Below, piece by piece: positions 1 through 64,000 of a DNA stretch of 64,000 nucleotides (positions within the stretch are counted from its first letter, which is position 1; every line of letters begins with the position of its first letter). Both the position numbers and the translations under genes were made by a program. Below the pieces are notes generated by a model. The model did not search any database and was not told the DNA's origin. It saw only the letters and a program-made list of their open reading frames with translations. Source of the DNA: a bacterium (GTDB lineage Bacteria; Electryoneota; Electryoneia; Electryoneales; Electryoneaceae); assembly GCA_963669175.1 (NCBI GenBank), contig OY769902.1, positions 3,680,001 through 3,744,000 on the forward strand. Reading direction: 5' to 3'.

Positions 1-1
1 T

Positions 2-751
2 GGACTTGAAGAAACAGTGGTTTACGGTGAACGCGGACTTGATTTTGATTACTTGAACCCAGTCAGCGTCTTTTTCAGTGAAGAACATGATACTGGTGAT
101 CAGGACAACGCACTGATGGGAATCGATTTCCTTGCAGGGCCGTTCGGACCTTTCACAGCCTGGGGCGAGCTGGTTCTGGACGACTTTGTATTCAGCAAAC
201 TGGGTTCAGATAACGCCAGTAACAAGATTGGCTGGCTTGGGGGCGGCGCAGTGCAGGGCCCGGGCGGCTGGTTACCTTTGGAAGCGATGGTAGAGTATGC
301 CGGGCTTCGTCCCTTCATGTATTCGCACTTTTACCCGATCAATGTGTATAAACAATGGAACTCATCCCTGGGCTTGTCCCTGCAACCAAATTCGGACCGA
401 TTAAGCGGTAGTATCGCATGGCAGCCATATCAACCGTTACGCTTTGGAATAGAATCCCATTATCTTCGCCACGGCGCCAATACGGCCACGAGCAATGTTG
501 GTGGAGATATTGACATATCCAGAAATATCGATTCAACTGAAGTTGCGCCTTTTCTGGATGGCTTGCGACAGGACAGCTACCGTGCGGTTTGCTGGGCCGA
601 GTACGAAGTGTTTGAACAGTTTCAGATATCTGGTATGATGGGCTACGATGGATTTGTCGATGATTGGCGTGATGGTGGCATTGTCGCGTCTCTGGGCGTA
701 TCGTGGTTCCGTCCGGTTGATAGACCCTATACCCTTGTTGGGAGACAATAG
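2..751 (+). CDS. Capsule assembly Wzi-like outer-membrane protein, 5'-truncated by the window edge
   Basis: Frame is open from base 2. Contains ETVVY..DYLNP, DQDNALMGID, 'GELVLDD' and 'YSH...LG..LQPNSD' motifs typical of Wzi-like proteins. Lies upstream of polysaccharide genes. Confidence 0.65.
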   Translation, partial: GLEETVVYGERGLDFDYLNPVSVFFSEEHDTGDQDNALMGIDFLAGPFGPFTAWGELVLDDFVFSKLGSDNASNKIGWLGGGAVQGPGGWLPLEAMVEYAGLRPFMYSHFYPINVYKQWNSSLGLSLQPNSDRLSGSIAWQPYQPLRFGIESHYLRHGANTATSNVGGDIDISRNIDSTEVAPFLDGLRQDSYRAVCWAEYEVFEQFQISGMMGYDGFVDDWRDGGIVASLGVSWFRPVDRPYTLVGRQ

Positions 752-761
752 AGAGGCGACG

Positions 762-1967
762 ATGTTAGAACAGCGGGACCAGTTAGCTTCATCCAATCTC
801 TGGGATCATCTTGCGCTCATCCTGAAATGGAAGAAGCTTTTCGCCATGATCATGCTGATTACAGCCGTTATCGCAGTTATTGTAGCTTACACTCTCAAGG
901 AGTGGTACTACAGTGATGCCCAGATAATGCCGCCTCCTCAGCAGATGCTTAGCCTTATGGGCGGCCTACTCCCTTCCCTTGATATGGGTTTGCTTGGGCA
1001 GATGGGTGGCATGACCAGCGAGACACGTTTAATCGCTGCCATCCTTGAGAGTCGAAGACTACAGGACATGGTCATTGATGAGTTTGGCTGGATGGAGAAA
1101 TTCCATTTCAAGTATCGTGAAGGCGCGTACAAGCATTTCCTGAAAAATGTAATATGGGAATCAACGGAAGCGGGTACCATCTATCTTCGTGTCAATGATA
1201 CAGATCGCAAACGTGTAGCTGAAATTGTCAATTTTATTCTTCATCACCTGACCATCGAATACACTTCAATTACAGCGGCTCAGGCCGGTAGCCAGCGTCA
1301 GTTCATTTCCGCCAGGGTTGATTCTATCGAAGCAAACTTGCGTCGCACTGAACAGCGTTTCCTTGAATTCCAGCAGGAAACAGGTATCATTGCCGGTGAA
1401 GAGCAAATGGCGGCCACAGTTCGAGCGCTTTCAAACATACAGTCCGAATTGATCCTTGCTGAAGTACAGGCTGAGGTACTTGAGAAAACAATGCCTGCCA
1501 GCTCTTCCATGGTTATTCAAGCTAGAGCCCAGGCTGAAGCGCTTCGCAAACATCTTGAAGACATGAAGCACACTGCGGATGACAAAGATCGTTCAATCAT
1601 TATTGGTTTAGATGAAGCGCCAGAAGCCGGCGTTGCATATCTGCGCCTGTTACGAGAACTGGAAATCCAGCAGAAGGTGCTGGAAGTCATCATGCCGCTT
1701 TACGAACAATCCAAGATATTTGAGAATGAGGATGCAGGGATGTTGTACATCCTGGATCGTGGCGAGGTCCCGGAGAAAAAATACAAACCCAAGCGCGCTT
1801 TCCTGATCCTGGCAATTCTTGTGCTTGGTTTTATTCTTACATACCTGTATGTACTGTTCATCGAATGGTATAACAGGTTGCAACAGGTTGATCAGGAACA
1901 ATACGCCATAGTACGGAAGGTCCTGGTTGGGCTGAAGCCGAAGAATTTGCTTTCTTTCAAGGAGTAA
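762..1967 (+). CDS. Polysaccharide chain-length determinant / co-polymerase (Wzz/GNVR domain)
   Basis: N-terminal TM helix, coiled-coil periplasmic region, 'ILDRGEVPEKKYKPKR' before a second TM helix. ATG at 762 follows GAGAGG. Confidence 0.85.
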   Translation: MLEQRDQLASSNLWDHLALILKWKKLFAMIMLITAVIAVIVAYTLKEWYYSDAQIMPPPQQMLSLMGGLLPSLDMGLLGQMGGMTSETRLIAAILESRRLQDMVIDEFGWMEKFHFKYREGAYKHFLKNVIWESTEAGTIYLRVNDTDRKRVAEIVNFILHHLTIEYTSITAAQAGSQRQFISARVDSIEANLRRTEQRFLEFQQETGIIAGEEQMAATVRALSNIQSELILAEVQAEVLEKTMPASSSMVIQARAQAEALRKHLEDMKHTADDKDRSIIIGLDEAPEAGVAYLRLLRELEIQQKVLEVIMPLYEQSKIFENEDAGMLYILDRGEVPEKKYKPKRAFLILAILVLGFILTYLYVLFIEWYNRLQQVDQEQYAIVRKVLVGLKPKNLLSFKE

Positions 1968-1976
1968 GGCGGATTT

Positions 1977-3446
1977 GTGGAAATGAAGTCAGGCTCCTAC
2001 ATCAGCCGTATTGGTGGCCAACAGCATACGGGAGTTCTTCCTCTATACACGATTGCTACGATTGTTTTTTTGATCTTCGTTGCAATCATCAGGGGAAAAA
2101 CATATGCGTTGCTCGGATCTGCCATGGTTGTTGCCACTGTGGGGTTTGTCTGGCGACCATGGGTTTTCCCGGCTCTCTATCTTGCCTATATATGCCTGTT
2201 TCCTTCCAGGCATGGTGGCGATGAGCAAAATTTTTATCCGGTTCATTATATTGCTCAGACCTCCCTGATATTCCTGACTGGAATGGCAGTTGTACTTCAG
2301 GCCAACCGTGGTGTTGAATTCCTGCGTGAGCGCGGAAAAGACCTCTATCGACAAACCAGGAATTTTGCAGATCCCGCCGGTTTTTTCATGACTCTGCTTG
2401 TCGGTTGGTTCATGATAATGATTCTGTACGGTTTGAGTGTTGGCAATGATCCGAAGATGATATTGTTTGAAGTATCTCATGTCTTTGTTGTGTTTGGGTA
2501 CTTTGTATGGCGAGCATTATTCAGGCGGTATGGAAGTATTGAAAATTGGTTTTTCTATTTCATCTCCATTTCCTTTATTACCGGCTTGATCTTCCTGTTC
2601 TATATTGCTTCGAACTGGCAGGGGATTATCAGTTTTGTTGTGTATCGTATCCTGTCCAGGCAGGGCAATATCATTCTTGTCGCTATTCCTGTGATTATGA
2701 GTTTCCTCCTGATCTCCAAGTCTTGGAAAGCGCGGGTTATGTGGGGCTTTGCCCTGTTCCTGTCCTTCATTCAAATGTTCATGGCGCAAGCCAGATCATT
2801 GTGGCTTGCGGTATTCCTGTTAAGTTCTATTTACTTCAGCCTATATTCTTTTCGAAATGGTTTCACTTGGAAAGGATGGCGCACGTTCCTCAGCGGCCTG
2901 CTACTGGTTCTTTTACTCTTGACCATTCTCCTTCTGGCTGTGATGAATATTTTCGACGCTGATATGTCAATTCTGTTCAGACGCTGGGAAGATTTCGGCA
3001 CACTGAATGACAATTCTACGATGATGCGTGTTTTTGATGTTCGTCATACGTATGCCCTGGTTAAACAATCGCCGATTTTTGGGTACGGTATGGGCGCTGA
3101 GATGTATTCTGTTCCCAATGCAGGGTATTCTCTCTACATCGACAATAGCTTTATGCACGCCCTTTATAAGGGCGGGTTCCCTTACCTGATCATCTTGATG
3201 GGTGTCTATTTATCCGGACTGTATCGTTCATTTCAGATTTATCGCCAGATGGATGATCCGGAACTCAGTATTTTCGGAACGGCATTCATATCAACCCTGT
3301 TAACGCTGCTTTTCATTGGTAATGTGCATACGGGGTTGACAGTGTACCGTTTTGGATTTCTTTGGATGATGGTTATCGCCGCTGCACAGGTGATGTACGA
3401 GAACTGGCGGCTTCATAAAGAAGGAAAGCTAACAGAAGATGTCTAA
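1977..3446 (+). CDS. O-antigen ligase / Wzy polymerase family membrane protein
   Basis: About 12 hydrophobic segments, 'QARSLW' and 'SPIFGYGMG...IDNSF..ALYKGG' Wzy_C-like motifs. Confidence 0.8.
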   Translation: MEMKSGSYISRIGGQQHTGVLPLYTIATIVFLIFVAIIRGKTYALLGSAMVVATVGFVWRPWVFPALYLAYICLFPSRHGGDEQNFYPVHYIAQTSLIFLTGMAVVLQANRGVEFLRERGKDLYRQTRNFADPAGFFMTLLVGWFMIMILYGLSVGNDPKMILFEVSHVFVVFGYFVWRALFRRYGSIENWFFYFISISFITGLIFLFYIASNWQGIISFVVYRILSRQGNIILVAIPVIMSFLLISKSWKARVMWGFALFLSFIQMFMAQARSLWLAVFLLSSIYFSLYSFRNGFTWKGWRTFLSGLLLVLLLLTILLLAVMNIFDADMSILFRRWEDFGTLNDNSTMMRVFDVRHTYALVKQSPIFGYGMGAEMYSVPNAGYSLYIDNSFMHALYKGGFPYLIILMGVYLSGLYRSFQIYRQMDDPELSIFGTAFISTLLTLLFIGNVHTGLTVYRFGFLWMMVIAAAQVMYENWRLHKEGKLTEDV

Positions 3447-4617
3447 GAGAGCTGGAAACATCCTGATGCTCACATCACGGCATCCGGCATACGATGGACG
3501 GATCTTCCACTTGGAAGCTGCTGCCTTGCGTGATGCCGGATACAACGTGACAATTGTTGCTCCCCGACAAAAGGATGAGCCAGTAGAGACTGTTACTGAC
3601 GGAATTCGAGTCGTTGTTTATGATAAACCCGCATCCGGAATAAAACGTAAACTGGCCAGTTTCACTGAGCTCTATAAAGCGGCGATGCGCTTTGAGGCTG
3701 ATGTAATCCATGTGCATGAAGTGGATGCGCCGCTGATGGCTGCCGCAATTGCCAAGCGAAAGCTTGCGAAAAATGGACGAAAAGCAAAACTGGTCTTCGA
3801 TTCGCACGAAGTCTGGCCATTCTTTTACGCTGTAAAGAGCAGGCGAAGCATCCTGCAGCATCTGTTCAAGCATGCAACGATTTTCGCTGAAGATATCCTT
3901 CTGTCAACAGCGGTGGATGGGGTTATCGCCGCACATGTTCTGGAAGAGCATTATTACCTGTTCCTGAATCCCTGGTTACCGGTAAAACAGGTGTATAACA
4001 GCCCGCCCATATCAAGCTGGCCTGTACCGCGTGAACGCAAGGGGCCGATAAAAATTATAGGTCATGACGGCTATTTCACCAAACACCGCGGCATGGAAGC
4101 CATGCTTGGCGCGTTCGAGCAGATAGCGCCGGATTTCACGGAAGTAAAACTCCTGGCCGCCGGGGCTTTTATGACAGATGACGATGAGCAATACTATAAG
4201 GAATGGGAAGCGCGAACAGGACTGGGCGACCGCGTTGAAGTAGCTGGTTGGGTTGACCGGAAAGACATTATCTCCTATCTGGACCGGATGGATATCGGCA
4301 TTGTAGCGAACAGGCCGGACATTCACAGTGTACGTTGCTGGCCGGCGAACAAAATGATGTTTTACCTGGGCAGGGGACTTCCTGTATTATCAACCCCTTC
4401 CCCATTGTACAAACGCTATATTCAGAAAGTTGGCTGTGGTGTCAGCGCTCGAGGATTCAGCGCTTCGGCCATGGCAAAAGCCATGCGCTGGATGTTGACG
4501 CATCCGGAAGAAACCCGCAAAATGGGAAAACGGGGTTACACTAACGCCGTTCACGATTTTGACGACAAACAGGCAGTGCGAAACCTGCTGGACTTTTACA
4601 GGGAAATTGGACTTTAG
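3439..4617 (+). CDS. Glycosyltransferase family 4
   Basis: 'HPAYDGRIF', 'DVIHVHE', 'VFDSHE' and 'ANKMMFYLGRGLPV' GT-B motifs. Confidence 0.85.
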   Translation: MSKRAGNILMLTSRHPAYDGRIFHLEAAALRDAGYNVTIVAPRQKDEPVETVTDGIRVVVYDKPASGIKRKLASFTELYKAAMRFEADVIHVHEVDAPLMAAAIAKRKLAKNGRKAKLVFDSHEVWPFFYAVKSRRSILQHLFKHATIFAEDILLSTAVDGVIAAHVLEEHYYLFLNPWLPVKQVYNSPPISSWPVPRERKGPIKIIGHDGYFTKHRGMEAMLGAFEQIAPDFTEVKLLAAGAFMTDDDEQYYKEWEARTGLGDRVEVAGWVDRKDIISYLDRMDIGIVANRPDIHSVRCWPANKMMFYLGRGLPVLSTPSPLYKRYIQKVGCGVSARGFSASAMAKAMRWMLTHPEETRKMGKRGYTNAVHDFDDKQAVRNLLDFYREIGL

Positions 4618-4618
4618 T

Positions 4619-5773
4619 ATGGGTAGCCGTGTTCTGATGCTGGGATCGCTATTCCTCGTGGTTTACCACCATTTTCTCTACCCCATCCTGCTGTGGGTAT
4701 TGGGAAGATCACGCCCTGATCAGAAATTTGAACAACTGCCTGAAGAGAATCTTCCTACTGTCGCTCTGCTGATTCCGGCACGAAATGAAGAAGCCTCAAT
4801 CGCTGAGAAATTGGATAATTCACTGGCGCTGGACTATCCAAAAGAAAAGCTGACCATTTTTGTGCTGGCGAATGGTTGCACTGATCGAACAGCCGATATT
4901 GTCAAACAGTACGCTGAAAAGGGTGTACAGCTCTTTGAGTTTGGTGAGATCGGCAAAGAGATGGCGCAGAATGAAGCGGTCAGGCAGGTAAGCGCCAATA
5001 TCCTGGTTTTTTCTGATGCCAATACGCCCTATCGGCCGGAGTCATTGCGACGCCTGGTTGAGCCATTTGCCGATCCAACAATCGGAAGTGTTGGCGGCCG
5101 AAAGGTTGTCAAGAATGACAACGAGACGATTGGCAGCCTTGAGAAAACATATTGGAAAAGTGTTGAGGATGTTCTGCGTAAGCTTGAGACCCGTCTTGGT
5201 GGCGTAGCCGGTGCAGATGGTCTGATCTATGCCGTTCGTCGTGAACACTATGTCGATATTCCAGCCGGTGTCACCAGCGATCTATACCTCCCGCTACTCG
5301 TAGCCGCGAAAGGCTTCAGAACAGTATTTCAGCCCGACGCTATTGCCGAGGAACAGGCGAACAAGGATTTCAAAGCTGAATTTCAACGCAGGATTCGCAT
5401 TACCCGGCATTGCATTTCCGGCATCAGGACGTATCCCTGGCTGCTGTTTCCCTGGAAAACTGGCAGGTTAAGTTTCGTCCTTTGGTCTCACAAAATGATC
5501 CGCTGGTTTGAGCCTTTCCTGCTCGGCCTTGCGTTATTAGCTGCAATGTGGCGCATGATCACAGGAAAAGCCCGCAATTTTGAAGTAATTGTTTTTGGCG
5601 GCGCTACGCTTGCCGGATTCCTGGGTTTACTGGGCCGTGGCATGGGACGCGAGAAACCGGTCAAAATTATTACCCAGGTCTATTACCTGCTTTCAACCTT
5701 TTATGCTGTTGCGACCGGTGTTGTTTTTGCTTTTACCAAGGGCAGGTTGGGCGTGTGGAGCCACGAACGGTGA
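4619..5773 (+). CDS. Glycosyltransferase family 2 (processive-type)
   Basis: 'IPARNEE', 'LDYPKEKL', 'FSDAN' (DxD-like), 'EFQRRIRI'. ATG lies right after the upstream stop. Confidence 0.88.
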   Translation: MGSRVLMLGSLFLVVYHHFLYPILLWVLGRSRPDQKFEQLPEENLPTVALLIPARNEEASIAEKLDNSLALDYPKEKLTIFVLANGCTDRTADIVKQYAEKGVQLFEFGEIGKEMAQNEAVRQVSANILVFSDANTPYRPESLRRLVEPFADPTIGSVGGRKVVKNDNETIGSLEKTYWKSVEDVLRKLETRLGGVAGADGLIYAVRREHYVDIPAGVTSDLYLPLLVAAKGFRTVFQPDAIAEEQANKDFKAEFQRRIRITRHCISGIRTYPWLLFPWKTGRLSFVLWSHKMIRWFEPFLLGLALLAAMWRMITGKARNFEVIVFGGATLAGFLGLLGRGMGREKPVKIITQVYYLLSTFYAVATGVVFAFTKGRLGVWSHER

Positions 5774-7191
5774 GATGGCTCATTCGACATCGGACCCTGC
5801 CCCGGCTGATCATGGATACTACAGGCTTTTTCCTGGCCTTTGTGGTGTTCTATGTCTTCCGTTTCCAGGCTCATCTTGTCAGTAATCCAATAGATATCTC
5901 CCAGCAGGCAAATTTCGGGGCTGTTTTTTTCATCATGGGGCTGACCCTGTCAGGCTACTGGCTGTTCATTTATGCCCTTAACGGGATGTACAAGCATAAT
6001 ATCAGCGTCTCAAGGTATGAAGCTGTAGCAGACACATTAAGCGCTGCTGCAAAGGGCACTATCATACTGATTATCCTGGTCACCATTTTCATGCCGCTTC
6101 AACCAACTCGATTCCTGATCTTTATTTATGGTGGAATGGTATTCGCTTTTACGGCTTTGTTTCGAATCCTGTTTCGCACATTCATACTACGTATGTTCCG
6201 TAAACGGGTCGGGCTGTATAACGCAGTCCTGGTAGGTTTTGGCAAGCGCGGACAGCAGTTGTACGAAGTGCTTACCACATCTCCCGGCTTTGGCTACACG
6301 ATATCAACAATTGCCATCCTGCGAAAACAGGATCACTCCAATGTCCCGGAAGGTGTAAACTGTATCTATATTGACGAGTTGGAAAAGGTTCTGAATCCGG
6401 ATTGTGAAAATCCGGCCGAGTATGTTCTGCTTACACTGGAACCAACCCAACGGAAAGTACTTCTGGATATTATCAGTAAAGTATCCAATTATCCAGCCAA
6501 GATGCTGATCACACCGGATTTCTACCAGATGCTTGTCGGGTTGGCCCGGAGCCAGCAGGTTTACGGTATCCCGATGATGGAAGTCTTCCCGGAGCTAATG
6601 ACCCCGTTCCAGAAAATCGTAAAGCGAGGAATGGACATTGCAGCAGGCCTGACCATTCTCGTACTCGGACTTCCGGTGTTGATTCTCGTAGGGTTAGGAG
6701 TTAAACTCACCTCGCGCGGTCCCATGTTATACACGCAAAAACGGGTCGGTTTACATGGCAAAGAATTTACCATGTACAAGTTCCGGTCCATGCGTGAAGA
6801 TGCAGAGAAACTAACCGGACCTGTTTTCGCGCAGGAAAATGACCCGAGAATTACCCCGATCGGACGTATTCTTCGGAAAACCAGGCTGGACGAAACTCCT
6901 CAAGCCTGGAACGTGCTCATTGGAGATATGAGTCTTGTCGGGCCGAGACCGGAACGAAAGGTATTTGTGAATGAATTAAGCAAATCCGTACCGTTCTATA
7001 GTCGTATACTTAACACAAAACCTGGCTTGACCAGCCTGGGACAGGTAAATTTCGGTTATGCACATGGTGTTGATGAAGTGCGTGAGCGTGTTCAATATGA
7101 GTTATTTTATCTTCAAAACATGTCCATCGGATTGGATATCAGAATTATCCTGCATACGATATGGGTTGTGTTGAAGATGGAAGGCAAGTAG
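5755..7191 (+). CDS. Priming polyprenyl-phosphate sugar phosphotransferase (WcaJ/WbaP-like)
   Basis: 'KRGMDI', 'FTMYKFRSM', 'DPRITPIGRILRKTRLDE', 'GDMSLVGPRPE', 'KPGLT'. Confidence 0.93.
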   Translation: MEPRTVRWLIRHRTLPRLIMDTTGFFLAFVVFYVFRFQAHLVSNPIDISQQANFGAVFFIMGLTLSGYWLFIYALNGMYKHNISVSRYEAVADTLSAAAKGTIILIILVTIFMPLQPTRFLIFIYGGMVFAFTALFRILFRTFILRMFRKRVGLYNAVLVGFGKRGQQLYEVLTTSPGFGYTISTIAILRKQDHSNVPEGVNCIYIDELEKVLNPDCENPAEYVLLTLEPTQRKVLLDIISKVSNYPAKMLITPDFYQMLVGLARSQQVYGIPMMEVFPELMTPFQKIVKRGMDIAAGLTILVLGLPVLILVGLGVKLTSRGPMLYTQKRVGLHGKEFTMYKFRSMREDAEKLTGPVFAQENDPRITPIGRILRKTRLDETPQAWNVLIGDMSLVGPRPERKVFVNELSKSVPFYSRILNTKPGLTSLGQVNFGYAHGVDEVRERVQYELFYLQNMSIGLDIRIILHTIWVVLKMEGK

Positions 7192-7242
7192 AAAAGGTTA
7201 TACCCGGCAGGAACCGTCGGAAAAAAGGAAACAGGTTACAAG

Positions 7243-8526
7243 ATGCATGACATACGCAGGTTACGTGAACAGGCTGACCTTGTAAAAGCCAATATCAAGC
7301 GCAAGGGATTCGATGCGGATACGGATGCCGCGCTTGCGTTGGATAAAGAATGGCGTGAACTGACCACAAAAGGCGACCAGCTCAAGGCTGAATTGAATAA
7401 GGCCAGCAAGGCTATCGGCATGGCGAAAAAAGCTGGCCGTGACGCCGCCGAGGAGATGGAAGCCGCACGGCAAGTACGTGATAATATCAGCGCGACAGAT
7501 GAGCGCAAGAAAGTTCTGGAAGAACAGATCCGTATCCTGCTGCAATCCTGGCCGGCAGAACCGGATACGAAAGCGCCCGAAGGATTGACCGCTGAGCAGA
7601 ATATTGTTGCAAGTGAATCCGGTGAAAAACCGAGCTTCGATTTTAATCTGTTAGATCATCTCGAACTGGGCGAGAAGCTTGATATCCTCGATATGCCACG
7701 TGGTTCCAAGATAACGGGATCAGGATTCCCCGTATATAAAGGACACGGTGCAACATTGGAGCGTGCACTGATTCAGTTCATGCTGGATACTCATATCCGT
7801 GAACATGGCTATACTGAGCTGTTCGTTCCTTTCATGGCAAATCGTGATTCCGTCCTCGGTACAGGTCAGCTTCCCAAGTTGGAAGAAGATATGTACTACA
7901 TCAACAAGGATGAATTCTATCTTATTCCGACGGCGGAAGTTCCTATTACAAACATGCACCGTGACGACACCCTTCGTCACGATGAACTCCCGGTAAAATA
8001 CGTGGCTTATTCCCCCTGCTTCCGTCGTGAAGCGGGTACCTATGGCGCAGACACGCGCGGTCTGTTACGCATCCACCAGTTTAACAAAGTGGAACTGGTT
8101 CACATCGTAGATCCGGAGAAGAGCGAAGCGGCACAGCTTGAGATTCTGTCTCATGCCTTGAAAATTCTGGACACGCTTGGAATAACCTGGCGGGTGCTGG
8201 ATCTTTGTGCCGGGGATATGTCGTTTGCCGCAGCGCGTTGTTTTGATATCGAAGTCTGGGCGCCCGGAACCGGACGCTGGCTGGAAGCGAGCAGTGTCAG
8301 TAACTTCCGTGATTTTCAGGCACGCCGGATGAACCTGCGGGTCAAAATACCCACTGAGAAGAAACCTGTATTCCCGCATACGCTGAATGGTTCCGGTCTT
8401 GCCACATCACGTCTGATGGTTGCCCTGATGGAAACCTGGCAGACTCCTGAGAACCGGATTCGTATTCCCAAACCGCTTCAACCCTATATGAACGGTTTGG
8501 ACCAGATACGGGGTAAAGCAGGATGA
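7243..8526 (+). CDS. serS: Serine--tRNA ligase
   Basis: 'YLIPTAEVP', 'CFRREAG', 'GLLRIHQFNKVEL', 'HTLNGSGLA'. Confidence 0.98.
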   Translation: MHDIRRLREQADLVKANIKRKGFDADTDAALALDKEWRELTTKGDQLKAELNKASKAIGMAKKAGRDAAEEMEAARQVRDNISATDERKKVLEEQIRILLQSWPAEPDTKAPEGLTAEQNIVASESGEKPSFDFNLLDHLELGEKLDILDMPRGSKITGSGFPVYKGHGATLERALIQFMLDTHIREHGYTELFVPFMANRDSVLGTGQLPKLEEDMYYINKDEFYLIPTAEVPITNMHRDDTLRHDELPVKYVAYSPCFRREAGTYGADTRGLLRIHQFNKVELVHIVDPEKSEAAQLEILSHALKILDTLGITWRVLDLCAGDMSFAAARCFDIEVWAPGTGRWLEASSVSNFRDFQARRMNLRVKIPTEKKPVFPHTLNGSGLATSRLMVALMETWQTPENRIRIPKPLQPYMNGLDQIRGKAG

Positions 8527-9869
8527 AAATCATCATCGTAGGCGCCGGTGAAGTCGGCAGTCACCTTGCCGGGCTGTTGAGCCGTGAACATCAGGACATC
8601 GTTGTCATTGATCGTGATCCGGCAAAGGTAGCCCGTATTGCGGAGAAGTTGGACGTCCTTACCCTGGAGGGAAATGGGACCAGCCCAACTCTGCTCAAGG
8701 AAGCCGGTATTCAAAGCGCTGACATGATGATCGCCGTGACAGCAGTGGATGAGGTCAACATTCTGGCCTGTACCATCGCCCGTAATTTTGGTGTTCCGAC
8801 AAAAATTGCACGTGTACGTAATAGTGAATTCTCCGGCGAGGCCGGGTTCTTGAATCCCAAGGATCTGGGCATTGATCAGATCATTCACCCGGAACTGGAG
8901 TGTACACGCGAAATTGTACGCCTCATCCGTTATCCCCAGGTTCTCGAACTGTTCACATTCTGTGAAGGCCAGATCGCCATTGCCGGCTTAAAAGTAACGC
9001 CAGAATCACCGTTTATCGGTTACAGCATGATTGACTTGGCGAAACAGATATCTGATTACCGTTTCCGTCTTGTTACTATCACCCGCAACGGTCACACCCT
9101 GATTCCTCGCGGTATGGACCAGTTGGAAGCGAACGACATCGTTTACATTGCTGTTGAAGGGGATCATCTCAACGATATTTTCGGGGTTACCGGCCATCGT
9201 GAATCCGAAACCCGGAATGTCATGGTTGCCGGCGCTGGCCTGATCAGCCGCATGGTTGCCGAAGAACTGGCGACAGATAAAAAGCTCCATGTCAAGCTGA
9301 TCGAGTCAAACCGTCAGCGTGCAGAAGATGTAGCCGGGATGTTGTCATCAGCGATGGTGGTACATGGTGAAGCATCGGACATTGACTTGATCACACAGGA
9401 AGGCATCATTGATCAGGATGTGTTCCTTGCACTTACGATTGATGATGAGAGCAATATCGTAACCTCACTGCTGGCGCGTCATCTTGAAGTTCCAAAAATC
9501 ATTACACTTGTCAGCAAAGCGGACTATATCCCAATTGTAAAAACTATCGGACTCGATATCGCCATCAACATGAACATCCTGACATCCAACGCCATTTTCA
9601 AGTACATCCATCATGGCGGGATTGTCAGCCTGCGTCACCTGGTCGGCATTGATGCTGAGACTATTGAGTTCAAGATTGGCGCAAAATCACGTGTTGTCGG
9701 AAAGCAGATCAGCGATATCAAGTTCCCGCATGGGTGTATCGTTGTAGCCGTGGAACATGAAGACGGCGCAGAAATACCTGTTGGCACGACCAAGATGTTC
9801 GTGGGAGACCGCATTGTAGTTTTCTGTTTGCCGCAGGCCATAAAATCGGTGATTAAGCTTTTTGAGTAG
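8523..9869 (+). CDS. trkA: Trk system potassium uptake protein TrkA
   Basis: 'MKIIIVGAGEVG', two RCK-N/RCK-C repeats, 448 aa, adjacent to trkH. Confidence 0.95.
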   Translation: MKIIIVGAGEVGSHLAGLLSREHQDIVVIDRDPAKVARIAEKLDVLTLEGNGTSPTLLKEAGIQSADMMIAVTAVDEVNILACTIARNFGVPTKIARVRNSEFSGEAGFLNPKDLGIDQIIHPELECTREIVRLIRYPQVLELFTFCEGQIAIAGLKVTPESPFIGYSMIDLAKQISDYRFRLVTITRNGHTLIPRGMDQLEANDIVYIAVEGDHLNDIFGVTGHRESETRNVMVAGAGLISRMVAEELATDKKLHVKLIESNRQRAEDVAGMLSSAMVVHGEASDIDLITQEGIIDQDVFLALTIDDESNIVTSLLARHLEVPKIITLVSKADYIPIVKTIGLDIAINMNILTSNAIFKYIHHGGIVSLRHLVGIDAETIEFKIGAKSRVVGKQISDIKFPHGCIVVAVEHEDGAEIPVGTTKMFVGDRIVVFCLPQAIKSVIKLFE

Positions 9870-11325
9870 ACGATCCCGCACCCCCATCAACCCGCGCGCG
9901 ATTTCACGTGTGCTGGGCGCTATCCTCCTCATGCTGGGCGGCAGCATGGGGCTGTCCCTGATTGTAGCATTCATTTATGGTGATGGCGATGCGTTGGGTA
10001 TCGGTCTGGCCATGGCTGCTACCATCGGACTGGGACTGCTGATGATGATGGTCATCGGCAAGGGATCGGACCTGACGGCTCGTGACGGCTTCGCGGTGGT
10101 TACCTTTGGCTGGTTCCTGATGAGCCTTACCGGGGCGTTGCCCTTCCTCTTTACCGGGGCTATTCCCAACCTGACCAACGCACTGTTTGAATCTGCTTCC
10201 GGTTTCACTACAACCGGGGCATCGATTCTGAACGATATAGAAGCGCTTCCCCATGGTATTCTGTTCTGGCGCAGCTTTACCCATTGGGTCGGCGGCATGG
10301 GAATCATCGTATTCTCCATCGCCATTCTCCCCTTCCTCGGTGTCGGCGGAATGCAGATGTTCAAAGCAGAATCCCCCGGCCCGACTGCGGATAAGCTTAC
10401 ACCTCGCATCCGTGGCACAGCAGAGATCCTGTGGGGAGTCTATGTGATAATAACCGCCGCGGAGACAGCTCTACTGCGACTTGGCGGCATGCCCTGGTTT
10501 GATTCCGCCTGTCACGCTTTCGGCACCATGGCTACTGGTGGTTTCTCTACCAAGCAGGCTTCAATCGGCTATTACACATCGCCTTACATTCAATACGTCA
10601 TTACCATTTTCATGCTAATCGCCGGTATCAATTTCGCGCTGCACTTTCATGGTCTGCGTGGACGTCCGAAAAAGTACCTCGAAAGCCCGGAATTCCGGTT
10701 CTATATGGTTCTGATTTTCGGAGCAATCCTGCTGATGACGGTTGTTCAGTTTTTTGGCGGCGATTCGTTGGAACAGTCCTTCCGTGACTCAGCCTTTACT
10801 GCGGTCTCGATTTCAACCACAACCGGATATGCAACGGCAGATTTTGAGTTCTGGCATCCTTTATCACGTGTTATTCTTGTTGCGCTGATGTTCGTCGGCG
10901 GCATGTCCGGGTCAACCGGTGGTGGCATGAAGGCAATCCGTGTCCAGATCCTGTTGAAGCAGGCCGCAGTCGAGTTAAAAAAATTGGTTCATCCGCGCAC
11001 CATTTATCCTATACGGCTTGGCAAGAAAACCGTACAGGCGGATATTGTACAGAATGTCCTCGCTTTCTTCCTGCTCTATTCCCTGCTGGCAACATTCGGC
11101 ACTCTTTTCATGTCCATCCTGGGACTGGACCATATCACTGCTTTTACCAGTGTGATAGCGTGTTTGAGTAACATCGGTCCCGGTCTGGGTGAAGTCGGTC
11201 CTGCGGACAATTACTTCGCTATTCCCGCTATTGGTAAATGGATGCTCACCTTCCTGATGATTGTAGGCCGTCTTGAGATTTATACCGTGCTTGTCCTGCT
11301 GACCACAACCTATTGGCGGAATTGA
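9862..11325 (+). CDS. trkH: Trk system potassium uptake membrane protein TrkH
   Basis: 'FESASGFTTTG', 'ATGGFS', 'GSTGGGMK', 'SNIGPGLG', 'GRLEI'. Confidence 0.96.
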   Translation: MSRRSRTPINPRAISRVLGAILLMLGGSMGLSLIVAFIYGDGDALGIGLAMAATIGLGLLMMMVIGKGSDLTARDGFAVVTFGWFLMSLTGALPFLFTGAIPNLTNALFESASGFTTTGASILNDIEALPHGILFWRSFTHWVGGMGIIVFSIAILPFLGVGGMQMFKAESPGPTADKLTPRIRGTAEILWGVYVIITAAETALLRLGGMPWFDSACHAFGTMATGGFSTKQASIGYYTSPYIQYVITIFMLIAGINFALHFHGLRGRPKKYLESPEFRFYMVLIFGAILLMTVVQFFGGDSLEQSFRDSAFTAVSISTTTGYATADFEFWHPLSRVILVALMFVGGMSGSTGGGMKAIRVQILLKQAAVELKKLVHPRTIYPIRLGKKTVQADIVQNVLAFFLLYSLLATFGTLFMSILGLDHITAFTSVIACLSNIGPGLGEVGPADNYFAIPAIGKWMLTFLMIVGRLEIYTVLVLLTTTYWRN

Positions 11326-11565
11326 TAACTGTTTTTTATCGTTACATTCTTTTCCCCTGCAACAGAGAACAAATTCGAATCCTGTTCCCCAGATAATTCT
11401 GTAATAAAACGCCTGTTGACCTTGAGTTTCGTGCTCATTGCTGGTATTTTTTTATCAGTCGTACAGTTGTTGCCATTCTTTCTTTCTCTGTGAACATGTA
11501 TTGTCGGATGTTGAAAAGCACTATGGTGTATCAGGTTCTGCGACATTGATTCGGGGGGCACGCAC

Positions 11566-13305
11566 ATGAACAGGTTATTTGCTTTGGTTTCTCTTCTGTT
11601 TTTATTCCTGCTGGTTATCCCTTCCCTTTCCTTTTCCCAGGTATTCCTGAACGAGAATTTTGAACGGGATCAAAACTCCTGGCCCTGGATGACCACTGAG
11701 ACAAGCGGCTGGGAATGTGAGCCCTGGCCTGCCTTTCATCCTGACTACACGTGGGGTGTAGAAAGAGAAGCAATCTATCGTTATATAGGCAATGACTATG
11801 TCCAATCGCTTTGGTGTTGCGGTCTGCCTAATAATCTGATTGCTGGCTCAGATGATTATATGCCCGGGCAGGAATCATGGGCAATATGGGGACCGTTCAG
11901 CACAACACAAGAGCTGATTTCCATTGTGGGGCGGTTTTATTTGTGGGCTGATAGTGAACCCTGGAACGATGGCGAAGGCGACAATTTCTACATGCTCGCT
12001 GCCGAAGATCCTGAATTTACCAATATGGAAGACTGGAACATTGCATTCGATTTGAGCAGTGCCGAAGATTTAGAACCGGGATCATTTAATTGTATCAGTT
12101 TTGATCTTAACCAGACGTGGGATTGGAACGGCAACTCCGTCAATATGATTACGATAGGTGAAGCGACGGACGACCTGTATATAGCATTTGTATTCATATC
12201 TGATGACGATGACAATACCGGTTCTGGCGTCTTCATTGATGATATCTTTATGCACGGGTATCCGGCAGATGTTTTTGATTTCGCGAAACATCAGATTAGC
12301 TTCTGCTTGTATGATGATGGTGAGTATAGAACTACCGATTTACTTTGCATGTCTGACAACTTGTATACATTGAATAACTTTTCTGTTTTTGGTATCACGG
12401 AAATAGAAGTGCAGCATGTTCTGTATGTCAATGAAGATGTGTTGAATCCTGCTTCTGAGTATGTTCCTGTTGATACCATGACTGGGAGATGGTCCGGAAG
12501 CTCAGTTGATTATACCTTTTTTACCCCTCGTTATGAAACTCCCCTGGTTTTTTCCGACACGGGCCTGGTTGGCATTAAAGTTGTTTTGGACGTGGAAAAC
12601 ATTATCGAAGAGACTGACGAGGAAAACAATGTACTGATTGATACTGTAAGAATCCTGATGCCCCAGACACAGCCGGAAATGGAATGGTTGGAGCTTGGCG
12701 GTGCTTATGAGACTGATTCATTGGTCTTTGTTGACCCATCTTCCCCCACCCTCAGTGTACGTTACCATGCAACAAATCATCCTGTTGAAGAATTAGCCAG
12801 TTTTGAATTCTTCATCGGGAGCGACATGGACTCTGTAATACAGAGCATTCCACAAAGCAGAGTCACAATCGACAATGAAGAGCACCTTGCAGAAATCGAC
12901 ATGGCCACCTATCCTCTTGATACGCCTGTCTATTTCGGAGCCTATCTGGTTGATAGGGTAACCGACCCAGTCTATTCTTATGCCCCGAAACGTATTGTAA
13001 GCACAAATTCAGTTGGTGACGATACTGAGAAGGGCGCGATCCCAGGTGAGTTTCAGATTGTATCAGCCTATCCCAACCCCTTCAATCCGACTGTAGAATT
13101 GACCTTCACCATGCCCCAGGCAGGCGAGATTGAACTTCGCTGGTATTCGCTTGAAGGCAGGCTCGTATCACGTCAAATCAGAACCGTATCCGCCGGGTAT
13201 CCAGTCCTGAGCTGGACTCCGGATGGTCTCGCCAGCGGTGTTTACCTGTTGCAGGCGCATACTCCCTTTGGAGTGGCCAATGCCCGTGTTATCTATCTGA
13301 AATAA
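11566..13305 (+). CDS. Secreted acidic protein with CARDB-like segment and T9SS-type C-terminal sorting domain (paralog A)
   Basis: Signal peptide, 'VFIDDI', 'LDVENIIEETDEENN' and the C-terminal 'AYPNPFNP...LASGVYLL' motif. Colinear paralog of 15335-17089. Confidence 0.8.
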   Translation: MNRLFALVSLLFLFLLVIPSLSFSQVFLNENFERDQNSWPWMTTETSGWECEPWPAFHPDYTWGVEREAIYRYIGNDYVQSLWCCGLPNNLIAGSDDYMPGQESWAIWGPFSTTQELISIVGRFYLWADSEPWNDGEGDNFYMLAAEDPEFTNMEDWNIAFDLSSAEDLEPGSFNCISFDLNQTWDWNGNSVNMITIGEATDDLYIAFVFISDDDDNTGSGVFIDDIFMHGYPADVFDFAKHQISFCLYDDGEYRTTDLLCMSDNLYTLNNFSVFGITEIEVQHVLYVNEDVLNPASEYVPVDTMTGRWSGSSVDYTFFTPRYETPLVFSDTGLVGIKVVLDVENIIEETDEENNVLIDTVRILMPQTQPEMEWLELGGAYETDSLVFVDPSSPTLSVRYHATNHPVEELASFEFFIGSDMDSVIQSIPQSRVTIDNEEHLAEIDMATYPLDTPVYFGAYLVDRVTDPVYSYAPKRIVSTNSVGDDTEKGAIPGEFQIVSAYPNPFNPTVELTFTMPQAGEIELRWYSLEGRLVSRQIRTVSAGYPVLSWTPDGLASGVYLLQAHTPFGVANARVIYLK

Positions 13306-13326
13306 GGAAATACTTCCGGTAGGTTT
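13305..13326 (+). repeat. Left terminal inverted repeat of the DUF1670 element
   Basis: AGGAAATACTTCCGGTAGGTTT, preceded by AATA. Confidence 0.9.
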
Positions 13327-13404
13327 GGCGATTTGCTTCTTGTTTGCGACCTTTGTATTCGGGTTGGCAATCGGAAGCGATCGCGTAACATGCTGGAGGA
13401 CAAG

Positions 13405-14238
13405 ATGTTACATACTTCAACGAGCCTGTATGACCGGTGTATGGAGAAGACGCCGGAGCAGGTGTTTGTGAACTCGCTTCGTCGCGAGTTTGAGCTTTCA
13501 CCGGCTGCGAGTACGGGGATATTGGAGCTTGCCAAGCGTTGTTTGTTCGGTACGATGCCGTCAACGCTTGGCAAGCTTCGTTTTTTATGTGCGTCCAAGA
13601 AAGCTCGTCACGGTCGTCCCTTACGCGAACAAGACCTGATTCGTGTCGAACTGACACTGGATGACGGTGTTGAGGACTTGGATGTTCTGCGCGAACTGGG
13701 CGCTTCATCGCTTCGTCAGCAACGGATTCTTCGGCTAACCGAAGAGACGTACCAGCAGGGTGGGTTGCTGACACAGGAGGATCTGAGTCGTCTGCTGCAC
13801 GTTTCAGATCGGACCATCCGCAAGGATATTGCGTTGCTGCTTGCTGACGGGAATACGGTGCATACGCGTGGCTACGACCATGACATTGGGCGTGGGTTAT
13901 CGCACAAGGCACGGATCGTTGATTTGTACCTGGGTGGCCGGACCTATGATGAGATCATCCGTCTGACACGTCACAGCGCGTTTGCGATCAAGCGCTATGT
14001 GAGTACGTTTGGACGCTTGTTGCTTCTGCTTAGCCATGACATTACCGAGCTGACCGACCTGAGCCGTCTGCTTCAACAGAGCGAACGGTTGACGGGTGAG
14101 TACCTGGATCTGTTTGCAAAATACAAACAGGGTGATCACTGGCCGACAAGCTATGTCGAACTTCTGGAGCAGTTGCAAGCACAGTATCCCTCAAAAAAAA
14201 GAGCGGGACAAGGTGGCGGAGGCGTCCATGAAAACTGA
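13405..14238 (+). CDS. DUF1670-like protein (HTH-containing), ORF1 of the element
   Basis: 'RILRLTEETYQQGGLLTQEDLSRLLHVSDRTIRKDI...TRG..HDIGRGLSHK..IVDLYL.G...HS..AIKRY'. GGAGGA RBS precedes ATG 13405. Confidence 0.8.
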   Translation: MLHTSTSLYDRCMEKTPEQVFVNSLRREFELSPAASTGILELAKRCLFGTMPSTLGKLRFLCASKKARHGRPLREQDLIRVELTLDDGVEDLDVLRELGASSLRQQRILRLTEETYQQGGLLTQEDLSRLLHVSDRTIRKDIALLLADGNTVHTRGYDHDIGRGLSHKARIVDLYLGGRTYDEIIRLTRHSAFAIKRYVSTFGRLLLLLSHDITELTDLSRLLQQSERLTGEYLDLFAKYKQGDHWPTSYVELLEQLQAQYPSKKRAGQGGGGVHEN

Positions 14239-15058
14239 GGTACGGAACCGTTATGAATCCCTGCCGAAGCGGAACTTTCGCACTGCGATCATCCGGTTGT
14301 TGGAAGAGCAGTACAAGATTCTTGGCAGCCACAAGGTCTTGGCCATGGTGGCGGATGACATCATGCAACTGCACCGTGAGTTCTATCCGGATATCGAGCA
14401 ACGCAGCGGTGGCAGTATTGTGTGGCGTACGACAGGTGCACAGTGCCACAAGCCCAGCTATGGGACACGGGTAGAAGACTATGAGGTGAAGACCGTCATT
14501 CTTCCGCTTGTCACTGAAGAAGATGTGGTTGATCGTATTCGTCGCCACTATGGAAAAGACGGTGCGGGCAAACAGCGCGACAGGGATATTGCAGTGCTGG
14601 CGCGGTTGGTGAAAAGCGCGTACGAACAAGGCGGGTTATTAAGCGGCGCGGAATTGAGTGTGTTGTTGAACCGGTCGCTGACGACCATTGGCAAGTACAT
14701 CCAACAGTATCATGAAACGCATGATGACATCCTGCCGACGAAAGGAATCATGTTGGACCAGGGAAGCCGTCCCACACACAAGGCCGCAATCATTGACCTG
14801 TACGAACAGGGCTATCCGGAACCGGATATCGCTCGCTTGACCACGCATACCCTTGAAGCGGTGGGTCGTTACTTGCGATCTTACAAAAACATCAAGTTCC
14901 TGATGGTCAAAGAACTTAATCTGATGGAAATTGTGCGTACTACCGGACTCGGACGTAGTACAGTGGTCCAATATCAGAAACTGGTGATGCAGTATCATCC
15001 TGACCTTAAACCTAAAGATAAACAAAAAGATACAACGAAAAAGGACAAGAAAAAGTAA
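14228..15058 (+). CDS. DUF1670-like protein (HTH-containing), ORF2 of the element
   Basis: 'LARLVKSAYEQGGLLSGAEL..LLNRS..TI...LPTKG..LDQG..PTHK..IIDLY.QG...H...AVGRY'. GGAGG RBS; overlaps ORF1 by 11 nt. Confidence 0.8.
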   Translation: MKTEVRNRYESLPKRNFRTAIIRLLEEQYKILGSHKVLAMVADDIMQLHREFYPDIEQRSGGSIVWRTTGAQCHKPSYGTRVEDYEVKTVILPLVTEEDVVDRIRRHYGKDGAGKQRDRDIAVLARLVKSAYEQGGLLSGAELSVLLNRSLTTIGKYIQQYHETHDDILPTKGIMLDQGSRPTHKAAIIDLYEQGYPEPDIARLTTHTLEAVGRYLRSYKNIKFLMVKELNLMEIVRTTGLGRSTVVQYQKLVMQYHPDLKPKDKQKDTTKKDKKK

Positions 15059-15072
15059 CCACTATCAACTGA

Positions 15073-15094
15073 AAACCTACCGGAAATATTTCCT
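15073..15094 (-). repeat. Right terminal inverted repeat of the DUF1670 element
   Basis: AAACCTACCGGAAATATTTCCT, followed by AATA. Confidence 0.9.
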
Positions 15095-15334
15095 AATAGT
15101 AAATAGACAAGATTTAGAAAGAAGCGTCACTGGGTTATTTCCAAATCACATTTTTTCAGAATATTGCAGGAGAATCATTGTTTGAATCTTGCTTTTTAAA
15201 CTCTCATACAGATATATTTTATCTGTTGGGAGAGGCCACCTTTCAGCACACCGTCGCGCTCTGTTCGGATTTCATAATCCGCAGTAACAGGCGCGTTTTT
15301 CTTTGTACCCAACCATCGACGCGGAGAACTGATC

Positions 15335-17089
15335 ATGAATACGATGCGTGGTACCGTTGTGCTTTCTTTCCTGCTGGTAGCTATTCTTCTGCTACCTATC
15401 TCCACCCAGGCGCAGATGATCCTGAACGAGAATTTTGAGCAGGATTCGGATACCTGGCCATGGACAACTGGTATGACTTCAGGTTGGCAGTGTGCTCCCT
15501 GGCCTGCAACCCACCCGAACAACTATACATGGGGTGTTGAGGACAGTTGTGTATACCATCGCGTCCATGACGGCTGGTATCGATCCATGTTCTGCAATGG
15601 CCTGCCAGACAACCTGAGTCCAGGTATTGACGATTATATGCCCGGTCAGGAATCCTGGGCAGTATGGGGGCCATTCGATGCGACACTGGAAATGGTGACC
15701 GTTATCGGCAACTTCTACGCCTGGTCCGATGTTGAACCGTGGGATGATGGAGAAGGTGACAACTTCTACATGCTGGCAGCGGTTGATCCCCAGGATCTGG
15801 TTATGGAAAACTGGGATATCGCTTTCGATATGGGCAATGATGAAAGCTTCCTTCAAAGCCATTGGACCTCTGTAGGCTTTAACCTGAACCAGATGTGGGA
15901 TTGGGATGGTAATCCTGTCAGCCTGATTCCCGAAGGTCAGGCAGTGGAAGATATCTATATTGCATTCGTTTTCATTTCCGATGATGATGACAATACCGGG
16001 CTGGGTGTTTTCGTTGATGATATCTATGTTTCCGGGTATGACGGCTCGTATGATTTTGAAATTGATGAACCTGACTTCATGGTTTATGAAGATGGCGAGC
16101 TGGAAACATGTTCGGGGTTCACGACGGAAGATGAAGTATATGTCGCAAACAACTTCACCTCATTTGGTCTACCCCTCGAGTATGCGACCAGCCATGTTCT
16201 ATACCTCAATGAAGATGTGATGAATCCTGAATCAGAATATGTGCCAATCGATACCATGACTGCTATCTGGCCAGCCAACCCACTGCTGGGGACCATTATT
16301 GATTCTCTGTTCCAATTGCCTTTGACATTTTCCGATACAGGCTGGGTAGGTGTGAAAATAGTTCTTGACGCTCCTGACGATGTCGTGGAAATCGACGAAG
16401 AGAACAATACCTACATTGACACTTTTTATGTAACCTTCCCGCAGACTCGTCCGGAAATGATTTGGCATGACCTGAACGGAAGCGATGAAACAGATACCGA
16501 AGTAACGGTTGATCTTTCTGAACGTACGACTCTGATCATTGATTACACAGCGATGAATTACCCCATTCAGGACAACGCGACCATTTCATTTGGTATCGGC
16601 GAGGAACTTGATTCTACCGGCAGCTTCATCGGCAGCCTGACCAACCTGACGATTGACAATGAGCAGCATCAGGTTGAATGGGATGTGTCGGACATGCCGC
16701 AGAATCGTGAATTCTACCTGTTTGCTTACCTGACTGACAATGCGACCGCGCCTGTCTACAGTTATGCTTCCCAACAGGTAATCATTATAACCCCGGTCAA
16801 GGATGTATCGTCCGATGCGGGTATTCCTGAGAAGTTCGCAATTGCTTCCGCATACCCGAATCCATTCAATCCGACCGTGGAAGTGCAATTTGCCATGCCA
16901 CAGGCCGGTCAGATTGAAATGCGCTGGTACTCACTGGAAGGACGCCTGGTCGATCACCAGGTAAGAACAGTTTCAGCGGGGTATCCGGTGCTTGGCTGGA
17001 CACCACATAGTCTCGCCAGCGGTGTATACCTGCTACAGGCTGAGACACCGTCCGGGATCGCAAATACAAGGGTGTTTTATCTGAAATAG
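15335..17089 (+). CDS. Secreted acidic protein with CARDB-like segment and T9SS-type C-terminal domain (paralog B)
   Basis: Signal peptide. Shares blocks with paralog A (DDYMPGQESWA.WGPF, EPW.DGEGDNFYMLAA, YIAFVFISDDDDNTG). Ends in an 'AYPNPFNP' domain. Confidence 0.8.
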   Translation: MNTMRGTVVLSFLLVAILLLPISTQAQMILNENFEQDSDTWPWTTGMTSGWQCAPWPATHPNNYTWGVEDSCVYHRVHDGWYRSMFCNGLPDNLSPGIDDYMPGQESWAVWGPFDATLEMVTVIGNFYAWSDVEPWDDGEGDNFYMLAAVDPQDLVMENWDIAFDMGNDESFLQSHWTSVGFNLNQMWDWDGNPVSLIPEGQAVEDIYIAFVFISDDDDNTGLGVFVDDIYVSGYDGSYDFEIDEPDFMVYEDGELETCSGFTTEDEVYVANNFTSFGLPLEYATSHVLYLNEDVMNPESEYVPIDTMTAIWPANPLLGTIIDSLFQLPLTFSDTGWVGVKIVLDAPDDVVEIDEENNTYIDTFYVTFPQTRPEMIWHDLNGSDETDTEVTVDLSERTTLIIDYTAMNYPIQDNATISFGIGEELDSTGSFIGSLTNLTIDNEQHQVEWDVSDMPQNREFYLFAYLTDNATAPVYSYASQQVIIITPVKDVSSDAGIPEKFAIASAYPNPFNPTVEVQFAMPQAGQIEMRWYSLEGRLVDHQVRTVSAGYPVLGWTPHSLASGVYLLQAETPSGIANTRVFYLK

Positions 17090-17508
17090 TTGCCCTGGTT
17101 CAGGCCGCTATTTGTAGAAGTTGCGCGGTTTTTAACTGACTTTTACCATGCGGGTGATCGCATCTTAGCGGTTACCCGCTTTTTTCGCCTTTCCCGACTT
17201 GCTCATCCCCTTCATCTCAGGCCGACGATTTTCCAGTGTCGTCAACATCTCCATAAGGTCCATACTCAACTTCGGCAAATCGGGCCACGCACGCGGTTGA
17301 TTGCGTCATGCAGATATCCGGCCAATCGGACCATACAGTCTGTTTTCCTTTTTCACTTTTTTCACTGTCCACTTTTTTCACTTCTACACATATCATAGAA
17401 CAGCCTCCATTTTGGCTCCTGCAAGAATCTTGTATTCCAGAAAAATTCTCGACAGTTTATGTGATTATTCTGTTTGACCGCTTGAATTGATTGTGGCAAG
17501 GGCTTTCC

Positions 17509-20436
17509 ATGCGTTTTTACTTACTGGCAGTAGTATTCCTCCTGATGCTACTGACTATCCAGATTGTAAAATCACAACCATTTGAAAATGGTTTCGAATT
17601 CCCAATTGCGTTTTTCGATACCACCTCTTCTCCCTTCCTGCCGGCAAACCGTCCCAGTCCCATTGGACCAGAGTCAATTGTCACCATTTCAGAAGAAGGA
17701 CACTTCCTGGTTGGTGGCGAAAGAATTCGTTTTTTTGGCATGAACCTGGATAGCGACGCCAACTATCCACCCTATGAGCTGGCTGATTCCATAGCTGCAC
17801 GTCTGGCCTATCTTGGTGTAAACATTGTCCGCATCCACAAACTGGATCAGGCCTGGGATGGGCTGTCAATCTTCCTTGACGACAGCAACACGCGAACATT
17901 TGACATGGAAAAAGTGGATCGTGTTGACTATTTCATTTCACGTTTGAAGGCGCATGGTGTATACGTTGACATGAACCTGCTTGTTTACCGCAAGTTCAGA
18001 CCGGGTGATGGTGTAGCGAATGCCAACAGCATACCGGCAGGAGCGTCCGGTGTAGCTTTCTTTGATCAACAACTCATAGATCTTCAAAAGGAATACGCAG
18101 AATTTCTCCTTGGACATGTGAACCCGTATACGGGAATACCTTTAGCTGAAGATCCTGTACTGGCGATTATTGAAGTTGTCAATGAGAACTCGTTATATGA
18201 ATGCTGGTATAACAACCGTTTCAAACCATCGTGGGATGGTGGGGTGATGCTTCAGCGTCACCTGGATCAGCTTGACAGCATGTGGACAGCCTTCCTGCGT
18301 GAGAAGTATCAAACTCATACCAACCTGGAACTTGCCTGGCAGGGCGCATTCTGTCCGGAAACACCAATGCCTGATGGCGGTTTCGAAGAACAGTCCGCAG
18401 CTTCACCGTGGCAATTGCAGGTTATATCACCAGCAGAAGCTGAATTTGTGATCATTGAAGATGAAAACGCCCCCGAAGGAAATCACATTGGATCAGTAAC
18501 CATTACAGAATCTGCATCGAACAACTGGGCCATCAAGTTAGGACAAAATGGTTTTCCTGTATCCCCGGATTCCATCTACATTTTCAAATTCATGTCCAGG
18601 GCTGATCGAGTTACATCCTATACAGTAGCTGCGCAGGAAGCCGTATCACCTTACCGTCCCATCCAGTCAAAACTCATCAGCCAGAATACAGACTGGCGAG
18701 AAACGATTTTCACCTTTAAACCGACCGTCGAGATGCGTGATGTATTCCTCTCGGTTGCCCTGGGACGATCACGCGATACTTTCTATTTTGACGATTTTCG
18801 TTTCTTTTCCACAACAGGTGGAGGGTTGCAGGAAGGAGAAAACCTGGATTCCGGGACGGTAGCGATCATTCCCTACCAGTCAAGCGCTCTTTATACGGAT
18901 CAGCGAGTTGAGGATACCAGCGAATTTATAGCACAGGTTATGCTCACCTATTCTGACGATATGATTGAGTTCCTCCGTGAAGACTTGGGCGTCAATGCTG
19001 CAATTGATGTCATGAACTGGCGTTATGGTCCGGTAGATTTGCTTATACAGGAAAACTGTGATCTTGTCGACCAGCACTTTTACTGGGATTTGCCGCCTTC
19101 TCAAAATGTCTCCGATGACTGGTACATCCATAATCAATCCATGATCGCTGAACCCTATAACCCGGTTACAGCGGCCATTCCATATTCACTTGTTGAAGGG
19201 AAACCATATATCATCAGCGAGTTTAACCACATTTTCCCAAACCGTTATCAGTGTGAAGGATTGCCCATTATGACAGCTTATTTAAGCTATCATAACGTGG
19301 ATGGCATGTTCATTTTCCAGTATAATCACTCCGACAACTGGTCCAGCGACAGGATCGAAGGGTTCCATGAAGTAGATGCCAATCCTGTATTGCTGGTACA
19401 GTCAATGATTTCGTCGTATGCCTATAGAAATAACCTGATTTCCACTTCCGCATCACCACTGTCCTGCCAGATGAGCCGAGAAGATATTTATACCTGGCCC
19501 AAGTATTTCCCTGCCAACTGGGGGCTTCTGCCATATGATCGCCTGTTGATCTTTATGAGAAGCCTGAAACTTGAATCACTGGACGCAGACTCATCGACAG
19601 ACTTGACATACATCCCCATCCCATCAAATGAGTTTCAGACGGATACGGGTGAGACAACCTGGGACTTTGACGGTATGGTGTCTACTGTTGCGCCAGGCTA
19701 CATCACCATCACCGGGTTCCTGGATCACTATGAAGGCTGTGAGTATGGTCCTGTGATCCTGGAACAGGGGCCGGAACATGCGAGCCTGACCTGGATGTCA
19801 CTTACAGAAGATCAACTTGTAGAATCGCAAAAGTCGCTCCTGACATTTGTAACCCAGGCTCAGAATGAAGGCATGTCACTTGAGCCGTTGAATCCGACTC
19901 AATGGTGGTGTGATCGCAGTAACGGTGGCTGGGGCAATGCGCCCACCCAGGTTAGACCTGAGCAAATTTCCTTTGCTGTCACATCCTCAGCAGATTCATT
20001 GCGCCTGATTCCTCTCGATTCACATGGCCAACCACGCTACGATGACCAACGCTACTACTACCGGGATGCCAACAGCCGATTTTATATTGACCTGGACCAA
20101 TATGTTGACCAAACCCTCTGGTATGGAGTCGAACTATTCTTCTCGTCTCCCTCGGATTCAGACGGGGTTCTCCCGACAGCATTCCAGCTTGATGGATGCT
20201 ATCCGAACCCATTCAACAACTCGACCCGGGTTATATTTAAGCTGTCATCTGCGCAAACATTGAGGCTTACAGTATTTGATATCCTTGGACGAGAAGTTTC
20301 ACATCAATACATGTACGGAAAACCAGGAACAAATAAGGTGACGATTGCCCTTGAAAATCACTCCAGCGGAATCTATTTCTGCAGGTTTGAGGGGCAGAAT
20401 GTGTCGGAAACTCTGAAAATGACACTTTTACAGTGA
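17509..20436 (+). CDS. Secreted clan GH-A (GH5-like) glycoside hydrolase with inserted CBM4/9-like module and T9SS-type C-terminal domain
   Basis: 'RIRFFGMN', 'GVNIVRIH', 'HVNPYTG...DP.LA..EVVNENS' (NE acid/base), 'DGGFE' CBM start, 'KPYIISEFN' nucleophile, 'YPNPFN'. Confidence 0.75.
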   Translation: MRFYLLAVVFLLMLLTIQIVKSQPFENGFEFPIAFFDTTSSPFLPANRPSPIGPESIVTISEEGHFLVGGERIRFFGMNLDSDANYPPYELADSIAARLAYLGVNIVRIHKLDQAWDGLSIFLDDSNTRTFDMEKVDRVDYFISRLKAHGVYVDMNLLVYRKFRPGDGVANANSIPAGASGVAFFDQQLIDLQKEYAEFLLGHVNPYTGIPLAEDPVLAIIEVVNENSLYECWYNNRFKPSWDGGVMLQRHLDQLDSMWTAFLREKYQTHTNLELAWQGAFCPETPMPDGGFEEQSAASPWQLQVISPAEAEFVIIEDENAPEGNHIGSVTITESASNNWAIKLGQNGFPVSPDSIYIFKFMSRADRVTSYTVAAQEAVSPYRPIQSKLISQNTDWRETIFTFKPTVEMRDVFLSVALGRSRDTFYFDDFRFFSTTGGGLQEGENLDSGTVAIIPYQSSALYTDQRVEDTSEFIAQVMLTYSDDMIEFLREDLGVNAAIDVMNWRYGPVDLLIQENCDLVDQHFYWDLPPSQNVSDDWYIHNQSMIAEPYNPVTAAIPYSLVEGKPYIISEFNHIFPNRYQCEGLPIMTAYLSYHNVDGMFIFQYNHSDNWSSDRIEGFHEVDANPVLLVQSMISSYAYRNNLISTSASPLSCQMSREDIYTWPKYFPANWGLLPYDRLLIFMRSLKLESLDADSSTDLTYIPIPSNEFQTDTGETTWDFDGMVSTVAPGYITITGFLDHYEGCEYGPVILEQGPEHASLTWMSLTEDQLVESQKSLLTFVTQAQNEGMSLEPLNPTQWWCDRSNGGWGNAPTQVRPEQISFAVTSSADSLRLIPLDSHGQPRYDDQRYYYRDANSRFYIDLDQYVDQTLWYGVELFFSSPSDSDGVLPTAFQLDGCYPNPFNNSTRVIFKLSSAQTLRLTVFDILGREVSHQYMYGKPGTNKVTIALENHSSGIYFCRFEGQNVSETLKMTLLQ

Positions 20437-21126
20437 TTCAGCTTTTGCTTTTGCAGACCATTTGTAGCCGACTTTGTACACGGTTTCAATTGATGCTTCC
20501 GTTATTCCCTGCTGGTCCAGACGTTTACGCAGATGAGAAACGTGCGTATCCACAGTCCGGTCGGTAATGTCCTCCCGCAGTCCCCAGACTTCATTTATAA
20601 GGTATTCTCGCGACAATACCTTATCCGGCTGACTGACCAACAGGTACAAAAGATCAAATTCCTTTGGAGCCAGTTGAACCGCTTCACCACGCATCTCGCA
20701 CTGCCTCGCCTCGGGATCAACCATAACCCCGGCAGAATTTGCAACCATCATGGATTCGATATAGCCACTACGCTTCAACACCGCGCGAATACGTGCGATC
20801 AATTCCGGCAAAGAGAAAGGTTTGGTGACATAGTCGTCACACCCGGCCTGAAAACCGTCCAGGCGTTCCCATTCATTGCCTTTTGCCGTCAGGATGATAA
20901 CCGGAGTGTGAATCCTGATCTTCCGCATTTCTTTCAGTATATCCAGACCGTCCATTTTGGGAAGCATCAGGTCCAGTACGATCAGATCCGCCTGGCCTGC
21001 CCGAACTTCATCCCATCCCCTGCGCCCATCGGAAGCAAGGGTGGTGCGAAATCCGGACAGGTCAAGCGTACGCTGTAACCGTGGTCCCAAATGCGGATCA
21101 TCTTCAATGATCAGAATATGCGCCAC
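20428..21126 (-). CDS. OmpR/PhoB-family response regulator
   Basis: 'ILIIEDD', 'LDLMLPKMDG', 'ILTAK', 'DDYVTKPF', winged helix 'RTVDTHVSHLRK'. Confidence 0.95.
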   Translation of the reverse strand: MAHILIIEDDPHLGPRLQRTLDLSGFRTTLASDGRRGWDEVRAGQADLIVLDLMLPKMDGLDILKEMRKIRIHTPVIILTAKGNEWERLDGFQAGCDDYVTKPFSLPELIARIRAVLKRSGYIESMMVANSAGVMVDPEARQCEMRGEAVQLAPKEFDLLYLLVSQPDKVLSREYLINEVWGLREDITDRTVDTHVSHLRKRLDQQGITEASIETVYKVGYKWSAKAKAESL

Positions 21127-21157
21127 GCTTTTACTCCTTCTCTTCCCGGTTCAGATA

Positions 21158-21355
21158 CCGTCAGGTCACACGCACGAAACAACATGTGCGCAAGACCTGA
21201 CGGAACCTGGAAACTTGTGTTACTTCAAAAGATCGCGTAAGGCTTTACACTTCTTCAATACTCACTTTGTCAGGATCTGACAATAAATGAAGTGCAAGCA
21301 AAACCTAGCCTGTTGTGTCAGGTCTTGCGTCGCGAAGCGGCGTGTGACCTGACAC
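21158..21355. repeat. Cluster of REP-like GTCAGG...CCTGAC palindromes
   Basis: 21158-21203 (GTCAGGTCACACGC..GCGCAAGACCTGAC) has an inverted relative at 21315-21355. TGTCAGGATCTGACA lies near 21268-21282. Confidence 0.7.
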
Positions 21356-21366
21356 TATTCTGCAAC

Positions 21367-23094
21367 TCATGCACAAGGAAACAGCATTTCAAACCGTGCG
21401 CCACCAATGGAATTGTCATTCACAGTGACACTTCCCTTATGAATCGTGGCAATCTCTTTTACCAGCCACAATCCCAATCCCAGCCCGGTTGCTCCGGTAC
21501 CGGCGTCACCTTTGGTATGACCAAACGGTTTAAAGATAAACTTCCGGTCTTCCTGGGACAAACCACCGCCGGAATCATCGACACGAATCCGAATCTGTCC
21601 GTCCGTACGATCAAGGTTCACCCGTACCATACCACCGGCTTGAACGGCTTGACTGCGTTGCTTGCGGACATGGCGCAAGCTGTTATCCAGCAGGTTATCC
21701 AGCGCCAGGGCGATCAATTCACGGTCGGCATTACAAATGTATTCCTTCTCTGCAATTTCCACCTCAAAGCCAACCTTGTGGTAACTGAAATGCTTCTCCC
21801 AGCTCTTTGTCACGTTACTGACAATCGCACCAAGGTCTTCCCTTTGCGCATGCAGGTGCAGCTTGCCCTGTTCCAGGCTGCGCGCCGTACTCTCAACAGC
21901 ACGCTCCATGCGCTGGCATTCTTCATCCATCTCAGCCAGTACTGATTTTTCTTCATCCGGCGACGCGACCAGTCCTTCTTTCAAGGTATCCAGATCCAGC
22001 CGTATTCGGGTCACCGGCGTCCGCACCGCATGGGCAAGATGCGACATGGCGATGCGGTTACGCCGGGCCTGGAGGTTCACTTGCCGAATGGCGATAATGA
22101 TCAGTGTTGCCAGGAGAAGCGCCAATACTTCTATTGAGATCATGACCACAGTCATCTTCTTGAATTGACCGGTCCTGAATTCTGTGTAGCTCAGGAACTC
22201 TGCCTTGACATAGACAACGAACCCGAATTCCTCCATGCCCATGTAATACAGTACTGGAAAATCGTTTGCCAGGGCTTCCTTTGAGAAGAGATCATAGCTG
22301 GGATCGCCATGCCACCACAACGTATCCTGACCGTTCCAGATGCCGATGGTTTGCTTCCATGTACAGTTAGCGCTGCTCCAGGGATCACGATCCTCGGTCC
22401 ACCAATCCGGCGCTTCGTCCACATTCCACTGCTCCCTTGGTCTGGGAATAGCCGCAAAATTCAAGGGAATATTGTCGTTTAACGCGCTGTCCAGATAGGC
22501 TGGCATCATTTCAAAGAACCAGTTCCGGTCTACTACCAGCCCGAACACCTGGTCAGCATTGGCTGGCGAATAGGTGTTATGATAGCGCACCAGGAGAAGA
22601 ACAGTATCTTTAAGGGTAGGTGAAAATGCCAGCTCGTAACGCACTTGACGACCGTAGGTGCGTGTGCCTAATCGGAGCCAACCTTTAGCCGGATCTTCAT
22701 CGCGTCGGTCCAGTTGTTGAAATAATGAATCGATTGGCACGGTCTGGTTTTGAGTCCAGCCGGAGTGGGTCGGAAAATCGAGCCGAAAGGCATCCAGAAC
22801 GCCACCCATTTCTCCCATTCCGGATAAGTGATCTTCCAGTTGCGCATCCGGCAGGTTAAGACTGTCTGTCTCAAGCAAAGCAATCACATGATTGGCCCAG
22901 AATTCATCCAGCTCCTGCTTGATTGTCGTAACCAACCGCAGGTTAGCGCCCATATTTGTTTCCTGCATGTTGCCGTAGGTATGTCGTTCCTGGAGAAAGA
23001 ACAACCAGATAAATACGTGCAGTACAAAAACAGCTACCCCAACCACACTCAGGGCAATGACTGTTCCCCGCTTCATCGTCTTGATCGCTGCCAT
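21367..23094 (-). CDS. Membrane sensor histidine kinase
   Basis: Two TM segments flank a large periplasmic domain. H box 'HAVRTPV', 'NLLDNS', 'DSGGG', 'GLGLGL'. GAGGAG RBS before ATG 23094. Confidence 0.9.
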   Translation of the reverse strand: MAAIKTMKRGTVIALSVVGVAVFVLHVFIWLFFLQERHTYGNMQETNMGANLRLVTTIKQELDEFWANHVIALLETDSLNLPDAQLEDHLSGMGEMGGVLDAFRLDFPTHSGWTQNQTVPIDSLFQQLDRRDEDPAKGWLRLGTRTYGRQVRYELAFSPTLKDTVLLLVRYHNTYSPANADQVFGLVVDRNWFFEMMPAYLDSALNDNIPLNFAAIPRPREQWNVDEAPDWWTEDRDPWSSANCTWKQTIGIWNGQDTLWWHGDPSYDLFSKEALANDFPVLYYMGMEEFGFVVYVKAEFLSYTEFRTGQFKKMTVVMISIEVLALLLATLIIIAIRQVNLQARRNRIAMSHLAHAVRTPVTRIRLDLDTLKEGLVASPDEEKSVLAEMDEECQRMERAVESTARSLEQGKLHLHAQREDLGAIVSNVTKSWEKHFSYHKVGFEVEIAEKEYICNADRELIALALDNLLDNSLRHVRKQRSQAVQAGGMVRVNLDRTDGQIRIRVDDSGGGLSQEDRKFIFKPFGHTKGDAGTGATGLGLGLWLVKEIATIHKGSVTVNDNSIGGARFEMLFPCA

Positions 23095-23215
23095 GTTTTC
23101 ACTCCTCGCTGTTGTTAACTGCACGCAAGATAGAATACGGATTCAGACGAGTTGTTATGAAGTTATGAAGAGACAAAATGGCAGCATTCAGTTTCACGAC
23201 ATCGACAAAACATGC

Positions 23216-23454
23216 GCGAAAAACGGGACTGCTACCTTTTCATTTACAACAAATTAGGAACCTATCAACCAAGAGTTTCCGAAAAGGTAGCTGTACCAGA
23301 TTTTTCGCTGGCTGTTACTTCATGCGGATTGAAATATGCCGGGACAGCTACCTTTTTCGCTTGATTGTCTCGTATGGGTTAATCTTATTCGAAGACTGCA
23401 AAATGACATCACAGTCGCCTTCATAGGCACATGCGAAAAAGTGTAGCAGTCCCC
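23216..23454. repeat. Twin-hairpin dispersed repeat, copy 1
   Basis: Arms GGGACTGCTACCTTTTC / GAAAAGGTAGCTGTACC and GGGACAGCTACCTTTTTCGC / GCGAAAAAGTGTAGCAGTCCCC. Confidence 0.85.
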
Positions 23455-23482
23455 ATATTCCGATATTCTTGAGAATACCAGC

Positions 23483-23511
23483 AAAAAACCCGAGGCATAC
23501 ACCTCGGGTTT
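23483..23511 (-). terminator. Intrinsic terminator of groEL
   Basis: Minus strand AAACCCGAGG-TGTATG-CCTCGGGTTTTTT. Confidence 0.85.
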
Positions 23512-23539
23512 GGATATTTCTATGAAAGACTGAATCAGC

Positions 23540-25174
23540 CTAGTACATGCCTCCGCCCATGCCGCCACCCGGCATCGGGGGCATAGCAGGCGCGTCTTCC
23601 TTGGCGTCGTTGATCGTCGCTTCGGTCATCAGCAGAACGGATGCGACAGACGCGGCATTTTCCAGTGCGGTACGGGTAACCTTGGTCGGGTCAATGACAC
23701 CGGCGCTCAGCAGGTTGTCGTACTTGCCGGTCAGGGCGTTGTAACCGAAATCATCCTTGCCGTGCTTGACTTCGTTGACCACGACAGCGCCTTCAACACC
23801 GGCGTTGGTGGCAATCATGCGAAGCGGCTCTTCCAGGGCGCGCAGGATGATATGACGACCGATTTCCTCGTCGCCTTCGAAACTGACTTTTTCCAGGGCC
23901 GGAAGGGTGCGAACCAGGGCGACACCGCCACCAGGCACGATACCTTCTTCGACTGCGGCGCGTGTAGCATGCAGGGCATCTTCCACACGGGCTTTCTTTT
24001 CCTTCATCTCGACTTCAGTCGCGGCGCCGATATGCAGCACGGCAACACCGCCGGCCAACTTGGCCAGACGTTCCTGCAACTTTTCACGGTCGTAGTCGGA
24101 TGTGGTGGTTTCGATCTGCTTCTTGATCTGCTCGATACGGGCCTTGATATCGGTAGCTTCGCCAGCGCCTTCGACGATCGTGGTGTCGTCCTTGGTCATA
24201 ACGATGCGCTTGGCTGTGCCCAGATCATCCAACTGGGTGTTTTCCAGCTTGAAGCCGGCATCTTCGCTGATGACACGGCCACCGGTGAGGATGGCGATGT
24301 CTTCGAGCATGGCTTTACGACGGTCGCCGAAGCCCGGAGCCTTCACGGCCGCGATCTTCAGGGTGCCACGCAGCTTGTTGACCACGAGGGTCGCCAGCGC
24401 TTCGCCTTCAACTTCTTCCGAGATGATCAACAGGCCCTTGCCCATCTGGGCAACACGCTCGAGAATCGGCAGGAGGTCTTTCATGACGCTGATCTTCTTG
24501 TCGTAGATCAGGATCATCGGATCTTCGAGAACTGCTTCCATGTTGTCGGCATCAGTCACAAAGTAGGGAGACAGGTAGCCACGGTCGAACTGCATACCCT
24601 CGACCACTTCCATATAGGTATCAATACCCTTGGCTTCGTCAACGGTGATAACGCCGTCATTGCCGACCTTCTCCATGGCGTCCGCGATCAGCTTGCCGAT
24701 TTCATCGTCGTTATTGGCGGAAATAGCGCCAACCTGGGCGATGGTGTCACGGCTGCCGCCGACTTCCTTGGACAGGTTCTTCAGTTCGCTCACGACCACA
24801 CCGACGGCCTTGTCGATACCACGCTTGAGCAGCATCGGGTTGGCGCCGGCCACGACGTTACGGAAACCTTCAGCGACAATCGCCTGGGCCAGAACGGTTG
24901 CTGTGGTGGTGCCGTCACCAGCGATATCCGAGGTTTTGCTGGCAACTTCACGGACCATCTGGGCGCCCATGTTCTCAATGGGATCTTCCAGTTCAACTTC
25001 CTTGGCTACGGTGACGCCGTCCTTGGTTACGGTCGGGGCGCCGAACTTCTTGTCAATGACCACATTGCGGCCACGGGGACCAAGAGTAACCTTCACAGCC
25101 TTCGCCAGCTTGTCTACACCGCGCTTCAGGCCATTGCGGGCTTCCTGATCAAATACGATCTCTTTATGTGCCAT
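23540..25174 (-). CDS. groEL: Chaperonin GroEL
   Basis: '[10 protein letters not shown]', '[10 protein letters not shown]', '[12 protein letters not shown]', GGM tail. Confidence 0.99.
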
Positions 25175-25211
25175 CTTTTTAACTCCTCTTAAAAGCTGCT
25201 TGTGTTACAGG

Positions 25212-25511
25212 TTACTTCTCTAAGACACCAAGAATATCGCTGCGATTGACCAGCAGGAACTCCTCGTCGTCAACCTTGACTTCAGTGCCGCCGTACTTGG
25301 AGAACAGGACACTGTCACCAACCTTGATCAGTTCTGACAAGGGCTTGCGATCCAGATCCTTGTTTACAACATCATCACCCAAAGCGACTACTTTGCCGAC
25401 CTGGGGACGTTCTTTTGCTGCGGTATCCGGAATAATAATTCCGCCAACCTTGCGCTCTTCTTCTTCCACGACCTTCAAGAGTACGCGTTCATCAATCGGA
25501 CGTACCTTCAT
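25212..25511 (-). CDS. groES: Co-chaperonin GroES
   Basis: 'RPIDERVL', 'GGIIIPDTA', 'KVGDSVLFSKYGGTEV'. Upstream of groEL. Confidence 0.97.
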   Translation of the reverse strand: MKVRPIDERVLLKVVEEEERKVGGIIIPDTAAKERPQVGKVVALGDDVVNKDLDRKPLSELIKVGDSVLFSKYGGTEVKVDDEEFLLVNRSDILGVLEK

Positions 25512-25569
25512 CGTAGATCCTCCTGGTTTTTAAAAGTTACCCATAGCTGGGTGGTTTCGCTTTGCCGCC

Positions 25570-25596
25570 CTGGCACTCTCCCGTTGGATGTGCTAA
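25570..25596 (-). promoter_or_regulatory. Degenerate CIRCE element (HrcA operator), proximal
   Basis: Minus strand TTAGCACAT-N9-GAGTGCCAG versus consensus TTAGCACTC-N9-GAGTGCTAA. Confidence 0.75.
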
Positions 25597-25655
25597 ATCA
25601 AGCTGTATGACAAAGCCTACCATGTTATGAATATCAATAGCTTACAAAAAGAAAA

Positions 25656-25682
25656 CTAGCACTCATCAGAGTTGAGTGCCAA
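25656..25682 (-). promoter_or_regulatory. CIRCE element (HrcA operator), distal
   Basis: Minus strand TTGGCACTC-N9-GAGTGCTAG, upstream of groES. Confidence 0.88.
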
Positions 25683-26029
25683 TGATCAGAAACATAGGTT
25701 TCCAACCGCATTGAGTCAACGATCAATGTACCCGCCGTCTCTGCAAGGGGTGTGCCGAACTCCGGTTTGCTCTCAACCGGTTTCCGCACCTCCCATTATT
25801 GCCCCGTTATACCCTTTCTCCTCCATCCTGTTCCCTGCTCCCTCTTCACGGCGCAACTCCAACAGCGTAGCACCCTTGCAGGTCAAACCTGTATATTGAG
25901 CCTGATCGATTCAGCAGAATTGTCCAGACAGGTTTTCAAACTGAGCAGGAAAGCGTGAAGTCTTCCAGAGAGCCATTTCAGCCAGACAGATTCTCTTTCA
26001 TACTGGCACACTCTCGCAATAAAGGCAGA

Positions 26030-28021
26030 ATGCCTGTCATTGTGGCAGTAGTCTTCTCCCTTCTATGCTGTATGGCTTTGCCTTCGTTTGCCCAGACTTC
26101 ATCTGAAAATCCGAAAAAGCCGCCTATACCTGGATCAAAACCGGTTCCATCTGCGTTGCCTGCCGAATCGGACAGCACGCTGCTTCCCTATGACAGCCTG
26201 GCTACCGATTCGCTTGCCGACCAGCGACGCCGACGCCAGCGTTCTGCGCCAGCCTTTGTTCCGGACACAACTGCCCCGGCTCCGGCATTATTCCCGGCCA
26301 TGCGATTCGAACGGGATGTTTTCTGGCGTATTTCTTATAAGGATGCCGGTGAAGCGATTGGAATCGCACCGGGCTTGTTCCCGCGTCAGAGCAGTTATTA
26401 CGCGGAACCGTTCCACCTGACACCTCCCGGCGGCGACGGACGTGACCTGCTGGTTCTTTACCGTGGACGTCCTTTCAATGATCCCGTCACCGGGGCAGCA
26501 ACCATGAGCGCCTTTGCTGTGGAAGAAATGGCCTCTTATGACCTGTCGCCCACATGGTCCGGCGTTGGCCCTTCCTCCTCCGGTCCGGTGCTCAAGTTGA
26601 ATCAGCCATATCGTTACCCGGTGAAGCCGATGACACGTGTTATCTATCGCCAGGGGTTCTACGGCCTGGGGCATGCCGACTGGCGTATTCAGCAGAAAGT
26701 GTCGCCGTATTTCCGGTATTACTTCGGTCTTGATTATGGGCAGTATGAGGGACGCAAACCCAACACCGATTCACAGCCGACCTGGATACGTCTGGGTGGA
26801 CGTCAGAAGCTCTACGATTGGGGCTATCTTGACTTCGCCTGGATGCAGAACCGCATTGAATATGGTTATGCAGATCGATCCGGCATACGGCGTACACACC
26901 GGAACGATGTCGATCTCGCCTTCACCCGGAATACCCATGGCGACAGCCTGCGTTGGACTGCTGCTGGCTGGTACGTCCGTTCTGAACGGAAATACTACCG
27001 GGGTAAAGAGGACGGCAACCGTCTCGGCTTCCGGTTTAACCACCAGCGACAACTGACAAATCGTGAAGTAGAACTACAGTTGGATGTAGAGCGTACAGCC
27101 GCCCTGTTCGGCACTTTCCCGGTAATTGAGAATCCCAAGGGTGACCGTACTGTCGCAGGCCTGACCGCCTCAGACAAGTTGACATTGGACCTGTTCACGG
27201 CGGGGTTGAGCCTGCGTGCGGAAACAGGCAATCGTGCCGAAAAGGCGGATGGCAGTGGTGAACGCTGGCTGACACGTTTCGGCGGAACAGTGAACGCAGA
27301 ACTGGGTGACTCCACCGGACATGGCCTGCTGGGACTGGCGACATTGGGTTGGCGCTGGCCGTCGCTGGATGAATCTTACGGTTTCTGGAAAACCAATACC
27401 CCGGAACGCTACGTGGACCTCTTCCCCGTCCCGGATTCGATTCTCAGTTATTCCGGCAATGGCGCTCTGGATCCTGTGGGCGGTCTGTTTGCCGGCGGCG
27501 GCTATCGTTACCGTATAAATGAACGCTACCATCTTCGGGTCATGGCTGGCTATCGAAAATATATTGATCCGATCAACGTGGTAATGACCGCGCCGAAAAC
27601 GTATACTCGTGAAACCGGTGACGATGTGGATGGCCTGGAGGTGACCGGATTCGCCTGGCTGCCGGTTTGGGGGCCGTTCTCGACCACGGGAAGCTGGACC
27701 ATGAGCAGCCTGCCCGATGAAGGTGTCCCCATCCCCAACGAATGGGGATTCGCCGGACTGCGGTACGAGCAGTTCTTCTACAATGGTCAATTACGCTGGC
27801 GGGCAACTGCCGACGCGCGATACTGGGGTGATTACACCTACCTCGGCGTCACTGAAGAAGGTCGCTGGCACTTCAACGGCATGATCTCCGCAAAAGTTCT
27901 GAGCTTCGAAGTCTACTTCGGGTACAACAACTTCCTCAGCAACCTGTACGAATTCCAACCCGGCTATCCCTCCATGTTCCGTGAAGAATTCTGGGGAGTG
28001 CGCTGGACGCTGTGGAATTAG
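26030..28021 (+). CDS. Putative outer-membrane beta-barrel (TonB-dependent-receptor-like / putative porin)
   Basis: Signal peptide, Pro-rich linker, plug-like segment 'IAPGLFP...VLYRGRPFND', amphipathic strands, C-terminal 'FWGVRWTLWN'. Confidence 0.65.
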   Translation: MPVIVAVVFSLLCCMALPSFAQTSSENPKKPPIPGSKPVPSALPAESDSTLLPYDSLATDSLADQRRRRQRSAPAFVPDTTAPAPALFPAMRFERDVFWRISYKDAGEAIGIAPGLFPRQSSYYAEPFHLTPPGGDGRDLLVLYRGRPFNDPVTGAATMSAFAVEEMASYDLSPTWSGVGPSSSGPVLKLNQPYRYPVKPMTRVIYRQGFYGLGHADWRIQQKVSPYFRYYFGLDYGQYEGRKPNTDSQPTWIRLGGRQKLYDWGYLDFAWMQNRIEYGYADRSGIRRTHRNDVDLAFTRNTHGDSLRWTAAGWYVRSERKYYRGKEDGNRLGFRFNHQRQLTNREVELQLDVERTAALFGTFPVIENPKGDRTVAGLTASDKLTLDLFTAGLSLRAETGNRAEKADGSGERWLTRFGGTVNAELGDSTGHGLLGLATLGWRWPSLDESYGFWKTNTPERYVDLFPVPDSILSYSGNGALDPVGGLFAGGGYRYRINERYHLRVMAGYRKYIDPINVVMTAPKTYTRETGDDVDGLEVTGFAWLPVWGPFSTTGSWTMSSLPDEGVPIPNEWGFAGLRYEQFFYNGQLRWRATADARYWGDYTYLGVTEEGRWHFNGMISAKVLSFEVYFGYNNFLSNLYEFQPGYPSMFREEFWGVRWTLWN

Positions 28022-28040
28022 TGACTTGCTGACAGGAAAT

Positions 28041-28276
28041 GGGGACTGCTACACTTTTACGCTTGCGAATATGCCAAAAGTTTAAACTATGTTTGATTTA
28101 GACGCAAAACTTTGATTTTTGTAAAAATATATTGCGTAAAAGGTAGCTGTCCCAGCATTTCCCTGACCGAACATACCCTTTGCAGGCGAAAAATCTGGTA
28201 CAGTTACCTTTTCATCAACATTGAATGCAACAACTTGTATCTGTGCCCGTGAAAAGGTAACAGTCCCATTTTTCGC
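28041..28276. repeat. Twin-hairpin dispersed repeat, copy 2 (inverted relative to copy 1)
   Basis: Arms GGGGACTGCTACACTTTTACGC / GCGTAAAAGGTAGCTGTCCC and GCGAAAAATCTGGTACAGTTACCTTTTC / GAAAAGGTAACAGTCCCATTTTTCGC. Confidence 0.85.
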
Positions 28277-28817
28277 CAATAATTATCCCCATCATCATCC
28301 TGGAAACGCTGGTGTTTAGCGTTGTCCGGGATATACTCCTCAGGACCAACCCGCCAATGTTGACTCAATGAAATCTGTCACTATTGCGCGTTATTTCTTA
28401 ATGGTGTCATTGCTGGTGCGTGCAGCTCAAGCCAGATCCAGCTATGATTGATGGGTGGATTCTATCTGTCTCGTCCTAAACCTTACCTCATCTCACAGTA
28501 CAACAGGAAAGCCTTTTACATCAACCAACCGGAGTGTTCGTCAGCAATTCGGGCCATGCCTTTCTACGAATTCCACCCCGGTTATCCTTTCATGTTTCCT
28601 CTCCGACTTCCTTCGTACACGTAGTAAATGTTCAATAGTGGACACTCTTCTTGCCTGTTCGCCTGTTTTATAGTATTTTAACGATGAGCCGGAGTACCGA
28701 AGGAGTAGACTGATGTCTGGTCTGGGTACCGGCTTTTTGTGTATCCGATACCTGCCGTATCTCCTTTAGACCTGCATCTATTCCAACTCCATGTTATATC
28801 TGCGTGAAGGAGGGAAC

Positions 28818-29489
28818 ATGCGTCTTGTGCAATCCGGACGGCGGCAGTGGCTTGTATTACCACTGATCCTGTTGTCCCTGTTGATCGCGACATCTGCCCA
28901 GGCGATCAACGTGCTGGTGATTTTACCCGCCAATTATGGCACCAACCTTTTCCTGAACTGGAATTACATGCAGGAACTCGGTTGGGATGTCACCCTGACC
29001 GGAACAGCAGACCCGGTCCCCCCCTGCACCTGGGCACGGGATCGTGTCATCGCAAGAACCTGTTCACTTGATGTGCTGATTGACGACATCGAGGATGTTA
29101 CTCAATACGACGCTATCATCGTATCCTTCGGTTCGAACCTGGCGGCAAATCCTTGCGGTGACCTTATCAACAGTGATGCAACGCTGAATCTGCTCTACGC
29201 GGCTGACCAGGCGGGAATCGTAATAGCCGGAATGTGCGGTGCGGTGCGTGTACTGGCAGCCGCTGATGTGATCGATGGCCATCATATCACCGGAAAAGAA
29301 TACTACCAAGATGAGTACGTCGCTGCCGGGGCGATCTATGACGGCCCGGAACTGGCGCCGATCATTGACGGAAACATCGTTACCTGCACTCGTGGCATGT
29401 ACTACTACATGCAGAATATTGACGCTGTGCAGGATGCGATTTACAGAAACCTTCCCATTGACCGGCAAACACAGGGAGGTCAACGATGA
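28818..29489 (+). CDS. Exported DJ-1/PfpI family protein
   Basis: Signal peptide, 'YDAIIV', 'IAGMCGAVRVLAAA' nucleophile elbow, 'IDGNIVT'. GAAGGAGG RBS. Confidence 0.85.
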   Translation: MRLVQSGRRQWLVLPLILLSLLIATSAQAINVLVILPANYGTNLFLNWNYMQELGWDVTLTGTADPVPPCTWARDRVIARTCSLDVLIDDIEDVTQYDAIIVSFGSNLAANPCGDLINSDATLNLLYAADQAGIVIAGMCGAVRVLAAADVIDGHHITGKEYYQDEYVAAGAIYDGPELAPIIDGNIVTCTRGMYYYMQNIDAVQDAIYRNLPIDRQTQGGQR

Positions 29490-30949
29490 AAAAGACATTC
29501 CTGAGCTTGCTGTCACTTTTACTCATTGCAGTGGCTGGCTTTGCGCAGTCCGAAATCCTGTGGACCAACCTGTATGGCGGTGAGATGCATGATGAGGCAA
29601 ACGACCTCATCGTTACTCCTGACGGTGGTTATGCCATGATCGGTTTCTCCCAGGCAAATATCTTCCACTATCAGCTCGCGATTTACAAAACCGATTCGGA
29701 CGGCCAGGTAGAATGGAGCTATCTATATGGCGATATGTTCCGCAACCAGGGCAACTCCATCTGCAACGCTCACAACGGTGGCTTCGCCTTCACCGGGTAT
29801 TGCGAAGGGGAAACAATTGGTGATCGTGATTTGCTGTTTGGCACGGTAGACTCTGACGGCCTCAATCCGAACATCGTTACGTTCGGCAATGAATACACCA
29901 ATGTCGGTTACGGCATCTGCCCCACTGCTGACGGTAACTACCTGGTAACCGGTTGCACGGTGACCAACTGGGATTCATTACAGATTGATGTCTGGCTGCT
30001 GAAACTCTCTCCGGCAGGCGAAATCATTTGGGAACAGACCTATGGTGACGAACTGTGCGAATTCGGGATGACTGTCACTGAATTATCGGATGGTTCCATT
30101 GCGATTGGCGGTAACTACGGTACTGCGGGCACCCAGAACCAGAATGCCTGGCTGATCCGTACAGACAGCGATGGTACAATAACCGACAGTGATCAGTTCG
30201 GAACCAACGGCTATGACTGGCTGCACAACATGTATCCCCTTGATGACGGCGGCTTTATCATGGCCTGTGAAGCGGATATTCACGGCATCAATTTCATGAA
30301 TTCCTTCCTGGTTCGCTCTGATTCAAGCGGTATGCAATTGTGGAGCAGCAATCGTGGCGTCAACGCGTTTTACCAGTACGGTTACGATGTTTGTGTAACT
30401 CCCGATAGCGGCTATTTCGTGGTCGGCGGATCTCGCCTGTTTTCCACTTTCTGCAACGATATATACATCATGAAATATTCTTCACGGGGTTCCATGGAAT
30501 GGTCCCAGGTGATCGGCGGTGAGAACACTGAAGAATGGGCAACTGCGGTTTGCAGGCTGGAAGATGGAGGCGTGGTAATCGCAGGATACTCAAACGACGG
30601 CAGCAATGGCGGCCTGGACATGATGCTGATGCGGCTCAGTTCAGAAGGGATGATTGTCAAGGAAAACGACGATTCTTTTAGACCTGCGGGATTCGGTCTG
30701 ATGCAGAACTATCCGAATCCCTTCAATCCTTCCACCACGCTACGGTTCAGGCTGGAATCGCCAACGGAGATCACGCTCTCCGTATTTGACATCCAGGGAC
30801 GGCTGGTGCAGACCTATGCGCTGGGGACCATGCCCGCCGGACAGCATGGGATTCCGTTTGATGGCTGCACCCTTTCCAGCGGTACCTATTTCTGCAGAAT
30901 GGAAACACCGGAGATGGTACAGACGAAGAGGATGCTTCTTCTGAAATAA
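29486..30949 (+). CDS. Secreted beta-propeller repeat protein with T9SS-type C-terminal domain
   Basis: Repeats of W...YGG / T.DGGY...G / L.K.D..G...W; 'QNYPNPFNPST'. Confidence 0.85.
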   Translation: MKKTFLSLLSLLLIAVAGFAQSEILWTNLYGGEMHDEANDLIVTPDGGYAMIGFSQANIFHYQLAIYKTDSDGQVEWSYLYGDMFRNQGNSICNAHNGGFAFTGYCEGETIGDRDLLFGTVDSDGLNPNIVTFGNEYTNVGYGICPTADGNYLVTGCTVTNWDSLQIDVWLLKLSPAGEIIWEQTYGDELCEFGMTVTELSDGSIAIGGNYGTAGTQNQNAWLIRTDSDGTITDSDQFGTNGYDWLHNMYPLDDGGFIMACEADIHGINFMNSFLVRSDSSGMQLWSSNRGVNAFYQYGYDVCVTPDSGYFVVGGSRLFSTFCNDIYIMKYSSRGSMEWSQVIGGENTEEWATAVCRLEDGGVVIAGYSNDGSNGGLDMMLMRLSSEGMIVKENDDSFRPAGFGLMQNYPNPFNPSTTLRFRLESPTEITLSVFDIQGRLVQTYALGTMPAGQHGIPFDGCTLSSGTYFCRMETPEMVQTKRMLLLK

Positions 30950-30967
30950 GTTGGAAGCGGTTTGAAC

Positions 30968-31012
30968 AATCCCGTAGTGGTTTCCTCCATGGAAATTGCA
31001 ACGGGATTTTTT
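30968..31012 (+). terminator. Intrinsic terminator
   Basis: AATCCCGT...ACGGGATT followed by a T-tract, just after the stop. Confidence 0.7.
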
Positions 31013-31131
31013 ATTGTGATTCCCTGACGAATATTTCATTCCCGACTTTACTTGTGCGCCGAGGCATATCGGGGATCTCGTTCCGATATTGTAAATACTA
31101 ATTCACAGCGACAATCATGTGCCTCCAGCGC

Positions 31132-31764
31132 TCATTCACAAGAACAACCTTTTCCTTCAAGCCTGCCAATCACATGATACCCGGCAGATGAGTCTTGTAT
31201 CACCGACACTTTATACCCTTGATTTTCCATCATCTCGCCGAGTTCAGCCGCCGGTGGCAGGATATCCGTAACAACTGACGGATCCACCCGTGAATGAATC
31301 TCGTTCACTTCTTCCCTGCTCAACAGATGCCATACATGCAGCACCCCGCCCGTTTTCAATACCCGGGCGAACTCTGCGAAACCGTCTTCCATCGGATCAA
31401 TATGCGGCATGGTGGAAAAGACCAGCACGACATCAAATGAGTCAGCTTCGTAGGGCAATTCTCGAGCATCAGCAACGTGAAACGATACTCGTTCATCTTG
31501 CAGATTCTGCCGTGCCTGTTCAACCATACCCGGCGAGAAGTCAATCGCCTCAACCATTGCGGTTGGTTCCAGTATTGGCATCAGTGCACGTGTCAACACG
31601 CCTGTCCCACACCCGATATCCAGGAAGCTTCCAGACAGCGGCAGCTCCCACTCCGTCAGTTGATCACGCAACCGGAGAATCATTTTCCCCGTATCCAGAC
31701 GCGCGTCCCACCCTTCCGCGATTCTGTTGAAATACGCGATACGTCCACGATCCAGCTCGTTCAT
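31132..31764 (-). CDS. Class I SAM-dependent methyltransferase
   Basis: 'LDIGCGTG', 'IDFSPGM', 'ADARELPY..DSFDVV', 'RVLKTGG'. Confidence 0.92.
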   Translation of the reverse strand: MNELDRGRIAYFNRIAEGWDARLDTGKMILRLRDQLTEWELPLSGSFLDIGCGTGVLTRALMPILEPTAMVEAIDFSPGMVEQARQNLQDERVSFHVADARELPYEADSFDVVLVFSTMPHIDPMEDGFAEFARVLKTGGVLHVWHLLSREEVNEIHSRVDPSVVTDILPPAAELGEMMENQGYKVSVIQDSSAGYHVIGRLEGKGCSCE

Positions 31765-31857
31765 CCTTATCGCCTTAACTCTGTACTCTTACCAACACAA
31801 AATGTATCATCCCGAATATAGAAGAACCTCTGCCATGAATTGTATCTCGGAGGGCAC

Positions 31858-31885
31858 AAAAAAAAGCCAGCCCAAACGGACCGGC
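31858..31885 (-). terminator. Intrinsic terminator
   Basis: Minus strand GCCGGTCC-GTTT-GGGCTGGC followed by a T-tract. Confidence 0.7.
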
Positions 31886-31910
31886 GGAATTCTTCTCTTT
31901 GCAGCAATGA

Positions 31911-32291
31911 TCAGTCGCCGAAGGACATGGCCTGCTTTTCATCGTTCAGCTTGATCGCGGTGCCATAGACCTTGGTCTCAATCTTGACATACAGACCGAA
32001 GACATACTGTGTCATCACGACATCGCTGTAGGTATTGATAATGGCGTTGGCGCCGGCACGCTTGGTCAGCGCATCCTTGTACGCAGTCTGGTAGCCGCCA
32101 TCGGGGGTCATGACAATCATGCCACCGAACAGGCCGTCAGCATAGGAATAGCCTTCCACCGGTCCCAATACTTCAAACTCGCCGCCTTCATACTCGGTTG
32201 CAGACAAGGAACCGTACGGCATGGTCGCCGTACAACCAATCATCAACACCAGCGCCAGCAATGCCAGCGGCAGTAACAGCTTCTTGACCAT
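31911..32291 (-). CDS. Small lipoprotein of unknown function
   Basis: Lipobox 'LMIGC', 'VLGPVEG', 'AYKDAL...GANAIIN', 'KVYGTAIK'. Confidence 0.75.
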   Translation of the reverse strand: MVKKLLLPLALLALVLMIGCTATMPYGSLSATEYEGGEFEVLGPVEGYSYADGLFGGMIVMTPDGGYQTAYKDALTKRAGANAIINTYSDVVMTQYVFGLYVKIETKVYGTAIKLNDEKQAMSFGD

Positions 32292-32562
32292 TCTTTTCTC
32301 CCTCTTTGTGTGTTAATCCCCAGAACACTTTGTGGGTGCTTCACCTGCATCAAACTATTGAATGTACGGTTTCGGACAATTCACAACAATTAGGCAACCC
32401 AAAATTCCTGAACTCTCGCGGAACTCTTACTCATCGCATTTGCCACCGATACACGAAGGTTGTACTTTCATTTCAACAAAACAATCACCGCTTGCAGTCG
32501 TCTCCATGGCTGCATAAGCACAATACGGTTACCCTGACCGCATTCCAGAGGGAGTACACATC

Positions 32563-34599
32563 ATGCGCAACCTGTCCCTGATCACCTTGTTTGTCCTGGT
32601 TCTGACCGTTGCCGCTTTCGGGCAGACTGTCGAACGCACCCACGATATTGTACCGGAAGATTACTTCACCCAGGTGTTCCTGTCTGATGTGGACGTCTCC
32701 CCTGATGGCAAACTGACGGCGTTTGTTGACTATCGCTGGGATGAAGAATATGATCGACGGTCGCGCGACCTCTGGGTTGTCGACAACACCACGAAAGAAA
32801 CGTTGCGCCTGACCTTTGATCCTCGCAACGAAGTTAACCCGCAGTGGACTCCCGACAGCAAGCAGCTCTATTTCGTTGGCCATTACAAGTTGGCAAACGC
32901 TACCGAGCCGCCCTATGACGGTTCAGCCCAGGTCTGGCGCATCAATGCTGATGGTACCGAACTGACACCGATTACCCGCATCCCGGATGGTATCTACGAT
33001 TTCCAGCTTTCCGCCGATGGCAAGACCATCTATTACACACGCACCAAAGAGCATCTTATTGACGAGTGGAAATCGCTGCGTTCCCAGTACAAGAACAGCC
33101 TCGTTTTCGGACATGGCATCTATGAAGTCTCGGAACTGTGGAAACTGAGCCTCGTGGATTGGCGTAGTGATTTGCTGCTGGACCCGACGCTTCATATTCA
33201 TGAGTTTGCCGTATCTCCCGATGAATCCCAGATCGTCATGATCACCACGGTTGACGGCGAGTCTGTCACCGGTGAAGGCTGGTCGAACGTCCGTATGCTG
33301 ACTACAAAAACCGGTGAATTCACCCTGCTGCCAGACAAGATATTCCGTGAAGACGCCCACTGCCCCCACGGCTGGCTGGGTGGACTGACCTGGACCGACG
33401 ACGGGGCGCGCTTTGCGTTTACCGTAGACTTTGACGGTTACCCCTCAGAGATCCTGGTCGCGGATGTTTCCGGCGGCGCAAAAAATGTGAAGATGAAACA
33501 GTTGATTCGTCCCGATGAAGCGAGCTGTTCCGGTGGCCTGAGCTGGCAGCCCGGTACGCATAACCTCGGCTTCAAGGCAGACCTGCGCGCGCGGCAACGT
33601 GTCTGCGTGATCAACACCGATGACGGCAGCAGTAAAACCCTTACCCCAGGCGATGTTGTCATTGACGGCTATTCTTTCATCGGTAACAAAGGCGCGCTGC
33701 TAGCGATTCAAAGCACCACCACCTATTACCAGGACCTGATCTATTGGGATCGTAAAGGCAAGCAGGAACGTCTGACTCACCTGAACCCGCAGGTCGATAC
33801 CTGGAAACTGCCGCAGATTTCCATCTTCAGTTGGATCGGCGCGGATGGCGACACGGTGCAGGGAAAACTGGAACTGCCGCCGGACTATGACGGTGAAGGC
33901 AACCTGCCGTTGCTGGTCAGCCTGCACGGCGGCCCGACCGACGCAGACCGTTACAGCTTCCTGCTCTGGATGTATGGCCACGCTGCCTATGCCGCCAAGG
34001 GCTACGCCATGCTCGCCCCGAACTACCGTGGCTCAACCGGTTACGGTGATGACTTCCTGACTGACCTGATCGGCCACGAAAACAACTGGGATGTTATCGA
34101 TATCATGACCGGAGTGGACGCCCTGATCGAACAGGGGATTGTCGATCCGGAACGTATGGGTGTGACCGGCTGGAGTAACGGCGGCTTCCTGACCAACTGC
34201 CTGATCGCCAGCAACCGTTTCAAGGCGGCCTCCTCCGGCGCGGGCGTACTGGATATGGCAGTCCAGGTGCTGGAAGAAGACACCCCGGGCCACGTGATTA
34301 ACTACATGGAAGGCCTGCCCTGGGAAAAACCGGAAGAATACCAGGCCGCCAGCCCGTTGTACGGCTTCCATGACGGCATCACAACCAATGTCCTGATCCA
34401 TTGCGGCGAGAACGATCCGCGTGTACCTGTCACCCACGCCAAGGGCCTGCACCGTATGCTGACTCGCTACCTGGGCGTCAACTGCGAACTGGTCATCTAC
34501 CCCGGCGCCGGACACAACCTGACCAAGTACAGCCAACGACTTGCGAAAGTACGGTGGGACCATGCGTGGTTTGATAAGTATGTGCTGGGAGAGGAGTAA
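32563..34599 (+). CDS. S9 family (prolyl oligopeptidase / acylaminoacyl) peptidase
   Basis: Signal peptide, TolB-like propeller, 'LHGGP', 'NYRGSTGYG', 'GWSNGG' (Ser), 'DPRVP' (Asp), 'YPGAGH' (His). Confidence 0.95.
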   Translation: MRNLSLITLFVLVLTVAAFGQTVERTHDIVPEDYFTQVFLSDVDVSPDGKLTAFVDYRWDEEYDRRSRDLWVVDNTTKETLRLTFDPRNEVNPQWTPDSKQLYFVGHYKLANATEPPYDGSAQVWRINADGTELTPITRIPDGIYDFQLSADGKTIYYTRTKEHLIDEWKSLRSQYKNSLVFGHGIYEVSELWKLSLVDWRSDLLLDPTLHIHEFAVSPDESQIVMITTVDGESVTGEGWSNVRMLTTKTGEFTLLPDKIFREDAHCPHGWLGGLTWTDDGARFAFTVDFDGYPSEILVADVSGGAKNVKMKQLIRPDEASCSGGLSWQPGTHNLGFKADLRARQRVCVINTDDGSSKTLTPGDVVIDGYSFIGNKGALLAIQSTTTYYQDLIYWDRKGKQERLTHLNPQVDTWKLPQISIFSWIGADGDTVQGKLELPPDYDGEGNLPLLVSLHGGPTDADRYSFLLWMYGHAAYAAKGYAMLAPNYRGSTGYGDDFLTDLIGHENNWDVIDIMTGVDALIEQGIVDPERMGVTGWSNGGFLTNCLIASNRFKAASSGAGVLDMAVQVLEEDTPGHVINYMEGLPWEKPEEYQAASPLYGFHDGITTNVLIHCGENDPRVPVTHAKGLHRMLTRYLGVNCELVIYPGAGHNLTKYSQRLAKVRWDHAWFDKYVLGEE

Positions 34600-34601
34600 T
34601 T

Positions 34602-34663
34602 AATTAGGAATTAGGAATTAGGAATTAGGAATTAGGTATTAGGTATTAGGTATTAGGAATTGG
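34602..34663. repeat. Heptamer tandem repeat (WATTAGG)x8
   Basis: AATTAGG x5, then TATTAGG x3, then a degenerate unit, directly after the S9 peptidase stop. Confidence 0.95.
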
Positions 34664-34802
34664 AATCAGTGCGCAAGATTGAGGTTTTGCATTCTTGATC
34701 CTTCGTAGTATCTGAAGGAAAACCAACATGCACAACCTGTTGTCCTGATGACAGTGGGTTGTGCATTTGTATTTACAGTGCTACTCGGGGAATCCCCACA
34801 TG

Positions 34803-35180
34803 CTACGCAACCTTCAGATCTTTCTTCGTAATCAGCAGTTCGACCGGAATCAGGAACGCTTCATGCAGGCGTTGAATCATGCTAAGTGAAAGCTGACGTT
34901 TCCCATTCAGAACCTCCGATACCTTCGAAGCAGATCCGAGATATGGCGCCAGATCTTTCTGTTGCAGGTCATGTTGCTCCATGATGAAGTGCAGGAGATC
35001 AATGGGGGTGACATCATCGTGTGGAAAGGCTTCACGTTCATACTGATCAATCAATAGCGCGAGAAGCTCCAGATCATCGTACTCCTTGGTTCCCTCTTCA
35101 GGGTTCAAGTCCATCAAGCGATCAAGTTCAGCGATCGCTTCATCGTGGTCCTGTTCAGTTTTTAACACTCGAATGCGCAT
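34803..35180 (-). CDS. HigA-like antitoxin / XRE-family HTH regulator
   Basis: 'LKTEQDHDEAI', 'LELLALLIDQYE', 'LGSASKVSEVLNGKRQLSLSMIQRL'. Confidence 0.88.
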   Translation of the reverse strand: MRIRVLKTEQDHDEAIAELDRLMDLNPEEGTKEYDDLELLALLIDQYEREAFPHDDVTPIDLLHFIMEQHDLQQKDLAPYLGSASKVSEVLNGKRQLSLSMIQRLHEAFLIPVELLITKKDLKVA

Positions 35181-35203
35181 CTTTCACCACAACAGTCAAT
35201 TCT

Positions 35204-36160
35204 TTACTCTTTACCATATGGTCCCAAGAATCTATCCCCATCAAAATGAATAAGATGCGAGGGTGCATCCGCCACCCACACTTCAGTTTCCCAGGCGATA
35301 TCGGCAAGATAGCGAGCCATTGTGGTTCGATTGGGAAAAGCCGTAACATAGACCAGCCCTGCCTCAACACCAGTAAAAAGTTGTTCCAATTCAACATGCC
35401 GTTTCGCATCAACAGGGCCATGACTGGTTACCGCTTCTATCAGAAACAACCAGTTACGCTCAGTATCATAGAGAATAACGTCCGGCATTTTACCATGTTC
35501 ATCAACGGTGACACCCAATTTCTTCAAAGCCGCATTTTCGAAAATCCCCAGCTTTGAACCGGTATCCCCCGCGTATAGCAATTGGCTACCAGATGCAAAA
35601 CGCGGCCCAAATACTTCGATAATGTTCTTTATCAATTCACTGTGTTCGCCAGGTGTTAAACGTACTATTTCCCCAAGTGGTGTTGTTACAGGAATCATCT
35701 CCTGCTCGCGAATTTTTGCATATTTTTCAGCCAGACTCGCCTGATTTTCCTTATACTCCACCAAACTTGCTAGCCATGCTTTTGTTTTATATTGCTTTAA
35801 AAGCTGAAGCACTTCTGGTGATATTTGGTAGACCGTATGTGGACTATTGACAGGACGTGCGGCCTCATCAGGATTTATCACTGCGATTCCAGCCTGTACA
35901 AACTGATGCATGGTCTGTCGTCGAATTGTCTCGCGGGTATTGGGAGCATATACTACTTTATAGTACTTCTTTATCCAATCCATTATTGGCGTTATCCCCA
36001 TTAGAGGATCCTCTAGCTCAGACCATTGCTTGTCACGTGTGAGATTCAAGAGAGCAAGCAGGCACAAAGCAGAACGATCATTCTGTTGTTCTTTTGGCAA
36101 ATCAAGATCTTTAAGAACGAGCAAAGCCTCATTGACAACCGTTTTAATCTGTCTCGGCAT
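35204..36160 (-). CDS. BsuBI/PstI-family type II restriction endonuclease
   Basis: 'YAPNTRETIRRQTMHQF', 'NSP.TVY', 'HGKMPDV', 'LIEAVTSHGP', 'IAWETEVW', 'HLIHFDG'. Confidence 0.92.
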   Translation of the reverse strand: MPRQIKTVVNEALLVLKDLDLPKEQQNDRSALCLLALLNLTRDKQWSELEDPLMGITPIMDWIKKYYKVVYAPNTRETIRRQTMHQFVQAGIAVINPDEAARPVNSPHTVYQISPEVLQLLKQYKTKAWLASLVEYKENQASLAEKYAKIREQEMIPVTTPLGEIVRLTPGEHSELIKNIIEVFGPRFASGSQLLYAGDTGSKLGIFENAALKKLGVTVDEHGKMPDVILYDTERNWLFLIEAVTSHGPVDAKRHVELEQLFTGVEAGLVYVTAFPNRTTMARYLADIAWETEVWVADAPSHLIHFDGDRFLGPYGKE

Positions 36161-37694
36161 TACATGTCTCCTCTACGTATTTATCAACTAATTCCTGAGT
36201 TGTGACTAATGAGCCCGGTACTTTTTTTCCCAATTTTTGTAGCTGGTCAAGGCTCGGGTATTTCATATTCCGCAAGTCAGTTGCATTGACTTGAGTGTGT
36301 CCATTGAAACTTCTGAAAGCCTGATCAAAATATGTAGAGTTTAGAAATAACATCAAGCCTTTTACAAGATTCAAATCCAATCCTCTTTTATTCCAATGAA
36401 ATACATTCAAATGGTTTTCAAAACCCAAATACTTGTAATCGGGGAAATTTTCAGGCTGTACTATACTTGCTACTACTCTCCGCTTCTCCTCTTTTGAAGA
36501 GAATCTTCTTACAACACAATAATTACCAGTAGGGAAAAGCCATTTCCGAGTTTCATCATTAAGCGCAATAGCATTAGCTTTTTTCAAATCCGGATTGGGC
36601 CATACAACTTTCTCTTTGAAGTGACCTGGATATAGTAGCGGAATCGCAGTAGCGTCCGGCATGGATTGCAGGTGTTTTTTCATGCGGAAATCCACTACCG
36701 GTCCAGTTGAAACCTGCACGCCAATATCCTGCAATGAATGATGGTACTTTTTTAATCTATTGGAATTCAGATTTTTGTCTATTGGAATATGGATGAATTT
36801 TTCTTCATCTTCAGAGCTGATAATATCTTCGTAATTGAATTGTCTAACATCCAAATCTGAAAAACGATCATCACTGGATGTAGATATTTTTACAGTCTCC
36901 TTGATATTACTTTTCTGAAGCATGATAACAATATTTTCCTGCAACACATCATCATCTTTAAATGCTTTTTTGCGCGAATTAAAAATATGTATATGTCTTA
37001 TCACTGAACATGAAATCAATTGATTCCTGAAAGGTTTATAATAGGGCCCATTACAAAAACTCCTGGGAACTATTGCAACCATATATCCAGATTCAGATAA
37101 TAATCCCAGCGCAAGCGCCATAAAAGCAGTATACAGGTTTACTGTTTCAATGCCAGCTCTACTCAATGCTTTTCTATATAATGAATTAGAACGTATCTTT
37201 TTGTATGGAGGGTTCATTATCACATGAGAATAAGTTTTATGATTTTCAGCAAATAAATCAGCTTCTAAAACACTTGAGGCATAATAAACAAAATCTTCTA
37301 ATATTATATTTGCTTCTATATTACTGTTAATATTAAACATATTATAGCTACTCTCTAGATAAGGGGTGAGTCGCTTATCCAGTTCGAAAGCATCCACGCT
37401 GATTTCATTCGATCCCTGGTTGACATCATGCCATTTTTCCAGAAAAGCCGCAGACAGCGAACCAATACCAGCCCCTGGATCGAGCAAACCAGTATTCATT
37501 TTCAATGATTCTTCAGGGAACAATCCGGCCATAAATCTCGCTATATGAACGGGTGTAAAATACTGCCCCAGACTCGATTTATGTTTCGCGTCGGTTGTCC
37601 TTGCAACTGCAATTCGTGAATGTTCTATCCCAGATAACAATGAGGTCTCCAGCTTGTGTTTTCCCAATATACGCTTTATCAGGCTGACAGCCAA
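36144..37694 (-). CDS. BsuBI/PstI-like N6-adenine DNA methyltransferase
   Basis: 'LGQYFTP', 'LDPGAGIG', 'IMNPPY', 'VSTGPVVDFR', 'FNGHTQVNATDL'. Overlaps the endonuclease gene. Exact start uncertain. Confidence 0.92.
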   Translation of the reverse strand: MAVSLIKRILGKHKLETSLLSGIEHSRIAVARTTDAKHKSSLGQYFTPVHIARFMAGLFPEESLKMNTGLLDPGAGIGSLSAAFLEKWHDVNQGSNEISVDAFELDKRLTPYLESSYNMFNINSNIEANIILEDFVYYASSVLEADLFAENHKTYSHVIMNPPYKKIRSNSLYRKALSRAGIETVNLYTAFMALALGLLSESGYMVAIVPRSFCNGPYYKPFRNQLISCSVIRHIHIFNSRKKAFKDDDVLQENIVIMLQKSNIKETVKISTSSDDRFSDLDVRQFNYEDIISSEDEEKFIHIPIDKNLNSNRLKKYHHSLQDIGVQVSTGPVVDFRMKKHLQSMPDATAIPLLYPGHFKEKVVWPNPDLKKANAIALNDETRKWLFPTGNYCVVRRFSSKEEKRRVVASIVQPENFPDYKYLGFENHLNVFHWNKRGLDLNLVKGLMLFLNSTYFDQAFRSFNGHTQVNATDLRNMKYPSLDQLQKLGKKVPGSLVTTQELVDKYVEETCNAETD

Positions 37695-37725
37695 ATAAAC
37701 AGTAGTTCTTTTATTTTCATATTAT

Positions 37726-38517
37726 TCAATCCTCAAGAAGGACTTTCGCTTCCACTACCCTCCCCCGCCAATATTCCCATTCCCCCTCTTCTTTTTCGAA
37801 GGTCATGACGGCTCTGAAGGGGATACGCATGCCGTTCATGAACCGGTAATCGGAATAGTCTACGCGCCAGGGGGATTCTTCGTAACCGTCGGGGACATCA
37901 TAGGGACGGAATGCGCTCCAGGCACGGACGATCTCGCCGGTCTCGTTCACATCAAAACGGATGGTGATGCCGCGTTCCGGCTTGGCATAGTGCAGTTCGA
38001 AGGAGGTGTCGTTTACAGCGGTGAAGGTCATGTCCGGATTGAAGATAAGCACACGCGCTACCCAGGGCAGTTCGGCCAGGTTGCGGACGAGTTGTGTGGT
38101 CAGGACTTCCGGATCGGTACGTTTGCCCATGGGAATCCAGCCCCACAGCTTCGCGCCGCCCCAGCCTTGACCGTCACGGTGGCCGTCACTCGCTACAACC
38201 GTCATCACCGAGTTCAGCTTCAGTTTCGCCGTCCATTCAAAGGCCAGCGGGGATGCTTCGTAGATGCCCTCAGCAGTGAAGGGTGTCCAGTTACCACGGA
38301 TGTCCATCTCCCCTTCCTGGATCAGACGGATCGTTGCTGCAGCGCCCTGTTCATCCGAAAGGCAATGCTCCATCCAACGCTGCATCGCTTCAGGGTAAAC
38401 GCTGGTCGAATCGGTCATGGTTACATCTGTGTTTGAGGTTGGTTGCTTGGCGCTGGTACTAAAAGTCATATACACCAGAAGAAGAATCGGTACATATCGA
38501 AGGACGCGAATGGACAT
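37726..38517 (-). CDS. Exported hypothetical protein (DUF6544/DUF6920-like)
   Basis: Signal peptide, 'W.PFTAE', 'RNLAELPW', 'SDYRFMNGMRIP'. Confidence 0.6.
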   Translation of the reverse strand: MSIRVLRYVPILLLVYMTFSTSAKQPTSNTDVTMTDSTSVYPEAMQRWMEHCLSDEQGAAATIRLIQEGEMDIRGNWTPFTAEGIYEASPLAFEWTAKLKLNSVMTVVASDGHRDGQGWGGAKLWGWIPMGKRTDPEVLTTQLVRNLAELPWVARVLIFNPDMTFTAVNDTSFELHYAKPERGITIRFDVNETGEIVRAWSAFRPYDVPDGYEESPWRVDYSDYRFMNGMRIPFRAVMTFEKEEGEWEYWRGRVVEAKVLLED

Positions 38518-38769
38518 GTCTTTTTCCCCTGAAAAACAGTCTCACGCAAAGACGCGAAGTCGCAAAGAAAAAAATGAAAGAAAATATTATAAAAGAATTC
38601 TTAATGCTAAAGCTATACTATTCGCGTCAATAATGTCATGTTGTCATGCAAATAAGGCTGATCAATTCCACTAAAAGAAAAAAAGATGCCCAAGATTAGT
38701 AATTTTGTATTTCATAAAACTTCAATTATTATTCTCTAACCTATATCCAAATCAAGTAATACATAATCA

Positions 38770-38899
38770 TTTCTTTATCCTTTCCATCCTTCACATCCTT
38801 GCCATCCTGTAAATTCAACATCCCATGAATTCGGCATCCTGTTCATTCTTACTCATCCTGTCAATCCTGTAAATTCAAATCTTGTCAATCTTGTAAATC
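38770..38899. repeat. Degenerate ~9-bp ATCCTKKHM short tandem repeats
   Basis: ATCCTTTCC ATCCTTCAC ATCCTTGCC ATCCTGTAAATTC...ATCCTGTCA ATCCTGTAAATTC...ATCTTGTCA ATCTTGTAAATC. Confidence 0.7.
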
Positions 38900-39826
38900 C
38901 AACCGTGAGTAGCTGTAGGCGTCCAGTTCGCATGCACATTCCCGGTCCAGCGCGGATACATACTGCCCGCAGTTACTTCCGATCTGGTTCTCTTCCAGTT
39001 CACCGATGCTGACCAGCACGTCATACCCGGCTTGTCGCAGCTCATCTGTCAGCGTACCTATCTCCGCCTCACCTTTCAAACCATTGGCAACCTTATGTTG
39101 CTGCGCACGGAAGGTTGGGTTGATCGGCGTCAGCTTGATATGAAACAGGCTTGGATCAAACAGCTCAAGTAGTTCTTCCGCACTCAACCGCACATCCTCA
39201 GTCAAAGCGAAGTTCAGCGAGGTTTTGCGTCCTCCCTGTACATGAAATGCTCGAGCGTAGTCCACAATCTGCTGTGGGATCCAGGTTTTGACCGGAACCA
39301 GCTTCTTCCGTGCCTCCCAGTCCAGTGTGTGAATGGAGAACTGGAGCTGAAATTGGATGGGATAGAGTTCATGACGAATACGCAACAGCTCTTCAAAGAA
39401 AAGCTCACGTCCCATCGGCGCTACGGTTGAAATGCAGGGCATCAGGGCGGGATTGGGATAGCGCTGTGGTAATTCACGCAACACATCCAGCACTGCCGGA
39501 TTCAAAGCGGGCTCGCCCATCCGGGCAAACTGGATTTTCCAGAACTTTGATGCGGGTATGCTATCGCCAAAGCGATATCGTACCAGCGTATCGATCTGGG
39601 CGAACAGTTCATCTTTACTGACAGGCCCTTCGTAATGCCCACCCGCATCGCAGAACAGGCATCCTACCGGGCAGCCGTAGGATGTGGAAATGATATTCAC
39701 CCACTTTTCGCTACGAGTGCGTGGCGGTTGCACCGATTCCACAAATTCCAAGCGTTTACCATGCTCGTTTTCCCCAACGAACACAGTCGCCAGATCATCT
39801 TTACCAAAGTGTGACAGTATGTTCAA
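38885..39826 (-). CDS. RlmN/Cfr-like radical SAM protein (short, divergent)
   Basis: 'ISTSYGCPVGCLFC' (CxxxCxxC), 'RMGEPALN', 'LQFSIH', C-terminal 'IGSNCGQ'. Confidence 0.85.
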   Translation of the reverse strand: MNILSHFGKDDLATVFVGENEHGKRLEFVESVQPPRTRSEKWVNIISTSYGCPVGCLFCDAGGHYEGPVSKDELFAQIDTLVRYRFGDSIPASKFWKIQFARMGEPALNPAVLDVLRELPQRYPNPALMPCISTVAPMGRELFFEELLRIRHELYPIQFQLQFSIHTLDWEARKKLVPVKTWIPQQIVDYARAFHVQGGRKTSLNFALTEDVRLSAEELLELFDPSLFHIKLTPINPTFRAQQHKVANGLKGEAEIGTLTDELRQAGYDVLVSIGELEENQIGSNCGQYVSALDRECACELDAYSYSRLDLQD

Positions 39827-40719
39827 GAGTGGTTCCGCTCTCGCATGTGTGTTTCAATCTGCATGGCCGCTTTGATGCCATCACCCACCGCGATGGCAGT
39901 CTGACGATAGCGTCCCTGCACCATATCACCGATCATGTGCAGGCGGCCTTCACGATGCAACTCATCCAGCCTGTCCTTCACGGAAGCCCCAAGATAAGGC
40001 ATGGTTACCGTTCTTCCCACAGCCGCGAGAATAAAGTCAACCGTTTCCTGAACCGGTAAGGACTGATCCTGAATGCGCCAGGTCAACCGGATATTATCCA
40101 TAAACGATTCAACACAATCCAGCGTCCGGTTGGTTCGGAGTTGTATGCTGGAGTTGCTTTTCACACGTTCCCGCAGCAGCGGCAGGCAACGAGATCGGTC
40201 CGTGCGCATGTTAATCGTAACCTGGTTTTTCGCCGCAAGGTTCAAGGCGTAATCAAATGCCGCGTCGCCACTGCCAAGAATCGCGATTTTCTTTCCGGAC
40301 ACGATATTCAGATCAACTACTTCCGTGAAGCAGTGCTTACGAGCCAGTGCTTTCCAGCCTCGCACCTGTGGGATAGTAGCTGTGGTTCCGGTTGCGAGGA
40401 TCAGGTAATCACTTTCCATCTCACAGGAATTGGTAATCGTACGGAACTCGAAGTCGGTAAATTCAACCTGTTCAACAGTCTGCTTTTGTACTTCAATACC
40501 AAGCGCTTGCAGGTGTTTCTGCATCTGAGCGACCAGACCGTGACCGGGAATTCCTTTCGGAAAACCGGGATAATTTTCGACCAGGTTGGCATTGTTCAAC
40601 AGGCCGCCAACACGCTTTTTTTCCAGCAACAGAAACGGTATCCCGGTTCGTTTCAACTGGATGGCTGCGGCAATTCCAGCCGGACCGGCCCCGACAATGA
40701 CAACCTTAACCTGGCTCAT
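39823..40719 (-). CDS. FAD/NAD(P)-dependent oxidoreductase, thioredoxin-reductase-like, without the CxxC motif
   Basis: 'IVGAGPAG', 'VENYPGFP', 'ILATG', 'ILGSGDAA', 'IGD...RQTAIAVGDG'. Confidence 0.88.
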   Translation of the reverse strand: MSQVKVVIVGAGPAGIAAAIQLKRTGIPFLLLEKKRVGGLLNNANLVENYPGFPKGIPGHGLVAQMQKHLQALGIEVQKQTVEQVEFTDFEFRTITNSCEMESDYLILATGTTATIPQVRGWKALARKHCFTEVVDLNIVSGKKIAILGSGDAAFDYALNLAAKNQVTINMRTDRSRCLPLLRERVKSNSSIQLRTNRTLDCVESFMDNIRLTWRIQDQSLPVQETVDFILAAVGRTVTMPYLGASVKDRLDELHREGRLHMIGDMVQGRYRQTAIAVGDGIKAAMQIETHMRERNHS

Positions 40720-41381
40720 GGTTTTGCCTGCAACGCAGCAATCACATCATCGACAAAGCCGATCCGTGCAAAACCATGCGCCAAGCCACGCAAGCTGCCA
40801 ACATGCAGCTCTTCCGAATAGGTAGCTGTGCCGTCAGCAAGGAATACGACATCGAACCCACGCATGAATGCGGAGCGTGCGGTTGTCTCACAACAGAGGT
40901 GCGTCATCACTCCCGAGATCAGCAGGGTTATCTTTTTATTGTACTTAAAGTAACACTCGAGACCAGTGCTGAAAAATATGTCATATCTTGATTTTACAAC
41001 CTCACGATCAAATATAATATCGTCATCCGGCAGCGCTGATCCCGCCAGAGGATGATCCTGTGAAATGATCTCCCGCCACCAGGTCGCCATGTTACCGGCG
41101 TCCTCAAGCGTATTGATATGTCGTGTGGAGATGACCGGGACTCCGGCCTGATTACACGCTTTTGCCAATGCAGTGATGTTTTCTCGAACAAATGGCGCTG
41201 AGGGCACGAAGGCATGCGATTCCGGCTCAAGGAAATAGCGTTGCATGTCCAGAACTAACAATGCAGTCTTCGACGGGTTTAAGCCAAAGTCTCCCTGTCG
41301 GCGGACTTGCTCTACGGCTTCACGCCACTCTAAACGCTTTTGTGATGCGTTTTCTGCGGTCAGGTAGTCTTGTTTGTGCAT
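40716..41381 (-). CDS. Isochorismatase-family cysteine hydrolase
   Basis: 'ALLVLDMQRYF', 'KSRY', 'GVMTHLCCETTARSAFMRG'. Start is 41381 or 41402. Confidence 0.92.
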   Translation of the reverse strand: MHKQDYLTAENASQKRLEWREAVEQVRRQGDFGLNPSKTALLVLDMQRYFLEPESHAFVPSAPFVRENITALAKACNQAGVPVISTRHINTLEDAGNMATWWREIISQDHPLAGSALPDDDIIFDREVVKSRYDIFFSTGLECYFKYNKKITLLISGVMTHLCCETTARSAFMRGFDVVFLADGTATYSEELHVGSLRGLAHGFARIGFVDDVIAALQAKP

Positions 41382-41385
41382 GACG

Positions 41386-41415
41386 AAAAAAGCCCGAGAC
41401 ACACGGCCCCAGGCT
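41386..41415 (-). terminator. Possible intrinsic terminator after the receiver-domain gene
   Basis: Minus strand AGCCTGGGGC..GTCTCGGGCT followed by TTTTT. Confidence 0.55.
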
Positions 41416-41439
41416 CCTGGTTTCTTTTCAGGTCAACAC

Positions 41440-41916
41440 TTAGACAAAGGTTTTCACCAGTTCTTTGTGCAATCCATCCAGTTCGCTGTAAGCTCTGTTG
41501 ATCTGGTCAATCTTGTCTTTCAACAACTTCATCAGTTGCTTCTTCTCGATGCCATTCCGCAGGATTAGCAACAGGTCGTCATTTTCCCAAGGCTTTTCGA
41601 TATACTGGAACAGGCCGACCTCGTTGATCGCCTTTATCGCATTTTCCTTATCCGCGTAACCGGTCAGGATCACACGAGGCACTTCCGGTTGCAGATCTCG
41701 AACTTTGCCCAGGAACGAAATGCCATCCATTTCCGGCATCAGATAGTCGGAAATGACCACATCAATCTCGTTTTCCCTGATAAACTCCAGCGCATCCCTG
41801 GCGGATTCGTAAGTGACTACGTTGTAATCGGTTTGAAGCGACAGGAATGCACGAATGCTGGACAGCACCATCTCTTCGTCATCAACGATCACAATTGTCA
41901 CATCTTCATCGGCCAT
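41440..41916 (-). CDS. Response regulator receiver protein with C-terminal coiled coil
   Basis: 'IVDDE', 'ISDYLMPEMDG', 'ILTGYAD', 'YIEKPW'. Confidence 0.92.
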   Translation of the reverse strand: MADEDVTIVIVDDEEMVLSSIRAFLSLQTDYNVVTYESARDALEFIRENEIDVVISDYLMPEMDGISFLGKVRDLQPEVPRVILTGYADKENAIKAINEVGLFQYIEKPWENDDLLLILRNGIEKKQLMKLLKDKIDQINRAYSELDGLHKELVKTFV

Positions 41917-42082
41917 CTTTATCTCCATCCATCATCTGTATGCAGTACACGCGAGGTGTGTCGTATCAGCCGCACTTGCTCTTTGTCCCAGAAGATACAT
42001 AAAAACGTGATCCCGAGCACCCCTCAAAACAAGAAGCAGGAGAACCTCCATCATCAGGCTACTGATATCATCCTGAGAAGCA

Positions 42083-43273
42083 TTATGCGGGCTCTGCTGC
42101 CGGGACTTTGATTCGTATACACACAAAAAAACCGGCCACTCCAAATGCTGCCGCCAGGAGGAACACCCAACGGAAGCCAAACGCTTCCCAGATATAGCCG
42201 GATAACACCGGAAGTGTCATCGCAACAGCGTGGTCTATGGTAATCCCCATGGAGATGGTCGGGGTTATGTCCTTGGGATCATCTGCTATTTTCTTCAAGT
42301 AGGTAGTACGTGCCACTCGCAATGCGAAAAGCACACTGTCAAGGACATACGCTCCATACAGCACATACAACGACCAGGGCGCGGGGAATAGATCTGTTGC
42401 AAACGCATAGGCGAGGCAGATCAGAACCAGCAGCACTTCATCAGCGGTAAGCACTGCCCTCTCCCCCAGCCAGTCGATCACTTCTCCCAGCAACGGACGG
42501 AAAACCACCCCAAGCGTAGCGGCGATGAAGTACAACAGGGCGATGGTCGATAACGGGACACCATGAAGCTCGACCAGCACATACGCCCCAAAGGCAAGAA
42601 ATATTTGCTTTCTGACCCCGAAAAGGGCGCTGATGGCATAAAACAGGTTGTATTTTTTTTTGTAAACGATCCTGCGGGAACGTGGCTCCCCTTTCCCGAT
42701 CTTCAGGAACATGAAGAACAGTCCGGCCAGCAAGGCAGATCCGCCGGCGATACCGTAGAACAAGCCGTACTGGTCGCCAAACAACTTCGCAAGCAGGAAG
42801 ATGATCCCCACGCCGATAATAGTACCAAGGTTGCGTGCGCCGCCAAACTGTCCCAGACGTTTCCCTTCGCCGCCTGCACGTGACAACCGAAGCCCAATAG
42901 GCCCTTCTACGGCAAAGATTACATGATCACCAAGCGACCAGATAACAACCCAGATTACCAGCATGGTGATGCCGGGAGTCAGGAATCCGAGCCCGAAGGC
43001 GCCAAGCGCCGTAGCCAGCATGGCGATGGCCGCCATCCTGGTTTCACGCAAGAAAGTCAGCATGAAACCTGCGACAAACATGATGAAGAAGCCGGGCAGC
43101 TCTCGTGGAAATTCGAGCCAGCCACGCGCCTCCGCGTCAAGATTATGTATGTCGACCAGGTAGTTGTTAAGCGTGGCGGTAAATATCCCGGAGGCCGCTC
43201 CGAAGAACAGAGTCGCCAGCAACGCAAGAATCAGGTCTTTTCGGACTTCCCGGGTCAATTCTCCTCCAAACAC
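42083..43273 (-). CDS. MFS transporter
   Basis: About 12 TM segments, 'LEFPRELPG', 'GEVIDWLGER' motif. Confidence 0.88.
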   Translation of the reverse strand: MFGGELTREVRKDLILALLATLFFGAASGIFTATLNNYLVDIHNLDAEARGWLEFPRELPGFFIMFVAGFMLTFLRETRMAAIAMLATALGAFGLGFLTPGITMLVIWVVIWSLGDHVIFAVEGPIGLRLSRAGGEGKRLGQFGGARNLGTIIGVGIIFLLAKLFGDQYGLFYGIAGGSALLAGLFFMFLKIGKGEPRSRRIVYKKKYNLFYAISALFGVRKQIFLAFGAYVLVELHGVPLSTIALLYFIAATLGVVFRPLLGEVIDWLGERAVLTADEVLLVLICLAYAFATDLFPAPWSLYVLYGAYVLDSVLFALRVARTTYLKKIADDPKDITPTISMGITIDHAVAMTLPVLSGYIWEAFGFRWVFLLAAAFGVAGFFVCIRIKVPAAEPA

Positions 43274-43519
43274 ACTTGTAAAAGGCTATATTACAAGTTA
43301 AACAACTACGCTTAAAGTGTAGCATTATCTCTATAGTCGGTTTTTAGTGGACAATTCTGGATTTATTTTCTGATTTTCATTGAATAGCCATGATTTTTGA
43401 ATTGTCACTCAAAGTACTTTCTCCCGGAACTCGCAAGCAACCGGGCCAAAGCTGTTGCGCCTCGGTAGTTTCTATGCTTTCATTCCCATATCCCCGCTGG
43501 ACTTATGTGTGGAGGAACG

Positions 43520-44119
43520 ATGAAGCTGGCACGTTGGATGATTGCTCTCTGCCTGGCAGTATTTCTGTCAGACATTGCGGGAGCAGCGGTGGTACAAGGC
43601 AGGGTCACATTGGCAGCCGACGGCTCCCCTGCCCCGGGTGTTGATATTGAGGTGTATCGTAAACCCAAGCTGCATGCGACAACAGATGCAGCAGGGTATT
43701 ACGAGCTTAAAGGCTTACGGCAGGGGATTTATTCGATTTCCTGCAAACCGCAAGGCTATTTGTCTTCGCGCGTCCGTTTCAGCATCAGCCAGGCGGACAC
43801 CTTTACCATCGATATGGAACTGGTTGCTTCCGCAGATGCCCGCACCTCCAGCTCGCAAGCCTCCCTTGAGGTCATTGTGATCGGCGGTTCCCAGGCTAAG
43901 GCGATATCAGGCGCAAGCATCCATCTGGAAGGGCCATCGTCACGTACTGGATCGAGCAACGGCAAAGGCATTTGCTCGATTTCAGGTTTACGGCCGGGAA
44001 CATATTCGGTATATGCGACACATCCATCGTATGGTCGCACAGATGCGAAAACGATACAAGTGCCACCGGGTGGGATAAAGCTGGACACGATCCTGCGTTT
44101 CTTCCCGGATTCGGAGTAG
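43520..44119 (+). CDS. Exported protein with two carboxypeptidase-regulatory-like domains
   Basis: Signal peptide; repeated 'G.V....G.P.PG..I....TD..G.Y.L.GL..G.Y' pattern. Confidence 0.75.
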   Translation: MKLARWMIALCLAVFLSDIAGAAVVQGRVTLAADGSPAPGVDIEVYRKPKLHATTDAAGYYELKGLRQGIYSISCKPQGYLSSRVRFSISQADTFTIDMELVASADARTSSSQASLEVIVIGGSQAKAISGASIHLEGPSSRTGSSNGKGICSISGLRPGTYSVYATHPSYGRTDAKTIQVPPGGIKLDTILRFFPDSE

Positions 44120-44148
44120 AGTAGTTTCGACAGGTTAGTACTTTTTAC

Positions 44149-45264
44149 ATGAATCCACTACGTTTTTTTCGCGCAGTAAACCCGGATAAGACGTTACCGC
44201 GTCATCATCCGCCACGCATCCTGGCGGTCCAGATCGCCGGAATTGGTGATCTGGTCCTTGCAACACCAACTCTGACAGCGCTTCGGGAGCGCTTTCCCGA
44301 CGCACGGATTGATGTCCTGACTTCCCCCCGTGCGGTGGATCTGCTCCTGGGACACCCTGCCGTGAATCGTATCCTCGGCTTTGATATCGAACGGTTTCGT
44401 GATCCACGTTCCCTGAAACAACCGGGCACGCTACGATCCCTGCGCCGTGAGATTATTCCCATCAGGGAAAACCGTTACGACGCCCTGCTCAGCTTGAATA
44501 ACATCTCCACCACTCGTGGCGCATATACCCTGGGCTTTTTGTTTCATGCGCTGAATATCCAGATGTGGGTTGGCAGGAATACGGATAAACGCGCTCCCTA
44601 TTTCGACCGTTCGGTAAAGGATATCAGCGCTGCTCCGGTCCCGGAAGCCATTTCCAAGCTTCATGTGGCAGGTTTGTTGGGTGCCAGCTTGACATTGCGC
44701 CCTCTTTCCCTCGGGTTAAACGATCAGGACATAAACTTAGCCAAATCTCAGCTTGTCCATGAAGGACCGTGGGCCGCGATCCAGCCCGGCGCAAATGTGC
44801 CGTTGAAAATGTGGCCCCCGGAACGCTTTGCTGAAGTCGGACGTTACTTGCAAACCAAAGGCTTCTCGATAGTCATTCTGGGTGGCCCGGGTGATGCAGA
44901 AACAGCACAACGTGTCTCGGAGGGGCTCGACACGCCCGCTTTGAATCTGGCTGGCCAGTTATCACTTCGTGAAACAGCCTCTGTTTTAAGCCTGATGCGT
45001 ATCGTAGTAACCAATGACACCGGTCCAATGCACATCGCAGCGGCTGTTGGAGCGCCGTTGGTTGCTGTTTACGGACCTTCGAATTCACGTCGATATCGTC
45101 CATGGGCGCCCAAGGAACGGTTCAGGTTACTGCATCACCGTCTCCCCTGCAATCCCTGCGATTTCAGGCAATGCCCCATGGAAACCTGGTGTATGGACCT
45201 GGTGCGTGTTGATGATGTGATCGAACAGGTTGACTCGCTGCTGGAGGAGTCGTCCTGTGAATGA
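44149..45264 (+). CDS. Glycosyltransferase family 9 (LPS heptosyltransferase-like)
   Basis: 'IGDLVLATP', 'PGA..PLKMWP.ERF', 'NDTGPMHIAAAVG.P.VAVYGP'. Confidence 0.92.
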   Translation: MNPLRFFRAVNPDKTLPRHHPPRILAVQIAGIGDLVLATPTLTALRERFPDARIDVLTSPRAVDLLLGHPAVNRILGFDIERFRDPRSLKQPGTLRSLRREIIPIRENRYDALLSLNNISTTRGAYTLGFLFHALNIQMWVGRNTDKRAPYFDRSVKDISAAPVPEAISKLHVAGLLGASLTLRPLSLGLNDQDINLAKSQLVHEGPWAAIQPGANVPLKMWPPERFAEVGRYLQTKGFSIVILGGPGDAETAQRVSEGLDTPALNLAGQLSLRETASVLSLMRIVVTNDTGPMHIAAAVGAPLVAVYGPSNSRRYRPWAPKERFRLLHHRLPCNPCDFRQCPMETWCMDLVRVDDVIEQVDSLLEESSCE

Positions 45265-45976
45265 ACTGCTTTTTTTATTCTGGACCCTGTTCGTCATCTT
45301 TCTGGTGCTCGCCACATTTCGTTTTTATGGCCGCGCGGGATTATTCGGGATTATCGGCGTATATATTATCCTGGCCAACATCTTTGTAACCAAGCAGATA
45401 ACTCTATTCGGAATGGCTGCTACGGGGGGAAATTCGCTCTACGGCGGTATCTTCCTGGCAACTGATCTGATCAGTGAATATTACGGGAAGCGTGAAGCCA
45501 AGCGAGCGGTCTGGTTCGGCTGGTTCTGTGCGATCGGCTGGTTGCTGGCAACACAGATTTTCCTGGCATTCAAGCCTTCCGGTGAAGACTTCGTTCATGA
45601 GGCCATGAGTACCCTGTTCTCGATGACTCCTTCGATTGTTCTCGGGTCGCTGGTCGCCTACATCGCCAGTCAATCGCATGATATATGGGCTTTCCATTAC
45701 TGGAAGAAGAAGACTGAGGGCAAGAAACTCTGGTTGCGTAATAACGCATCCACATGGGTCAGTCAGCTTATTGACACATTGATATTTTCATTTATTGCGT
45801 TTTTCCTGGTCTTCCCTTTCCCTGTATTTCTCCAGATTGTACTTACAACGTATCTCCTTAAAATTATTGTAGCTGCTATCGACACTCCTTTCTTATACCT
45901 GAGCCGTCGGTGGAAACCAAAAGGGTTGCGGTCACTTCCACCGGACAAACGCCGTAAAACAGACAATGATTGCTGA
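45257..45976 (+). CDS. Queuosine precursor transporter (YhhQ/VUT family)
   Basis: 'ILANIFVTK', 'FLATDLISEYYG', 'SQSHD', 'LWLRNNASTWVSQLIDT', 'DTPFLY'. Confidence 0.9.
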   Translation: MNELLFLFWTLFVIFLVLATFRFYGRAGLFGIIGVYIILANIFVTKQITLFGMAATGGNSLYGGIFLATDLISEYYGKREAKRAVWFGWFCAIGWLLATQIFLAFKPSGEDFVHEAMSTLFSMTPSIVLGSLVAYIASQSHDIWAFHYWKKKTEGKKLWLRNNASTWVSQLIDTLIFSFIAFFLVFPFPVFLQIVLTTYLLKIIVAAIDTPFLYLSRRWKPKGLRSLPPDKRRKTDNDC

Positions 45977-46228
45977 TTGATAGTTTTTGCTTAATCCCCG
46001 GTATCAGGCCGATCATAAGTTTTTCTATTGAATCGAAAGGTTTTATAAGGTACTTTTTAGATACCGGTTGGTAGAGATACACGATAACGGTTGACTTTGA
46101 GATGGCCCGGGTGCGGCCCGGGCCATATTCTTTAGTGCCTTCCAGGTTGCAGACACTCTCATTTCCTGCCGGATACTCGTTTACCTGGATAGATACAAGC
46201 AAAACCATTGCTCCCCGGAGGAAGCACG

Positions 46229-49200
46229 ATGCACAGGCGGTTCATCCTCTCGATCTGGCTGCTGGCCTTTTCCAGTTCGTTGTTATTCGCACAAACCCAA
46301 CTCCAGCGTGACGCCCTGCAGGATCTCAAGCAACGGATCACTGCACAGGAAGCACAATGGCATGGTCCGGCCTTTCAGCAATTGAAGGCAATGCAGTCCG
46401 GCCCAATGGGCATCTTGAATCGTGACCAGGATATTGAGCTGGTCGGTGTAGATGAAACCGGGCATATGCGTTTCCTTGAAACTCATAACCTTGTCTCGGC
46501 ACAGACTGTCAGCGCAGATGAATGCTGGCCCGGCGGGAACAGCGGTTATGATATCACAGGTTCAGGCGCGCATCTTGGCGAGGTCTGTGTATGGGATGCC
46601 GGTAGTATTCGCAGCACACATGTCGAGTTCGGAAATCGTGTCTGGATCATGGATAACAGCGACATGCATTACCATGCCACCCATGTTGGCGGCACGATTG
46701 CAGCGTCCGGCTTGAACAACGCGGCAAAGGGATTGAGCTTCGGGATTGACTATCTCTTCTCCTATGACTGGGACAGCGCCGAATCGGAAATGATTGACGC
46801 TGCACAGACATACTCAATGCACGTTTCCAACCACTCCTACGGTTATATCGCAGGCTGGCGCTACCAGTCAGATGACAATGCCTGGTACTGGTATGGCAAC
46901 GTAAACGTATCCGAAACGGAGGATTACGGTTTCGGTTTTTACGATGACCGTGCCGAGGCCTGGGATGAGATCTGCTATAACGCCCCGTACTACACCATCT
47001 GCAAATCGGCCGGCAACGACCGTGGCGATGGTCCCGGCGCCGGAACAGGACACTATGCAGAAATCAATGGCGACTGGGAATGGAGCACAACCACACGTGA
47101 ACGCGATGGCGGAAACGATGGCTACGATTGCATCGGGTATAACGGTAACGCCAAAAACATCATTACCGTAGGCGCTGTTGATGATGTTCCCGGCGGCTAC
47201 TCCACACCCGGCGGCGTAACCATGAGCAGCTTCAGCGGTTGGGGGCCGACGGATGATGGTCGTATTAAACCGGATATCGTTGCCAACGGCATCAACCTCT
47301 ATTCCACGTATTCCAGTGGTGACAACGAATACACATCCATGTCCGGCACTTCCATGTCTTCACCCAGCGCTACAGGAGCTGTAAACCTGCTGCTCCAGTA
47401 TTACAAGTCCACTCATGTCGGACAGGCGCCACGTGCGGCAACTATCAAAGGCCTGATCATTCAGACGGCTGATGAATGCGGCAACTACGATGGCCCGGAT
47501 TACCGTTTCGGCTGGGGGTTGATCAATGTTGAACATGCAGCGGACATCATTACGGCTGATGCTGCAGATGGCTTCAGTATTCAGGAAAATGTCCTGGATG
47601 ATGGCGAGATCTGGAATGTCACCTACACTTCGACCGGAGATGATCCCATTGCTTTGACGATCTGCTGGACAGATGTCCCGGGCAATTCTCCCGCGCCGGT
47701 GTTGAATGATACGACACGCATGCTGGTCAATGACCTGGATATTCGTATTGAAAATACCAGCACGGGAACCGAGTATTTCCCCTGGATCCTTGATCCGGCT
47801 TCTCCCACATCTGCTGCATCTACCGGAGATAATTACAGGGATAACGTCGAAAAAATCTACATTGAAAATCCCCAGGCAGGCGATTATCTCGTAACCGTTT
47901 CCCATAAAGGAACGCTGGAAACCGGTTCACAGGCCTATTCGCTGATCGTGTCCGGATTGGAATGGACTGAAGATCCTCGCATTCCTCCTTCCAACCTGGC
48001 GGCGGAAGTTGATTACGCCAACGGCGAAGTCACGCTTTCCTGGGACATGGAAGAACTGAACGATTTTCTCAACTTCCGTGTATACCGTAACCTCGAAGAT
48101 GTCGGTGATAGTGATGACAACGAGTTTACAGACCGTCTCGAAGATTTTGGCACCTACACTTACCAGGTAACGTCGATCTGGGATGAAGGCGAATCGACAG
48201 CGTCGAACGAAGTGACTGTCAATTACGCAGAACCCATCGCCCCTACAGCGATTCACGTAACCTGGAACGAAGAAACACCCGGCGAGTTGACCCTGAGCTG
48301 GCAACATATGGAACTGGAAGAACTGTCCTATGATGATGGTTCCTCGGAAGATCCCGTTTCATTTGTCACAACCAGCCCGGCCGGTTCGTTCTTCACCGAA
48401 CGCTACACCGCCACGATTCCCGGCCCGCTGGCCGAAATCGGCGCCTACCTTGGCGCACACGAAGTCAACGGCTTCGGTCCGGTCCGGTTTATCGTATTCG
48501 CTGAAGGTGAAACGGAAGAGCGTGGTGGCGACACCCTGTTCATCTCGGATTCCTTCACCCCCGATACCGAAGACTGGTATTGGATGAACATCATTGACGA
48601 AGGCATTGTGCTTGAAGAAGGTGAAGACTATTGGGTAGCGGTTTCCTGGGATTCGCCCGGGTATACAGTGCTGGGACGTGACACCAGCTCCCCGGACCGG
48701 GGACGCGGTATGGTCGTCGGCAACAATGTCTGGCTGCAACTCCCCAGCATGTGGGCCGGGAACCTGATGATCCGTTCACGCATCGGCCAGCCGCACGAAG
48801 TCGGTGTAGATGGCCTTACGGATTACCTGATTGTGCGGAACAACGAGATCCTCGCTGAGGTCACGGAAACTCATCTTGTTGACCAGCTTCCGCAGGCAGG
48901 CACGTATACCTATTCCGTTACCGCCCGTTATCAGCAGGGCCAGGAAACCGGCATGCCGCTTTCTGTCGAATGGAACGGCACCGACGTTTCCGAAAACGCT
49001 ATCGCCGACAACTTTGTTATTGGTGAAGCCTATCCGAACCCGTTCAATCCTGAAGTCAGTATCCCCATCACGGTGAATGCTTCCATGGAAGTGAAGATGG
49101 CGGTTTATGATGTGCTGGGACGTAATGTTGCTACGATCCAACGCCAGGTCGGCCCCGGTCTGCACCGGATGACCTGGAACGGGCAAAGCATGGCAGCAGG

Positions 49201-49267
49201 CGTCTACTTCATCCAGGTTCAGGCCGGTAACGTGAAAACCATGCGCAAGGTCGTTTTGATGAAGTAA
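46229..49267 (+). CDS. Secreted S8 (subtilisin-like) serine peptidase with FN3-like domains and T9SS-type C-terminal domain
   Basis: 'VWDAG' (Asp), 'HATHVGGTI' (His), 'SAGN', 'SGTSMSSP' (Ser), 'AYPNPFNP'. Confidence 0.93.
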   Translation: MHRRFILSIWLLAFSSSLLFAQTQLQRDALQDLKQRITAQEAQWHGPAFQQLKAMQSGPMGILNRDQDIELVGVDETGHMRFLETHNLVSAQTVSADECWPGGNSGYDITGSGAHLGEVCVWDAGSIRSTHVEFGNRVWIMDNSDMHYHATHVGGTIAASGLNNAAKGLSFGIDYLFSYDWDSAESEMIDAAQTYSMHVSNHSYGYIAGWRYQSDDNAWYWYGNVNVSETEDYGFGFYDDRAEAWDEICYNAPYYTICKSAGNDRGDGPGAGTGHYAEINGDWEWSTTTRERDGGNDGYDCIGYNGNAKNIITVGAVDDVPGGYSTPGGVTMSSFSGWGPTDDGRIKPDIVANGINLYSTYSSGDNEYTSMSGTSMSSPSATGAVNLLLQYYKSTHVGQAPRAATIKGLIIQTADECGNYDGPDYRFGWGLINVEHAADIITADAADGFSIQENVLDDGEIWNVTYTSTGDDPIALTICWTDVPGNSPAPVLNDTTRMLVNDLDIRIENTSTGTEYFPWILDPASPTSAASTGDNYRDNVEKIYIENPQAGDYLVTVSHKGTLETGSQAYSLIVSGLEWTEDPRIPPSNLAAEVDYANGEVTLSWDMEELNDFLNFRVYRNLEDVGDSDDNEFTDRLEDFGTYTYQVTSIWDEGESTASNEVTVNYAEPIAPTAIHVTWNEETPGELTLSWQHMELEELSYDDGSSEDPVSFVTTSPAGSFFTERYTATIPGPLAEIGAYLGAHEVNGFGPVRFIVFAEGETEERGGDTLFISDSFTPDTEDWYWMNIIDEGIVLEEGEDYWVAVSWDSPGYTVLGRDTSSPDRGRGMVVGNNVWLQLPSMWAGNLMIRSRIGQPHEVGVDGLTDYLIVRNNEILAEVTETHLVDQLPQAGTYTYSVTARYQQGQETGMPLSVEWNGTDVSENAIADNFVIGEAYPNPFNPEVSIPITVNASMEVKMAVYDVLGRNVATIQRQVGPGLHRMTWNGQSMAAGVYFIQVQAGNVKTMRKVVLMK

Positions 49268-49346
49268 TCATCTGATTTGTACAGTGATCATCTGATTTGT
49301 ACAGTGATCAGTTGACTTGTACAGTGATTATCTGATTTGCAAAGTA
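49267..49346. repeat. 20-bp tandem repeat x4 (ATCATCTGATTTGTACAGTG)
   Basis: Two exact and two degenerate copies between the stop codon and the terminator. Confidence 0.9.
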
Positions 49347-49358
49347 ACAACTCTATTG

Positions 49359-49385
49359 GCCCCGCCGGCTTGTCCGGCGGGGTTT
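49359..49385 (+). terminator. Intrinsic terminator
   Basis: CCCCGCCGG-CTTGT-CCGGCGGGG-TTT. Confidence 0.8.
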
Positions 49386-49958
49386 ATTCTAAATAAAATA
49401 AAGATTTACCCATTATCCCCTTCTATTCGACAGTGATACAAAACTCTTCAGGTTCGACTGGCCCGATACACAATTATATCCGACCCGATGCGCTCAAGGC
49501 CTCATCTTAGCTTTACTACTTTATCAGCGTATTCCGGGATCAATATCAGTTGAAGCATTGCCACTTATTGCCACTTGCGGATCGGGCCAGCCGGTCTTTT
49601 TGAGAATTGCTGTAATCCTACAGCCCCCCTCGGAGCAAAATTGAGTATCCATACCCAAGGTTCATTTTCCAATATGGTCACAATCCCGACTTTGTCCATC
49701 AGAATCTGATGTGAGAGAAAGCTTTGTTTCTAATTCCAGTGCAACAAGATAACAACATCATCGCAAGGCAAAATCGGGCCAGCCTCGGAGGGTGATATTC
49801 ACCCGGGCGCCCTCCTCTTTGACGATTGCAAGGTAGAAAAATGAAAAATCTTTCAAACTTCCTTGTCATCAGGACTTTTTCCTCTTTAGTATAATAGAAG
49901 CTTGCTGATTTTATTAGTTACACCCACCTGCCACGAACAGTTGCAAAAGGAGGAAGCC

Positions 49959-52355
49959 ATGCGGAGCCGGATTCTTTTGGTCCCCTTGATGTGCCTGTTA
50001 TTTACTGTGCCCGCCCTGTCCTTCGAGGATGATTTCGAGGATGGGCTCGGGAACTGGACAGGAGACTGGCAACTCACCACGGAACAGGCCCACGGCGGTT
50101 CGTACAGCATCACCGACAGTCCGGGAGCTGACTACGCCGCCGACATGACCTACAACATCGAAATGGCCACAGGCGAAGACCTTTCTGACGCCCTGGGCGC
50201 AGAACTGTCATTCTGGGTACGCGCTGATACGGAAGCCGATTTCGATTACTGGTATCTCGATATCACCACCGACGGTGGCGAACAGTGGCACAACCTGTAC
50301 ACGGAAGCCGGGCAATTTCTGGAATGGCGCGAGATGACCTTCGATATCGGAGGCTATGTCGGCAATGCGGACGTCCGTGTCCGTTTCCAGCTTATTTCTG
50401 ACGGCGGCACTGAAGAGGATGGCCTTTGGATCGATGATGTCTCAATTATTGGCAACGATGAAGACACCAGCCCGCCTCTCATTGTTCACAGCCCCATTCC
50501 GGAAAACTCGGCGGTTGACGGTATCGCTTCGCTGACCTTCACTTTCCTGGATATCAGCGGTTTCGGGGATATCGACCTGTATTATACCGTTGATGGCGGT
50601 GATGAGGTTACAGTCTCGGATTACACGGTCAACGCAGAAGACTATACCTTTGAGATTCCCGTTTATCCTGCCGGTTCACGTGTTGAGTATTACGTGATCG
50701 CCAGCGACGGCGCAGAACCCGCAAATGAAGGAGAATACGGGCCATTCTCGTATTACTGCGGCACAATGCTCTGTTACGATGATTCTGATGTTGCCTTCAT
50801 CAATTCGCCTTCAGCCGATTATTCCTATACGACACAGTTCACAGTGGAAGAAGAGCTGTACCTGGTGGGCTTGTTTTTCCGCTTCTACATGGATCCCTCG
50901 CATGGCCTGGACTCGGTGGATGTGAAGGTTTGGGAGTATAACGATGGCGAACCGGGGGATGTCATTTATGAGATGGCACAATTCCCGGGCAACGAGGAAG
51001 GCCGTCCATATCAGCTAACTTTTGTTGATCTTCGCGATGCCATGATCCTGGTAACGGACGAGTTTTATGCCGGGTATACCAATCGTGCCAGTATCCCGGT
51101 TATCGGGTACACCTCCCCAGCGGTTTCAGGCCGAAGCCTGCAAAACACTGGTGGCACATGGTCTGATTTCTCCGGAGACCTGCATATCCGGGCTCTGGTC
51201 GGGCAACGTGAGCCTACCGAAGTCACCTGTGAAGCGATCCAGACTGATCCTAACCTCGACGGCGAATACATCCGTACTTCCGGCATCATCACCCTGGCCC
51301 CGAATACCACCTGGACTACTCGCACAGAAGCATGGATTCAAGATGAGACCGGGTATGGTGTCAAGCTGTTCCAGTTGGAACCAACAGAAAATGTATTCCG
51401 TGGCGACGAAGTTGATATTGTCGGCTTTGTTGACGAGTTCATGGGAACCACTCGTATCGTTGATTATACGCTGCAAGTGTTATCGACAGGGAATGATCTG
51501 CCGGAGCCACTTACCGGAACGACGGCCGAGATGGCCGCTTATGCAACCATGGAAGGAAGCTGGGCTGAGATTACCGGTATCCTGCAGGACGAGCCGCCTG
51601 ATCAACCAACCAGCGTCACACTGAATGTCGATGATGGGTCCGGACCGTGCGAGATGCGGCTCTTCGTGACATCCGAACTGGATTTGACCGGGTATGAACA
51701 ATACGACGGTATCACTGTACGGGGGCCGTTGTATGTGGAGGGCGATGCGATACAGATTGTCCCATCAGTGGATGCTGACATTGAACCGGCGGACGGCCTG
51801 GAAGCGCCTGTTTCTTTCGATGCGGTAATCGATAGTGTAAAAGGTGAAGTGGCACTGTCCTGGAGTTTCGGCTTTGTCGAGGGCTTTGAACGATTCCACA
51901 TTTTCCGTGATGATGAGTTGCTGGACACCCTGGTTGCGACCAGCTTCAGCGACACACTTACCGAACATGGGGACTATGCCTACACCCTGGTTGCCGAATA
52001 CATCAACGGTATGGCTGCCTGCCAGGATACGGTATTCATTAACTGGGTTGGCAGTAATGTTCCGGAAGGCGTATTCGCAGGTATCCCGGAAGAGTTCGGT
52101 ATTGCGGCAACGTACCCGAATCCGTTTAACAGCGCAGTCAGTGTGATGGTTGCGGTGGCTGATCCGTCCGAAGTTAAAACCGTGGTCTTCAACCTGCTGG
52201 GACGCAATGTGGCGACAATTCATTCCGGCCAGCTAACGGCAGGATATCACCGGTTCGTCTGGAATGCGGACAACCTGCCCACAGGTGTCTATTTTCTGCG
52301 GACAACGACGTCCAACGGTGAGAAGGCCATCAGGAAGATTACGTATGTGAAGTAG
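49959..52355 (+). CDS. Secreted multidomain acidic protein (MAM/jelly-roll-like, OB-fold-like, FN3) with T9SS-type C-terminal domain
   Basis: 'FEDDFEDG', 'VRFQLISDG...GLWIDDV', 'WIQDETG', 'VDDGSG', 'TYPNPFNS'. AGGAGG RBS. Confidence 0.78.
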   Translation: MRSRILLVPLMCLLFTVPALSFEDDFEDGLGNWTGDWQLTTEQAHGGSYSITDSPGADYAADMTYNIEMATGEDLSDALGAELSFWVRADTEADFDYWYLDITTDGGEQWHNLYTEAGQFLEWREMTFDIGGYVGNADVRVRFQLISDGGTEEDGLWIDDVSIIGNDEDTSPPLIVHSPIPENSAVDGIASLTFTFLDISGFGDIDLYYTVDGGDEVTVSDYTVNAEDYTFEIPVYPAGSRVEYYVIASDGAEPANEGEYGPFSYYCGTMLCYDDSDVAFINSPSADYSYTTQFTVEEELYLVGLFFRFYMDPSHGLDSVDVKVWEYNDGEPGDVIYEMAQFPGNEEGRPYQLTFVDLRDAMILVTDEFYAGYTNRASIPVIGYTSPAVSGRSLQNTGGTWSDFSGDLHIRALVGQREPTEVTCEAIQTDPNLDGEYIRTSGIITLAPNTTWTTRTEAWIQDETGYGVKLFQLEPTENVFRGDEVDIVGFVDEFMGTTRIVDYTLQVLSTGNDLPEPLTGTTAEMAAYATMEGSWAEITGILQDEPPDQPTSVTLNVDDGSGPCEMRLFVTSELDLTGYEQYDGITVRGPLYVEGDAIQIVPSVDADIEPADGLEAPVSFDAVIDSVKGEVALSWSFGFVEGFERFHIFRDDELLDTLVATSFSDTLTEHGDYAYTLVAEYINGMAACQDTVFINWVGSNVPEGVFAGIPEEFGIAATYPNPFNSAVSVMVAVADPSEVKTVVFNLLGRNVATIHSGQLTAGYHRFVWNADNLPTGVYFLRTTTSNGEKAIRKITYVK

Positions 52356-52416
52356 CGATCAGGAGGATCTCGACCAAAGTATACTGGTCATGATCTTTCA
52401 GGTGATATGAGATATT

Positions 52417-52450
52417 CAACAAACCTCGCCGATGTGGCGGGGTTTGTTGT
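52417..52450. terminator. Bidirectional terminator between convergent genes
   Basis: CAACAAACCTCGCC-GATGT-GGCGGGGTTTGTT. Confidence 0.7.
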
Positions 52451-52476
52451 TACCAGTATTTCCAAAAGACGATAGC

Positions 52477-54486
52477 CTACTGAATGAAAACGATTTTACG
52501 CAGATCATGCATTTGACCGGGAATTTCGGCAGAAATGAAATATATCCCACTGGCATGTCCGGATGCGTCGAAAGAGAATTGCGTATACCCGGCATCCTGG
52601 TATCCATCGCAAAGTTGGGCAATTTCTTTCCCCAGAATATTAAAAACACTGATTCGCAAGTTGGCTGATTCCGGTAAACCTACGGTGACTATTACTGAAG
52701 AATTGAAAGGGTTTGGATAGAGCGAAGAAATGGCGAATTCATCAGGTATTCCACCAAGATTGATCTTGGGCGCAATGGACAAATCCCTGTAGAAAAAGGA
52801 CCAGGTTTCATTCGACCATGTACTGTCGCCATTGCTGTCTACGGCGAGGACTTTCCACCAGTAATCGGTACTGTCTACCAGGCCATTATAGTTTGCTGTC
52901 GTATCGGTTCCTGCATCCAGTTCATCCGGTTCACTGAAATTTTCGTCTGTGTCGATAAAGAGCGTGTAGGTAATAATATCCACAGGATTAGGATCGTAAG
53001 CTGTTTCCCAGGTAAGTGAGATATTTGGCTCATTGACCTCTGATTCATCCAGTGGTGCGATAAGACTGAACTCCTCCGGCGGTGCAGGGCTATACGTAGA
53101 AAATGTCCATTCTTCTTCCGAAAACGCACCAATATTTTCCGTTCCGGATGCGTAAACCTTCCACCAGTACTGCGTTTCTGCTTCCAAGCCATCAAAGGTA
53201 CAGAAAGTATCTGTCCCAACTTCGATAATGTTCGGATCAGTGAAATCTTCGTCTGTAGCGATGTACAAAGAATACTCTATCTCGACGTCAGGTATCAAGC
53301 ACTCCGTAGCTTCCCATCTCATTGTTACTGTTGAAGCATCGAAAACGCTCGCATCAGCTGGTGATAACAGTGAGAACTCACCAACCAGGTCCGGGTTAAG
53401 TTCGTTTTCGTGGAAGTATAATGAGGTGCGACTGAAACTCACACTCACAATGTCTTCATCGAAATCACCATCCAGGTCTACAGTACACATCCCATGTGGA
53501 TAGCTGTCATCAACTTCTGTTCGCGTAAACGACTCATTCCCATCATTCTCGAAACAATAGATGTAATGTGTTGATACTGAGCCGCTTATTACATCAATGT
53601 CACCGTCCTGATCAAAATCCGCGGCTCCCATATCATAATTATCCCTGCTGCCTACCAGGTAGTGTACAGTCCAGTTTATCGGGTCACCACCACCATTCTC
53701 AAACCATTCTGCGCTTGGGTGGCCGGTTTCACCTGCGGCCAGGATATCCATATCGCCATCGCTGTCAACATCGCCAAGTTTCAGCATTTTAGGGCCATTA
53801 TAGTTATCAGAAACATATCTTTGCGTCCAATCTCCATTACCTTCGTTTTCCCACCAGCAGATAATGTCTTCCGTCGGGGAGCCGCCAACAACATCGCCAT
53901 CACCGTCGCCATCGAAATCCACAGCGCAAAGGGTGCGAATCCTGTCAACTTCGGAATCTATAATATGCTCTGTCCATCCATCCTCTTCCGGAGTTCCATC
54001 ATTCTCCCACCACAGAACATCATTTTCACCGCCGGAGACAATATCAATGTCGCCATCACCATCAATATCTGCAGGATAGCAACAGAGGAGCGTATCCATA
54101 TCTGATGCGACTGTATACCTGGTAAACTCAGCATCGCCATTATTACAGAACCAATAAACTTCATCATGATCAATACTCTCGGTTACAATATCCATATCGC
54201 CATCGCCGTCAAGGTCAACGATATTGACACTCCGGGGCGAGAACAGCGAATCGATTTCAACCGGTGCAAATTCCTGATTGCCATCATTTTCCCACCAGCG
54301 GAGCATATTGTTGTTGCCCTCAATCGGGACAATATCCACATCGCCATCGCCATCAAGATCTGCGGCAGCAACTTGACGGGGGTTATTAAGATTGCTTGCA
54401 ATAGTATTCGTTGTAAACTCAATTTCTGCGTAAACAGTAGAAATGCAAATTGCTGAAAACAAAACTACTACAAATTTCGATTTCAT
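52477..54486 (-). CDS. Secreted FG-GAP/VCBS-repeat protein with FN3-like domains and T9SS-type C-terminal domain
   Basis: About 7 repeats of D.DGDGD.D.....WWEN.G; 'YWWKV'; 'LYPNPFNS'. Confidence 0.9.
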   Translation of the reverse strand: MKSKFVVVLFSAICISTVYAEIEFTTNTIASNLNNPRQVAAADLDGDGDVDIVPIEGNNNMLRWWENDGNQEFAPVEIDSLFSPRSVNIVDLDGDGDMDIVTESIDHDEVYWFCNNGDAEFTRYTVASDMDTLLCCYPADIDGDGDIDIVSGGENDVLWWENDGTPEEDGWTEHIIDSEVDRIRTLCAVDFDGDGDGDVVGGSPTEDIICWWENEGNGDWTQRYVSDNYNGPKMLKLGDVDSDGDMDILAAGETGHPSAEWFENGGGDPINWTVHYLVGSRDNYDMGAADFDQDGDIDVISGSVSTHYIYCFENDGNESFTRTEVDDSYPHGMCTVDLDGDFDEDIVSVSFSRTSLYFHENELNPDLVGEFSLLSPADASVFDASTVTMRWEATECLIPDVEIEYSLYIATDEDFTDPNIIEVGTDTFCTFDGLEAETQYWWKVYASGTENIGAFSEEEWTFSTYSPAPPEEFSLIAPLDESEVNEPNISLTWETAYDPNPVDIITYTLFIDTDENFSEPDELDAGTDTTANYNGLVDSTDYWWKVLAVDSNGDSTWSNETWSFFYRDLSIAPKINLGGIPDEFAISSLYPNPFNSSVIVTVGLPESANLRISVFNILGKEIAQLCDGYQDAGYTQFSFDASGHASGIYFISAEIPGQMHDLRKIVFIQ

Positions 54487-55064
54487 GTTTCCCTCGCGTT
54501 TGTAAACAACGTGTAATCACAGGATAATAGCAAATGAACTCAAAAAATACTACAACGTATTTATCTATTATTTCCAAGTTTATGATAGTAAGAATGACTT
54601 CTCTATAGAATCAAGTATAAAAATTCAAAAGTAAAAAATGACTCAAAGTAAATAGCACCCTATAGCCGTCCCCGAAAGTCTTTCCGTTTCAGGTTGGCGG
54701 CAGATTCATTCTGGCACTGAACATCTTTCTTGTTTAGGGTCCGATTCTCCCCGGTTGCACTCTTTGATTGCACTCTTTCGAATCAGCAAAAAACTTTCGG
54801 GCACAACTATTTGAGAACAGGAATTTATAGTGAATTGAATTGTCAAAACAGGAAGACAGCGCTAATTTGCGTCTGACTAGCTTTTTACAGGCAAGCAGAC
54901 AGTCCAGTCAGAGAGCTGTTCTTTCTTTTACCTGAATCGTCTAAAACCGTGACTCACCTCTTGTCCTGTAACGTGCAGAATCCTATCTTTTACCGATACT
55001 TGAAGAGTGTTATTTTTATGGCGGTAAACCTTCATCGAACGCACCAAGTCGCGAGGAGATAGAC

Positions 55065-55406
55065 ATGAAAATCAAGTCGAAGCTCTACGAAAGTGTCGTA
55101 GTCATCGAGTTGAAGGGTAAAATCATGGGTGGTCCGGAAGCGAAAGAATTCCGTGACGAACTCCAGAAGTATCTTGACCAGGGGATCAAGAAGATCGTTA
55201 TCGACCTGGGCAAAGTGGACTGGATGAACTCATCCGGCCTTGGCATCCTGATCGGCGGTCTTACTACAGTCCGTAACAACCTGGGCGATATGAAACTCGC
55301 GCGAGTTACCGACAAGATCAAATCGCTACTCATGATCACCAAGCTGGTCCAGGTGTTTGATTCACATGATACCGTTGAAGGCGCGATAGCCTCCTTTAAC
55401 ATTTAG
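55065..55406 (+). CDS. STAS-domain anti-anti-sigma factor (RsbV/SpoIIAA-like)
   Basis: 'IDLGKVDWMNSSGLGILI' with the phosphoacceptor Ser. GAGGAG RBS. Confidence 0.93.
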   Translation: MKIKSKLYESVVVIELKGKIMGGPEAKEFRDELQKYLDQGIKKIVIDLGKVDWMNSSGLGILIGGLTTVRNNLGDMKLARVTDKIKSLLMITKLVQVFDSHDTVEGAIASFNI

Positions 55407-55454
55407 GCTGACTAGGGGAAGACGGCCGGCGATCATCCCCTGCCGTAACAGCTT

Positions 55455-56846
55455 GTGAACACAGATTATCTACATCATCTGGAGCTGGTTCTCGGTTCCT
55501 TGCATGACCTGTTGGACCGGATTCAATCCGGTGACAGCGAGGATGCTCCGCTTTCCGCTCTTCCCCAAACCACCGAATGCAGTAACATTCACAGCCAGTT
55601 GGCACAAATCCTGCACCACTTGCAAAGTGAGCAGGAACTGCTCTTGTTAAGCGATATCGCGGATTTGCTGGCTCGAGCTGTCAGCACGCGTCAGGTTCTG
55701 GAAGCAATCGTGGACGGGCTGAAAAAGATCACCCCTTACGATGCTGCCGGGATTTTCCTGCTCGACGAATACGGTTCTATCGAAGCGGAAGTATTACGTG
55801 GTTATGCCCCGGACCGCCATGATCTGGTTCATGTAAAGGTCAACGAGGGCATCATCGGCTGGGTCGTTGCCAATGCCACGGCGGCTATCGTGCCTGATGT
55901 GGAAAAAGATGAGCGTTATGTTGATGCTCGTCGTCGCACCAGCAGCGAGATGGCAGTGCCGATCATCAGCGGCGGAGATGTTGTCGGCTGCATGAACCTT
56001 GAATCGGACAACAGCGGGCAGTATTCCGAAGCTGATTTACCGCTCCTTGAAGATATGGCAGCACAGGCGGCAGTTGCGATTGATCGTGCAAAGACTTACC
56101 ACGCTCTGCTTGAATCACGCGAACGTGAGCATGAGCTTGAGATCGCACGGAGAATTCAGCAGACACTTTTGCCGCAGACGCCTCCGGAATTCCAGACTTT
56201 TGACATTTTTGGCCATAATGTGTCGTCAAAAGCGGTAGGTGGTGATTATTTTGACTTTATCCGTATCACCCCCGATGATCTTGGCATCGTCATCGCGGAT
56301 GTTTCGGGTAAAGGTGTTCCGGCGGGATTAATCATGTCGGGGCTGCGTGGCGCTTTACGATCCAAGATCGAGACGACGTATTCCATAGATGCCATTATTC
56401 AGCAGATTAATCGTTTTCTCTATGAATCGACAGGGCCGGAATCGTTTGTCACCGCGTTTTATGGTGTGCTTAACCGGAAATCCGGCATCTTCACGTATGT
56501 CAACGCAGGCCACAATCCACCGCCCTGTATTCGCAGTGATGGCAGTACGGAGTGGCTTTCCATCGGAGGCCCGTTACTGGGGGTACTTCCGAAAGGGAAC
56601 TTTGAAACTGGACTGGTAAAACTTGAGCCTGGTGATATCATCGCCATGTATACGGATGGCATTGAGGAAGCAGGTGTGCAGAATGGTGAGGAATTCGGTG
56701 CGGAACGAGTCGTGACCTATCTTAAAGATCACGCTTCTGAATCCGCGAAAGCGCTGGCGCTTGGTATAGAACAAGCATCAAAGCAGTGGATAAACAACCG
56801 CGGCGGCGCCGATGATCGAACCGTAGTGGTGGTGAAACGCACATGA
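55455..56846 (+). CDS. GAF-domain PP2C/SpoIIE phosphatase (RsbU-like)
   Basis: GAF 'SEMAVPI', 'VGGDYFD', 'ADVSGKG', 'VNAGHNPP', 'YTDG', 'DDRT'. Confidence 0.93.
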   Translation: MNTDYLHHLELVLGSLHDLLDRIQSGDSEDAPLSALPQTTECSNIHSQLAQILHHLQSEQELLLLSDIADLLARAVSTRQVLEAIVDGLKKITPYDAAGIFLLDEYGSIEAEVLRGYAPDRHDLVHVKVNEGIIGWVVANATAAIVPDVEKDERYVDARRRTSSEMAVPIISGGDVVGCMNLESDNSGQYSEADLPLLEDMAAQAAVAIDRAKTYHALLESREREHELEIARRIQQTLLPQTPPEFQTFDIFGHNVSSKAVGGDYFDFIRITPDDLGIVIADVSGKGVPAGLIMSGLRGALRSKIETTYSIDAIIQQINRFLYESTGPESFVTAFYGVLNRKSGIFTYVNAGHNPPPCIRSDGSTEWLSIGGPLLGVLPKGNFETGLVKLEPGDIIAMYTDGIEEAGVQNGEEFGAERVVTYLKDHASESAKALALGIEQASKQWINNRGGADDRTVVVVKRT

Positions 56847-57253
56847 ATGCTATTGATGAGAAACTGGTAATTCCATCGAACCAGAAACTTCTGACCGAAG
56901 TGGATGAGATGGTCGAAGGAATCGTGAAACGGCTGCCCTTCAGCGAGGATGCCCGTGACGATATCGCTATCGCCATTTCTGAAGGAGTCAATAACGCCAT
57001 CATCCACGGCAACAAGTTCGACCAGCAGAAAACCGTTACTGTTCTTTTCCACGCCAACGACAATTCCCTCACCATCACCATCATTGACCAGGGCGATGGC
57101 TTCAAAGAAGAAGACGTTCCCGACCCGACCAACCCGGAAAACATGCTTGCCCTGAGCGGACGCGGGCTCTTTATCATCCGCCACCTCATGGATAAAGTGG
57201 ATGTATCTTCCGATTCCACCGGCACGACGATAACGATGATGAAGAATTTCTAG
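56843..57253 (+). CDS. Anti-sigma factor Ser/Thr kinase (RsbW-like)
   Basis: 'SEGVNNAIIHGN', 'DQGDGF', 'GRGLFII..LMD'. Confidence 0.92.
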   Translation: MNAIDEKLVIPSNQKLLTEVDEMVEGIVKRLPFSEDARDDIAIAISEGVNNAIIHGNKFDQQKTVTVLFHANDNSLTITIIDQGDGFKEEDVPDPTNPENMLALSGRGLFIIRHLMDKVDVSSDSTGTTITMMKNF

Positions 57254-57541
57254 GTTACGCGATACAACTTCATTTGTATTCTGTATTCTTGTGAAACCTC
57301 CGCTTTCTACCAGGCGTCTTCTTTTCGATCCAACCGTTGACAGTTCTTGTATCAGTTCTTACCCGATTCGCTCAAGACACATCATATTTCGCAGTATCCT
57401 CAGATTATTCTGGATTCAACTTTGATGGCAACATTATCACTTGCGGATCGGACCACCCGTCCAAATCTTTTCCATTTACGTAGTGTCAAGTGTCTTCCCT
57501 TCACCTAATACCAAACCTCTTCCATCTACTATTGTTTTCAT

Positions 57542-58152
57542 TAGCAGGCTTTAGCCTGCTCTTTTTAGCACCCGGCTTCAGTCGGGGTGTCGAGAGGCGA
57601 CTACAATTGCGAGCATCCTTCAGGGTGCTTTCCGGTGCAAATGCCTGATAGCTGGAAAGTACGCTAAAGCGCACTCATATTAATCGTTTGGTTCTTTCAC
57701 CCTGGCTAAAGCCCTGTCTCTTACCCACATCCTCTGAAAGCTGTATCAGTAAAAGAGTTGTGGACATAGCATTTTTAGAATCCCGGCGGAATTCCCTATT
57801 TTAGCATAGTGTACAGACCGTCTGTTTGGCCTGTATACTATGTCAGGATTTCTAACGAACAATCAACCTTGGAAGGGTTGCATAATGAGCAGTCAATATT
57901 AGTTTATTCAATTATTACAGGTAATAACGTAATTTATATCCTTTATAAATCAATTGGGTATCAATTATACTTTATGCAACCCTTTCAGGGTTGATATGAG
58001 GTTTGATCTTTTTCGTAGGGTAGGCGCTAAACAGACAGCGCCTACCCTACGCTAAAATATCCCACCCCCACGGGGTGGCAGAAACACGAAGATGTGAGTA
58101 AGAGACAGGGCTAAAGCCAGGTGCTAAGAAGAGCCTGCTGAAGCAGGCTTAG
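57542..58152. repeat. Nested REP-like palindromic repeat cluster
   Basis: 57542-57575 and 57703-57724 are inverted counterparts of 58098-58152. An internal three-hairpin unit at 57970-58077 is related to 63515-63623. Confidence 0.75.
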
Positions 58153-58473
58153 GAAAACTATTTCGTAGTGTATCATGATGTACACAGACAATTCTCTCGA
58201 GATATCCCTGTTGTGCAATTGTTCGACCTTATACGGCTTTCGTGATAATTCCGGATATCATCTCCCCATATCCTGATTACGTCTTTTTTCCCCTCTCCCC
58301 CCTCCGTATATTCGCCCCATATTTACTATTGGTTGCTCTGTGGGGTGTTTGCCCCTGTTTGCTCGTCAAACAGGGTCTATAGTAATTGCAGTAGACAGGG
58401 TTTCCTGAGTAAAAACCGCGTGGCCCGGGTGCTGGCACCCGGGTGAGCACGTAAACATAACTGCGGAAAGCTG

Positions 58474-58971
58474 ATGAGTGACCGCATTGCCGTCTATCCG
58501 GGCACATTCGACCCGATTACCAACGGGCACCTGGACATTATCGAACGTGCCACCGATTTGTTTGACAAGGTGATCGTCTGCCTGGCGAAGAACCCTTCCA
58601 AGGAACCGTTGTTCTCGCTGGAAGACCGTCGCGCCATGCTACAGGAAGCGACTGCGCATTTTAACGGCCGCGTGCAGATCGATATCCTTGAGGGGCTCAC
58701 GGTGGACGGCGCACGTAAATACGACGCTGTCGCGATCATTCGCGGCATCCGTGCCATTTCAGACTTCGAGTATGAATTCCAGATGGCCTTGATGAACCGT
58801 CATCTCGAACCGGATTTGCATACGGTGTACCTCATGCCGAAAGAGGAATACACCTACCTGAACAGCACCATTATCAAAGGTGTAGCACGACATGGCGGGA
58901 ATATCCGCCGGTTTGTTCCACCTGGAGTAGAACAGCGGTTGCTGGAACGTTTCGGCCACCGCAAACCATAG
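58474..58971 (+). CDS. coaD: Phosphopantetheine adenylyltransferase
   Basis: 'YPGTFDPITNGHLDII', 'RGIRAISDFEYE', 'MNR'. Confidence 0.97.
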   Translation: MSDRIAVYPGTFDPITNGHLDIIERATDLFDKVIVCLAKNPSKEPLFSLEDRRAMLQEATAHFNGRVQIDILEGLTVDGARKYDAVAIIRGIRAISDFEYEFQMALMNRHLEPDLHTVYLMPKEEYTYLNSTIIKGVARHGGNIRRFVPPGVEQRLLERFGHRKP

Positions 58972-58982
58972 GGGATTTTCAC

Positions 58983-59975
58983 GTGGACCCGATCGTACGC
59001 ATTCTTGAAGAAGCAAAGAAAAATCCGCAGCGGATCGTATTGCCGGAAGGCAACGACGCCCGTACCTGGACCGCCGCACGCCGCCTGGTCGATGAAGGCC
59101 TGGCAATTCCGGTCGTGCTCGGCACTCCGGACGAGTGCGCAGCCGGCCAGAAGGAAGCCGGAGTGACCAACCTGGACGGTATCGTAGTCATCGATCCGGC
59201 CACCTCGGACAAGTATGAAGAGTATGCTGCCAAGTTCGCCGAACTGCGCGCCAAGAAGGGCATGACGCTAGAGCAGGCTCGTGAACTGATGAAGGACGTC
59301 CTCTATTACGGCGCCATGATGGTCCGTGAAGGCGACGCCAACGGTGGCGTGACCGGCGCTGCACATGCGACTGGCGATGTGATGCGTGCCGCGTTCCAGT
59401 GCATCGGCATGGCCAAGGGCATGAGCATTGTCAGCTCCATCTTCCTGATGATCATGCCGGAAGCGGACGGTCGTGTATTCTCCTTCGGTGACTGCGCGAT
59501 TGTCCCGCAGCCTGATCCCGATCAGCTCGCGTCCATCGCCATCGCCTCCGCCGGCACCCACAAGGCCCTGACCGGTGTTGAGCCGACAGTCGCCATGCTT
59601 TCCTTCTCCACCAAGGGCAGCGCGAAGCATGATGATCCGGACAAGGTCATCGCCGCGACCAACCTGGTGAAAGAACGTGCGCCGGAACTGCTGGTTGACG
59701 GTGAGTTCCAGCTCGACGCCGCTATCGTGGAAAAAGTCGGCCAGAAAAAAGCACCGGGCAGCCCCGTCGCAGGCAAGGCAAACGTCCTGGTCTTCCCGGA
59801 CCTCGACGCCGGGAACATCGGCTACAAGCTGACCCAACGCCTCGCCAACGCCCAGGCTATCGGCCCAATCGTCCAAGGACTCGCCAAGCCGTTCTACGAC
59901 CTGTCCCGTGGCTGTTCCAGCGACGATATCGTGAAGGTCAGCGCGATCTGTGCGGTGGTTGCACAGCAGGGGTAG
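58983..59975 (+). CDS. pta: Phosphate acetyltransferase (short form)
   Basis: 'RIVLPEG', 'AMLSFSTKGS', 'DGEFQLDAA', 'FPDLDAGNIGYK', 'DLSRG'. Confidence 0.95.
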   Translation: MDPIVRILEEAKKNPQRIVLPEGNDARTWTAARRLVDEGLAIPVVLGTPDECAAGQKEAGVTNLDGIVVIDPATSDKYEEYAAKFAELRAKKGMTLEQARELMKDVLYYGAMMVREGDANGGVTGAAHATGDVMRAAFQCIGMAKGMSIVSSIFLMIMPEADGRVFSFGDCAIVPQPDPDQLASIAIASAGTHKALTGVEPTVAMLSFSTKGSAKHDDPDKVIAATNLVKERAPELLVDGEFQLDAAIVEKVGQKKAPGSPVAGKANVLVFPDLDAGNIGYKLTQRLANAQAIGPIVQGLAKPFYDLSRGCSSDDIVKVSAICAVVAQQG

Positions 59976-60018
59976 ATAGACATACAATTAATAGCATCTT
60001 AGAAAACATGCCAATCTA

Positions 60019-60057
60019 CAATGTTTGGCCCGATGCAACAAGTCGGGCCAAATATTG
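60019..60057. terminator. Bidirectional hairpin/terminator after pta
   Basis: CAATGTTTGGCCCGA...TCGGGCCAAATATTG followed by TTTTT. Confidence 0.7.
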
Positions 60058-60108
60058 TTTTTCTGAAGGGATGTAATATTTCTAAAACTTTTTTTATTAA
60101 CTCAAATA

Positions 60109-60492
60109 CTATTTTAGCAATCCCATTACCTGATCAAGTACAATTTTTTTGCCCATCTCAATAGCTATTCCAATTGAATATCCTTTTATTCTATTTAGAA
60201 TTGTTTCCTTTTTTATGATTGATAAATATTCGTATCCTATTGATGTTATTCTATATTCTGCTGCTACACTTAAATCGTATTCATCATCCCTATATTTTAC
60301 ACCACAATTTTCCACATTTGTTTCGATACAATTAGCATCATATAACAACAATACATGTCCTATAAATTTCTTTATTTCACCTTCTTCGCCAATATCCATT
60401 TGTTCCATCAATTCTCTCATACTCATATGAAAAGATTCATAATTTTCTAATACACATAATATTTTTTTTTGGTATCTATGGTCTAGTATCAC
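60109..60492 (-). CDS. Hypothetical AT-rich protein (winged-helix, DUF2513-like)
   Basis: 'H..LL.DA..I' and 'RITSIGYEYL' pattern. GGGGG RBS-like site. Confidence 0.6.
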   Translation of the reverse strand: MILDHRYQKKILCVLENYESFHMSMRELMEQMDIGEEGEIKKFIGHVLLLYDANCIETNVENCGVKYRDDEYDLSVAAEYRITSIGYEYLSIIKKETILNRIKGYSIGIAIEMGKKIVLDQVMGLLK

Positions 60493-60524
60493 TTCAATAT
60501 CCCCCTACTTTTATATTAATGGAA

Positions 60525-60845
60525 TCATCTAGCATTCCCTTTTCCTTCGTCCTGTTTTACTGAAATAAACGCACTGACAATACAGATTGCTGCAACGGCA
60601 ATATCAATAGGTGCCCAAGTTGCGCGACTAAGACCAACCTTGAAAATAGGATTAAACAGAGTACCAATTACAATAAACGCCCACGCCCATCCGATTTTTT
60701 TAAACACAGTATACACGTAAGCCTGGTATGCACTTACCCCACATACAATCCATCTTAACAACGTATAATAATCATACGGTGGATGCCCGAATACCGCGTA
60801 AACAAGCATCCCAGCGGTGGCAATTAGTATCAGTTTTCGTACCAT
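60525..60845 (-). CDS. Small membrane protein (DUF6804-like)
   Basis: 'PPYDYYTLLRWIVC', 'LFNPIFKV.L.R..W..ID'. Confidence 0.7.
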   Translation of the reverse strand: MVRKLILIATAGMLVYAVFGHPPYDYYTLLRWIVCGVSAYQAYVYTVFKKIGWAWAFIVIGTLFNPIFKVGLSRATWAPIDIAVAAICIVSAFISVKQDEGKGNAR

Positions 60846-61116
60846 ATCTATTTCACCTTGTATGTGCTCCATGGCAACAGAAAGCGCATCATTCAGCAAT
60901 TTAGTAGTACTTCTTCTTAAATATTATAATCAGCTTTATCCCTTTAATACACTCATAGCTCTTCGCTAATAGATCATTTTTGTATTCTACAATAGCAATT
61001 ACTATATACTTAATAGTTATCAATAAATTAATAATCTTATTTTTACACGAGATTATATAAGTTATATCATATCAATATCATTTACAACCTGATGATTCTG
61101 TTCAAGCAAAACTATA

Positions 61117-61878
61117 TTACGTATTTTCCTCCAATTCATCAACGAGAAATGTATACCTCCAAGCTAAATGACTACATATTCCTGTTAAATCAGGATATAT
61201 AACCGAATTATTCACACCTAACATATTTAATCCGTAGCGTATATCCCAGTAATTTTCTTTATTAATTAGTATTTTTACCAATTTTTTTGAAAATGCAATA
61301 TGTTTTTCTAATTTTACTATTCTACCACCGGAATTTATCTTATGAACTGTGAATACTCCTGATTGTGCTGATATTCTTTCAGTTATAACTTTCGGCCTTA
61401 TTATTCTTGTAGATATTTTATTGGAAAATGGGTAATCGTCTGATGGGTCATCAATCCAATCTGTTTTTTCTGGCTTCAGTAACCATACAACGCCATATTT
61501 GCCGTTATCAGAATCTTTAGGAGGATCACAAACAGCAAACCATAACGCTACTAACGCACTATATGTCCAATCAAGTAATCGTGTCGGTAATCCATAGTGT
61601 TGTGATAAGGCAAGTCTATCCCATTCATCATGGACATTTGTTGGTGTAAATGGAAGACTTACTCTTTTAAATTCGTTAAACATTAGCTTTTCAATTCTAT
61701 ATAACGGTCCTTTTGGTTCTATTCTTGCTAATTTTGGCCATAGTGGCCAATCAGAACTTTGTCCTCTAAAAATAAAGTCTACATAATTTTCTCTTTCCTC
61801 TTCTGCTATTCGTTCACTTTCACAGTAATCTACATAGTCTGATACTGATTCAATCTCTACAACTTTGTAGCTAGCCAT
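61117..61878 (-). CDS. FRG domain-containing protein
   Basis: 'IFRGQ', 'W.L.P.L.R', 'QHYGLPTRLLDWT', 'VALWFA', 'RISAQSGVFT'. Confidence 0.92.
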   Translation of the reverse strand: MASYKVVEIESVSDYVDYCESERIAEEERENYVDFIFRGQSSDWPLWPKLARIEPKGPLYRIEKLMFNEFKRVSLPFTPTNVHDEWDRLALSQHYGLPTRLLDWTYSALVALWFAVCDPPKDSDNGKYGVVWLLKPEKTDWIDDPSDDYPFSNKISTRIIRPKVITERISAQSGVFTVHKINSGGRIVKLEKHIAFSKKLVKILINKENYWDIRYGLNMLGVNNSVIYPDLTGICSHLAWRYTFLVDELEENT

Positions 61879-61944
61879 ATCTGTCTCCAAGAATAGTTGA
61901 ATAGATTGTTATCTAGTATCAGTGTGTTCATAAAAATAGGAATA

Positions 61945-62394
61945 TTAATTGTTTTTAGTTAATAATACTACTCTATATCCGTTTATTTCATCATCTCTTA
62001 TCAAAGTTATTTCACTATATGAATAAATCGCATCATCCGGAACAGTATCAAGTCCCATATCCCCATTCCGCCAAGCATCGGCGCGGATCTTGATCCCGTT
62101 CCAGCCGAACAGGATAAAAGACACGTTGACATCATAAATCACAACATTGGTCAGGTAATCGGCCTCTGATTTCCGCAATGCCTGTTCGACAGCTTCTTCA
62201 AGGTTGATGTTGCCTAAACCAAAAGTCAGGATGGAATAGACATAACTTTTCCCCTTGACGTCCCGTTGCACCAGTTCATTGCCGGAGTTGAAATGGACAT
62301 TGCGTGTGGACATCACGGTAAGATCACCCATCCTGCGCGAACAGCCCGTGAACAAAACGAAGACAACCAGTAGACCGAATAATAAACGTTTCAC
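61945..62394 (-). CDS. Lipoprotein of unknown function
   Basis: GTG start after GGAGG. Lipobox 'LFTGC', 'GDLTVMSTRNV', 'LEEAVEQAL'. Confidence 0.7.
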   Translation of the reverse strand: MKRLLFGLLVVFVLFTGCSRRMGDLTVMSTRNVHFNSGNELVQRDVKGKSYVYSILTFGLGNINLEEAVEQALRKSEADYLTNVVIYDVNVSFILFGWNGIKIRADAWRNGDMGLDTVPDDAIYSYSEITLIRDDEINGYRVVLLTKNN

Positions 62395-63085
62395 CCTTCC
62401 CTCCCCTCCATGACAATGATATCCCTTTCGACACACGGTAAAAGCCAAGAAAACAATATCATCATAAAATTAGGTTCCGTTTTTGTACGTATCCTTGACA
62501 ATAGCCATGAACGTACGATTACTGTAATTTTCATACATCTTTATAAATGTTTATCAAAGCTACACGACTCCAATTGACAACGCAAACATTATTTACATCT
62601 AATCAGAAATCTGTTTGTAGTTGTTTTCGCTACAAACATGTCCTAAAAATGAATACAAGCTTCGTGTTGCAGTTTTAGTACTGATTCTGTGATATGTATA
62701 TCTGACAAGGGCTGGCACGGTTTTCAACACTTAGCATTCAATGGAATCAGTTTGTTTACCTGTTTGTATACTTCATATCCTCCAAGAGCCAAAGTTCGAG
62801 AGGGTGTATTTTTCTGGTGAGTGAAAACACGTGGAAGGTGTGATTGTATCGTAATCCGGAATGATATCTCTTACGTATTTCATCATATCCCTTCTCCAAC
62901 GGAGAAACATGTGTCTAGCGCGTGGCGTAGGCCATGTGAAAAGTGGTTCGCCCTTATTCTCCACCCTGGATGGGTGGCACATGGTGAGTGGTTGCAGGAC
63001 AGGATGCACATTGCGTGCATAACGCAAGGAGTTGTGCCACCCAGCTAGGATGGGATGAGGTGAAGGAGTCTCACATTGAATAACG

Positions 63086-63210
63086 AGATCCCCGTTCGGA
63101 GCCGGGGATGACATAGGGTCGGAGCAAGAGCTGATGTGGCACCAGAACCGGGGATGACACAGGGTCGGAACAAGAAGCTGACGTGGGATCGAAGCCGGGG
63201 ATGACATGAG
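63086..63210. repeat. 46-47-bp period repeat with CCGGGGATGACA core (x3), REP-like
   Basis: Cores at 63102, 63148 and 63195; the intervening sequences are similar to each other. Confidence 0.8.
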
Positions 63211-63327
63211 GTGGGTGGGATCGTCCCACGGGGCTGACGACTCGCGCCCCGCGCCAGCCCGGATATTTCACGAACGCAGTGTCGAATCAACGAAGACAGC
63301 CAGTCTATTAGTCAACAATTCTGCTTA

Positions 63328-63509
63328 CTTGACTGCCAAACAGCCTTGACTACCAAACAGCCTTGACTACCAAACAGCCTTGTCTGACAAACAGTCTGAC
63401 TGCCAAACAGCCTTGACTACCAAACAGCCTTGACTACCAAACAGCCTTGTCTGCCAAACAGTCTGACTGCCAAACAGTCTGACTGACAAACAGCTTTGAC
63501 TGCCAAACA
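63328..63509. repeat. 16/17-bp tandem repeat x11 (CTTGACTRCCAAACAGC)
   Basis: Eleven contiguous units without spacers, including a higher-order 67-bp duplication. Confidence 0.95.
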
Positions 63510-63514
63510 ACAAG

Positions 63515-63623
63515 GTACTCCGAAGGAGTACAATAATTTAGCCCAGGGTACGCGCTGTCTGTTTAGCGCGCACCCTGGGTAGAGTGACTACTTCTTTTCA
63601 ACCCCGAAGCGGGTTGCATAAAG
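63515..63623. repeat. Three-hairpin REP-like unit, inverted relative to 57970-58077
   Basis: Shares AGGGTA.GCGCTGTCTGTTTAGCGC..ACCCT and GGGTTGCATAAAG. Confidence 0.8.
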
Positions 63624-63762
63624 CACCAATCAAAAATTGAGAATGGTCACAACAATCCTGATGTATTTCACAAGATGTCAAACAAACATCAAAAACTCAT
63701 AAAATTTCCGCGCTGGTCACATACCGCCCGTCCTGGGCTTTGGCGGCGTGACATAGCCTCCT

Positions 63763-63978
63763 TCACGCGTGCTTTTTCTCTTCCCGTTTCGTCACCCACA
63801 TGGCCATTGCAGCGCCGCAGACAACACAGAACGCGAAGAAATAGGTGATCGGGAAGGTTCCGAAGGGGCCAAGATAGCCGGTATCCATGAAGAGGCCGGC
63901 CAGGTGTGGAAGGAAGGCGACCAACGGGGCAATCACCAGGGTAAACAGACTGCCGAACAGGAGTTTACGGTATGGCAC
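63763..63978 (-). CDS. Small two-TM hypothetical membrane protein
   Basis: Two hydrophobic segments and a charged tail. No family recognised. Confidence 0.45.
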   Translation of the reverse strand: MPYRKLLFGSLFTLVIAPLVAFLPHLAGLFMDTGYLGPFGTFPITYFFAFCVVCGAAMAMWVTKREEKKHA

Positions 63979-64000
63979 ATGTTTGAGGGTATAACGAAGC

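Follow-up and report, generated by a model that had tools for sequence, protein, structure and literature searches.

Between inverted repeats in the window (the whole stretch of 64,000 nucleotides analysed here, to which all coordinates refer) lie two DUF1670 genes and no recognisable transposase, which raises the question of whether this is a mobile element and, if so, what moves it. On the first point, the element is multi-copy and has recently been active in its own genome. On the second, we think it reasonably probable that 13302-15100 represents a copy of an active insertion sequence (IS), autonomous and site-specific, whose family is undescribed and whose machinery is the DUF1670 pair; this role of the pair we infer from exclusion and conservation. 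The features of the locus are listed in Table 1.

Table 1. Features of the element and its target, in window coordinates
Feature	Position	Strand	Basis or remark
Target gene, 579-aa secreted protein with T9SS type A C-terminal sorting domain	11566-13305	+	ORF; C-terminal 100 aa match TIGR04183
Left copy of 2-bp duplication, AA (first two bases of last Lys codon)	13300-13301	+	Compared insertions
Element proper	13302-15100	+	1799 bp; starts ATA-AGGAA, ends TTCCT-AATAGT; boundaries from 34 insertions compared
Left terminal inverted repeat	13305-13326	+	12-bp near-palindrome GGAA-4 nt-TTCC at 13306-13317
Subterminal inverted copy of repeat core (CGGAAG block), in leader	13368-13377	+	Conserved block, 20 left ends aligned
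Conserved block with Shine-Dalgarno GGAGG of ORF1	13392-13399	+	Invariant columns in left-end alignment
ORF1, DUF1670 protein, 277 aa	13405-14238	+	PF07900 E 2e-45, 155.3 bits (scanned from 13390)
ORF2, DUF1670 protein, 276 aa	14228-15058	+	PF07900 E 9e-49, 166.2 bits, full profile; preceded by GGAGG
Right terminal inverted repeat	15073-15094	+	Perfect 12-bp palindrome at 15082-15093
Right terminal hexamer AATAGT	15095-15100	+	Part of element; constant in 7 near-identical copies
Right copy of 2-bp duplication, AA	15101-15102	+	Compared insertions
Displaced rest of original codon and stop, A plus TAG	15103-15106	+	Follows right end and AA
Neighbouring paralog of target gene, unoccupied end AAA TAG at 17084-17089, potential target	15335-17089	+	ORF

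Extent, copies and spread

Eight copies in its own genome and 26 complete relatives from other phyla agree on the placement of the element, and a repeat unitig in public assemblies corresponds exactly to 13300-15102, at a depth about 6-7 times that of the flanks. The first-pass annotation had taken the locus for an IS-like mobile element, and the seven near-identical copies (at least 99.7% identical; 0-5 differences over 1790 aligned positions) at different loci, together with one diverged copy at 67% identity, bear this out. It had also expected each copy to carry its own 4-bp direct repeat; the copies are present, and the repeat is 2 bp. Of the features by which an IS is generally defined, several copies at unrelated loci, defined ends and a target duplication (2 bp) are found; the remaining one, a gene content confined to its own mobility, would hold if the DUF1670 pair is the machinery. 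The genome has 16 DUF1670 matches, making up eight pairs, and also retains relics: one 152-nt fragment, and solo ends after the stops of other sorting-domain genes. In other genomes, 26 of 42 related loci have both ends in the same layout, and MAGs that carry the element are labelled Bacteroidota, Ignavibacteria, Neomarinimicrobiota, KSB1 and Calditrichia, among others. The contigs showed no empty site, circle junction or excision product. Of the 120 homologues listed, 115 have no contig longer than 5 kb, many being about the size of the element, in keeping with a repeat at which metagenome assemblies break.

Segmental duplication or gene conversion among secreted-protein paralogs, with the DUF1670 pair as a passenger regulator and no transposon at all, might be suspected from the fact that the targets are all members of a single large family of paralogs, two of the occupied genes being close paralogs about 9 kb apart. 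This is highly improbable. Identity ends exactly at 13300 and 15102, beyond which the right flanks are unrelated and the left flanks similar at the protein level only; junctions in other phyla follow the same rule; the copies are spread over 3 Mb and both strands; and element-free paralogs do not have the right-end hexamer.

Ends and target site

The inverted repeats are 21/22 identical, as first described, a match expected by chance in a 2.4-kb stretch at a rate of roughly 1e-5 (a rough estimate). The tetramer AATA does stand outside both arms (13301-13304 and 15095-15098), as had been noted, but it is not a target duplication, because the right repeat can be followed by AAAC while the left flank still ends in AATA. 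Such is the case in the diverged copy of the same genome and in 12 of the 26 complete relatives (right end AAACGT). The right-hand AATA forms part of a 6-nt right terminus, which differs with the lineage (AATAGT, AAACGT, AATAGA or AATACA).

The insertion point was originally placed in the stop codon of the gene at 11566. It actually lies within the last codon, of which two bases are duplicated, and both codon and stop are rebuilt: the last codon (13300-13302) and the stop (13303-13305) are completed by the first four bases of the element. The empty site reconstructed earlier was therefore off by six bases, while its original stop, TAG, now TAA, was correct, and the end of the neighbouring paralog (17078-17090) reads as given there. 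The target protein is left intact, also as proposed, because the left end (A, the third codon base, plus TAA) restores the same amino acid and stop.

This arrangement is general. The same dinucleotide is found on both sides of 8/8 own copies and 25/26 complete relatives, including AG/AG and CG/CG at Arg codons, and in the same proportions (8/8 and 25/26) the six bases after the right terminus are a Lys or Arg codon and a stop. Among the displaced codon remainders the wobble base and the stop both vary, and the left pentamer is NNATA in all 26 complete relatives. The exceptions are L049, with unequal dinucleotides, and L059, at a degenerate site. In a tabulation of 32 sites the duplicated dinucleotide is mostly AA, with AG twice, CG once and TA never. 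L034 and L049 have near-identical left ends and different dinucleotides, which means that the dinucleotide comes from the target.

Insertion is always co-oriented with the target gene, inside the last Lys/Arg codon of genes with a T9SS type A sorting domain. In the window, the C-terminal 100 aa of the target score 29.6 bits against TIGR04183 (cut-off 23), with Pfam Por_Secre_tail below its cut-off (20.5 bits vs 27). All eight own target C-termini exceed the 23-bit TIGR04183 cut-off, the domain ending at the insertion point, and so do all 10 foreign target C-termini tested, out of 21 whose flank was long enough. The logo of the target sites contains about 24 bits, and matches to the target matrix lie at sorting-domain-like gene ends in 49/49 cases at a score of at least 22 bits, and in 85/87 at one of at least 20 bits. 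Such gene ends are sufficiently singled out by a DNA motif of about 22 nt. It is made by the conserved C-terminal residues (Lys/Arg, four hydrophobic, Lys/Arg, stop), and this motif, imposed by the protein, occurs about 300 times in the element's own genome. Use of a recurrent motif of this kind amounts to a silent safe-harbour strategy. The insertion cuts T9SS cargo genes off from the sequences downstream of them, with possible effects on their expression and on how cargo-gene arrays evolve.

Terminal repeats and leader

The palindrome in each terminal repeat is kept across lineages while its centre varies: among 22 distinct left ends 11 have a palindromic central tetramer, and among 22 distinct right ends 14 do. 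Such a palindromic site suggests binding by dimers at each end. The subterminal CGGAAG block, in which A68, G72, G73, A74 and A75 are invariant in an alignment of 20 left ends, is a candidate second protein-binding site. Further into the leader, the Shine-Dalgarno block of ORF1 is complementary to the repeat core, and RNAalifold predicts eight pairs, with almost no covariation in columns that hardly vary. The block could pair with the repeat core in read-through transcripts, and this complementarity may silence translation from read-through of the host gene. An Rfam search of the element matched no family, and no known guide-RNA family.

The offsets of cleavage from the two repeats are unequal (3 nt vs 6 nt), a feature that a simple symmetric transposase model does not predict and that counts against the main reading. 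A further possibility, raised at the outset, was that the same repeats flank a canonical transposase elsewhere. None was found: in two complete genomes (G000 and G046) no element with another gene set carries them, and they are confined to DUF1670 elements and solo occurrences. A non-autonomous, MITE-like element was rejected for want of a transposase-bearing master with the same ends in either genome. The IS630-like element of the own genome (G000) has unrelated 23-bp repeats, and an IS630-type transposase is absent from a genome with seven copies of the element.

The DUF1670 genes and proteins

Two overlapping DUF1670 ORFs fill the interval, as first noted, both above the Pfam PF07900 gathering cut-off (25 bits); the overlap is 11 nt, and the ORF2 stop is, as also noted, 14 bp short of the right repeat. 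The start of ORF1 was placed, from the left-end alignment, at the second ATG, which lies behind the conserved GGAGG and agrees with homologue lengths. ORF1 has 469 homologues, of which the 120 listed are 68-97% identical and mostly 274-279 aa long. The two proteins are paralogs (33% identity over 132 aa), and members of the family are always found in tandem pairs or fused two- or three-fold, no other domain being attached. Purifying selection acts on both genes (dN/dS 0.23 for ORF1 and 0.095 for ORF2), and they are intact in own2, own8 and 24 of the 26 relatives; they are fused in one relative, and ORF2 is broken in one. No paper mentioning DUF1670 was found in full-text literature searches.

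ORF2 gave an AlphaFold2 model with pLDDT 88.4. Each protein would consist of a small alpha/beta N-domain followed by a long helix and three helix-turn-helix (HTH) units. His184, Lys185 and Tyr215 vary little if at all, His207 is almost invariant, and all are kept in both paralogs. Candidate functional residues are the Arg/Lys-Gly, Asp, His-Lys, His and Tyr that are invariant in the family and lie in HTH1 and HTH2 or between them. Against the main reading, the conserved polar residues all lie in or between HTH units, and DNA binding alone could explain them. The Pro-x-Arg-Gly linker resembles the minor-groove linkers of paired-like domains.

Search for a catalytic domain

The first-pass annotation saw no DDE, HUH, serine-recombinase or DEDD motif, and no such domain, nor that of a tyrosine recombinase, is detectable by Pfam, NCBIfam, PHROGs, PDB sequence profiles or Foldseek on the confident model. 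Apart from DUF1670, Pfam, NCBIfam and PHROGs gave HTH-type matches only for both ORFs. Foldseek against the PDB returned no match at E <= 0.001, the best being multi-HTH transcription factors; the PDB profile search found a designed repeat protein only, and the Atlas nothing at 0.9 or above. NCBIfam transposase models, which are built on ISfinder families, matched neither ORF.

The known classes were rejected individually. For DDE enzymes of the IS630/Tc1-mariner type there is no DDE family at E <= 1 in Pfam, no NCBIfam IS630 model and no RNase-H-like fold match, and TA, the duplication that marks this group, is never duplicated. Serine recombinases are represented by HTH_7 only, at 17.6 bits and below cut-off, with no resolvase domain and with 1gdt and 1zr2 at E above 1. 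HUH (IS200/IS605, IS91) and DEDD (IS110) enzymes have no Pfam or NCBIfam match, and the IS21 model NF033546 reaches 13.1 bits against a cut-off of 160, through its HTH portion only.

Tyrosine recombinases need closer attention, since DUF1670 proteins might be extremely diverged enzymes of this kind, the element integrating from a circle through site-specific exchange at a shared core, AARTRR, about 6 bp long. That core is common to the left end of the element and the target, abutted ends would set two inverted protein-binding sites around an 11-bp spacer, and both paralogs keep residues with the spacing His-Lys ... Gly ... His ... Arg-Tyr. The idea is nevertheless improbable. The phage-integrase family (PF00589) has no match at E <= 1, no structure of this class, whose catalytic set is Arg-His-Arg-Tyr, is among the Foldseek matches listed, and the His-Lys...Tyr motif sits on an ordinary HTH. 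At 10 sites with differing cores the left junction is always of element type and the right always of target type; an exchange with a 6-bp overlap should yield both outcomes, so that this one-sided pattern counts against it, as do near-identical elements with varying dinucleotides.

A mobile element whose DUF1670 proteins serve only in DNA binding, targeting or regulation, the catalyst being borrowed from the host or another mobile element, is possible, though we rate it as not likely. Elements using XerCD provide a precedent for a borrowed recombinase. A confident model without a catalytic fold or motif, and a domain content of HTH only, are in keeping with this, and purifying selection and intact genes in 24/26 relatives fit it equally well as the main reading. 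Set against it are the lack of a partner element with shared ends in two complete genomes, the absence of DDE_3 transposases from two carrier genomes, and the occurrence of the same two-gene unit across several phyla, because of which any helper would have to be universal.

Proposed mechanism and its significance

If the DUF1670 pair is the machinery, the two translationally coupled paralogs would act as a hetero-oligomer that binds the palindromic GGAA-4 nt-TTCC in each terminal repeat, together with the subterminal copies, and recognises the target motif. It would then make a 2-bp staggered break and join the ends, by a chemistry that is not recognisable. Whether the pair constitutes a new class of transposase or recombinase we hold to be evenly balanced: such a class would combine a small alpha/beta domain and three HTH units, a hetero-oligomer of two paralogs, a 2-bp staggered cut, a target of about 22 nt read to one codon, and a fold unrelated to DDE, DEDD, HUH, serine, tyrosine and Cas1 enzymes, with pairs elsewhere forming an IS superfamily of other target specificities. 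In that event the pairs elsewhere, including those of archaea (Methanosarcina) and of bacteria without T9SS, would be a large unrecognised superfamily.

A machinery of this kind would add a class of transposition enzymes to a short and stable list and, with its small size (two proteins of about 275 aa) and high site specificity, would be of interest as a tool for DNA insertion. Should the pair only bind DNA, a transposase-less IS that recruits a host catalyst would also be new. Genes of mobile elements would then be recognised behind hundreds of proteins now annotated as "hypothetical", "biotin operon repressor" or "CsgD family regulator".

Comparison with known systems

Like IS21 (istA/istB) and other two-gene IS, the element consists of a pair of neighbouring genes with coupled translation, enclosed by terminal inverted repeats. 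Unlike IS21, it has no AAA+ helper, and its two genes are paralogs of each other. Serine-integrase and IS607-type recombination has a 2-bp crossover, and terminal inverted repeats are not typical of it. The same dinucleotide on both sides of the integrated element is a point of likeness, but there is no resolvase domain (gamma-delta resolvase appears at E about 1, through its HTH only), and near-identical elements with different dinucleotides mean that a duplication fits better than a fixed crossover.

IS630/Tc1-mariner elements (for example ISY100; PMC2170065) are similar in being short, in having terminal inverted repeats and a 2-bp target duplication, and in that tandem HTH units bind the ends. 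Two models that are typical of IS630 N-termini, HTH_23 and HTH_29, match the DUF1670 ORFs weakly. The DUF1670 element differs in lacking DDE_3 or any other DDE domain, in a dinucleotide that is AA, AG or CG and not TA, in having two paralogous proteins and not one transposase, and in its strict orientation, target motif of about 22 nt and unequal cut offsets at the two ends. As far as they are described in PMC10132070 and bioRxiv 10.1101/2022.12.17.520857, elements of the IS1202 group are site- and orientation-specific DDE elements that insert adjoining dif/pdif sites. They share with the DUF1670 element a single orientation, a constant spacing to a conserved host sequence that recurs, and terminal inverted repeats. 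By these same descriptions, the IS1202 group has a recognised transposase and recombination-site targets, whereas the DUF1670 element uses a motif in coding sequence and repairs the codon and stop that it splits.

Copies of the element and its mobility

The first-pass annotation read two DUF1670-like genes between 22-bp inverted repeats, with a 4-bp duplication of AATA, as a new kind of insertion sequence mobilised by those genes. The repeats are real and the element is a new mobile one, the duplication was misplaced, and the DUF1670 proteins may be the machinery. In the sequence from 13200 to 15200 a repeat search gives the two arms with 21 of 22 positions identical, and two overlapping ORFs occupy the whole interval between them. 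The 1790-bp interval is present seven times in the 5.45-Mb genome, on both strands and spread over 3 Mb, and the seven copies differ from that in the window at 0, 0, 1, 1, 1, 4 and 5 positions. A second lineage of the same element is represented by a diverged copy with 67% identity (L008), situated 7.5 kb past the end of the window, inside the last Lys codon of a TIGR04183 gene, and with AAACGT as its right terminus. There are also relics; those of 15-17 nt come directly after the stop codons of two further genes with a sorting domain.

In Logan contigs of two runs bearing the region, the repeat forms a separate unitig of 1803 nt, corresponding exactly to window 13300-15102, at a depth of 157-220 versus 24-30 for the flanks. 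Given the copies, the unitig depth and the relics, this is a genuine multi-copy element that was active recently. Searches for an empty site or a circular form, suggested at the first pass, gave neither an element-spanning joint nor a circle junction in contigs of public runs X1-X3; absence of the joint from contigs is no evidence against an empty site. As an empty-site comparison, the homologous region of the same-genus genome G001 is only 65-70% identical and is without the first of the two paralogous cargo genes. A tblastn search of a plasmid collection gave no match.

Features of the element, its surroundings and related loci (window coordinates unless prefixed; G000 is the genome of the window, which lies at G000:C1:3680001-3744000)
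Feature	Location	Strand	Remark
Target gene	11566-13305	+	T9SS cargo gene, occupied at last Lys codon
Element, boundaries from junctions	13302-15100	+	1799 bp
Left inverted repeat	13305-13326		22 bp
Repeat-core copy in leader	13368-13377		inverted
Repeat-core copy in leader	13392-13399		overlaps ORF1 Shine-Dalgarno
ORF1	13405-14238	+	start from leader alignment
ORF1-internal inverted repeat	13526-13541 and 13562-13577		perfect, 16 bp
ORF2	14228-15058	+	
Right inverted repeat	15073-15094		22 bp
Second cargo paralog	15335-17089		
Free potential target	17084-17089		end of second cargo paralog
A-rich dispersed repeat, example	~17377	-	
Diverged copy (L008)	G000:C1 ~3751534-3753330		
Element relics	G000:C1:800637, 2946989, 2071034-2071185, 4737026		15-17 nt left-end stretches, 152-nt left-end fragment (78% identity; 2071034-2071185), 16-nt repeat core
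IS630-like 1.17-kb element	G000:C1:3627807-3628235 and four other loci (L082, L084, L085)		five identical copies
Fused ORFs	L054, element positions 103-1710		MAG labelled Bacteroidetes
Distant DUF1670 pair	L069:150-1861		MAG labelled Mollicutes
Distant DUF1670 pair	L074:1402-3074		MAG labelled Desulfuromonadaceae

Insertion into the last codon of sorting-domain genes

All seven copies and the diverged copy lie after an ORF ending Gly-x-Tyr-Phe ... Leu-Leu-Lys, and in each of these eight target genes the last 100 residues score above the TIGR04183 cut-off for the T9SS type A sorting domain (8/8). By a simple pattern, the genome contains about 305 sorting-domain gene ends. An alignment-query scan with one genome per species yielded 42 related loci, and 26 of them have both ends; the same contig scan with a single protein as query found nothing. 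The sources are MAGs labelled Bacteroidota, Ignavibacteria, Neomarinimicrobiota, KSB1, Calditrichia, Lentisphaeria and others, and seven of the loci are found on one complete chromosome. The element is always co-directional with its target gene, and all ten of the foreign left flanks tested (21 were long enough) pass TIGR04183.

The junctions of these relatives follow one pattern. The pentamer to the left of the repeat is NNATA in all 26 complete relatives, and the hexamer after the right terminus is a Lys or Arg codon plus a stop in 25 of 26, with variation in the wobble base and the stop. The right terminus itself, six nucleotides long, is lineage-specific (AATAGT, AAACGT, AATAGA or AATACA); in the seven near-identical copies AATAGT is followed by AA and then by purine-T-purine-purine. 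The dinucleotide is equal on both sides in 25 of the 26, being AA, AG/AG (L034 and L047) or CG/CG (L052); the exception is L049 (CG vs AG), and L059 lies at a degenerate site. Since the left ends of L034 and L049 are almost identical and their dinucleotides differ, the dinucleotide comes from the target.

This junction pattern places the element at 13302-15100, with the two leading bases of the last codon duplicated. The element starts with four bases that complete the codon with A and add TAA, giving AAA, AGA or CGA and leaving the amino acid unchanged, and the original third base and stop now stand after the right end of the element. AATA is indeed found directly outside both arms of the inverted repeat in the window copy, and the match is a coincidence of the right terminus of this lineage; as a target duplication it is rejected, because lineages with the AAACGT right end, including the diverged copy of the same genome, lack it. 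Insertion is orientation-specific and base-precise, with a 2-bp duplication and repair of codon and stop. The right-flank motif was also considered as a pre-existing target and discarded: the joined left and right flank pattern occurs once in the genome versus eight times for a reversed control, and unoccupied sorting-domain ends are without it.

A logo of 32 reconstructed targets (8 own and 24 foreign, L035 and L049 being dropped for flanks that were too short) has T at -13, -10, -7 and -4, AA at -2/-1 and then R-T-R-R, about 24 bits in total. The motif mirrors the conserved C-terminal peptide at the nucleotide level. Scored over the genome with a matrix spanning -18 to +3, 49 of 49 matches that reach 22 bits, and 85 of the 87 that reach 20 bits, are at sorting-domain-like ends, in a test that is not fully independent since the matrix was partly trained on sites of this genome. 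A motif at the DNA level can explain the insertion specificity. Dozens of potential targets in the genome are free, among them the end of the neighbouring paralog.

The target gene in the window is the first of two tandem paralogous T9SS cargo genes (579 and 584 aa), and it alone is occupied; G001 appears to hold a counterpart of the second only. Past these genes lies one example of a dispersed, A-rich short repeat with 78 matches on the chromosome (at most 2 mismatches), having units like GTGAAAAA around a 15-nt core. Most matches come immediately after a stop codon (often AAG TGA), in many different genes and in some cases with a GC-rich hairpin behind them; the repeat looks like a REP- or terminator-associated family.

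Terminal repeats and leader

Each terminal repeat contains a 12-bp palindrome in which the outer GGAA and TTCC are invariant and the centre is variable. Among 22 distinct left ends 11 have a centre that is itself palindromic, as do 14 of the 22 distinct right ends, which points to binding by a dimer. The leader contains two further copies of the repeat core. RNAalifold predicts pairing of the repeat core with the Shine-Dalgarno block of ORF1 and no other RNA structure in the leader; the pairing shows no covariation, because the alignment columns hardly vary. By analogy with the fold-back inhibition known from IS10, we speculate that the pairing could keep transcripts reading through from the host gene untranslated. 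An Rfam scan gave two matches, both at chance level, and antisense ORFs matched no Pfam family. Within ORF1 there is also an inverted repeat whose arms code for Leu-Ala-Lys-Arg-Cys and Thr-Leu-Gly-Lys-Leu; it is probably not a conserved structure, as 30 relatives keep no more of it than the Leu-Ala-Lys and Leu-Gly-Lys codons require.

The DUF1670 proteins

Both ORFs match DUF1670 (PF07900) above the Pfam cut-off (E 2e-45 and 9e-49), in agreement with the first reading, and their other Pfam matches are to helix-turn-helix (HTH) families only. An NCBIfam scan of both found no transposase family, the IS21 model scoring 13 bits against a cut-off of 160. The genes overlap by 11 nt, and the products, with 33% identity over 132 residues, are paralogs. 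ORF1 has 469 homologues, and among the 120 listed identity is 68-97% and the longest contig exceeds 5 kb for only 5; for ORF2 there are 749 cluster representatives at E <= 0.001. Longer relatives consist of DUF1670 units alone, fused two-fold (~485-546 aa) or three-fold (930-952 aa), and in L054 the two ORFs have become a single one of 535 aa. Of 26 relatives, 24 keep both reading frames intact. A comparison of the two lineages in the genome gives dN/dS values of 0.23 (ORF1) and 0.095 (ORF2), at saturated dS. Close ORF1 homologues are publicly annotated as 'biotin operon repressor' or 'CsgD family transcriptional regulator', names that probably rest on HTH_11 or GerE-like units alone.

In the ORF2 family alignment Gly62, Gly173, His184 and Tyr215 are invariant and Arg126, Pro170, Asp177, Gly179, Lys185, His207 and Tyr249 nearly so; ORF1 shares the pattern Arg-Gly ... 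His-Asp-x-Gly ... His-Lys ... His ... Arg-Tyr. ORF2 gives a confident AlphaFold2 model (pLDDT 88.4), made up of two helices, a beta hairpin, a further helix, a long one and three HTH units. For ORF1 the model has the same topology but is of poor quality (pLDDT 63.8), and a predicted complex of the two scores 0.21 against a mark of 0.32, which is evidence neither way. Foldseek of the ORF2 model against the PDB found nothing at E <= 0.001, the best matches (E ~0.2-1) being TFIIB-like proteins and sigma factors; a PDB sequence profile search matched a designed repeat protein only, an Atlas search gave no match of at least 0.9, and PHROGs gave a weak regulator match for ORF1 only. An alignment query for fused catalytic domains found none, which is weak evidence, and a single-protein query for fusions returned three longer proteins (485-528 aa), annotated with DUF1670 and HTH families alone. 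Because the Pfam, NCBIfam, fold and profile searches found none, a catalytic domain of the known transposase or recombinase classes is not detectable in either ORF.

Mobilisation and mechanism

These genes would be passengers if a canonical transposase elsewhere shared the repeats, as the first-pass annotation had pointed out. None was found in the genome: apart from the seven copies, the diverged one, the fragment and a few short solo matches, the repeat is absent from it. On the complete chromosome with seven related copies, the repeat is present as seven pairs plus 7 further matches with 2-3 mismatches, and a reversed control also gives 7. DDE_3 transposases are absent from that chromosome and from a second carrier genome; the five in the genome of the window belong to an IS630-like element with unrelated 23-bp repeats. 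With some reserve, the two DUF1670 proteins are probably the machinery of the element; the main rival reading, less likely, is that they merely bind and target the DNA and a host enzyme does the cutting and joining.

The 2-bp repeat is compatible with staggered cutting followed by fill-in, the IS630/Tc1 mode, or with a 2-bp crossover of the kind made by serine recombinases. Fill-in is favoured, since the dinucleotide varies between near-identical elements. A tyrosine-recombinase-like exchange over a shared 6-bp core is disfavoured, since at each of the 10 sites with a target unlike the element the left junction is of element type. The distance from repeat to terminus is unequal, 3 nt on the left and 6 nt on the right, and this suggests an asymmetric complex, possibly a heteromer of the two paralogs.

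PF07900 occurs in 2 of 41 genomes of the phylum sample, this genome counted, and always as a tandem pair in five other carrier genomes. Two distant pairs (L069 and L074; 30-40% identity) are bracketed by 15-nt inverted repeats matching at 15/15 and 14/15 positions. These units are of about 1.7 kb and lie away from T9SS gene ends, and L074 has the string GACTATT on both flanks, at unequal distances. As each pair is present in a single copy, wider mobility of DUF1670 pairs is no more than hinted at.

Comparison with known elements

A full-text literature search, covering main texts, gave no paper on DUF1670 or PF07900, and broader topics gave nothing relevant to such an element. The element is most like a site-specific member of the IS630/Tc1 type in its terminal repeats, its 2-bp duplication and the presumed binding of its ends by tandem HTH units, but it is without the DDE domain and the TA target that define that family. 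It also differs from the tyrosine, serine, HUH, DEDD and IS21 families, failing the tests for each. Either outcome would lie outside the known classes, as a new class of transposase or as an insertion sequence without a transposase.
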